Notes: generated by a model not told the origin, from the letters alone. A DNA stretch of 56,118 nucleotides, filler included, from Dugesia japonica (GCA_001938525.1; 4 parts of 4 records of this genome joined end to end with filler, not necessarily neighbours in it), one strand, 5' to 3'; counted from the whole stretch's first letter, positions 1 through 56,118 are shown. Made by a program: numbers and translations.

Positions 1-559
1 GCATAGAATTGCGCGGCTTAACTTTGGGTGTCTAATGATACCAAACTTGTGACTGTACGTTAAGAATTGTAGATACGAAAAACAAAGAATTGATGACCTT
101 GAAAAAAACTTTTAATATCCATTAAAAAAAATAAAAAAATGAAAATAAATTTTAAAAAAATTCCAAAAAAAGAAATTTTATCAACGGAGGAGGGGTGCAG
201 TAGTGCTGACATGTCTCATTACTATAATATATTTAACTAACGAATGAATTTTTGCCTTAAAGTTAATGCTCGAGCATTATTTTATAAAAAATCTAATAAT
301 TATTATAAATTCTAATTGATAATAATTTCAAAATATTTTTAGAGATAAATCTGATCCAATTTTTTTTGGAGTTACTATATTTTCCATAGAAATTATTTAT
401 TTTTATTGAAAATTTTTATTTTTTGGAACCTCAGAATCCTGGATACCTCAGAATCCAGTCACATATAATAATAATTATTATCTATAATAACGATAACTAA
501 GATCATATAGTAAAACCATATTAGTGTATTATATAACATTTGAATAATTTTGTTTTTTA

Positions 560-1000
560 AAAAAACTCACGCAACTGTTGATTTGGGTTTGTAATCATCC
601 CGAATTCATCTCAACAGAAACGACTCTTTGAATTTTAAAATTATTTCGCAATCTTCTAAAACCATAAATATGTTTAGTCATAAGTCTAAAACACAAATTC
701 GATTCTNNNNNNNNNNNNNNNNNNNNNNNNNNNNNNNNNNNNNNNNNNNNNNNNNNNNNNNNNNNNNNNNNNNNNNNNNNNNNNNNNNNNNNNNNNNNNN
801 NNNNGGTGGAAGTAATATTGCTGAACATAATATTACTTGTAAATCAGTTATCATTAAAAATAATTTTAAAATTTTGTGCTGAAACTTTTAAGACTATTGG
901 GTGAGAGTTATGTGTAAGGCATTGATGATTAGATTAATTGATTTAAAAATAAATATTCAAACGGGTCTTTCCAAGTCTTTATTGAGTGTTTTTAACTAAT
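560..1000 (+). pseudogene. Penelope-like retroelement relic (C-terminal GIY-YIG endonuclease region)
   Basis: Translation across stops and a frameshift reads KTINMFSHKSKT..(gap)..GGSNIAEHNITCKSVIIKNNFKILC*NF*DYWVRVMCKALMIRLIDLKINIQ...LSVFN*. This matches the Penelope GIY-YIG C-terminal pattern (S.I.EH...NFKIL...EAL.I...LN.Q), and a hammerhead-like motif follows at 1122. Confidence 0.7.
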
Positions 1001-1121
1001 ATGATTTATTGAAGAGATTGAATAATTGATTGCATAATCATAACTTTTAATATATGAGCATTTTAAAAAGGATTAAAAATTGCTTTAAAAAAGGATTTTA
1101 AAAAAAAATTAGAAATTACAT

Positions 1122-1154
1122 CTGAAGATGACAGATATTCTGTCAAAACATGTA
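1122..1154 (+). ncRNA. Degenerate minimal (PLE-type) hammerhead ribozyme motif
   Basis: CTGAAGA-T, a perfect 6-bp stem II GACAGA/TAT/TCTGTC, then AAAAC-AT-GTA (core GAAA mutated to AAAA; palindromic ACATGT helix III). It lies just 3' of a Penelope-like relic. Stem I is not evident. Confidence 0.55.
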
Positions 1155-1474
1155 TTACAAAAATATATCTTAAAATGGCGTTTTAGAGTTTAAATAATTT
1201 TTTGTCAAATTTTATTATTAAAAAACCTGTAATCTTTTGTAGTCTTTTAAACGTTTAAATTTTAATGTAACTTAATTAGGAAATTAAATAAATTCGAAAA
1301 TACTAAATTTTTTTGATCGATTGTTTTAATTAACCTTTGAAGGTCACTGATGGAAAACCTGAACAAATTTGATTTTGAAAATTCTTAGAATTAAAAGTAG
1401 TTTATTATTTAATACGTGTTTTCTGATATTATTTATAGGTTTATTACTTTCAAATTCTAGTATGATAACTTGAA

Positions 1475-4400
1475 ATGGCATATTACAATCGAAATTATAG
1501 TTAAACATTATTGTATTCATTTATTTTTCTTAGTTTTATTTAGATACGAATAAAAATAATACAAATTATAAAGATGAATTTGGTGGTAAGCAATTAATTA
1601 TTGAAAATGACACTTCAGGAACTAATAAATTTCAAAACCAAGCCGTAAATGCGAGACCTTACTTCAATTTAAATCGAAATTTATCAAAGTAAAAATAGTT
1701 GCTTTTTGTTATTATAATAAATATTCGAATTTTCAGTTAACTTTTTCACCACACTTGGATTATTTTCATTTAAATTTACACAAAATTGTTCAATTCAATC
1801 GCACAATTTTAATTATTGCTGTGGTTGAACCATTGTTAATTTAATCAATTATGTTTCTAGGAATTTATTCAAGCCTATAGAACTCACAGGAATTGAAATA
1901 TGGAATAATCTGGTAACTTGCTCTTGTAGAGTAAAGTGCTTTCGCGTGTCTTTTGATTTTTCGATTGTATATTTTGTTGTATTTTCTATTTCATTAACAA
2001 AACGAATTTAATCTTGAACTCCATTCTCATTTTCTCCTTCATTTCTATTTACGCTGATGTATTGTAATCACCTTGTTTTTTCTTAATTTTTGGTCAGACT
2101 CATTGGTAAAAAGTTATTAAATATTTAAAACATTTTTAATAGCATAATACTGCCAATTTTAAATATACAGTTTTAATAATAAATAATAAATCTGAAAGAA
2201 ATAAGGAGAAATTCAAATAAATTCATTACGAAAAGAGTTAGCAAATGCTCATAAAAAATTCGCAGAATTAATGAAGAGAAGAAAAAAGCGTGCTCGATAT
2301 GCAAACAGATTTATATAAAAATAAAATTGATAAATTACCAAGCGACTGATTTGCAGTAGGCAAATACAGGTTTTAATGAAAAGAAGGCTAGAAATATAAA
2401 AGAAAAATAGAATTATAAAATTTTTCAAAATAAATTATAACAATTTACCAGGGGGCGGGGTTGACGCAGAGTGCTTTCGATTAGAGAATTAAAAGTAGAA
2501 TATAAAATATTTCAAGAACCAGTGTTTTCTTAACGGTAAATTAATAAAACGAGAAATTTGATTCTATGGTAGACGGTTCCAATTTATTTATTGGAATCTT
2601 CTATTATAGAAAAGAGAAACGAAATGCATTAAAATTGATAACTATATTTTTTATGTAATCACTTTTAGCTTTTTAATGAATATAAAATCATCTTTTCGCT
2701 TCCTTCAGCTGACAGGGATTGGAATCTCTGATGATTTCCACCACACTCGATGAACCAAACATATCACCAAGCTTTGAGATAGCTAATGATTATCTTACCA
2801 GATTAGATAGTAATCTTCGAGCTAATGAATATAATCAAAAACGACATATAATAATATACTAATTACTTTAAACACACTATGCTCAGCATCAAATAATGAC
2901 CAAGAGGAAATATAACTATAAAACTACCATTCTTGGAAGGAGCTAAATAATTAAAATTCTCACTTATGAAATATTTTGATGATAATAAATTTAGATTAAT
3001 TTTAACTTTAAAAAAACTTCCAGTTATTTAGGCAAAAAGTCTGCTACACCAAATGCGAACATGATGTATCCATTTAATTGTAACTGATGTGATGCTCCAT
3101 ACATTGGAGAGACAAAGCGTCATATTCATACACATGCCAGTTAGCTAATGCAATTGAGTAGAAAAAGTGCGGTTTTAAATCATGGTTGTTGTTACAAAAA
3201 TAGAAGAGACAAAATAAGCATCGATAAGTTCACAGTTTCGAACAGAGATTGTGGTAATTATTTATAAAAAAGTTGCGTGCGAGGCTATGAGTATTAGGTC
3301 GCATAGTACTCAGATTGACAAACATTTACTTTTAAATTTATTTTAATTATATTTTATTTGATTGATTACGTAACAAATTTTCTTGACCATACATACACTT
3401 TCCTTGATATTTTACAACAGTAACTGATGATAGACATAGATTTGTCCGAAACATATCTTCCTTAAAGCTTTTAATTTTAATTTAAAAATAAAGCTATTTA
3501 AAATAATAAGGCGTCGAAATTCAAAACTGATTCATGTGCAAATATTTTTAAAAAGTTTGTTTTTAGTGATTTTCAGAAAATTGTACGTAGAAGCGAGATT
3601 TGTCGAAAAACTAAGGCTACAAAATCTAAAACAAAACAAACAGTAAAGAAACTAGAAGCGACCTAAATTATACTTATACACGTGTGTAAACCCAATAAAA
3701 AGCAAGAATGTAAGGTTTACCTTGCTATCAAATATTATTATTATTATTTTTATTATCATTATTATTAATATTATTATTATTATATTAATGAGTACATAGT
3801 TTTTCTGTACAAAAATTTTGCCATATTTTAGATCAAATTATTCATTTCAATTCATTAAAACTGTAATGTTGTCATTAGTTGATTCTTCAAACAATGATAA
3901 TTTTGCTGAAAATCTCCTTGACATCTCCTTACATTTTGAAAGGTTTTTAAATGAAATCCAAAGTCAAGATAAAGAAATCATAATATTGATAATGGAATTT
4001 TCATTAAAAGCTAGTAAAAATGAATTAATGGAAAACAATTTCAGAAGATATTTGCAAATTTTAGTAAATTCTGATTTTTTGAAAAATAAAATCGACAATT
4101 TTATCAGTAATGAATTATATAAATCTTTTGATTTGAAACTTTTGCCTTTGTTGTTATCATTTTTCAAATTACTATTGATAACTGTTCCCGGATTAGTTTA
4201 CGATATTCTATTTCCGCGAATCGAAAATATTAACTTAATGGTGGAAAATATGAGAAACAACAATCAAAATATACCTGAAGAAATTTCATGTGGAATTCAA
4301 GAATTGAAACTGTTGACTTCATCGTATTGTTCAATAACGAAAATTCGATTTTCCAATACAATCAATCAAAATATGGAACCGCCTGATGACTTTCGGAAGT

Positions 4401-7400
4401 TTAGTATTTATCCAACGAAAAAAGATTTATTAGATTTGACTAACATGGAAGTTTTCCTCCGTAAAAATAAAATTGTTGGGGCTTACAAATCTGTTGACGA
4501 TTATCTAGATATTCAGTTTCGTTTGATGCGTGAAGACTTTATCCAACCAATCAGAGATTGCCTTATTCAGTACACGAATCCATCTAATAAAAAGCTTTTT
4601 ACCGTGAGATTCTATAAAAATGTTTCCATAATAAGTTCACTTCCGTCCAAAAAACATGGAATTGTACATGTTTTGAAATTTGATTGTTCTCATTTCAAAA
4701 ATTTCAAATGGGAGAATTCAAAGCGATTGTTGCATGGTTCATTTCTTTGTTTGTCAAATGACCATTTTGAAACAATTCTTTTTGCAGAAATTGTAGACAG
4801 AAATGTCAAATTATTGAAAAATGGATTATTTAAAGTTAAGTTTGATAATTTTAATTTTAATCAGAACAAAGTTTATACCATGTTGGAGTCTTCCATTTTA
4901 TTTGAAAGTTATAAGCATATTCTTCTTAAACTTCAAGAAACAAATGAAGAAAACCTGCCGATGAAAGATTATCTTGTTTACGCTGGTAAAGAAATAAAGT
5001 TACCATCTTATTTGATACATAATTCTCAGTTGAAATATTCAGTTAATGGAATAATAATAAATCCCGGTTTGAAAGGTTGTGATTGGCCAACTGCCGATGA
5101 ACTATTAATGGATCAGTCTCAATTAGAGACATTTAGAAATGCTGTAACAAATGAATTAGCTATTATTCAAGGTCCTCCAGGTACAGGAAAAACATTTCTT
5201 GGTTTGAAAATTTGTAAAACTTTAATGGAAAATGTTCAAAAAATAAAAACTTTGGAAGGAATAAATTTTGGACCAATATTAATAGTTTGTTATACAAATC
5301 ATGCATTAGATCAATTCCTTGAAGGAATATTAGAATTTTCTGAGAAAATTGTCAGAATCGGAGGTAGGAGTAAATCAGATAAAATCAAAGATTATCTAAT
5401 TTCGAATTTGAAAAATAATTCCATGTTTCAAAATAATAAATCGATAATTGACAATCAAATCTTTGAAGTTAAACAAGAATTCATTTCTTTACAAGCAGAA
5501 ATAAGTTTATTAAAAAATCATTTGGTAAATTCGCAATATATTAAAGATAAAATTAACCATAAAAATTCTGAAACTTTCGATGATTTTGAAGTAACTAATT
5601 GGTTGACAGGATTACCAACCAAAGAAAAATTATCGATGAAAATTATAATTATCAATAAGATAATTGAAAATTTATTTGATGAAGAAATATCGAATAATGT
5701 TCAATATGTGGTTTATGAAGCTTACAACGATAATTCTAATGAGAAATTCAATATTAGAAATGATGATGATACTTTTATTAATGATGAACGATTATTAGCA
5801 GCAGATGAATATGACATGAAAGCTTTAAATTACCATTACAATAGTACATATAAATCTTTAAAAAGGAATCATTTTGATTCAAACTGTTCTAAAACTGATA
5901 GAAATTTATATCAAATATTTTTATCTAAGAATGATAAAATGAATGAAAACGAAATAAATAGTGTTGTTTCTTTATATGATTTGAAATTCTTTGATAGATG
6001 GAGGCTTTATCGCTATTGGAATTCAATATTTATTTCATCCATTAAGGAAAAACTTGAAGCAATTGAAGAAAAATACAGAGTTCTAAATGATCAGTTTAAT
6101 GAAATAAATTTTGAGGAAGATCGAAAATTAATGGTCGAGCAAGATATCATTGGAATGACAACAACTGGAGCAGCACGATATGGCAAAGTATTAGCACAAA
6201 TTAAGTGTAAAATAATTATTGTTGAGGAAGCTGCAGAAGTATTAGAAAGCCATATTATTGGATCCTTAAATGATGGATGTGAACATTTGATCTTGATTGG
6301 TGATCACAAACAGTTGAAACCAAACCCTGCTGTGTATGAATTAGCCAAACGATACAATTTAGATTTGTCTTTGTTTGAAAGATTGATCAATAATGGATTA
6401 CCTTACACCACATTAACCATACAGCATCGGATGCGACCGGAAATTGCTGAAATTATGAAATACATTTATGTAAATTTAGAAAATTCTCGATCAGTCTATG
6501 AATACTCTGATGTGCCTGGTTTGAAGACAAACTTATTTTTCTTTGATCATTGTCAGCTTGAAAGTTTAAATAATGAACTAATGAGTTATTATAATACATT
6601 TGAAGCATCTTTTGTGTTTAGATTTTGTCTGTATTTAATACAGAATGGAATTGAAGGTTGCAACATTACAATTTTAACTCTTTACAGTAGTCAAATGTTG
6701 GAAATCAGACAAAATATGAGTGATGAAGTTTTTGCAGAAGTTCGAATTTGTGTAGTTGATAACTATCAAGGAGAAGAAAATGATGTTATTTTATTGTCTC
6801 TTGTCAGATCAAATGAAGAAGAAAAAATAGGGTTTCTAAGTATCGAAAATCGAATTTGTGTCAGCTTATCAAGAGCCAAACATGGTTTGTTTGTATTTGG
6901 TAATTTCAATATTTTATCCAGTCAAAGTTTATTGTGGAGGAATATTTGTAGAGATTTGACAAGCAAGAATCTTTTGGGACAGAAATTGAGTTTGTTTTGT
7001 CAAAATCATCCGGAAAAAATTCATTTAATTTCTCAACCGAGTGATTTTGATCAATGTCCTGAAGGTTGTTGCAATGAAATTTGCGGTCAAAGATTGGATT
7101 GTGGTCATGCGTGTAGAAGATATTGTCATGTTCTAGATAAATATCATAAAAATTATCAATGTATGGAAAATTGTGTGAAATTTTGTATAAATGGGCATCC
7201 ATGTCTATTGAAATGTTTTGAACAATGTGAAATTTGTCAAGTTGAAATTGTCAAAATTTTGCCGAAATGTTTTCATGAAAAATCAATGCCGTGTTATGAA
7301 AAACCGCAACATCAAGATTGTGACATTATTTGTAATCGGACTTTAATTTGTGGACACATTATTGAACAGAGATGTGGAGATAAATCTAAAATTTGTTCAA

Positions 7401-10400
7401 TTCCCGTAACAAAAATATGCGATAAATGTGGTAATGAAAAATTGTATGCATGTTACCAGAAACCATTGTGCGGTGAAAATTGCGTAAAAATTTTGTCATG
7501 TGGTCATCCATGTAAGTTGAAATGCCATGAACTTTGTGGTTATTGCGAAGAGTTGATAAATAAACGTATTCCTGAATGTAATCATGAGCAAATGTTTCCA
7601 TGCTATAAAGTTCCAGAACATAAAGACTGTAAAATGACTTGTGAATTCACTCTTAAATGTGGTCATACTGAATCAGGATTTTGTAAAGATAATGGAAGAA
7701 TCGATATTTACAAATCATGGTTCAATAGATGTAAACAGGTATGTATGAAATCATGTTCAAATGGTCATCCTTGTCAACTTGAATGTTTTGAGTCATGCAA
7801 ATGTAAAGTTTTAGTTTCAAAATGTATTCCTGGATGTAATCACGAAGAAATGTTTCCTTGTTATATGATTCCAGAATCAATGGATTGCAAAATAAAATGC
7901 GAATTTACTCTAAGTTGTGGACACACTACTACTCAATTATGTGGAGATACCGCAATTATACGTATGGAAAAATCGAAATCATATATTTGCTACGAGAAAT
8001 GTATGAAGTTCTGTTCAAATGGTCACCCTTGTCAACGTAAATGTTATGAGTTATGCAAATGTAAAGTTTTAGTTTCAAAACGTATTCCTGGATGTAATCA
8101 CGAAGAAAATTTGCCTTGTTATAAGATGCCAGAATCAATAGATTGTAAAAAAAAATGCGAATTTACTCTAAGTTGTGGACACACTACTACGCAATTATGT
8201 GGAGATACCACAATTATACGTATGGAGAAATCGAGGTCATATATTGGTAAAGATGAATGCATGATGCCTTGTACAAATAGTAATCCTTGCCTACTTAAAT
8301 GTTTCGAAAAATACCGTTGTGAAGTGTTGGTTTCAAAAGTTATTCCCGATTGTAAACATGAACAAATGTTACCTTGTTATAAAGTCCCGGAGGCGAATGA
8401 TTGTCAAACAAACTGTGAATTTATTTTACCATGTAATCATACAACTTTGAAAATTTGTGGTAATATTAAATTAATAAAGGATATGGAAATAGGAATCTAT
8501 AAATGCGAACAAAGTTGCAGCAAAATTTGTAAAAACGAACATTTGTGTAAACTGAAATGTTATGAAGTTTGTAAGTGTGAAGTCCTTGTATTAAAATTGA
8601 TTCCGAATTGTAATCATCAAAGCAAATTTCCGTGCTATTTAGACCCAAAACCTAATGATTGCATAGAAAAAATTCAATTTACTAAGTCGTGTGGGCATAC
8701 TGGCATAAAGACATGTTTTGAAGATTCATTGGGGAATAAGCAGTTGGAATTGCTAGAATGTAATGAATCTTGTCCACTCTCATGTGTTAATGGCCATCCT
8801 TGTACTGGAAAATGTGGAAAAACTTGTGTACCATGTCAAGTTATAATACCTAAATATATTTCCGAGTGTAATCATACTCACCAAATGGCTTGTTATAAAG
8901 GTGATCGTCCAGATGAATGTAAAAGTAAATGCAATCGCTATTTTCGATGTGGACATTATTGTATTGGTCTATGCGACAGAAAGTGTCAGCCATGTTTAGA
9001 AGATGTTCGAAAGACATGTACTGAATGTGGAAATGTAAACATCTGCAAATGTTCCGAAAGAAAAAATGAATGTCTCTATCCATGTAAAGCAGTGCTTGGT
9101 TGTGGACATGAATGTGTTGGAACATGTAGTTCATGTAGACAGTTCCACAAATCCTGTGAGAATATTATTGATGATAAATTAGCATGTGGCCATGTTGTTA
9201 AAACAAAATGCAATGCTGAAAATCTACCTTGCATGAATGAATGTAATGAGGCATGCATTCATTTAAAATGTTCCAAACGATGTTCTGAAGAATGTATTGA
9301 TTGCCTTGAAAAGTGTTCTTGGAGTTGTGATCATTACCGTTGTACCAATCTTTGTCATCAATTTTGTAATAGACCGATTTGTGATAATAAATGTTTGGAA
9401 ATTGTTTTCTGTCAACTTTGTAACAAAAACTTTTCTTGTTATGGAGTTTGCGGCGAAATATGTAGACAAATTTGTCCTATGTGTGATCCTTATTTAAGAC
9501 ATTTGAAACTTACAAATTTAAAATCTCAAAAATTTATCACATTAAGAACTTGTGATCATACATTCGACTGTGATGTTTTAGATAAATTTATGAATAGTCC
9601 TAATAAAGATGGTAATATAGAATATAAAAAATGCCCAAAATGCTCAAAAATCATCAATAATAGTAGTTGTTTTCGATATTCTAATTTGATAAAAATTATT
9701 TCTTTGGATATTAGAAGGACTCATAAGTTTTTTATTGACGGTCATAAATCAAATTTATTATCTTTGTTTCTTGCAAATCTAAAAGAAAATTCAGAAATAT
9801 TTGAGTTTTATTCATATTTAAATGTGGAAAATTATTTTACTAAATTAATAAGTAGTTCGGAATTTTTCACAATGACCAATTTTGACGTTATAAAATTTGA
9901 AATTTCTCTCAATCTAGTGAAAAAAATTCACGAATATTTTTTCGATTTCATTATTGATGAAATCGATTATGGTATTTTCTATTATATACGGGACTCGTTG
10001 GTTCATTTATTAAATTGCTTGGATCCGTTCAAACGAACATTTGACCAATTTGAAATTGATGCTTTCAAAGCACAATTTTTTCGATTGCGATTCTTGGCGA
10101 ATTTGTTCACTGAAAACTATTTTAAAATTCCGGAAGTTATAAGATTGGAACTTATTGATGAATTGAAAAAAGACTCAAAATTTTCTCGAAATTTTGCCGA
10201 TCCATCTCTCAAAAGTATTTTCTGTTATGTGGAAAAGATTTTCTTTTCACACGATTTAAAAAACTTTGATCTAATGGCTTTAAATGAAGGATTGGTCAAT
10301 AATTTACATAAAGGTCAATGGTTTAAATGTAAAAAAGGTTGCTTTATTTTAACTATTCTGTCATTTTTAATGATTATTTAGGACATTATTTTATGAGATT

Positions 10401-10470
10401 TCAAAATTCCAAAAATAAGATTTGTAGTCAATGTTTAAAAAAAGAAAATATTGATTTTATTCATATATAG
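1475..10470 (+). CDS. ZNFX1: NFX1-type zinc finger-containing protein 1 (UPF1-like SF1 RNA helicase, NF-X1 zinc-finger array, RING-like domain, RZ-type finger); exons 1475-1499, 1544-1688, 3832-10337, 10382-10470
   Basis: Motifs seen are PPDDFR..IYPT, YLDIQFRLMREDF, Walker A IQGPPGTGKT, CYTNHALDQFLE, IVEEAAEVLE, LIGDHKQLKP, QHRMRP, VDNYQGEEND and VSLSRAK, then a long Cys/His array, C-x-H..CPKC and WFKCKKG|HYF..CSQC. The GT-AG introns (1500-1543, 1689-3831, 10338-10381) join in frame to give 6765 nt. The two 5' exons are less certain than the core. Confidence 0.92.
2650..3350 (+). pseudogene. Penelope-like retroelement relic (RT thumb/GIY-YIG) inside ZNFX1 intron
   Basis: Reads KSATPNANMMYPFNCN*CDAPYIGETKRHIHTH (GIY-YIG motif), then SAVLNHGCC...ISIDKFTV...VACEAMSIRSH...LLLNLF*, with stops and frameshifts. 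Confidence 0.8.
3424..3457 (+). ncRNA. Degenerate minimal hammerhead ribozyme motif at 3' end of Penelope relic
   Basis: CTGATGA-T-AGACA/TAGATT/TGTCC-GAAAC-AT-ATC. Both catalytic boxes are intact and stem II is GACA/TGTC. Helix III has a mismatch and stem I is not evident. Confidence 0.55.
7742..8257 (+). repeat. Near-identical 258-bp (86-aa) tandem duplication within ZNFX1 zinc-finger array
   Basis: Units starting at 7742 and 8000 share long identical runs such as tgcaaatgtaaagttttagtttcaaaa and gaatttactctaagttgtggacacactactac. More diverged units flank them. Confidence 0.9.
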
Positions 10471-10577
10471 TGTTACATTTGCATATCATAATTGGAGCTT
10501 ACAGAAGAATTTCATTTTATTGCTGGAATTTGTGTTTTTATATAGTTGAAATTTATCAAATTTATTATTATTATTAT

Positions 10578-10900
10578 TGTGGTTGAATGGATAAATACAA
10601 ATTTAATTAAAATAAGTTAACAATAATAATAAAAAGATAGAGAATAAAATCAAAATAATACCTGAATTAATGCCCGCGAAAGTGAAAAATGAAAATGAAC
10701 AGCTTTTTATACCCTTTGAAAATCAATTGATCATTAATCAGGTTGACATGTGTAAACTCAAGGGTCTGTTCATTATCAACGTCCAGCAAGGAAAATAAAG
10801 GAAATTCGAACAATTAATTAATCTCCATTTGACATGATAAACAAGAAAATCGCCTTTTAGTTTACATGGAGTAAATATAAGAAAAATCATTGAAAAATAA
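10578..10900 (-). mobile_element. Probable solo LTR fragment
   Basis: The minus strand has a TATA-like GGGTATAAAAAGC (10702-10714) and ends ...CAACCACA directly against an (AAT)n tract. The 5' boundary is not defined. Confidence 0.3.
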
Positions 10901-11699
10901 AATTAAATATTTTATATTATAGCAAAGAGTTAATTAAGTAAAAATATTAATTATGTATAAAATATCATGTAATATAAATAACTATGAACATAAAGATGTT
11001 TATAGATCAATTAAATAGGTATAATATCAGATTGTAGTATTGATAAAGGCTAAGCAATAAAAATGTATATAAAATGATAACTTTCTAAAATAACATAAAA
11101 ATTAAAAGAATAGTTAATTATGCTTAAAATGATTATTAAACATATTAAACTAGATTTTTATATTACCATGATGTAAATACTAATGCACAGCTAATTAACA
11201 AAGTGCAGTAATATTAATATAATTTTTATAAAAAAAAATCACTAAACTTGAATAGAATTGGTATCATGACTATGAGTATCGATTCATGAATTTCGGATGT
11301 CTGAGATTTTTAAATTTTTATATTTAATATTGGTTTTTTTGTAATTTTTAAAATATAAAATTTTAAAAATTNNAAGGTTGAAAAATAAATAAATATATAT
11401 GTAAAACAAAGATATTTTAAATTAAAGTTAAAATTTTACATGGTGTTAAATTATAAAATTATTTTCTAAAATGAGATTTAAAAATAATTATTTTGGAATT
11501 TCAAAAACCAATATTTTTGAAAAATATTTTATTAAGATTTGTTTGAAATTTGTGAATTGTTATTTCATATTTTTATTTTTAACAAAATTCTTGTAATAAT
11601 CAATAAACAATTTATGGAGACTTGTGAGACTTTAAATTTAACTAATAATGACAATGCTGCAAATAAACAGGGGTCAAAGTAAAATAAAGATGTCAAATT

Positions 11700-12750
11700 T
11701 TAAAAAACGTAAATCGGACTAATTATAATAGAATTACAAATCTTTCTAAAATGACAAGAAGTCAATCTCATGAATGATTTTGTTGCTATGCAGTATAAAT
11801 GGGATTGGAGCGACGAAGCTTTAAAGAAATAATAAAATAATGTATCTCGTTAGTTTAGTGGAGGTTATAGACAAATGTTATTAACAATTTGAGGTATTTT
11901 AAAATTCGAGGGGTTCAAACCCATATCTGTCTGTAGGATTGAAAATTAAGAAATTAGTATGCGACCAGTGAGAGATCTGTGTGACCAGCTTATTCCTATT
12001 GGATCTTTGAATTTGTAATTTTTTGTTCTTGATGACATTTTTATTGGTTATTATGTAAAGAGTATGTGAAGTATTACGAAAAACCTACTTTATTATAAGA
12101 AATTAGACAGGAAACAATTTTTTTAATAATAAATAAGCAGATTGTATTAAATAGAAAACCTGATATAGGAAAAACAAAACATTTAATATGTATCAAACTT
12201 CATATTCCAATAAAATTGATGAGTTATGAGAAAGCAAATAATAAAGAAATTATAAGACGGGTGGATTAATTAGGGAAGGAATTAACGGAATTTGTGATAA
12301 ATTAAATCAATTTGTAAAAAATTAGAACTGGCTGTGAAATAAACTCAACAAATTAAAACAAGAGACTCAAAAGGAGTATAAATACTGGCGAAAAAATTAA
12401 TAAATAAAACATTCAGAACAATTATTAAAACAATAAAAGAACAATTATTGGCAAAAGACGGAAAATTATCAATTAAAGACTCTCAGTAATCGTGCAACGA
12501 AAGAATTGTTAAGATCTAATTTTGGAGGATTGGAAGAAGGAGGACCTAATCGTATTTTCCACTTCTGAGTCAAACTAATACAAGGCAATACAATTTGCTA
12601 ACAATACTTACTCAAAAATAGAGTACTTTCAATAGTAGCTAAAATATAGGATAAAAAGGAAATATTATCCTAAAACCCCGTAAAACCGGAAGTTTCGGGA
12701 AAGAAAAAAGTGTTTTCCGATGTAATCAATACTAACCAGTAAATTGGTAT
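11700..12750 (+). pseudogene. Highly decayed Ty3/Gypsy-like relic
   Basis: Scattered motif remnants (WDWSDE, IRTGCEIN, INTGEK, KDGK, IQFAN). It shares AAGACGGAAAATTATC (~12455) with the relic at ~22157. Confidence 0.35.
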
Positions 12751-13379
12751 AAACAGTTCTTACACAATTGATAAAGAAATCACTCCAAGAGAAATAAATA
12801 TAAATCAATCCAAGCGCATTTCACAAAATTAAATAATCTGTAGATGTAAGTTCATTGAAAAATAAAATTAAAATTATAACTTTTATTTGTATTTCGCTTT
12901 ATAAAAGTAATCTCAAAAAAGAAGGAATGCTGCGTGTATATGATTTTGAATGTGCGCTTTCAAGTTGAATTATTAAATTTTTATCATCAACAGACAAAGT
13001 AAGACTATTAAGTTTGGGTTATCATTCGAAAATCTAATCGTATGAATTTATGTCAGTAACTTTTAAAAATCATATAAAATGATTTATCATCAATAAATAA
13101 GTTATTTTCCGAAATATTACCGCCATTTCAGCTATTAAGTTAGCAATAAGCTCGTAAGGGTATTATTGATTGCTGCGAAGTAACGGCAAAGGTGAAGGTA
13201 GTAAAGTTTGTAGTAAGTTTGAAAGAGTAGTACTAACTGCTGCGTCGAAACGGGATAGTAAAACGTAGTTTACTACGTATATGTACGATTGATGGGCGGT
13301 CAATCTCGATATGGATTGTATTATTTACCAGGCGGTAAATATTTGAAGTAGAGGCTAGCAACAATACGGATTGTTAGCT

Positions 13380-13735
13380 TGTATGAACATGAACTCAAAC
13401 CTACTCAGAGGTGGTTCAACATGATGGGACAAGCCAAATATGCTCAGATATATTTCCACAGGTTCAGACGTGATCAGACATGCTGATTGTGATCAGATGA
13501 ACATAGATCTACTCAAACTTACTCAGAAATGCTAAATGGACTCAGTTATCATAACCTCAGATAGTCTTCGATATACTAAATATTGTCAAAGATATTCAAA
13601 CATTATCAGATCTCTCTGAATGTGCTCATTGTCCTCAACATGTTTGATTATTTTTAGATATGTTCAAGTATTTTATTACACTCAGTGAACTTAGATGTAT
13701 TCCAAGATTCTCAGATATGCTCATATACTTTCAAA
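13380..13735. repeat. Degenerate ~10-bp-period minisatellite (ATGCTCAGAT/ACTCAGA-like)
   Basis: Recurrent CTCAG/TCAGA/CTCAAAC words at roughly 10-bp spacing. Confidence 0.5.
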
Positions 13736-14077
13736 CAAGTCCATTATGTTTAATTGTCTTTAACCATGTTTCTTAATCTTATTTTATTTTCAATGTGATA
13801 AAGTATATGTAGTCAAATCACGCTTCTAGATAGTAAATGATACGATCACATGAATGGCTTTCCAAACGATAAATGAAAACTGGTAAACTATTCTTCAGGT
13901 AAAATTGGAATAATGTTCTTAGGAAAGTTGATAACAATGGACTGCTCTCAAATAAATCTATAATGCTATTATGCTCTCAGCCAAGATCACAGAAAACCTT
14001 CTGCACGCTAATAAAAACAGATCACATTCTCATCAATAGAACTGAAACTTATTTTATGTATCCTGTGTCATAGTTAA

Positions 14078-15305
14078 TGTAATAAATATTTATATCGTTA
14101 TTTCTTCTTCCTTTTGAAAGGCAAAAAATACATGATTACGTTTGATTTTGATTATTTTAGAACTTCTATTGCTCACAGAACAAGAATCTTAACTTTTCTG
14201 CACTTTTCTGCACTTTTCCGATAAAAGTCGCCGACGCTTCCGAGAAGACCGGTTTCAGGACGACCGGGTAAATTATGGGCGGTTATGGCTAATCCCTAGA
14301 TTCAAGTAAATAAAATCAAATCCATGCCTCAACATTATTATAAGAAATAATTTTATTTAATAGAACGTAATTAAATTGAATATTAGTATTTAATTAATTG
14401 TAATCACTTATAATTATCTAATCAAATATTTTTTTTATAAGCATAATAAATGATGTCTAAAATATTAGTTGTGATTTGGAAAATAAATTTTCAATTGAAG
14501 ATTTACCTAACATGGTGCTAGTGGTGGGAAACCAATTCTATTACAGATAGGTTATTGCCGAATGTGTTTTACGGAGGAGATTATATTGAGAAATTCATCA
14601 AGCTGTGCGAATTGTATTTTGAAGCTGAAAACATCACCCAGCTGAAACAACAGGAGAGATTAGTCTCTTGTTTGTTAAATGATGATTTGTTGAAAGAATT
14701 TGCGAAGACGTTGAAAAAAATGAAGGTTTTTAGGCTCGTTTACGTATAACACTTGAGAAAGAGAAAGATGTTATCAAAACCTTTCAAAATTTGATTAACT
14801 ACAGGCGTAGAGGATTTTGTTGGAGCCATTCATTGTTAAATTAAGTGAGTGATTATCCTCAAGGAGTGAAAGAAGATCTTACACAATTGAAAGTCAAAAC
14901 CTCAAACGCGTTTATTTTTACTATACTCAATGTTGTATGATATCGGATAATATGAAAGTTACAGGAAAAGTATACAAGTTCTTAAAGAGGGCAAATTTTC
15001 GGGAAACATAAAAGTAGAATGGGTTTGAAAAGTTGAAGCAAAACAGAAAACAAATATTTTGTACCATAAATTGCAAGGCAAACCAAGTGTTACGGTATCA
15101 ATTCGAGGAAATAAAGTTGAATGTCTATTAGAAACAGGGGTTCGGATGAACATTATGAGTTTGAGTTGTTTTAATAAATTATGAGAACTACATTTAGAAA
15201 TGATTGATGAAAGATTTTGTTATGCAAATAATAGTACACTTGAAATTGTTGGGAAAGTTAGAAGAAGTTTGCAAAAAGGTTACTTTCTTAGTTGCTGAGA
15301 GTGAC
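14078..15305 (+). mobile_element. Ty3/Gypsy 5' part: putative LTR (TG..CA, ends 14512), tRNA-Leu-like PBS, decayed gag and aspartic protease
   Basis: ...TAACA|TGGTGCTAGTGGTGGGA (14513-14529) resembles the tRNA-Leu PBS TGGTGTCAGAAGTGGGA. The gag-like segment is FYGGDYIEKFIKLCELYFEAENI and the protease-like segment is IRGNKVECLLETGVRMNIM (~15100). The element is truncated at ~15305 by the Polinton-like block. Confidence 0.7.
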
Positions 15306-15688
15306 ATGTCATCTTCTTATTCATACTCTATTAAAAAATTATCCAAGTCTTCATTATTAAGACTATCATTATTCAACCTCACTGGTTCCATCAACATTTT
15401 TTTAGTATCCACCGCTTCCGTTGGATATATCAACATATCTTCATTATTTAAAACCCCCGATACAATCACCTCTGAATTATGATCAATCACAAGTAGATAG
15501 ATATGAGCGCTGATTAAAACTGTTATAATTGTTATCAATAATAAATGTTACTATCTTAAATGTTATTAAAAATTACTTTTCTAATTAAAATAACTCATTT
15601 CATTATTAATAAAAACTAATTTACTTAATAAAAAATTAAAACCAAAATTAAAAACCAAATAAATTAAAAAATATTTATTTAATAAAAA

Positions 15689-16172
15689 TTATTCTAGTCG
15701 TCTTCTTTTTGGGTTGTCGATGTAACCGTCCAAAACTTTGTACATATTTCTTCTCATACACCCAATATATGTGTATGTCATCGCAATTGAGGAATAATCG
15801 GCCAGAACTAATTTGATATCGATATCCTGGCATTCTTTGATGTCCGACCATATTGTATTCTCCGGCCAGAACATTGCATCGTCATTTAAATGCTTCATCC
15901 TCAAAAAGAATTTCCAATGCAATTTATAGAAAAATATATGTAGTAATATAAAAATAATAAACAGTTAAAAATACTCTTCTCTGTATTATACGGATTCTCA
16001 TTCCATTTCACCATTCTTCTCTTTCAATCTCTTTATCCGGTTCCTCCATAATTACATCTTCTTGCTTAGTTTCTTCGTCTATGATGACGGTCATGTTATC
16101 ATCATCATCTTCCATTACATTGACAAGGTCATCATCAAATTTGGGAAGTTCTGATAGTTCGTAATTGCACAT
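15689..16172 (-). pseudogene. Polinton accessory ORF(s): acidic N-terminal part (ATG 16172) and C-terminal part ending in an NLS-like PKRRRLE, possibly spliced
   Basis: MCNYELSELPKFDDDLVNVMEDDDNMTVIIDEETKQED..., then an AT-rich ~50-nt GT-starting spacer, then ORF 15689-15922. There is one internal stop and the acceptor is imperfect. Confidence 0.4.
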
Positions 16173-16385
16173 GATTTTTTTTTAACTAAAATTGATTGAA
16201 AATGTTCTTGTATATATATTTAATTACAATGTGATAATTTTTACAAATCAAAATTGACCAATCAAATTTTAGTAAACAAGAGTACTTTGTTTATTTGCTT
16301 TTGAACAGCACGCACGTTGCAAAATGTAGTTATATTTTATAATTTATCAAGTGAATTATCCACATATCCTTGATAATATAAATTC

Positions 16386-17339
16386 TTGAGACCAAGTATG
16401 ACAAAGACCAAAAAGTGGTTATTGGGTCAACTGGCTTACAGTCTGAATAAACCAATGTTGAAAAGATTTCCTATAAGAGCACATAAAACATATTGTATGA
16501 ACGATTTATGGCAAATGGATTTGATGGAAATGATTCCGTCTTCGAAAATAATAAGGGATACAAGTATATTTTGACGTGTATTGATGTCTTAAACAGATTA
16601 GCACGTGCAATTCCCGCAAAACTGAAATCTGCCACCGACATGGAAACTGCAATCAAAACAATGTTGAACGAGGGACATCCAGATAATTTACAAACTGATC
16701 TGGGTAATGAATTTTATAATTCAAAAGTTAAAAATCTTTTAGCACATTTTAAAAAAAACTATTATATAGTACCTTCACAGTACAAGGCTGCACTTGTAGA
16801 GAGATTTAATCGAACATTAAGAGAACCTTTAAAAATACTTTATGCATGCTGGAAAGAAAACCTGGATAAACGTTTTGTTGAAATTAATTCAGTTCAAATC
16901 ATTCTAGTCATAAAGATGTGAAAGGAGCAAAAACTATAGATTTATAAACAAAAAATCAATAAAAATTATGGTTATCGCGTCATCAAAATAAAGCAAATAA
17001 GAAACCGAAATATAAAGTCGCTGACCATGTTAGAATCTCAAAAATAAGTGCATCTTCATTCATTAAAAACTTTGATAGTAATTGGAGCGACGAAGTCTTG
17101 AAAATAATGAAAATCAATACTAAACAAAATCCAGTCATGTATGTAATTAAAGATTATGAGAATAATATAATACAAGAAAAATTTTATGAGCAGGAATTAC
17201 AAGTCATTCTATCTCCTTCTCTATATAAAATCGACAAAAATATAAAATCGTGAGGAACAAAAAAGAATAAACAATATTATGTAAAGTGGCATGGATATCA
17301 AAAACCTACTGGGATATTAGCATCACAGTTAGTTAATAA
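16386..17339 (+). pseudogene. Retroviral-type (rve) integrase with C-terminal chromodomain, Polinton type, frameshifted
   Basis: NDLWQMDL..., GYKYILTCIDV, LQTDLGNEFYN and KAALVERFNRTL (DDE core), then KYKVADHVRISK, NWSDEV, FYEQELQ and QYYVKWHGYQK (chromodomain). Confidence 0.9.
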
Positions 17340-18351
17340 TGACATCGAGTAATTTCTATACACTTTTACCTAGTAATAACTGTGCAATTATTCATCAGGA
17401 TAATAATGCCAGTAAATTCATTGCTAAGCTACAAAATCCAATTTATATGGATAGAAAGTGGGAAGTAGCATTGTTAGATTTTACCTTTGTATATCTAACA
17501 TTTCCATTATATAGCAATTCTAAAATTCAACACATGTTTACAAAAAATATATCAACTGAAATAACTGTTACAATTAATCATAAAGAATAATCCTTGAGTG
17601 TCAGTAAAAATGACAATGTTTATATATCTAATATGGGTTATATAACTATTAAATGTGAATATCCATATGTTGTCATATTTGAAAATGAAAAATTCGCAAA
17701 TAGATTTAGATTCCCACATATGACTAACAAAATGGATCCTGGATATTATGGTAATATTTATACAATACTTAAAGAAGATTATCCAAGAGAATATGTAAAA
17801 TTTAAAATAGAGTATTTTAAAGTAATTTGCGATATTATACAGTTGAAAGATGAATTATACATAAAAGAATTAGAAGATTTAAATAAATATTTTACAGAAA
17901 GTGGTTCTGAACTAATACGATTAGTCTCAAAGTAAATAATCTATTTCAATTGTCGTTAAAAAATGATATCAAAATTGTTACATTCGATAAAGTTTTGACA
18001 AGAACATTGAGATTAGAAAAACAACAATATTCACACGTAAAATTGAAGGATGGTGTATTGCAAGGTATTAGAAATCCGAAAATAATTAAGTTACATCAAC
18101 AAATGTTCATCTATAGTAGTATTGTTGAACCTATAATTGTAGGAGATGTTAAAGTTCCTCTTTTGAAATCTGTATGGGTAGAAAAGCATGAAAATGATGA
18201 AGATGTTCAAATAATAGTTGATAATCCAATTGCTACAACATGTATAAACAATATGAAAATTAATATACGTGATAATAACGGGAAATTAATCAAGTTTGCA
18301 AAAGACTATAAAACAGATTTAACTTTACAGTTTCCAAAAATAAATCAATAA
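17339..18351 (+). pseudogene. Minor capsid protein (penton, PX) of Polinton/adintovirus, interrupted by stops
   Basis: N-terminal FYTLLPSNN...NNASKF...L.NPI...WEVAL and C-terminal MFIYSSIVEPIIVGDVKVPLLKSV...INIRDNNGKLIKF are characteristic of Polinton pentons. A variable middle insertion separates them. Confidence 0.85.
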
Positions 18352-18793
18352 TCCCGATATTGTGTCGTTGTAAAGCAGTAGTCAAGCTGGTAGAGAATTA
18401 CCTTATTTTGTAGGAAAACAGTATGCTTCCGGCTGGTTGTGAACAATATGTAGATTCGCTTCATATTCTTAGACAAATTGGTTCATTTGGTATGAAAACT
18501 GCTCAGGTTGTACTGGCTAATAATGGAAAGCTATTACCAACACTAAAATCGAATGCAATGACTGAACTTGGTGATGTAGTATCTTCATTGCCTAACGGAG
18601 TGACTAACATAATAGCAAAGTAGGAAAAATATGACTGACAAGTATAACAAGCAAAATATCAAGTAGTATAAGTAATATTTTAACAAATCAACAAAAACCT
18701 GAAAACCAACAAGTTAAAAGTGGTAAGCTTAAAAAATCAAACAAGTCACGTATAAACAAACGAATGAAAGGACATGTAACTATATTTGAATAA
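18351..18793 (+). pseudogene. Basic virion core-like protein (Polinton PZ/adintovirus core type), decayed
   Basis: QAGRELPYFVGKQYASGWL motif, then a Lys/Arg-rich tail KSGKLKKSNKSRINKRMKGHVTIFE*, whose TAA overlaps the hexon ATG. Confidence 0.6.
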
Positions 18794-19130
18794 TGATTTG
18801 TGAAAAAACTGAATTGTGTATTCCTGGTCGACCATCTCCCCAATCGGTTATTAAGTATAGTGCATTTGCGGATGTGTTTCCAATGAATACAATTTTGGAA
18901 GGTAGAAATGATGTAGAGTTTTATATAAATGGATCCCAAACAGAATACTGTGACTTAAATGATACTTTATTTAAGTAAAAATTAAGATTTGGCTGATAAT
19001 TCTGATGTGGTATCTAGCAATTACATATTTCAATCGTTATTTAAAGATGTATCCATGTCATTTAATACTATGAAAATTGAGGGCAGGAATGGAACTCATA
19101 TCCAAAAAGCATTGATTGTTGTTCATTGAA
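18793..19130 (+). pseudogene. Major capsid protein (hexon, double jelly-roll PY) N-terminal fragment
   Basis: MICEKTELCIPGRPSPQSVIKYSAFADVFPMNTI...VEFYINGSQTEYCDLNDTLF matches the Polinton MCP N-terminus pattern (C.K.EL..F..P.TQ..I....EF.I.G...Y.DL..T). Confidence 0.8.
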
Positions 19131-19235
19131 CATTACTATTAAAAACATTAATTTTAATACAAATTATGGATTTTTAATATTTCACACTTATNNNNNNNNN
19201 NNNNNNNNNNNNNNNNNNNNNNNNNNNNNNNNNNN

Positions 19236-19247
19236 TTAATTAATTAA
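19236..19247. other. Artificial contig-joining linker TTAATTAATTAA between N runs (also 36926-36937 and 46454-46465)
   Basis: An identical six-frame-stop 12-mer centred in N runs of matching length at three sites. Confidence 0.9.
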
Positions 19248-19399
19248 NNNNNNNNNNNNNNNNNNNNNNNNNNNNNNNNNNNNNNNNNNNNCTTTTAACT
19301 TCAGTTATTATTATTTTATAATCATTTCATAGATTAATATTTCTTATTATTTTCTTATTCATTTTATTATTAACCTTTAATTTATTTCTTTCACTGTTT

Positions 19400-22350
19400 T
19401 TCATATTTCACAAAAGGCTGTTTCAGCCCAACACAATCTAAAGGCAAGTAATGGGATAATTCTGAAGATAACGGAGAAGTAATGAGAAAAGAACGAGAAG
19501 AAGAGAATCCCAATGATCAAATTACTAGCTATGGAAAAAGGTGTCAACTCTGCTGAAGTCAAACACACTCTACTGACAATTGTAGGAATAATTACAGACA
19601 AAGAGGACAATTTGTTAAACGACGTCAGCCTATCGGAGGTTATTTTATTGAAGCAAGACGAAAAGCAAGAGGTAGAATTTGTCGTAGAATGACTTGTGTA
19701 ACTGGTCAGTGTACAATAGTATATTCATATTGCAGTAAATGTAACGGAAAGGGACATTCATCAGACGAATGTTTGAGTCGCGCAAATAGTGATGACATGA
19801 TTATGTTTAATAATGAAATGAAAATAGAACGGGAGCCTCGGTGCCAATATTGTCGTCGGAAAACGAATCTTATTAGTCAATGCAAAATATATTGTTTCAA
19901 ATGTCAAACAAAAGGTCATACAGCGAAAAGTTTCCAAAGAAGAAGCACTCGGGCAAATAGAACAGAGACAGCATCCATCGATATGTCGCAAAACAAATAT
20001 ACAAAATCGAAGCAAATGAAAATAAAGCAACGGCATTATTATTATGAAAATGATAACAAGGATAAGTTGAGTGCAAGAAGATTAGATCAAGGAGATAAAT
20101 ATAACAGGTGCATATATTATACCTATAACAGGTGCAAGAAAATGCAAACAGCTGAGTGGTGAGAGGAGGCTAAAAGAAAATTATAATGAGTTGGAAAATT
20201 CAAAACATTTAAATGCTGAAATCATGAGTAGTACGGATGAAAATGAAGACAGAAGAAGAAAAAAAAATTGCAAACAAGCAATTAAGAAATCTATCAATAA
20301 TAGAAGATAGCGATGGATTCCAGATAATAAGCCGAAGTCTGAATAATTGCCCTACCGGTAAGGAGCGATATCGAAGGCAAGAGGATCGATATTGGGAACT
20401 GAGGTCAAAGAATACTGTAGAAGAAGTGGAGAGTGAAGAAGAATGATGAAGGAAGTATAGAAAAACGGCATTTGTAAACTAAACAATATGAGGAACGAAA
20501 AGATACCCAGTATGTTTTGAAAATACTGCAATTTAGGAGGCAAAATCTAGGTCTAAATGAGTGTGCGGAGAATAAATCAAACAGATTAATAGTAAAGGAA
20601 CCGAGAAAAGAGAAAGTAAGCTCAAAGTAGATGATCAAAATTTTGGTGGATGGACAGGAAATGATGGCGTTTATAGACACGTAGCAAATATATCAGTGAT
20701 CAGTCCAAACACATAGGATACTCTCAGAGAATTCGGAAAACGGACGAATTTGTAGTAGTAGCGGCGAAAGGGAAATCCCATTAAATTAGGTGGCAGTGTA
20801 GCATGTCGGATAATGTATATTAATCGGATGGTGAAACAACGGGTTTCAATAATGGATGTGGAGGAAGACTTTATTCTGGGGACCAATTTATTACCCAAGC
20901 TATTAGCCGATTTTATATTTGATTGTGAAACACTACAACTGATAGAGAAAAAAGGAAATATACCAGAAAGAAACAGTTCACTCGTTAATATTAATCAAAC
21001 TAAAGAAAGAAAAATATATGAAAGAAAGATTCGTATGATACGGACAGTTACACAAAATAAGGACAGATCGAGACTGATAAATGAAAGAGTGATATGGTAG
21101 GCTAATGGAATAGGAAATATACTACAAAGCCTGAGTTGTCAGCCGGTGACACTGGATGTGAGAGAGCTGACGGGAGATCTCCATAACTTAAAACGCCTGC
21201 TGAATAGATCTCAACAAATTTTATTAGAAGATCTTAGAAACAAGCAATGGCAAAGATTAAGAAGTCAAAGGAATGAATTATTTGAAGTAAACATTGAAAT
21301 AAACATTGGCCAAATTTTACAACAAGTCAATTACTAGTTCATGAAAAAGATCTTTGGTGCGATATAATTGAGAAAATTAAGAAAATAGAGAACTATGAAG
21401 GAGGACCAATACATTTCGGGCATACCAAAGGGGAACCAAACTCTCTGCAGCCAATCGTTCCATGTGGACTCTGGAAGAATCCTAGTATATACTTGTATGC
21501 TTTGAATCAGGAAGATAGTAAAAAGAAGATAGATAGGAAAAGCAATGGACCTTATTATCGTCTAGATGGGAGCTGAAAAGCGATAAAAAGAAGTATGGTA
21601 ATGTTGCTCAGAGAAATCAGAAGGGAGACCGAAGGATATTGAAAACGTGTTTCAACTGTCAATCGAATGGGCACATCGGGAAGAATTGTCGAATGAAGGT
21701 AACGAATACCCCAACAAATAAAAATAATTATTTATTCAACGTCACTCTACAGCATAGTTATACTAATTACTCAAGAAAAATTATCAGCAGTCGGGTAAAG
21801 AAACTACGAGGAAAGAACGGTCTGAAAATCAGGAAAATAAAATAAAATCATGAGTGTTGGGTACATCGATTCAGTTAAAGCAAACCCAAGAATATTCATG
21901 ATGACCACTATTAAATGCGCTAATATTAATCTTAGAAAATTAGCAAACAAAAGTGGTCGCCACGCATTGTTACATCTGAGATTTAAAACACAGAAATTGC
22001 AGAAAAGAGAATCATGGGCGCCAGAAGTGAAGAAATCGGCAATAAACAACTAAGGCAAGTTAATGGATCATTCTTGGAAATAAAAAGAATGCTACAAAAA
22101 TCACTACAAGCTCTCTATCTAAAAAGAACTTTGACAGAAGAGTTCGTAAAAGAGGAAGACGGAAAATTATCGGAAACAAGTGATGGATGAATTCAAGGCC
22201 GGAAATTGAAAGTACGACAATCCGAAAAATGAACGATTCAATATGAAAGGACTAATTTCACAAAATAAATGGAGACCGTTATATCAACCGTGTCTGATAG
22301 GTTTCCAAAGGGTTACTACAAATAATTAGAAGTATTGGATCTTCAATAAT
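19400..22350 (+). mobile_element. Decayed Ty3/Gypsy-like element with multiple CCHC zinc knuckles, protease and RT remnants
   Basis: Knuckles CSKCNGKGHSSDEC, CQYCRRKTNLISQC, CFKCQTKGHTAK and CFNCQSNGHIGKNC; protease-like ILVDGQEMMAFIDT..NISVI (~20640); KEEDGK RT-like remnant. Confidence 0.7.
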
Positions 22351-22890
22351 CAATTGAAAANNNNNNNNNNNNNNNNNNNNNNNNNNNNNNNNNNNNNNNN
22401 NNNNNNNNNNNNNNNNNNNNNNNNNNNNNNNNNNNNNNNNNNNNNNNNNNNNNNNNNNNNNNNNNNNNNNNNNNNNNNNNNNNNNNNNNNNNNNNNNNNN
22501 NNNNNNNNNNNNNNNNNNNNNNNNNNNNNNNNNNNNNNNNNNNNNNNNNNNNNNNNNNNNNNNNNNNNNAATAATAAAATTTTAGTTAAGTGGGTTCACG
22601 GTCTCGATTTATAAAATCTTTCATTTTTTTAATTGGAAAAATAGTTAACTATTAAAAATAAAACAAAATACTTTTACTTTTAAACAGAATTAATGCGTTC
22701 ATTTTTCGACATCTTTAGCAATAAATTTAGATTTATTAGCAACTAAAAAATCGCAAACTCGTGAAAAATTTATTAAAAATTCAAAACAATAACATATTGA
22801 GCAAACCAAATAAGTCCATTTTTTAAATTAAACCGACAAATTTCGCTGTATAAGCTAATTATCTATATAAATTGTTAAATGTATAGTAAA

Positions 22891-25800
22891 TTAATCCTGC
22901 TGGACTGCTCCAAGACCAGAATCAGTTAAAGATTCTCCATCACCAGATAAACCATCATCAGATACGGCATCTCCTCTATTTGGGCGACCACCAGTACGAA
23001 CTCTTCGTTCCAATCTAACAATTTATTAAATTTATCAAATTCTTTAATATTATGTCATTTTCAAATTATTGAATTTCGTTCATTAAATACCTTTCAATTT
23101 TAGTTTTAAGAACTTTTATCTCTTGATCACGGGCTTCTTTCGTTTCATTGACTTCTTCCAAATCACGTTGCAATCTACGATTTTGAGTAGTCAAAGCAGA
23201 ATTATTTTCTTGTTCCATTTGCAAACTTCTTTCTGCTTTTTTATATCTTCCAGTAGCTTTTTCAATTTGCTCAATCGCATTATCAGCCCGCTTTTGTTCA
23301 TCAACCATCTAAAATCAATGCATCATAAAAAAAAATTAAAAGAATTATACAAGGGCCATTATTTCCTTTAATTTTCTTTCTAATTTCTTATTATTTCGGT
23401 TTGCTTGATTAATTTCTTCACTTTTGGCATCTAATTGAGCATCAAGACTCTGGATTTTATTTTGTTGAGCTGCAACGGTAGCTTTGTACTTTTTACCAGC
23501 TTCCACTTCTAATTCTTCGATTTTTTCGTGTAATTCTTTATTCTTTAAATATAAATTAAAAATAAAATCATATAATATGCATTAACTAGTCTTTCAGCAG
23601 TAGATTTTTGATTTTCCAAGCGTGTGACATTTTGGCGTTCAACATTTAATTCATTTTGAACTTGTTCTAATTGATTTGTTATTTTTTTGTTTTTGTCTTC
23701 TAATTCAGCAAGAAGTAACTGCAATTCTTCATAATCCATATTTAATGCTGATAAATTACTTTCAATTCGTTTTTTATCAGCAATAGCGGTGTCTTTATTC
23801 ACGGTTAAAGTAGCGATTTCTTCTAAAGCATCATCTCTTTCAGTTATTATTGTTCTTTTAACACGTTCTAATTGTGATAAATCCTCTGTTAATTGATTAA
23901 TGCTATTGTCAGCTGTTCGTAAGCGCTTCTCCAATTCCTTAATTTGTTTCAAAGCTTCATTTTTCGCATTTAAAGCTTCTTGCATTTCTCTTTGACTATT
24001 GATAGATGTTCCTTGGTGTTTTTTAATTTGCCTTGACAAGTCTTCTTTAATCTAAATATTTTACATGTAAATTGATGAAATTTAAAATGAATGCAGAATT
24101 TTGTTTTAAAATAATTAATTGAAGGTTTACTTTGAAGTAATTAATTATTCAAAATAACTATCTATGCATAATTAATCTCAAATATTTGCGGGAGTCTAAT
24201 CAATAATTTAACTTTAACATTTTTTTACATAAGCAGTTGATAAGTAGATTTTATGTTTGAGTATAGATTCTAATAGATTATTAAACTTTCTAAAAATTAT
24301 TTAAAACTAGTTTATTCTGAGGCACCCGTGGCATGCATAATTTTTGAATTTTAATTTAATTTTCAATCTGAAAATGAGAATAATTGGAGTAAATCTAATT
24401 TTCTTTAATTTCGTTATCTAAAGTTTGTAGCTAGTAATACAGCAAACCACTAAAAAAATTATCTTTTCCTTAATTTTAAAAATAATTATGACTAATTCAA
24501 ATGAATATTTGATAATTCAGACAAAAGGCGGATCTACTTCTTCACCCCAAACTTATTCAAATATCAGTTCATCGTTATGATATATTAGTTTGCTAATTCC
24601 AACACACTTATACAAATTATTTTTTTTTACTTTTTTACTTTTATTTATATTGAATTTATATTTTCTGTAAGTTTTTCGGCTTTAAAATTGCAATTTTGAT
24701 TAGAATTTTAATTTTGTAATTTCTTTTGTAATGTACACTTAATTCTGTTTTTACGCGACAGATGTTCCTAGATTGCAAATCCTTAAAAAAGATGGCATTG
24801 TTTCTACATTTTAAATATCAGCTAAAATAAAGTGAAAATATTATGCAAATTCATGGTTCTTATTTATACACGTTTTATTTAAACAAAAGAAACTATTCAT
24901 TTAATAATTATTCTATAAAAGTAGAGCAAAGATTTACATTAAAAAAACAAAAACATTAATAATTTCAAAAAATATATAAACCACGTAAAAAGTAAAAAAA
25001 TTCCAATTTTTTTGGAATCGCGTAGAATCAAATTCCCATAAAAAATTAAGTGTATATAAATTAATATATGAATTTAATATAAAAGCGTTAATAATAATTA
25101 TTTTAAAATAAAATAATATACTTATATTTGCAAGTAGTATGTGCGATCGTTCCAGAGAATCAGCGAGCGAATTGAGTTTTTATTTATTACAATAAAACAA
25201 ATAAAATAATTTTTAAATTTAATTATTTTAAGAAGGATTTTAATAAAACACAAATTCATACAAATTACCTTTTCCGATTCACTCAACTGATTCATCAAAT
25301 CAACATTTTCAATTTCTAATTTCTTTTTTAATGAAGCCAAAGAAGTTCTTTGTTTTTGTTCTTCTTCTAAAGTTGCTTCTGTATCACGGAGTTTTTTGTT
25401 AAGGATTTTAAATTGTTCATCATGCATTTCATCTTTAGAACTCAATTCTCTGTCAAGTTGTGCTTTTGTGGCAGTTAATTGCATCTTAAATTATATTAAA
25501 CAATGATTATCAATTATTGTTTATACTTCAATTCTTTCTTTATTCATTTGAAGAGTCGCGTTTTCTTCTTCTAATTCTTCAATAGTATTTTTACAGTTAT
25601 CCAAATCAGTTTCTAACTGAATTTTGACTTTTTCTAAACTTCCAATCTAGTTAATGAAACATTATAAACGAACATTTTCCAACAAAGTACTATCTTACAT
25701 TTTTACCCACGTCATCTTTGTTAGATACCAATTCATTTAACTGACGAGTTAATAAGGACTTAGAATTTTCTAATTCAATTAGTTTATCTTCGTTTGCTGT

Positions 25801-28800
25801 AATTTCTCTTTGTAATTGCATAATTCGAGTTTCTTTTTCACGATTTTCCTTTTCCAATATTTCTTTTTCAGACAAATATTTTTTATTTAAATTCATAATT
25901 TCATTGACTTGAGATTCCATTTTTTTAAGCTTTCGATCACTTTGAGTTTGATCATTTTTCTGACCTTCTAAGGCATGGTACGCATCTTGAAGCTAAAAAT
26001 TTATTAAATCATTTTGAAAATATTTTAAATTACTTCAGCTTGAATAATTCTTTTAGCCTTTTCAGATCTGTCAACTTGATTTAAAGCTTCTTCTAACCTA
26101 ATTTGTAATTCTTCTCGTTCGCGCATTATTTTTTTACGAGAATCATCTAATTCCAACAATTGATTAGCATCATCTTCTACTTTCTTTTTCACTTCTTGCA
26201 TTTGTGTTTGTAAGATTTGAACATGTTTTTCCAAATTTTCTTTCATTTGTTGTTCTTCTTCTAACTGATCCTTAATTTGCGAGATTTCGCCTATTACTTG
26301 TCTTAATGATGTTTGAGCTGCTAATTTTAATCGAGTTTCTTCTTCAAAATTTTTTTGTAAATCTTCTAATTGACTTTTTAACGAAATTTCAGATTTAGTA
26401 ATTTGTGATAGCTTGCTCTCAGAAGATTCAAGACTAAGGGCTAATTTATCACATACTTCTGTTTGTTTTTTGAGTTTTGTTTCAATATCTAATTTGTACT
26501 CCTCAACTTCTGCTAAACGATTCAATGATTCAGAAAGTTGTTGTTCGGTATTCTTTTTAAGTTTTTCAGATTCAGCTCTATTAAATATATTTAATTACCA
26601 TATTGAAATTATAAATTTAAAACTACAAAACAAAAATTTACGATTCTTACTTTGATGATCGCAAAATTGATAATTCATTATTAGCATCATTAAGTTCTTC
26701 TTGTAATTGCAATTTAGCCTTTTCAATTGCAACTTTTGACTTATTAGATGTCTCTAATTGATTATTAAGATTTTCTATTGAAACGGCAGCTTTTTTTCTA
26801 ATTTCTTGAATTTCAGCTTCAGCTCTCCTAAATAAAAATTATGATTAAGAGAACTTTAAATAATAATTTGTTAACTTAGTTTCATCATCCAACGATTTTT
26901 TAATGTTTTGTAACTCAACTTCTTTTTTACGTAAAATAGTTTGTTGTTCTTCTGAAGTATTACCAGTGTCAAGTAATTCCATTTTGAGTGATTCAATCTC
27001 TTCAGCTAAATCTCGTTTTGCTTTTTCTGCTCTTTCCTTCGAACGTTTTTCTGCTTCAAGGTCTTCTTTTATTTCAGAAATTGCATTCTCTACATCTCTT
27101 ATTTGTCTTTGGGCAGCTGATTTTGCCATTGTTTCTTCTTCGAGTTTAGTCTGCATTTCTGTAATTTGAATTTCAGCTTTTTCCAGAGTAATTCTTATTT
27201 CTTCATAAGTATGAGATTGTGTGGATAAATTATCTGATTTTTCAGCTAATTCTGTTTCCAATCTTCTTTTAGTTTTTTCCAAATCTTGTCGCGCAGCTTG
27301 TTCACGACTCAATCTTTCCTCTAATTCACTAATACTTGCTTCATGACGAGATTTCAGATTCATCAATTGTTTACTCTTTTTTTCTTCTTCTGTTAAGGTA
27401 GACATAATATCCTAAAACATAAAAATTTAAGTTTTCTTTTTGGAAAAACACCAGAAATTTACAGCTAATTTTTCCTCAAGAGACTTTTTCTCTCTAATCA
27501 GTTTGTTAAGCTTATCCTCTAATTCAGCCACTTTTTCTTCTAATTCCTTTATTCGTTTATCAGCAGTAAGCTTTTCAGTTTGTATTTTTTGTAAATGTTG
27601 TTCTTCTAATTCTAAATTTTGACTAAGATTTCCAATCTAAAATTAAAACGTAGTAAAATTTTTTATGTAAAATTATTTATAAAAATTTACTTCTTCATTT
27701 AATTTCTTTTTTTCTATTTCCAATTTGCTGCATTTATCTCTAGTTTCTATCTCTCTCAATTCACATTCCTGCGCTTCTAATCCAATATCATTTAATCGTT
27801 TAATTAAATTTTCTCTTTCCTAATAATCATTATTTAATACGTAAATAAAATTTTAATTACTCCTTCGAGATCTTGTAATGCGAATCTTTCTTTTTCCAAA
27901 TCTTCTTGGAGTTTACTTTTTTCCTCCGTTAGAGATTCATAATTCTTTTTAGTCACTTCGAATTCATTTGTCATTTTTTCTAAAGATTCTTTGGTCTACA
28001 AGAAATGCTGATTTGCATTAATAATTTTTTTAAGTTACTTTTTTCAATTCTTCCTCTTTCAGTGCAACTACTTCCTCTTGTCTGGTCACACTCAATAAAG
28101 GTTTTACACGAGTAAACAATTTCCACCATGACCAATTTCTCAATTTTAAATAAGCAGTACAATTTCTTTGTATAATTTTTACAGCATTAAGATGTTGTGA
28201 TCGGTTTTGCAAATTTCTAAAAAAAACAATTTCAATAATTATTAAAAAATATATCTAAAAATGTTTCACTTTTCTACTTTTATTTTTATCATTAATTTAG
28301 AAATAATTCAGTAACATTTCATAAATAGTAATCAATAATTATTTCTAATCTATTTGCACCTACGTCAATGCAGTTTAGAATTAATAATCGAAATTCATTT
28401 TAATTTTGCAAACATTTCCAACACAAAATTATTCTATGTGTATTTAAATGATCGTTGATTCATCAGAAAAATCAGTCATCATCGAGAAAATTATCATCAT
28501 TAATAATCAAAATACACATACAGACAAATGCTAAATGTATAATATACTATCTATACTATTAAGAAATAAGATTTAATTCAGATATTAAAATAGATTTTTC
28601 ATTAATAATTCATTACTTTCTTGCCAAGTATCCACGTGCAAAAGACTGAAATTTAACAATAATTTCTGTTAATTTCGTGTCACGGTCTTCTTCCAATCTA
28701 GCCAAAACACCCGCTTTAAAAAATATTTTACTTTGCCCAATTCGATAATTTGAAACATCAATGTCCAAAGCTCCAAGCATTAGTTCAGTAGCTTTACGAC

Positions 28801-31800
28801 CGTCCATAAATCCCTGAAAAATAAAACCTAATAAATTAATATATTAATAAATTTACTTTTGGTATGACATTTGGAGTAAGAATTCCGTAACGTTGTTTAA
28901 ATTCCTGGAATAGAATTCTATTTGGAAACCCTTGTCTGCAAATTCTAATACCTTCCAATACACCATTGCATTTCAGTTGATCAATAACTAATCTGGAATC
29001 AATTTTTCCCGCCTAGTTTATGAAATATTAAATACAATTTTCACTGAAATTTCTAAGTATAATTAAAAAAATATAATTTAAATCAACAATACGTTTATCC
29101 ATTTATTGAAAATTTTACCTCTGTATCAATATTACTTACATTGTCGAATAGAATAAATCATTGATCAAAGTTTAATAATTACAAAAACACGCTAAGTATA
29201 ACAACTTAATACAATTCATAACAAACCAAACACGAAAATAAACAAAACAATATCCAATAATATAATATTACTAATTCTTTTACATTGTAAACTTGGATTC
29301 AAAATGAATGTACTTTTCTGTTTATTTCCTTTATAACTTTTAAAATCTCAAAATTTCGACATTGAAAATTATGAATTAATTATATTTTTAATCAATAAAA
29401 TTTAATATAACTGATTTTTGGTTAGTCAAAGCATACTTAAAGAAATACTTTAGAATATAAAAAAAATATATGAATTAAATTAATATCAAATTAAAAATTA
29501 AAAATTATTATATTTAATTATTCTTAGATTTATAAGAATGAATTATAAAATTTGTAATATGAAAGTTTAAAAATTTTTAGGAACAAAAGCAAATGAGTTA
29601 GATTTAACTTTAAATTACCTTAACTGATTTTTAAATAAAAATATTTAACATTTTGTTATTACTTTTTTTTCGTGATTTGGAATAATGCATCTAACAAAAT
29701 TCGGACTGGTATTATTAAGAACATCCATTAACTTAGTTAAAGATTCTTTATAAAGTTGACCAACAGTTCGAAACATGCCTTTACGAGTTTTAGCACCACC
29801 AAATGCTGATTCCTGTGCAGTGGTTGTTGATAAACCAATGATATTTTCAGTATCTTTCCAAATAGTCTAAATAATGAGTTATGGTAATAAATAACAATTA
29901 ATTAATTTTCATTACTTGAACAAATAATTCATTAGATTCTTGCAACAAACTCACAACATTTTCATTGAGGGGATCCATATTTTTTACTAACCAGTTATCA
30001 GCAACATAATCTACTTTACCTGCGTAATGTATCACGCCGAAATCTGCCTTAGCCCTGAAATCTGTTGCTTTAAATTTAGAGTGACTTGATTGATTTTTAA
30101 TTATTTTCTCGACAAATGTTTTGCTAGTAGCTTTTGGAAAGAAGCACTCTTCATCTAATAAAGATAAAATACCCATTGGCTAAAATAAATAAAGTTATGA
30201 ATTGAGAAAAATCATGATAAAATTTACTTTCTCAATCAAATCTATAGTAGGCTGTAAATCAAGACCAAAATCTATAAACTCCCATTTTATATTTTCTTTT
30301 CTATATTCTTCTTGTTCAAGTATGAACATAGTATGGTTGAAAAGTTGTTGTAATTTTTCATTAGTGTAATTAATGCATAATTGTTCAAAAGAGTTGATCT
30401 ACATATTGTTTATTATACGAGAAAATTATAAGAAGAAATAAACTTCAAATATTTCAAAACCAGCAATATCAAGAATTCCAATAAAATTAGTTTTCTGTCT
30501 ATTTCTATCAATAGATCGATTGATTCTCATTACCAGCCATCGAAACATTCTTTCATAAGTAGATTTACTAATAGCTTCAACTGAAAATTCAGCCTGTTCT
30601 TTAGTTTGAGCTTTTGCTACAACTTCTCTTCCAACTTTTAGCTTAGGTTTCAAAAGAGCTTTAGTCATTTCAGTAACTGGTAAACCAAGAAGATGTGCGA
30701 CCTTTTGAGCAACTAAATAACATAAATCAATGATCACCAACGCTAAATTATAGATTTTTGTGTAGTAATATTTGAGACAATTTACGTGTTGCTAATATTA
30801 AATAACAAAGACCTAATTCAAGTAAAATTGTACTATGCACTTATTGAACAGACTGTGTGAATGTCAGTAATCTGGTGTAAATAACGATAAGATAACATTC
30901 GTGTTTTAACAATACAAAACGTATTGAAATAGATTTTTAGTAAAATGAGTTAATCTTAATAATTAAAATTTGAAATTATACATTTATAGTAAAAAAGTAC
31001 TTTATTGCTTTAAAGAAATAAACGACTTTGATTTTATAAAATTGACGTGAATCAATTAAATTTTAATTAAATTCTGAATACGATAAAGTCCGGATAATTC
31101 GCGGTAAAGATTTTGACTCCGGTTTTAAAAATATAAATATTTATATGAGCAAAATTTTTTAATAAACTGAATTCAAATTTTTTACTCTATATAATTTAAA
31201 AGAATATTGATGTACAACTAAGTAACCAATTCTCACCTGTATTATCTGGTAAAGCAGCTTGATCTGAGCTTCTTTCTTGTTTGAATTCAATATTACCCAT
31301 ATGTAATACGGCAGAAATTACACGGAAAATTGCTAAATAATGAATTTAATATGTTCGTTTTAAAAACTAATAAGATACAATCTTGCTCGTCTTTTGAAAT
31401 TCCTATAATATCGAGCGATTCAACAGTATCCTTAAACATTTGTCTTTCATCATAATCTGGGACAGTAATCATTCCATTTGAAAGCAGTTTATATGTGGAC
31501 ACATTCTCTAAAATTAATTCTTTTTTCAAATTATCATCAGCTCCAATAAGTAATTGATAGAAAATATGAAAACACCTCTCGCTAGCTGCTTGTCTAATAA
31601 CTCTAGCTTTTTCTAAAAGATCTAAAATAAAAATATGTTAAAGAATTTTATTGAAAAGAAATCCGTTTCGAAAATATATAATTAAATAATATAATATAAT
31701 TAATTAATAATATAATTAATTAATAATATAATTAATTAATAATATAATATAAATAATTAATAATATAATTAAATTTTAATATTTTCGAAATAATAAAATT

Positions 31801-34153
31801 TATGATAATTTAAAATGCCATTGAACAATCTTAACCTTTGATATACAATTTAAAGCTAAAACATTCTACGAAAAAAATAAACCATTTGCAACGAATAAAA
31901 TCAATTATGAAATTTAATGAAATTATTGGACTAATTCTAAATCATAGGACTTCAAATTAAGAATTATTATTTTTCATGTATTCAATCCATATTATTTTTA
32001 TTTAAAATTAGGAAATATATACGATTTTTAAACAAACCATACAAAATTAAAAATTCAATAATAAATCTAACTAAACACTGAAAAAAAATTTATTTGCATA
32101 ATTTACATGAATTTTTCTTTATTCATCACTACATATTTTATCAAGAACTATAAATAATTTAATGGGTGTATTGTTTCTAATTTTCAGACTATATTCATTA
32201 TAAATTAATAATTTAAATGACTTTTTTCTTTAAAAAAACATTAATTTTTAATATTAATATTAATATATTATTAAACACTTAATAAAATTATACGCACATG
32301 TTTCAATATTTGCACTAGAGATGAATCCAGAATTGTCGAAATTAATTCGAATAAATTTACCCTATAATAATAATTTCGACATATGAAGATTAATAAAATC
32401 TTACAAATCGTGATGAATTGTCATTTTTAATGGTTTTCGCATTTCCGAAAGCTTCCAGAATTGGATTAGCTTGCAATAATTGTGTTTCTAATTCTCCCTA
32501 CATAATAAAATGAATAATTATTAAGACATGCATGTTAATATCTTGTTAATATATCTCGGATAAAAGACATTTATTTTTTACATTTTTGTTAGTAAATTTT
32601 TAATCTACATATTACATAATTAAATTTTTGCAATTGTAATTGGGTGCAGCAGCGACAGCATAAAATACATCAAATTATATTGAAAGCAATTTAAGTGAAC
32701 AATTATAGCAAATATATATTTGGAAATATCAAATTTNGACTAATGAAATAGCACTTTATAGGTAATATAGTTTAAATTTAAAAACTTACAATATTTACAT
32801 CATGTGCCTGAATAAAGATAATGTTATAACCAAAAGCAAATAAAATTTCATAAATTATATTATACATAGTGAATACAAAGATGTTTATTTTAGTTCAATA
32901 ATATAATTAATCAATCAATATCTACAATGAGTTTTCATTATGTGAATATCACATTGAAATTCAAAATGAATTCCAATACATTGTTATCAATTATTACAAT
33001 ACGTAGTTTAAATAGACTTAATCCAAAATCCATTTTACTTAAGAATTTCAAATAATTTTTGCTAANNNNNNNNNNAATTTTTAACATGAAATTTTAATTT
33101 CAATTTAAATTTTGTATATAAAAGATTTTTAATAAAATGAATTTGAGTGAAATATATCAAAAGAAGTATCTTAAAAATTTCGTTACAACGATATTTACAG
33201 AAATCAAAATTTAGCAGAAAATAGTGGCTTTGGTATTGAAGTTAGAATAACTAAATTAATCTAGCAATTTACAATTTAATTAGGTAATAAAATAATCATT
33301 AAAATTTATAATTATGAAAAAACAATTTGATTAATTTTTTTAAAAAAGTTTAAACCGTAATTTGAAATATTAACTAACATAAAACTGTGATAAAGCATTA
33401 TTAGCAGTTGTTTTTTGATTCTTTAATGAAGTAGCAACAGATGCAAGGTATTGAATGACTTTTTTAGTATTTTCAGTTTTTCCAGCTCCAGATTCACCAC
33501 TGTAAATATATTAAAACATTTATTTAGATATAGTAGCTTTTACGTGCAGAGTATTGATTGATTTTCTTTATCTGAAACGAAATTTTTAAATGTTACTAAA
33601 CTTTATTAAAATTATTACCCTGAAGCATATTTCGATATGCTACATCAGTAACGGCATAAATATGGGGTGGTCTTTCGTGACGTTTTCTACCTTTATACCA
33701 TTCAATAACGTTGTCGGTGTATATAGGCAAACGCTTGTATGGATTCACAACAACGCAAAATAATCCAGAATAAGTCTAATTTTATATATTTAGATTTAAC
33801 TCAAAGAAATTTATTACGTAAATTAAGTCTGAAAAATATCTATCCTTTAAATTGAATAAAACTGAAGCTTCATTTAAGTAAGTTAAATCAGCCATATCTT
33901 CAGATTTAAGAAATTTTGGTGGATTCATTTTTTGAATATTCTCTATGGGGAACTTTACAGACTTTCCATTTTCTAATTTAACTGTTGCTTCATCACCTTT
34001 CTCCTCGATTAGTGAACCTGATATAAATCCTTCAATTTCATCGGGTATCCAAACCAATTTTTTATTTGCCCAATCGGATAGGTTAGCAGAATCAGAAACC
34101 AAGCTTTTATCAACTTGCAAATATTGTAAATTTTTTGCCTCAATTGTTACCAT
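22891..34153 (-). CDS. Non-muscle myosin II heavy chain (zipper/MYH9-10-like), 28 exons: 34153-33818, 33775-33619, 33571-33544, 33499-33379, 32497-32405, 32361-32298, 31621-31379, 31332-31237, 30712-30444, 30398-30228, 30179-29916, 29866-29663, 29012-28857, 28813-28617, 28216-28039, 27995-27861, 27819-27691, 27636-27463, 27411-26876, 26827-26651, 26577-26034, 25992-25699, 25646-25527, 25484-25269, 24051-23587, 23542-23351, 23308-23091, 23014-22891
   Basis: SH3-like N-terminus, NPPKF..EDMA.LT.LNEASVL, P-loop [57 protein letters not shown] motifs, [12 protein letters not shown], a long coiled coil and an acidic non-helical tail. All introns are GT-AG and the exons sum to 5901 nt in frame. Confidence 0.95.
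24100..24660. repeat. Dispersed non-coding repeat, copy A (myosin intron)
   Basis: GGATCTACTTCTTCACCCCAAACTTATTCAAATAT (~24530) and flanking blocks are reverse-complement matches to ~35790-36260. Confidence 0.7.
31680..31772. repeat. AT-only ~16-bp tandem repeat (AATTAATTAATAATAT)n in myosin intron
   Basis: Several tandem copies are directly visible. Confidence 0.75.
32790..32807 (-). other. Candidate 18-nt alternative microexon (AHDVNI) in myosin loop 1
   Basis: The minus strand reads tctttattcag|GCACATGATGTAAATATT|gtaagt. It is phase 0/0 between ...ALSQFY and GELETQLL. Confidence 0.7.
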
Positions 34154-34670
34154 TTTTTAATAATATTATAACTAAACGACAAATAAAATTATGATAATTT
34201 TTAACTTTATGAGTTACATATATATGTTACTTTATTTATTATACTTCGTTTAAACATTTAGTAATTAAATTATCGGAAAAACGGAAGTAATTTAATTATT
34301 TTCAAAGTTTTATTTTAATAATTTAATAATAATTTTAATATATTTCTATATTTTTAATTTACAAATTTATTTCACCTAATTTTATGCGTTTGATAAAATA
34401 AGATTTAAATAAAAAGCGATAAATTAGGAAAATTATTCAAATCTGTAATATTGGTTATTGAAGAATGTAAAATAAATTTGATGAGTATTATTAAAATTAT
34501 TATTACAATTTACAAAGTTTAATATTTTCAAATAATAAAAATTGATTTGATAATTTCAAAATTATTAATTCATATTTACTCAAAATAATTTCAACCAAAA
34601 TTAAAATTAAATTTGAGATTATAGTCAAATTATCGTCATCAACCATCTAAAACATGGTTAAAAATAAATA

Positions 34671-35700
34671 AAGGGTGTGCACGATAAATTGACAAAATTA
34701 AGAAAAAAAAACAATTATTATATTAAGTGAAATCTATTTTTTATTGTAAATGTACAAAAACAGTCTTAATTTTTTGAATATTTCAAAGAAACCTCCATTT
34801 ACGTCAATTATAGATTATGAAAAAACAATTTGGATATGACGTAAAAATCTGGAACACGCTTCCATTAGCTTCTCTTTATCCATGAAAATCATAATTTTCT
34901 CAATTTTAACTTTTAGAGCTTCTTTATTAGTGTGAGGTAATTTATTAACTCATCTCTCAAGAATGCTCCACAAATAATAGTCGAAAGTATTCGCATCTGA
35001 TGAACTAGGTAGCAAGATTTCCTTAAACCAGAATTCAGAAAAATTGACACTGAGAAATTTTTTGAGCTGTACTGGTGGTGCACATATCTTGTTGGAAGAT
35101 AAAATGGTGTCCATTTGCGACTATCTTCATCCATGGAAAAAATGAATCCCCAAAAACCTCTATGTAAACATCAGCAGTCATCCTCAAACCTTGTTGGAAA
35201 AAATAGAGTGTTATGATATCTCCTTCATTACTGGTAACATCTAACACCATGACTGTAGCAGGAAATTTCGTTTTCAACACTAATAGAACTTTATCAATAT
35301 TTGCACATAGCCATCTGCTGTTTCTCTTATTGAAAATCTTTTCGTCGGAGAAAAAAATTAAATGGTTTTTTTTCTTAAGGATTTTCAATTTGAATAGAAG
35401 TTTCTTTGCTTTTTCATATCTCATTTCTTTTATCTTCTGTGTCATAAACTGGCCTATTCTAAGGACACATGATCTGTATCTAATATCTTCATTGATAATT
35501 TTACGAACCATTGCATGCGACATTTTCAATTTTTTGCCATGGAACGCATTGGTTTGTCTGGATTTTAATTTATGATATCCTGAATTCTGTATCCAATATC
35601 TACACTTGTGCGATCTTTGCTTCCATTATGCATTTTTCTTGTTGGTGTTACAACTTCAGTAATCTTCCTTAACGTTGTTGATTGTTAGTATCTCGGTGTT
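34671..35700 (-). mobile_element. Tc1/mariner (DD37D/maT-like) transposon relic
   Basis: IFFSDEKIF, TKFPATVMV, GLRMTADVYIEV, FIFQQD and a degenerate PSSSDANTFDYYLW (WPP.SPDLNP.D). A TIR-like end TA|AAGGGTGTGCACGATAAATTG lies at 34669-34691. Confidence 0.85.
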
Positions 35701-35789
35701 GACATCTAATAAAAATATGAAAAATATACTTTGAAAAAAATATATACAAGACCGTGGATGCTAAGCAAGTTTCTCACTAATTATAATTT

Positions 35790-36260
35790 AGAATTTGATT
35801 AATTTTTGAATTTTTTTAATATTTCATTTTATTTGTATAAGTGTGGTTGAATTGGCAAAATAATATACTATAACGGTTAACGAATATTTGAATTAGTTTA
35901 GGGTGAAGAAGTAGATCCAATTAACCGTGGCTTTTTGTGACTTACAAGAACCGTTACTACATGATGCAACACAATTTACTCACAATGTTTTGTATACAGC
36001 AATACTTCACAAAACAAATACTAGCGTTTCATTGTAAAAACATTAAATTTTACTCCTCTTTCTTTAATTTACTCTTATTATTCTCAATTTCAGAATGAAA
36101 ATTAAAAAGAAATAAATTTCAGAATAAATTTCTTGATAAAAGATGATTATCTCAAATAATTTTAACTATAACGTATACAATGGTTAACTTACGATACTTC
36201 CAAAAGTTATGAAATGAACTACAATTATGAACTATTACGTCATCAATTAATGTAAATTGC
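35790..36260. repeat. Dispersed non-coding repeat, copy B (inverted relative to copy A)
   Basis: ATATTTGAATTAGTTTAGGGTGAAGAAGTAGATCC (~35884), ATTTGTATAAGTGTGGTTGAATTGGCAAA and TTATTCTCAATTTCAGAATGAAAATT match copy A. Confidence 0.7.
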
Positions 36261-37748
36261 ATAGCGTCCAATAAAATTTACAAAGATTGTGCCCTCGATT
36301 GACTTTTATATTTTTACCCTGTGTGTACATTTGAAATCAATAAATGTTAAAGTTATTGAATTTGTTTTTGTTTTAGTCATTTTTTACTGATTAATCTAGT
36401 CAAATTAATGTGATACACACATATATTTTCTCACTCTCAATTTAAAACAAATAAAATCATCCAGTACTTTTTTAGAGTCAGTTGCACTAGCAAGAGAAAT
36501 AGTTATCAAACAACCAGTATAAATTATTGTCAAACATTTCATCAAATTTAAGAAAATTTTAATTAAAATCGAGTTAATACCACAACAATGGTTACAGAAT
36601 GATGTTCATTGACTTTCAGGAGAAAAAGATTTAATAGAAAATGATAAAAGAATAATATGAAGATAAGGGCATATAATTATTTTTCAAATTACAGTTATTG
36701 CTAGAATAATTGTTGGATCACATTTTAAAAATTTCAATAAATTAAAAAGCTGTCAAAATATTGTTTTTTTGTTGTTATTGGTAATTTGAATTTTCAAAAA
36801 TTCACTTCTTCAAGAATTTACTTTTTGATTTATTCAAGATTTATTTATTGAAATAGAAATATGTTTGGAAATTATTTTATTNNNNNNNNNNNNNNNNNNN
36901 NNNNNNNNNNNNNNNNNNNNNNNNNTTAATTAATTAANNNNNNNNNNNNNNNNNNNNNNNNNNNNNNNNNNNNNNNNNNNNCTTAAATACGGATTTGAAA
37001 TCTCAGTTTCAAAACAATATTTCAACATCTATGACTTCATATTCACTAAACTAATAAGATTGTTGCCATGAATATAGAAAGAACTTTTATTTTTTGAAGT
37101 TTATGGGAAAGATTCATACTTTACAATTATTACTTGAAGCTTTTCTAACCGCAAAGCCATCATTTACCCNNNNNNNNNNNNNNNNNNNNNNNNNNNNNNN
37201 NNNNNNNNNNNNNNNNNNNNNNNNNNNNNNNNNNNNNNNNNNNNNNNNNNNNNNNNNNNNNNNNNNNNNNNNNNNNNNNNNNNNNNNNNNNNNNNNNNNN
37301 NNNNNNNNNNNNNNNNNNNNNNNNNNNNNNNNNNNNNNNNNNNNNNNNNNNNNNNNNNNNNNNNNNNNNNNNNNNNNNNNNNATTGATTATATGTTGAGT
37401 GTTTTACAATATTTGATAAAAAATTAATTAATAAAAAAGTAATTATTAATTAATGATTGATTAAATAAATATAACATTGTACAAAATAAATAACAACAGT
37501 TTTTGCACTCATGTTTATTATAATAATAATTATTATAACAATTGTATTATAACAATAAAATCACAAAATATTATTGTCATTATCATTCTTTTTCTTCTTC
37601 TTAAAATTATTATTATNNNNNNNNNNNNNNNNNNNNNNNNNNNNNNNNNNNNNNNNNNNNNNNNNNNNNNNNNNNNNNNNNNNNNNNNNNNNNNNNNNNN
37701 NNNNNNNNNNNNNNNNNNNNNNNNNNNNNNNNNNNNNNNNNNNNNNNN

Positions 37749-37815
<67 letters not shown>
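37749..37815. repeat. (ATT)n microsatellite at gap edge
   Basis: Perfect trinucleotide run. Confidence 0.95.
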
Positions 37816-37816
<1 letters not shown>

Positions 37817-38450
37817 CACAATAATATATTAGAATTAAATTAGGTTTTTTTTAGTATATTTAACAAATAATATTTAAAATGATGATTTTAATGTTATATT
37901 TTCAATTAAATTGTTTAATTTTCAAAATTAAAAAAAAATATTATAAAAGAAAAAACAATGAAATATTTTTCTTTATATAGTATGAATTTTGCTATTTATA
38001 AGCCTATAATGTTTATTTTTCATTTAAATTTCAATTTAAACAAGATGGAAAATAAAAACAATCAATTCCTTGCAAAAACTTTGATTAAATATTAACATTA
38101 AATCTTAGTAATATGCCATATGGTTTAATGCTAATTAATTTTTCCATTATTATTGACTTAAAATCTTTGTTATAACAGAAAAAACTTTATCGAATTTTCA
38201 ATTATTTTTTTTATTTATTGGTTAAATAAATTATAAATATAATTGAATATATTTTATTGATAATTGTACTTTAAATTACAAATTAAGGCAAATTATATTT
38301 TTTTAATCTTTTCCGATTTTCTGACCACAATTAAAGACTTTTTAGCATAAATATGAATTTATCAAAAAATTTTGAAAAAATTTCAAACGTTCTTTTAAAA
38401 GAATAATAATACTGTATATATATTATTAGTATTATTATTGTTATTATTAT

Positions 38451-41400
38451 TGTTAGAAGTCTGTTTCATAACCATAATATTTATTAATATGACAATCTAA
38501 AAAGGAGGAATAAATATATATGTAATTAGGATTTGAGCAATCAAAATACTTCAAAAGCAAACAAACATTGACCTGTTATGCAACATACAAAATAATTGAA
38601 CTCATTGTCAAATATTAATTATGCAACATATATTTTTAATAATCTTTTATAATAAATTTAAAATATTCTCACATTCCCTTCTCTTTAAAAGCTCTTAACC
38701 ACTCTACATTTCTTATAACTATTTTGCCATTTTCAAATTTTATGTGATAACTCCTATCATGTCTCTTTTTAATTATTATTCCTGGGTCTTTGTACATATC
38801 TTTATCTTTATTAGCAGATATATTTCTTACCAATTTATCTTACCTTATTGCATCTCTTAAAGTTCGAAGTTGTCTTTCGATTTGTCCATTACTAGAATGA
38901 TGATACAGACTTGAAAATTTTAACTCTATTCCATGTTTTTCTGNNNNNNNNNNNNNNNNNNNNNNNNNNNNNNNNNNNNNNNNNNNNNNNNNNNNNNNNN
39001 NNNNNNNCCCAAATTTCAAAGTTCACTGATTTTTTAATGTATTTGCTGCTTTTTTTTTCTGTTTGATCAATGTTAATGAAATATACTTGCTTAATTTGTC
39101 TATAATAGCTAATATATACTTTTTACTATTTTTAGCGGTTTTAAACGGTCCACAGAAATCAATATGTATAATTTCAAATATATCTGTAGATAACGTTTTC
39201 ATTATGTCTTCTTTTGTTTTCGAAGCTACAGTTTTTCTTTTTAGACATTTCTCACCGCTTTGCACAGTCTCATATATTATTTCAGTTTTATTTTCCATAT
39301 CAAATTGTCTCGAAATATATTCGAGAACTTTTTTGATCCAGTATGACATAACAATTGATCAATGAATAATCAATGAATTTGATTCTGATTTCTTTTGGGA
39401 TCCAAATTTTATTGTGAATTGTATAAACAATATTTTCAATCAATTTAAATTTATAATTTCTTTCAAAGCTTAAGTTCTCTTTAATAACATCGATTTCTTT
39501 ACACCATTCTTGCCATTTACAACCATCATTTTGTAACATTAGTGCCAGTATTTTAGTTTTCAATTTTCCAAATTTCGGTTCTTAATATATAGTCTGGTAT
39601 TGGACGCACGTTTCACAATCCGTTCTTGAGAGAGCATCTGCATTCAGATGTTCTTCACCTTTTCTGTATTCCATTTTAATATCCAAACTGCTAAGATGGT
39701 TGATCCATGTCTGAAATTGTGGTGCTATGGGTCTTTTAGTCTTCAGCATAAACGTTATTGCTTTATGATCTGTTCTTTATCGAAATATCTGTCCATACAA
39801 ATAATGTTTAAAATGTTCTGTGTTTAAAAGTTCTTTTCTGGTAATGCAATAGCTCAGCTCGTGTTTACTCATGGCTTTAAATCCGTAAGCAATAACTTTT
39901 TCTTCACCATCGTTATCAATTTGACTAAAAACTGTCCTATTCTATCAAAGCTAGCATCAGTATCCAATAAATATTCTTTAGAAAAATTCGGAAATGCTTT
40001 CAAATTTTTAAAACAAATTTTGCACTTATCTGTTCACTATCATTTTTCTGGTTACTACCACATAGATTTTCTAAACATTCTGAATTCCTTTGTATAATCC
40101 TTTATAAATTTCATATAGTAATTTGCGAGGCCTAAAAAACTTCTCAATTTTTTAACACATTTTTTGGTTTCAAAATTAAAAATTGCTTCAATTTTTGCAC
40201 TATCGGTATGAATTCCTTTTGAATTAATAATATGACCCAGAAATTTTATCTTGTTTTTCATGAAATGTCATTTAGATAGACTTATTTTTAAACCAGCTTC
40301 TTTTATACGTTTCAAAACATTGTCAATTATCTTATAGTGTTCTTTAAAAGTTTCAGAAAAAAATTAAAATATCATCTACGTAAACCACTGCTTCCTTCTA
40401 ATTTAATGGACCTTAAATCTTATTCATCGATTTCCGAAAGGTAGCGGAGCAGCTGCGATTCCAAAGAGCATTCTATTAAAATAATATTGTGCACCTTTTG
40501 TCGAAAATGCAGTTTTACATTTTGAGNNNNNNNNNNNNNNNNNTTGATAGTAAGCATTACCCAAATCTATACTAGTAAAATATTTGGCTCCATATAAAAT
40601 ATCCATCATTTCCTCAGTGTTATGAATAGGAAAAATTGGTCTTTCTGTAACTTCATTTAACAATCTATAATCTAAACAAAGTCGTATTTCATCATTGNNN
40701 NNNNNNNNNNNNNNNNNNNNNNNNNNNNNNNNNNNNNNNNNNNNNNNCATTCTATTAAAATAATATTGTGCACCTTTTGTCGAAAATGCAGTTTTACATT
40801 TTGAGTTATCTGTTAATTCTATTTGATAGTAAGCATTACCCAAATCTATACTAGTAAAATATTTGGCTCCATATAAAATATCCATCATTTCCTCAGTGTN
40901 NNGAATAGGAAAAATTGGTCTTTCTGTAACTTCATTTAACAATCTATAATCTAAACAAAGTCGTATTTCATCATTGTCTCGTTTTTTTACACAAACCAAA
41001 GGAGCATTCCAAGTAGAGTCACATTTACTTATAATTCCATTTCTTTAATATTTTGCTCAATTTTATCATTTAAATGATAAGGTTGACGCCTAGGATTGAT
41101 TGCAAATGGTTTAATATTTATAATTATTTTGTTTTACAATATTAGTTTTTCCAATATCCCATTTATGTTTCATTATAATGCTTNNNNNNNNNNNNNNNNN
41201 NNNNNNNNNNNNNNNNNNNNNNNNNNNNNNNNNNNNNNNNNNNNNNNNNNNNNNNNNNNNNNNNNNNNNNNNNNNNNNNNNNNNNNNNNNNNNNNNNNNN
41301 NNNNNNNNNNNNNNNNNNNNNNNNNNNNNNNNNNNNNNNNNNNNNNNNNNNNNNNNNNNNNNNNNNNNNNNNNNNCTCCATTTTTTATTAAGCTTTACAT

Positions 41401-42829
41401 TTAAATATACTTTTCCTACAATTTTTAAAGAACTATTATTCGCAGATTTAACATTTATATCAGAATTAATTATCGAAAAATTTTCTATTCTTTTTAATAA
41501 TTTATATTTAATAACACTAATTTTATCTCCAGTATCAAGTAACATTATGTAACAATATTATTAATTTTTAAATTTATCATAGGTCGACTATCTAGGGTAT
41601 TATAGTTTTCANAAATGTCTTTATCAAAATTATTAATAATTGATAAATTATTATTATCGTCATAATTATTATTACTACTATAATTATTTTTATTATTTAC
41701 AAGGTTATTTTTATTATTATTATTATCATCACACAAAATTATTTTCAGGCAATTCAATATCATACACACATTTACAATCATTGTCAATCATACAATTATT
41801 GCTCAAATCAAATCTTAAATTTTTTAATGAATCTCCACGACAACTTTCTCTCTTAAAAGGCTTTGGCATTTGGGAACTGATCTGTCATAGTTCTGTGATC
41901 ATCTGTCATCAAATCATCTGAATGTTCATCGTATGCTCCAACATTGTATTGATGATAATCTCTTTTCATATCCCGAATCTCATAGTATTGATGTTTAAAA
42001 TGTCCAGGTCTGTTACACAGGAAACATTTTACATTTGGACAACTAACTCTGACATGTCCTTCTTCTTAGCATGCCAACATCGTTTAGGTCTTTATGGAAA
42101 ATTATTTTCCGTTCTCTTAAATCCTCTTCCGTCAAAACGATTAATGGATGCATTTGAAAAAACATATCTTCTAGAATTTGAATATCGATTTCTGTTGTTT
42201 TCCACTAATTTATTCCTTTTAAATGTGAATGGCCGATTTGGCTGAAAATCATTAAATTTGCAGTTGTTGCATAATTCTTCTTTTCGATTTTAACTGACTT
42301 CCAAATTAAGCTCCTTCTTGATACTGTCTATTTTTGAAATAATATCTTTTATGTCTTCATTTGTTCTTGATACTTGAATTTTAATTTCTTTTTTAACATC
42401 CATATCTTCAACAGCATTTTGTAAAAGAAAACTGACAAGATTTTCCTTTGTCAAGATATGCCTGATTATATTCTCTGCAGGACGATTAATTTTGTTGAAA
42501 AACGAATTTAGGGATTCATTTCCTTTTCGATAATTTAATGCAGATAATAAATCTTTACCGATATTTGCTTGTTTTTCAAAAGCTTTTCGGTATCTTTGGG
42601 CATAATCTTCAATTGAATCATCCACGGATTCATATCTTTTAACATAATCTGAGGAAAGAAATACTTTTATAAATGTTCTTTGAACAGGACCTTGAGTCAT
42701 TGTAAGCTCATAAAATCTTGCTATCTCGATTAAAGATTCTTCCAAATCGTCTCCAATATCGAAGGATTTTGAAGTAGGAACAAAGGAATTGAGCATATGT
42801 CCTTAATTGGTCGCCATGTTAGAAGTCTC

Positions 42830-42830
<1 letters not shown>
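38451..42830 (-). mobile_element. Ty3/Gypsy LTR retrotransposon, near full length, decayed (gag-PR-RT-RNaseH-INT)
   Basis: PBS TGGCGACCA at 42816-42808 follows the LTR end ..CTTCTAACA. Gag is at 42290-42796, then LLDTGDKISV protease, RLCLDYRLLN/IDLGNAYYQ RT, LDTDAS RNase H and IHIDFCGP integrase. PPT AGAGAAGGGAA precedes the 3' LTR 38673-38451, which ends in the same AGACTTCTAACA. Confidence 0.9.

Positions 42831-42832
<2 letters not shown>

Positions 42833-42899
<67 letters not shown>
42833..42899. repeat. (ATT)n microsatellite
   Basis: Perfect trinucleotide run abutting a gap. Confidence 0.95.
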
Positions 42900-43206
42900 N
42901 NNNNNNNNNNNNNNNNNNNNNNNNNNNNNNNNNNNNNNNNNNNNNNNNNNNNNNNNNNNNNNNNNNNNNNNNNNNNNNNNNNNNNNNNNNNNNNNNNNNN
43001 NNNNNNNNNNNNNNNNNNNNNNNNNNNNNNNNNNNNNNNNNNNNNNNNNNNNNNNNNNNNNNNNGTTTTACAATTACAATTATTGTGAGAGTAATTGTTG
43101 AGCTTAACCATTGATCGTATTTGAAATTTCATTAAATTAAAAACTTTGATAAAAAATATTGTTTTTTTTATTTAAAAGGAAATATACTGATTCTTAGAAT
43201 TGTATG

Positions 43207-45780
43207 TGTTAGAAGGCAAATAACTGCTAGTAAAAATTATATTAAATGACATAATTTTTCTGGTTTATATTGGGGAAATCTTTAATGATTTCGTAATGGA
43301 GGACATACTCATTTATAAACACATCATTCTAAAAACAATTAAATTTTATATTACAATCAAACATTCATACTTAAACCCGCATATTAAATAATTATTAACC
43401 CTTGTTTTCACAAAACTAATTTGTTAGTATTATGTAATAAAATGATAAATTTAGTTTTAATGTATTTATTATCACATTCCCCCCTCCTTATATGGCTTTA
43501 GCCATTCTATGTTACGAACTACTTTAGTTCTATTTTCGTCCCTTAACTCGTAATTATTTTCATGTAATTTATTAAGAACTCTAAATGCGCCTTTAAATCT
43601 GTTATTCTGCTTATTTCGGACATCCATTTTAATTACCACACTATCACTAATCTTAAATACTCTGTGTTCTACGCTCATTATCATAACTATTTATTACTTT
43701 ATTAGCATTTATAATGCTTTTATTTTTATCTCGTAAATTATTTGTCTTTTTTATATCAATTATTTCATCCATATTTCCGTCATTAGTGCTAATAAATCTT
43801 TCTTTCAATATTCTCTTGCCAAATATAAATTCTGCTGGTGTACAGTTGATAATTTTTGAATGGTTGTGTTCATTGGAAATTCTATGTGAGTTAAAGCTTT
43901 TCCCCATGTTTTATATAGTTTATCATTTAAACTACAAAAGATTTAATCGCGTATTGTTCAAAATTGTCTTTCCATCTGTCCATTTGTATGATGATAAGGA
44001 CTTGAATATTTACTAATAAAATTATATTTAAATGCCATTTTTCTAAAGGAATCTAAATCAAAACATTTACCATAATCTAAATTGACTATTTTTGGTGTTT
44101 CAAATTTTAATATCCAATCATTGATAATAATTTTTGTGATAGAACTTTCATCTTGAGAACGAATAGCCTTTAATACAATATACTTACTGAATTGATCGAT
44201 TATGGCTAGAATATACTTTTTGCCATTTATTTTTGTTTTAAATGGTACTCAAATATTTTTATAAATACCTTCAAAAGTTTCTAATGCATTAATCTTCGTG
44301 ATAAATTCTTTAGTTTTTGATGTAATGGATTTTCGTTTTTGCCAAAACTGACAAGATTCTATAATTTCTTTTATTATTTTAGACTAGTAACATTTTAAAA
44401 TAGTAACATGGAGAAATATAATAAGTTAACTAATTTGTTCCAATGTGACACATGTCTCTCTGTGTTTCATTTACGAACTAATACCTGTGATTAATAGGAA
44501 TATATATTTTATTTTCACTATTATAAATAAAATCATTAAATAGATAAATTTTTTTTTCACTGTTATCAAGAATATCTTTTTTCATAGTTGTTATTTCTTC
44601 AGATTTATCTTGCCACTTATATGGTTCTTTATTTTCAGAAATTGTTAAAAGTAGTGTTTTTAATTTTTCAGTCTTAGCGTCATGGTGGGCCGTTTAATAT
44701 TGCTTACATTCCATAGTATTGAATCTTGATAATGCATCTGCATTATTGTGTGATCCTTCTTTTCTATATTCTAATTTCATATCAATACTGATTAAAAAAT
44801 TAATCCAATTTTGAAAATGAGTGGTAAGTGGTTTCTTTGTCATCATAAAAATAATTGCTTTATGATAGATTCTTAGAATAAACTGTTTCCCGTAAAAAAA
44901 TGTTTAAAATGTTGAATAAAATAATATATGGATAGTAATTCTTTTCTTGTAATACAATATCCTATTTCATGTTTACTCATGGTCTTCAAACCATATGCTG
45001 TGATAATTTTTTTTCTATTTTCATCGTATTGTGAGAAGACAGCTCCCATGGAATCAAAACTAGCGTCAGTATCTAAAATAAAGGTCTTCTTAAAATCAGG
45101 ATATCCCAAAATTGGTGCTTTTATTAAACTTTATTTCAAATTCTCAAATGACATCTTACATTTCTCTGTCCATATTAATTTGTTATTTTTACAACCAATC
45201 AATTCTTCGAGTGGCTTAGCAATGTATGAATACTCCTTAAAAAACTTTCTATAATAATTGGCTAATCTCATAAAATTTCTTAAGTGTTTTATACAAGTTG
45301 GTGTTTTAAATTCTTCAATGGCATCAATCTTTGACATATCAGTTTATATTCCGCGATTATTTATTCTGTGTCGTAAAAATTTTAATTCTGACACAAAAAA
45401 ATTACATTTTGTTGGATTAATTTTTAGGCCTGATGCTTCTATTGAGTGAAATAGTTTTTCTATTCTTATCTTATGACCTTCTATGGTTTTAGAAAAAATT
45501 AAAATATTGTCCAAATAAACTAAAGCTTTTTTTCACATCATGTCACTTACAATTAGCTACATCAGATTTTGAAAAAGTCGAAGGAGCAGTAGCAATTCCA
45601 AAAGACATTCTATTAAAACAGTATTGTCCATAGCGAGTTGAAAATGCAGTTTTCTCTTTTGATTCTTCATCCAATTCCACTTGATAACAGGCATTACCTA
45701 AATCAATCGAAGTACAATATTGTGTTCCGTGCAATGTGTAGAAATACTTGTTATTTAGTCGCATTAATTGTAATCGGCAG
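43207..45780 (-). mobile_element. Second Ty3/Gypsy copy, 3' half (RT-RNaseH-INT-PPT-LTR), related to 38451-42830
   Basis: IDLGNACYQ..KTAFST, FILDTDAS, YCITRKELL and integrase end VVRNIEWLKPYKEGGM*. PPT AGGAGGGGGA precedes LTR 43476-43207 (TG...CTTCTAACA). Confidence 0.88.
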
Positions 45781-45990
45781 TTTTTTAAAAATATTTGGTT
45801 TTGTGTAGCTACTTCTTTTTAGTTATANNNNNNNNNNNNNNNNNNNNNNNNNNNNNNNNNNNNNNNNNNNNNNNNNNNNNNNNNNNNNNNNNNNNNNNNN
45901 NNNNNNNNNNNNNNNNNNNNNNNNNNNNNNNNNNNNNNNNNNNNNNNNNNNNNNNNNNNNNNNNNNNNNNNNNNNNNNNNNNNNNNNNNN

Positions 45991-46398
45991 GAAAAATCAG
46001 AAAAACTGATGAACAGTTTGGAAGAAAATGCAAGGTTAGAATTAAGATCAATTCCAAATTTAAGAAGCAATATATCAAATTATGATTGGATTAAAGAGGA
46101 GTTAATTAAATTATATCGCACAAAAATGAGCAAAGTAAGTCCAATAATTAATGCGCTTAATTGCAGACAGGAAAATATGTCTATTCGCGAATATTTAACG
46201 ACCGTTCGAGTTNNNNNNNNNNNNNNNNNNNNNNNNNNNNNNNNNNNNNNNNNNNNNNNNATCCTTATTAATATATTTTTAAAAGGAATAAATAATCGAA
46301 ATGCTGCCAAAGCGACTGAATTGATGAAACCAAAGTCACTAGAAGAAGCGTTTAATCTTATTAAAAAAGAAGACAAAAATCAGAAAATTATTATGTGA
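45991..46398 (+). pseudogene. Retrotransposon gag-like fragment
   Basis: YDWIKEELIKLY...LNCRQENMSIREYL...IFLKGINN...KPKSLEEAF resembles the retrotransposon gag capsid pattern (Q..E.I..Y...F..GL...P..L..A). Confidence 0.6.
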
Positions 46399-48089
46399 GA
46401 AAGATTACTNNNNNNNNNNNNNNNNNNNNNNNNNNNNNNNNNNNNNNNNNNNNTTAATTAATTAANNNNNNNNNNNNNNNNNNNNNNNNNNNNNNNNNNN
46501 NNNNNNNNNGAATTATGTGTTATACATGTTATGTTATGTCTGTTATGCATGCAAACCTCAACAATATGATTAAATCAAACATAAAGTAGCAGCAATCTCA
46601 AAAAAAATTCTTTTAAATTATTTCTTTTCAAATGTAGCTTTCAATTTATTGCTCATTTTATATTTTCTCTAACTCAGAATTTACTTTGAAAATTTGTATA
46701 ATTTTCCTTTTATTTTTATTGTAATTATTTAGATTTTATTTTTAATAAATATTTTCTTTCCGAATTTATTAATTATTTGTTTCACTTTTATTTTTCATTC
46801 TGATAGATCTAGATTTTTATTTTCTTTATTTCTTTTCTTGGTTTAAATAAAAAAATTGTGAATTTGAAATGTTTTCAACAATCTCTGGTAATTGTACTAT
46901 ATTTTCATTAAGTTTTAACAGGTTTATACTTTTTGTTTAAGTTGAACTATCGTAATCTTTAAATTTTTATTTCAATTTACTTAACTTAGTCTGATGATAT
47001 TGATAAATTTTTTTCAAAATTTTTCTTGTAATCTCTTTTGTCCATGTGCATTCTTTTTTGATTTTTAAATTTTGTTTTTGAATTATTCGATTTTATACCG
47101 ATTTTCTCTAGTTTCTAGAAATTATATTCACAATGTTTCATGTGTGTGGTAATATTAGATTTTATATTTTCATGAAATTTTGTTTAATTGAGATAATAAA
47201 CTATTGATTTCTCTTGACTCACTTATTTTTCCTTTTTGATTGTTTTTAATTATTGAACGTAATGATTCGTTATTTTTGTTACTGCTACCTAAATGGATTT
47301 GTAATTTTTCACTGATGTACAGTTTTAAACTGAGTTTCTTTCATTCGTCGTATTCTTGACCGATAATTTCCATGTTTATTATCAATGTTCAGGTTTTTAT
47401 TGTTACTGATTACTATTAATATTTCTTTTTGTTTAGCATAAATCTCTATATACTCGCGTTTTTATGTTCCCTGACTAATTTTCATCTTGCTTGGTGTTTC
47501 CAGGTTGTTGGTGCTGACATTGTTTCGTATATATGGAATAACTTGCTATGATTAAAAAGTCAATAGTTAAACAATCATGTAATATCATAATTTACAATAA
47601 TCCTTGACGAAGAATAATTTCTATAATTGATCAAAATTTAATAAATACAATTCGACGTTAATTTTTCCCGCTAACGATAAAATATTGTTTTTACAAAGAG
47701 TGAATGTTTTATAGCACTTTTACTGGAATCTATTTATTTAATTAAAAATTAAATACATTCGATAAGTATTTAAAATTTAAACCAGAAAAAATGCTTCTTT
47801 ATACAGTTTCTTTATATGCTAATTTAAAATTTTAAATGCAAATTTATTTCAATCGTATTTGCTGTTTTCAAATTAATTATAAAAATATAAATTTTTTTAA
47901 AATTTCCTCATTAATTTATATAAAAATTAGAAAATAATAAAACGTTGAATTTTTTCATTTTTCTATATATGGTATAAATTTTTTAATGTTACCCGAATAT
48001 TCGAAATATTTTAGTTGTTTTAACGCATCAGTGAAATCACTTATTTATAAACAAAATAGTTTATAACCTCCATTTATTTCATTAATATA

Positions 48090-49799
48090 ATGGCTGATAG
48101 AGAAGAGAATGTATATCGTGCCAAACTTGCTGAGCAAGCTGAACGATACGATGGTAAAAAATGTTTATTTCTAGAAGTTTGGTTTCAAATTTTGGATTTT
48201 AGAAATGGTAAAATCAATGAAATGTGTTGCTGCATCAGATTGCGAATTATCTGTTGAAGAAAGAAATTTATTATCAGTAGCTTTTAAAAATGTCATTGGA
48301 TCTAGAAGAGCAAGTTGGAGAATTCTCAGTACAATCGAACAAAGAGAAGAAGCCAAAGGTAGTAGTCAAATGAGAATAGAGTTAGCCAAAGCCTATAGAA
48401 AACAGGTTGAAAAAGAATTAGCAGAAGTCTGTGATGAAGTGGTGAAAGTTTTGGATACGCAGCTTTTGCCGAAAGCATCAAATATTGAATCCCAAGTATT
48501 TTACTTGAAAATGTAACTTAATACGAATTTCAATTGCATCATTATGTAATATTTATAGGAAAGGCGATTATTATAGATATCGAGCTGAATTTGCCATTGA
48601 AAAAGAACGTGAAGAGGTTGCCCAAAAAAGTTTAGGGGCCTATGAATCTGCAATGACCCAGGCTGAAAGTTTGAGCGCAACTCATCCCATTCGATTAGGA
48701 TTAGCTTTGAATTTTTCTGTTTTCTATTTTGAAATTATGGGTAATCCTGAAAAGGCATGCTCATTAGCGAAAACTGCTTTCGATCAAGCAATAGGAGAAT
48801 TGGATAACTTAACTGAAGAGGAAAATTACAAGGATTCTACATTAATAATGCAATTGCTTAGAGATAATTTGACTTTGTGGAATTCTGGGGAAGAAGATGG
48901 TAAGTGACTTATTGAAGGCTATTTTTTATTGATTTATAATTTTTGAGTACTTATCCGATGAATTTGTGTTCGAAATTATTGATAATTCATCTAAATTTAA
49001 CCATAAACTTTATATAATTATATATATAGATGATATAGAAATGATAGTCAAAATTTAATTTTAATAATAAAACAAGTTTTTATTACTTGTTTAAAGATAA
49101 AATTTTTCAATATTAAAAATAATTAATTGTTTTTATAAATATCAGGTTAATTATTTTAAAATTTGCATTCTTTCTGCATAAACATAATCCATGTGAAAAG
49201 GAAGTCTAGTTGCTATTTATAGAATTCTTGATGACTAATATCACTAATGGCTGTTAGCAACAGACGTGAAAGCAAATTATGTTATGATTTATTAAATTAT
49301 TTTCGTAACAAATCAGTGTGTACGTAAAATAATAAAATTACTTGAAAGGAATTTCAATTTGAGCATTTTTAATCACGATAAATTAAAATTTCAAATATTT
49401 CGAATTTAAAATTTTAAATTCAATATTTAAAATTGACATAAAAATATATTTTATTTAATATTTTTAAATAAAATTTCCATATTTTTAAATGGCGTAAATT
49501 TAAAAGTAAAAATTTAAACCAAATAAAGTTTTCCAGTTTTATTAACTCAGCAGTTGATCTAATTGAAGTATCAAATTACGACTGACTGCTAGAAAATGTT
49601 TGAAATTTGTTATTTATTATGTGACAGCATTAATGCGAAATGCGAATATCAAATATGCTGTACAAATATAAGGTAATAATATTTTATTGGTGAATTTATT
49701 ATCGATTCTATGTTTTTCTTTGAATTACAATAATTATTATTGTTAATTATTTTAGACAACAAACAAAACGAGACAAATGCTGAAGGTGGAGATCAATAA
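48090..49799 (+). CDS. 14-3-3 protein (~252 aa); exons 48090-48153, 48203-48512, 48559-48899, 49756-49799
   Basis: [71 protein letters not shown] and [18 protein letters not shown], joined by in-frame GT-AG introns. Confidence 0.95.
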
Positions 49800-52700
49800 A
49801 ACTTTACTGATTATAAGAGGGAAAATGATATTTATATTGTTTATTAATTGTATTGGATTAAATACTGTATGTGGGTGCAATCTTGAATGTAGAATGGCAT
49901 GAATATACTTATGGTTTGTTTTGCAGGGATAACTTAATGAAATAATTAGTTTAGATTATATATGTAAATCTAGGTGTTTTATGTTTTGTAGTTTCCTCGG
50001 TTTCTCGATTCTTGTTTTTTTTGTAATGAAAGCGGGTGGTCAGATTTTAACAAAAAAATGTATGTGAGTTTATATAGTATGATTTTTGTAGTAGATCGTT
50101 GAATTTATTTTTTGCACTGCTAGTCGAATCTACGTAATATTCTATAAATGTTAAGTTTTTCCTGATATATATTAATATACATACTTGAATATATCTGCGA
50201 TAATAAATTTCTTTTGGATTTATGTGTACGTTTTGTTTATAATATAATTTTCAATTGATGAAATCTGTCATCTATGTCTGTAAATAAAATTCAAATTAAA
50301 AATAGATTTAATGCAAGTTTCGGTTAAATAATATTTGAATAATTCCATCCTGGTTAATATATTGATGTTTAATACATTAGGGTTGTATTGTGTGGGGCAT
50401 AAATTATGAGTTACCTTAATTCATTATTTGTTGAGCTGGCTTGTTGAATTATATTTAGGAAATATTTTTTTCATTGAGATGGTTGTTTTGCGGGGTTTAT
50501 CTCTAATTGCTTTTTAAAATTTATTTTCGAGACTTGAATATCTTGTAATTTTATATAATACATTATTTGTGCAACCAAATTTTTCCGAGTTTTATTTGTT
50601 GAATAGTTTAATATTAAGTATGGCAATTCAGTTTTGTGAAAAGTTTTGAGTTCGCACGTTGATTCCTTTCTTGTAAACTTTGTTTTACGTAAAATAAACT
50701 GCCTTTGAATAAAAGTTTGACTAATTTTATTTTGAGTTTAGTATGGTTATTTTGTATAAAATTGATGAATTTTAGTTTGTCAAAGTATAATTTAGAAATT
50801 TAATTGTCTTAAATTCAAAAGTTTTCTCTTATTTTCAAATTGAATTCCGCTTTGAAGTTAAATGTAAACACTTCAAATTGTAATTATAGTTGAAAATAAG
50901 AGATAATGTTGGAGGAAACTAAAACGGAGGCATTAGATGTCACAAGATAATCGAAGGTCAGAATTATTGATGTCCTCTTAACAATATGACGAATAAACAA
51001 TCATGTGCCAAAATTGTTTGCACTTAAAACGTAAAAGTCAAATATCTGTGTGTGGCTAATATCATCTGACGAGTGTTAAAGCATTTTACACTGAAATAGA
51101 AGCAAAATAGGTTAAAATATGTAAATATTGATTTTAGAAAGAAATTAAACTTAATAACTGACAGTTAAAAGATTAAATTTTTAGAAATATGCGCAATTTT
51201 GCGGTGATATGAAAATTTTAGAAAGTCAAATTAGTCATGAATGGAGTGTATAAATCAGATGTAAGCAAAATTTTTTATGAGGTGGGGCAAATTTAATTCT
51301 ACTTAATTCCCATGCCTCGTTTGTTATTGAATTTTCTTAATTTAAAGAGTGGTTCTGCTTTTGTTAAATATAAAGTTAAAATTTATCGCCATAATAATAA
51401 GAATAACCAAAAGTTCTTTAATGTAATATTTGTTGCTGGATAGAATTTAATTCCATTTTGATATGCGTGATGTTAAAACGCAAATTAAGAAAGTTGTCCA
51501 AAGATAATTATTTTACAAGAACACACTAATCAATAAAATTCCGAGACACCTTTAACAAAAATGTAACAATCCAATGATTTATTTTTCTATTTAAAATTAT
51601 TTTAACCAATTTATTGCTTGACAATTTGAATTTAATTATAATACATCACATACTATTTATGATTTTTGTTACCCATAATATAATTGGGATCCAATCTAGA
51701 TCGCTCGATTTAAATTTATGTCTAAGATAATACCCCTAGTGAAACCCCAAGAAGAATTTGATCTAGTATTCTCGTTCTAGATTTTTGGAATAGAGCCGGT
51801 GATTCGCAACCCGTAGTTCCAGTGGATACTCGTATTCCTGGGTTAGGGCTCTTATTTCTTCGAAAGTCACTTTAGTTCGTGAGATAATTCTAACCCTTAC
51901 TTTAGGGGTTTCCTGTATTGATGATTGGTTATAATGACAGCTTCTTTAATTTTAATCATGCGATCATGTCCGGTTTTCATTACTCGAGACCTTATAACCC
52001 AGTCCATAGTTTACAACTTCGTGATCCCGGTGGTCAGGGTGAATATTAAGGTTTTATATTATTGCATTATTATTATATTGCAACAAGAATCATTACTTTA
52101 TTGCAATTATCATCATTATTGGTATTTAGTTTTAAAAGAGTTTAATATGTGTAAAAAATAGAGAATTTCCTAGGTTTGTCGCGAAGGAAGTCAGGTAAAT
52201 AAACAATGGAATCTTTAGTTTGTCAGAGAGACATATAATTCATTATTATTTTTATAATAATAATAATTATTATTTATTAGCGCAAACATTAATACTCAGT
52301 CATACTGTATACATCCCTTATACGTTAACATTATCATCATCATTATCCTTACCCCTATCCTCATTAATTATGTTAATTATTATCACTATTACTCATTATT
52401 ATTATTAATTATCCATATGATTAGTAAGGCGTATAATATCACTTATTATTAATCATTATCATTATTAATTATCATCTTTATTAACTATTAATCCTTAAAG
52501 TCTAATTCGCGATCCATTGTTAACAAGAATCAGTAATTACAAATTAAAATAATCATTACTATTAATTAAGAGTTGAAATATCTGCAACTCAAATATCAGT
52601 TAACTACAGAAAAGTAAGCAACTGATTACATTACATTATTACATTGTATTATTACATTTTTAAGCAATGGTAAAATTGTACAAATTAACTTACATGGATA

Positions 52701-53300
52701 GGAGCATTCAACCGAAACAAAGCACAGTGCGTTGTTTTATCGATTCCAATCCTCATCTGAGCTCACCAGCATATGTATTCTACCAAGCGTAAAGCAACTA
52801 ATTTCAGTACATCTCCAACCAAGCGTGAAAAACCGATTTCACAGTACACTCCAAGTAAGTATATAGAAGGTCTGACAGATTAATTAGTTTTGTATTTCAA
52901 CCTAACATATATGAAACATGAGGGAGTCATCATTTAGAGTACCAAATATATTAGTGCTTTAAATATTATAGAAAATAAATTAAAAAGAATATCATGTGAT
53001 GATAGAAGATATGAAATCATCTTTGTTAACTAAATAAAGTTCTCCCTAAGAATCAGAGATCCATGACAACTGTGATTTCGGCCGGTTATTAATCAAAATA
53101 ACAAGAACTACAGTTGTCATTACAAGATTACAGAAATTTATATACCATCCTAACTTTTTCATTTACTACCCTTTTAAAAATAATTAATTTCTTTTTTGTG
53201 CATGTAGAGAATTAAAATATAAAATTTTACATGGTTTATTAGCAAGAGTTACGTTGGTTTTAGAAATAAATCTTTTTTCGTTAATAGGCCATTTGATAAC

Positions 53301-56081
53301 AGTTAAAAGACTTGAACTTTCCATAATTATTTATTAAAATAAAAACTATTTATTAATAATGAATTATTTAAACAAATAATATNATTTAATATTAACAAAT
53401 TTAAATCTTAATATCATTTTATAAATGATATATAACTGCTCTCTCTCTCTCTTTAATTTTGATTTTCAATTTTCTTTAGACATTCAAGTTTTCTCGGTTT
53501 ACGCTGTCCTGCATAGCCTATAAGCACCTGATGTGGGCTTATAAATTTACTAATTTTGTAAGGACCCTCAACCTGAAACCTTCTTTCTTTAACTTGTGTG
53601 GTTCTACTTTCACTTGTACTTTTTCACCTTCTTCAAAATGTTTGGACGTTCGTTTTTCACATTCGTATTTGCTTAAGGTTTGAGCTACTTTCTGTAAATT
53701 TTCATCTGTCAGTTTTTTAATTTCTTCGTGTTTCGGATTTCCTTCTTGTGGTAATCCGTGTTAGACTATCCTTCTTCCAAAGATAAATTCAAAAGAAGGT
53801 TATTCGTGGAAGTAATTTGTCCCAACCTGATTCTGTGCAGCTGTTCTTTATCGCTGTTACCATCATATCTCGAAGTTTTCTAATATTTCTTTCTGCTAAA
53901 CCATTTGATTGATTTTGATATGGGGACAAAATTCTTTTTGAATCTCAAACTTCTCTGTAAGTGACCGCATTAACTTTTCTTCAAATATTTTTGCTCTATC
54001 GGTCAGAAATGATTTTGGCTTACCAAAACAATATATCCAGTTTTCCTTTATTGCCTCAACTACCGAAGTTTCATCCTGTTTACTTAACACTACGAATGAC
54101 ACTAATTTGATATATCTGTCAACCATGACGAGAACATATTTCTTTTTGGTTTTCACTTCTGAAAAGTAAGCGATATCTATGATAACCTGTTCTAGTGGTC
54201 CGAATTCTGTTTGTGGAATAAGATATTCCTTTGTTCGCCAAGTGTATGTTTTACGCATGTTACATATCATACATTTTTTACTTGATGTTCTCCATTTCTT
54301 TGCATATTTGGCCAAAAATAACTTACATTCAAATACTCCGTCAGTTTTTGGCCTCCCACATGACATAACATATCGTGTATAAAATCTATAAGATTAAGTA
54401 TCGATTTTCTTACCAGTACAATTCTTTTCTTGTCTCCTTCATTAAAAAACAGTATCTCATCATCCAACTCAAACTTTTCCAGTTTGGAAAAATATTTACT
54501 TTTGGACACCATTGTGATGAGCTTATTATTTATCATTCCACTTTAAATATATTTAATGATTTCTATCGTTATTGGATCATTTTTCTGTACTTCTTTAATA
54601 TGGCTTCTATCAAAGTTTGTTTTGTCTAAAGCGTTGATTCTTTTTACTCGAGATCGTTCCCCTTTGGCATCTTGATGTATAGTCTAACATTGTGAACAGA
54701 GACTCTCCTATTCTTGAAAGTCCATCAGCATTTCCATGAGCTGCTCCTTTTCGGAATTCTAGTTCAAAATTAAATTCTACTAGATTTGTTATCCATGTTT
54801 GAAACCTCACTGAGGAGATGGATTCAGTGGGTTGCTGATAGCTTTTTTTTTATCATCATCGTCTAAAGAAACATCGTGTATATACTCAATTTGTTCACCA
54901 GTGTAAGATAACATATNATCTTCTTCTGCAATACATAATATCTTTGGAAATGTAGAATTTCTTATTTGAATTAATGGACCATCTCGAAAATAATGACTTT
55001 CTTTTCCACATATTAAACATTTGTCTTTTAATGGACAATTCATTCTTCTATGTCTTGTATCTCCACAGCAGAAACACTCTCCCGGTGCTAAAATGTCTTC
55101 GCGCAAAGGATTCTTTCCTTTGGCTTTAAAATAAAGCTTATTGGCTATACACTTCATCGAGTATCGAGGAAAACTATTGTTTTTGGCCCGTTCCTGGGTT
55201 TAAATTACATTTGCACAACACTGATTCTCTTTGGAAACAATTGGTCAACTTCTTGTACTTGGATCGTTTTGAGTATTCATTCGTGGATACGTTTTTGAAA
55301 ACTTTGACTGATAATCATCCTTCTTCACTGTATCTACATAGCTGTTTTTACTACATTAACAGAATATGCCGGTATCAATTTATCCAAATTGTTAGCTAAT
55401 TCTCGTCTTTGAATATCAGTAAGTTCTGGTTGAAGGACAAAAGATTCTTTCAATTTTTCGCTTCTTACACCATTAAAGACAAATATTGTTGCGGTATCAT
55501 CTAGAGTTTTTTTACTACCAAAAACTTCATTTACTATTTTTCTTACTCTTAACTCAAAATTACGATATTTTTCAGTTGGGTTTTGTTTGATCTTNNNNNN
55601 NNNNNNNNNNNNNNNNNNNNNNNNNNNNNNNNNNNNAAATGATTCACGAAACCATTTTTCGCAGACCTCGTTCGTCAAAATTACATCTTCTTTGCATTTT
55701 CCACCCATAATTCTTTTGCTTCTACTCTCATTAATATATCAAACACAAATGATAGCTCCATTTGATTAAACGCGGCAAATCCTTTAGTCGTTTGAATCCA
55801 TTCATATTCCACTTCAGATGAACCCTAAAAAAAACTTGGTTTTGGGATAAGTAATTCTTGTGTTGAAGATGGCAGCTTTGCAAAATATTTTTGGCGATCA
55901 TCTTTTTCTTTTTTCATCAGTACTCTTATTTTGGCATGGTCGTCAGTTAAAAGACTTGAACTTTCCTTCATTATTTTTTAAAACAAAAACTATTTATTAA
56001 TAATGAATTATTTAAACAAATAATATAATTCAATATTAACAAATTTAAATCTTAACATCATTTTATAAATTATATATAACT
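53301..56081 (-). mobile_element. Complete-ended, internally deleted Ty3/Gypsy element (gag + RNaseH tail + integrase, no PR/RT)
   Basis: 137-bp direct LTRs (53301-53437, 55945-56081) with AGTTA..TAACT termini and an ATAAC TSD on both sides. PBS-like (T)GACGACCATG, PPT (AG)n, gag with two CCHC knuckles, HGNADGLSR and an integrase HHCC/DDE remnant. Confidence 0.93.
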
Positions 56082-56118
56082 ATAACACTAAGTGATATTG
56101 TGTTAAAATACTAATGTT

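Follow-up and report, generated by a model that had tools for sequence, protein, structure and literature searches.

The expression of densely packed, intronless Polinton genes in the eukaryotic nucleus bears on whether these elements are autonomous or depend on a helper, and a run of capsid genes in the planarian Dugesia japonica raises the question of how each gene of such a run is expressed. The window (the whole stretch of DNA analysed, 56,118 nucleotides with filler, in which four parts of genome GCA_001938525.1 are joined end to end) holds this run in its first stretch, G000:C301190, where integrase, penton, PW and hexon follow each other from 16395 to 19118. Here G000 denotes the contigs of this genome, sister copies are the other G000 copies, relatives are metagenome loci and P-numbers refer to database proteins. 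The reading favoured below, which we consider likely, is that penton, PW and hexon are expressed separately, each from a TATAAAC-type box located within the tail of the gene that precedes it, and that this box is probably read with the element's TBP-like protein. Neither the cassette nor its TAATG is out of the ordinary, and the capsid module has already been described in vertebrate Mavericks; what the window adds is a test against translational coupling, a codon-level constraint and a spacer switch.

The stretch belongs to a multi-copy Polinton/Maverick family, of which it is a decayed copy with an internal deletion and without ends; its features are collected in Table 1. The DNA from 16400 to 19190 is matched by 40 scored contigs (its own included) of 9501 candidates, the main matches being of 79-86%. 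Family homology in G000 extends from about 15511 to 19118, with 80-86% matches beginning at 15511 or 15517 in many contigs, and 15290-15510 matches no other place in G000, so that the start at 15306 given in the preliminary description of this DNA has to be moved. Positions 15511-17 were considered as the terminus of the element and rejected: the sister copies run on leftwards with at least 500 further common bases, missing from the window copy, and the left edge is therefore a break. No Pfam match of note was obtained for the left-arm region. The deletion at 16401-04, of about 2 kb as judged by L019, took the TBP-like gene, the A32-type ATPase, PZ and the integrase start; these genes occupy the same interval in sister copies and none of them matches the window. 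Both ends of the window copy are cut, and none of the stretches examined holds both ends of the element.

Table 1. Features of the element copy, with positions counted from the first nucleotide of the window
Feature	Position	Strand	Remarks
Left-arm accessory region	15511..16404	.	left-truncated, no terminus; 80-86% matches start at 15511/15517
Two small frames in left arm	16011-16172 (acidic), 15689-15964	minus	of no known family
Internal-deletion junction	16401..16404	.	L019/L020 match both sides, with 2.0/1.2 kb in between
Integrase remnant	16395..17352	+	rve E 5e-5, Chromo E 0.025; frameshifted, in-frame stop
AATAAAC box	17266..17272	+	integrase tail, 73 nt before penton ATG; predicted promoter, weaker variant
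TAATG letters	17337..17341	+	penton start at the ATG; TAA out of the integrase frame
Penton (single jelly-roll minor capsid protein)	17339..18351	+	one in-frame stop, one frameshift
TATAAAC box	18243..18249	+	on Ile-Asn codons of the penton tail, 101 nt upstream of where PW starts; predicted promoter
PW gene (small basic protein between penton and hexon)	18344..18793	+	start codon lost, one stop, two frameshifts
TATAAAC box	18751..18757	+	PW tail, Ile-Asn codons, 42 nt before hexon ATG; predicted promoter
True TAATG	18791..18795	+	PW stop / hexon start, 1-nt overlap
Hexon 5' quarter (double jelly-roll major capsid protein)	18793..19118	+	frameshifted, cut off; homology ends at 19118

Two side observations may be added. 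A retroviral-type aspartyl protease remnant (15010-15307, gag-asp_proteas E 0.05), repeated in many contigs, lies next to the Polinton fragment, which thus adjoins an LTR-retrotransposon relic. The cox1 gene of the host reads under mitochondrial table 9, the code of flatworms or echinoderms; in L149, a cox1-like stretch open under this table follows a 5' part in which the frame is interrupted by stops, and is possibly a frameshifted nuclear copy.

The identity of the genes rests on several sources. The retroviral-like integrase typical of Polintons/Mavericks is recognised by its rve and Chromo matches, and the remnant, with rve core and C-terminal chromodomain, is 54-65% identical to the integrase of L059. 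Pfam names neither penton, PW nor hexon, PW having no family match at all. The model of a stop-free sister frame of the penton (L003, pLDDT 83.7) matches the mavirus penton (E 1e-8) and also adenovirus penton bases, while the model of P0024 (pLDDT 84.3), to which the hexon pieces are 73% and 65% identical, matches the major capsid proteins of iridovirus, PBCV-1 and virophage (E 3e-16). PW, 73-84% identical to a sister frame of its own, is named by position as in PMC8097293. Moreover, the A32-type packaging ATPase, deleted from the window copy, is found in sister copy L007 (PF04665, E 1e-6), and the adenain protease gives a match below the cut-off in L046 (PF00770, E 0.026), its expected position after the hexon in sister copies lying beyond the end of the window copy. 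As regards the polymerase, sister contigs match a 1298-aa ORF of L059, for which Pfam gives only DNA_pol_B (E 0.012) and Endonuclease_7, with no PF03175 match. A scan of viral_contigs with hexon, penton and TBP-like sequences found nothing.

The preliminary description was right on the gene set and its order, which domain matches, structure models and sister-copy identity confirm, and its view of a fossil capsid-encoding Polinton with tightly packed genes is supported, all four remaining genes being broken. The structure prediction that it recommended gave a single jelly roll for the penton and a double one for the hexon, on the sister frame and P0024, respectively. As regards its suggestion of an element that may be undescribed for this host lineage, the module is known (PMC8097293) and Maverick expansions have been reported in planarians in the available text of bioRxiv 10.64898/2025.12.11.693146.

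Two tandem pentons overlapping by 4 or 8 nt occur in the relatives L053, L054 and L056-L059, in most cases with a box in the tail of the first penton. Accessory host-like genes for a dual-specificity phosphatase, TRAF/MATH, RING and ubiquitin-conjugating enzyme are found at L052:190-3328 and L059:222-719. A comparison of L021, L025, L031 and L033 with L023, L026 and L059 shows that the placement of the polymerase-like gene varies: some G000 copies have it downstream on the strand of the cassette, others have it upstream on the opposite strand, and L059 has it downstream on the opposite strand.

The junctions between the genes had been read as TAATG stop/start overlaps, of which one proves genuine. 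The motif is found six times in 16401-19191, as compared with about 6.8 expected from base composition. At the integrase-penton junction the TAA at 17337 is out of the integrase frame, which reads through it and stops at 17350-52, giving a 14-nt overlap with the penton; among 23 copies the TAATG letters are kept in 18 and no integrase ends at this TAA, the overlaps being of 14 nt (nine copies), 17 nt (two) and 11 nt (one), with 11 copies broken or unscorable. The TAATC at 18349, previously taken for a decayed TAATG, has its ATC outside the PW frame, and sister copies start PW 8 or 11 nt before the penton stop ends; the 49 copies scored at this junction overlap by 8 nt (28), 11 nt (7) or 1 nt (2), or otherwise (12). 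A TAATG at the penton-PW junction of the second subfamily was likewise ruled out, the overlap there being of 8 nt. Only between PW and hexon (18791) does the claim hold, and of 41 copies 13, the window copy included, have TAATG, 11 a 14-nt overlap and six a 4-nt overlap, with 11 broken or unscorable. A stop fixed at the downstream start, the feature of termination-reinitiation, is thus present in 0/23, 2/49 and 13/41 copies at the three junctions, and TAATG as an organising signal reduces to one junction of three, in one subfamily.

Related copies without the overlaps had been named as evidence against the original proposal; in the relatives the genes are indeed tightly packed, and it is the TAATG word that is not kept across copies. 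In 53 hand-picked junctions from 22 of 32 metagenome loci, a count that includes near-duplicate loci, 27 overlap by 1, 4 or 8 nt, eight overlap by 17-34 nt and 18 have spacers of 2-48 nt. Furthermore, 17 of the 20 database pentons P0001-P0020 have a terminal dipeptide whose codons can conceal an out-of-frame ATG, as compared with a background of 11%, which indicates that the short penton overlap is old. Tight packing appears to be old and general, and the TAATG word does not.

A different signal is placed 42-101 nt upstream of each start, inside the preceding gene: the box TATAAAC, in the form AATAAAC before the penton. In G000 copies it is retained in 18/22 integrase tails (as AATAAAC), 33/46 penton tails and 34/41 PW tails, and a box N-ATAAAC precedes the ATPase in 15/15 copies and TATAAAC precedes PZ in 6/10; the integrase-tail site of relatives reads CATAAAC or AATAAAC. 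The G000 copies descend from few ancestors, so the intact relatives provide the stronger test. In 44 ORFs from 17 metagenome loci, Ile-Asn is encoded as ATA AAC in 25/41 cases within the last 130 nt and in 0/44 elsewhere, with 9.8% expected, and TATAAAC occurs 23 times in ORF tails as compared with 2.9 +/- 1.3 (maximum 7) under 1000 synonymous shuffles. The box is fixed at the DNA level in intact relatives. The pentons illustrate this constraint: of seven that overlap the next gene, six carry the in-gene box (the seventh has TATAAAT), reading S/A-I-N about 103-112 nt from the end, and six followed by a spacer of 31-48 nt read F/M-N/T-S/T-I-E there, without the in-gene box, and have it in the spacer or across the stop instead (five TATAAAC, one CATAAAC).

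The placement of the box was scored in a non-redundant set of 15 pieces (51 kb) from which near-duplicate loci had been removed. It occurs 42 times in the sense and five times in the antisense orientation, and the first ATG at +30 or beyond opens an ORF of at least 60 aa for 37 of 45 boxes, as compared with 339 of 2246 (15%) for its anagrams; the box sites are related by descent, so that Fisher p-values on such counts are inflated. The ATG-to-ORF score peaks at +30 to +32, a peak that is due in part to a single homologous ATG, at +29 in the tails of the pentons. About 30 nt is the usual distance between TATA box and start for polymerase II. G000 copies often have ATGs closer to the box than +30; beyond this distance, the first ATG coincides with the gene start in 12/17 cases for penton, 24/35 for PW and 36/43 for hexon. 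A fourth TATAAAC, at 16943, was dropped as private to the window copy (1/18).

There are also misfits. The protease gene has its box at -11, -13 and -29 in relatives and in only 1/8 G000 copies, an ATG at +31 lies ahead of the penton start in 5/17 copies, and 8/45 boxes lead to no long ORF. The PolB and ubiquitin-conjugating genes of L059 also carry the box, which is thus not purely late. AATAAA is not depleted inside ORFs (43 vs 45), and the promoter model therefore leaves 3' ends unaccounted for. In addition, a small conserved Met-Gly ORF, without Pfam match, overlaps the integrase start (L056:1076-1294; L052:4530-5006; G000 copies before integrase); in L056/L057 and the G000 copies a box precedes its ATG by as little as 8-15 nt, and the promoter model accordingly fails to explain it.

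The candidate reader of the box is a TBP-like protein encoded by the family. In L059 it has 149 aa and two repeats (PF00352, E 5e-18), its best solved relatives being archaeal and eukaryotic TBPs. The gene has at least 150 matches in G000, where it stands head to head with the ATPase, and the database contains about 89 clusters of it above 35% identity. Distant loci, all of them incomplete, speak for a pairing of gene and box: five show no enrichment of the box (7 vs 5), and the four long ones, L074, L076, L079 and L080, give no TBP match. Upstream of 19 copies TATAAAC is never found, and TATAWAW at -50..-28 is found in 12; the L059 gene has neither TATAAAC nor canonical TATA upstream. The family alignment keeps the C-terminal YEPELFP repeat and has a shortened N-terminal repeat, and with such a repeat the protein may not bind DNA. 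In TBP, the 3' half of the TATA box is held by the N-terminal repeat, and it is in this half, at position 7, that TATAAAC deviates. Both the upstream boxes and this gene had been missed in the preliminary description.

The scheme that we propose sets out from what is observed: which genes are present, where they are broken and overlap, where the box lies and how it is conserved as DNA, and that sister copies carry a TBP-like gene. Transcription by host RNA polymerase II would begin some 30 nt past each box, and the ATG of each gene would then be the first met by the scanning ribosome, which would make spacers dispensable and allow frames to overlap by 1-17 nt without any fixed stop/start word. 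Judging from sequence, separate capped transcripts from internal promoters are very probable. Through the canonical TATA upstream of its gene, the TBP-like protein would be made first (early), with the help of host TBP, and would then switch on the boxed genes (late); that the element's own protein reads the box in such an early-to-late cascade, by analogy with the TATT system of beta- and gammaherpesviruses, is the view towards which we lean. Reads of three RNA runs, at 80% likeness, fall on both strands, are short, mostly less than 90% alike (1120/1553 in X3) and lie on decayed copies; no piled-up read starts were seen among them, and they are uninformative.

The internal promoters could also be read by host TBP or by a host TBP paralogue, the TBP-like protein being otherwise employed, for instance as a decoy for TFIIB or for proteins that regulate host TBP. 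We regard this as rather unlikely: the box is indeed one letter off canonical TATA, stands at polymerase II spacing, occurs ahead of PolB as well and is present in L052, in whose 6.9 kb there is no TBP match, but the C at position 7 is specific, as TATAAAC leads to an ORF in 46/55 cases, TATAAAA in 9/41 and TATATAA in 7/40, and the TBP-like gene itself uses the canonical box (12/19) and never TATAAAC. It is barely credible, on the other hand, that the box simply results from protein motifs being conserved in AT-rich DNA. It coincides with a conserved Ile-Asn in the penton and PW tails, in DNA of about 28% GC; nevertheless, codon choice is fixed in the tails only, the box occurs in non-coding spacers and, in the integrase, in another reading frame, and the strand bias of 42 vs 5 is left over, so that this explanation is already largely refuted.

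Translational coupling, as originally put forward, would involve one polycistronic RNA with termination-reinitiation at the stop/start overlaps. The core of TURBS is UGGGA, and TGGGA is found upstream in only 1/17 of the relatives' junctions and 3/112 of the family's own. The type of overlap differs between subfamilies, and the eight long overlaps and the 18 spacers of up to 48 nt among the 53 junctions, together with a box left unexplained, make this mechanism very improbable in spite of the 27 short overlaps, the true PW-hexon TAATG of the window copy and a reinitiation that can cope with a distance of up to about 20 nt between stop and start (PMC10275272). Coupling may add a minor side route.

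Expression from internal boxes read with the element's TBP-like protein would have consequences beyond this copy. There may be a clade of animal Polintons with its own early-to-late switch, from host TBP to a minimal element TBP and then to a private TATAAAC box in the capsid genes that fixes Ile-Asn in penton and PW wherever the spacer is lost; we find this wider picture about evenly balanced. If true, it would be evidence for these Polintons as transcriptionally autonomous viruses. The box is also a clear instance in which a predicted promoter determines part of the amino acid sequence of a capsid protein. Since it yields exact predicted start sites, at about 17296, 18273 and 18781 in the window, and a candidate reader, the question becomes testable.

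Among known systems, vertebrate Mavericks carry the module int-mCP-PW-MCP-protease (PMC8097293), in identical gene order and with a PW between minor and major capsid genes that likewise has no characterised function. Here, in contrast, the integrase is preceded on its own strand by ATPase and PZ, and the TBP-like gene faces away from the ATPase; the available text of PMC8097293 gives no overlaps or internal promoters. Beta adintoviruses (bioRxiv 10.1101/697771; PMC8502044) have integrase, penton, hexon and packaging ATPase in common with the family, probably together with an adenain-like gene, and their PolB is described, in the available text, as divergent from PF03175, to which the polymerase-like ORF of L059 gives no match; an OTU domain on PolB and GasderminX and Cupiennin genes are further features described for them. 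As far as available, bioRxiv 10.1101/697771 names TBP only in figure legends on non-animal MELD viruses and mentions no promoter box. Apart from these legends, the literature search turned up neither the box nor, for animal Polintons, a TBP gene, and figures or supplements may label such a gene; neither TATA nor promoter is mentioned in the available portion of PMC11161782, a supplement file of PMC8502044 has no match for TBP, TATA or planarian names, and the available portions of bioRxiv 10.1101/2023.08.22.554363 and PMC6431247 contribute nothing further.

UAAUG termination-reinitiation is known from caliciviruses, influenza B and SART1 (PMC10275272). The likeness consists in one true TAATG overlap, between PW and hexon, whereas in this family TAATG is not kept across junctions and subfamilies and the TURBS-like core is missing. 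Finally, the late system of beta- and gammaherpesviruses employs BcRF1/ORF24/UL87 with a TATT box (PMC4893493), and has in common with the present family a virus-encoded TBP-like protein (here at the family level, the window copy having lost the gene) and a variant TATA box ahead of the structural genes. In the herpesvirus system this protein binds the box and recruits polymerase II late, and the viral pre-initiation complex has six subunits. The Polinton protein, of about 150 aa, is recognisably a TBP by sequence, and the variant letter of the box is at position 7. Should the scheme hold, a herpesvirus-like late programme would operate in an integrating element of about 15 kb.
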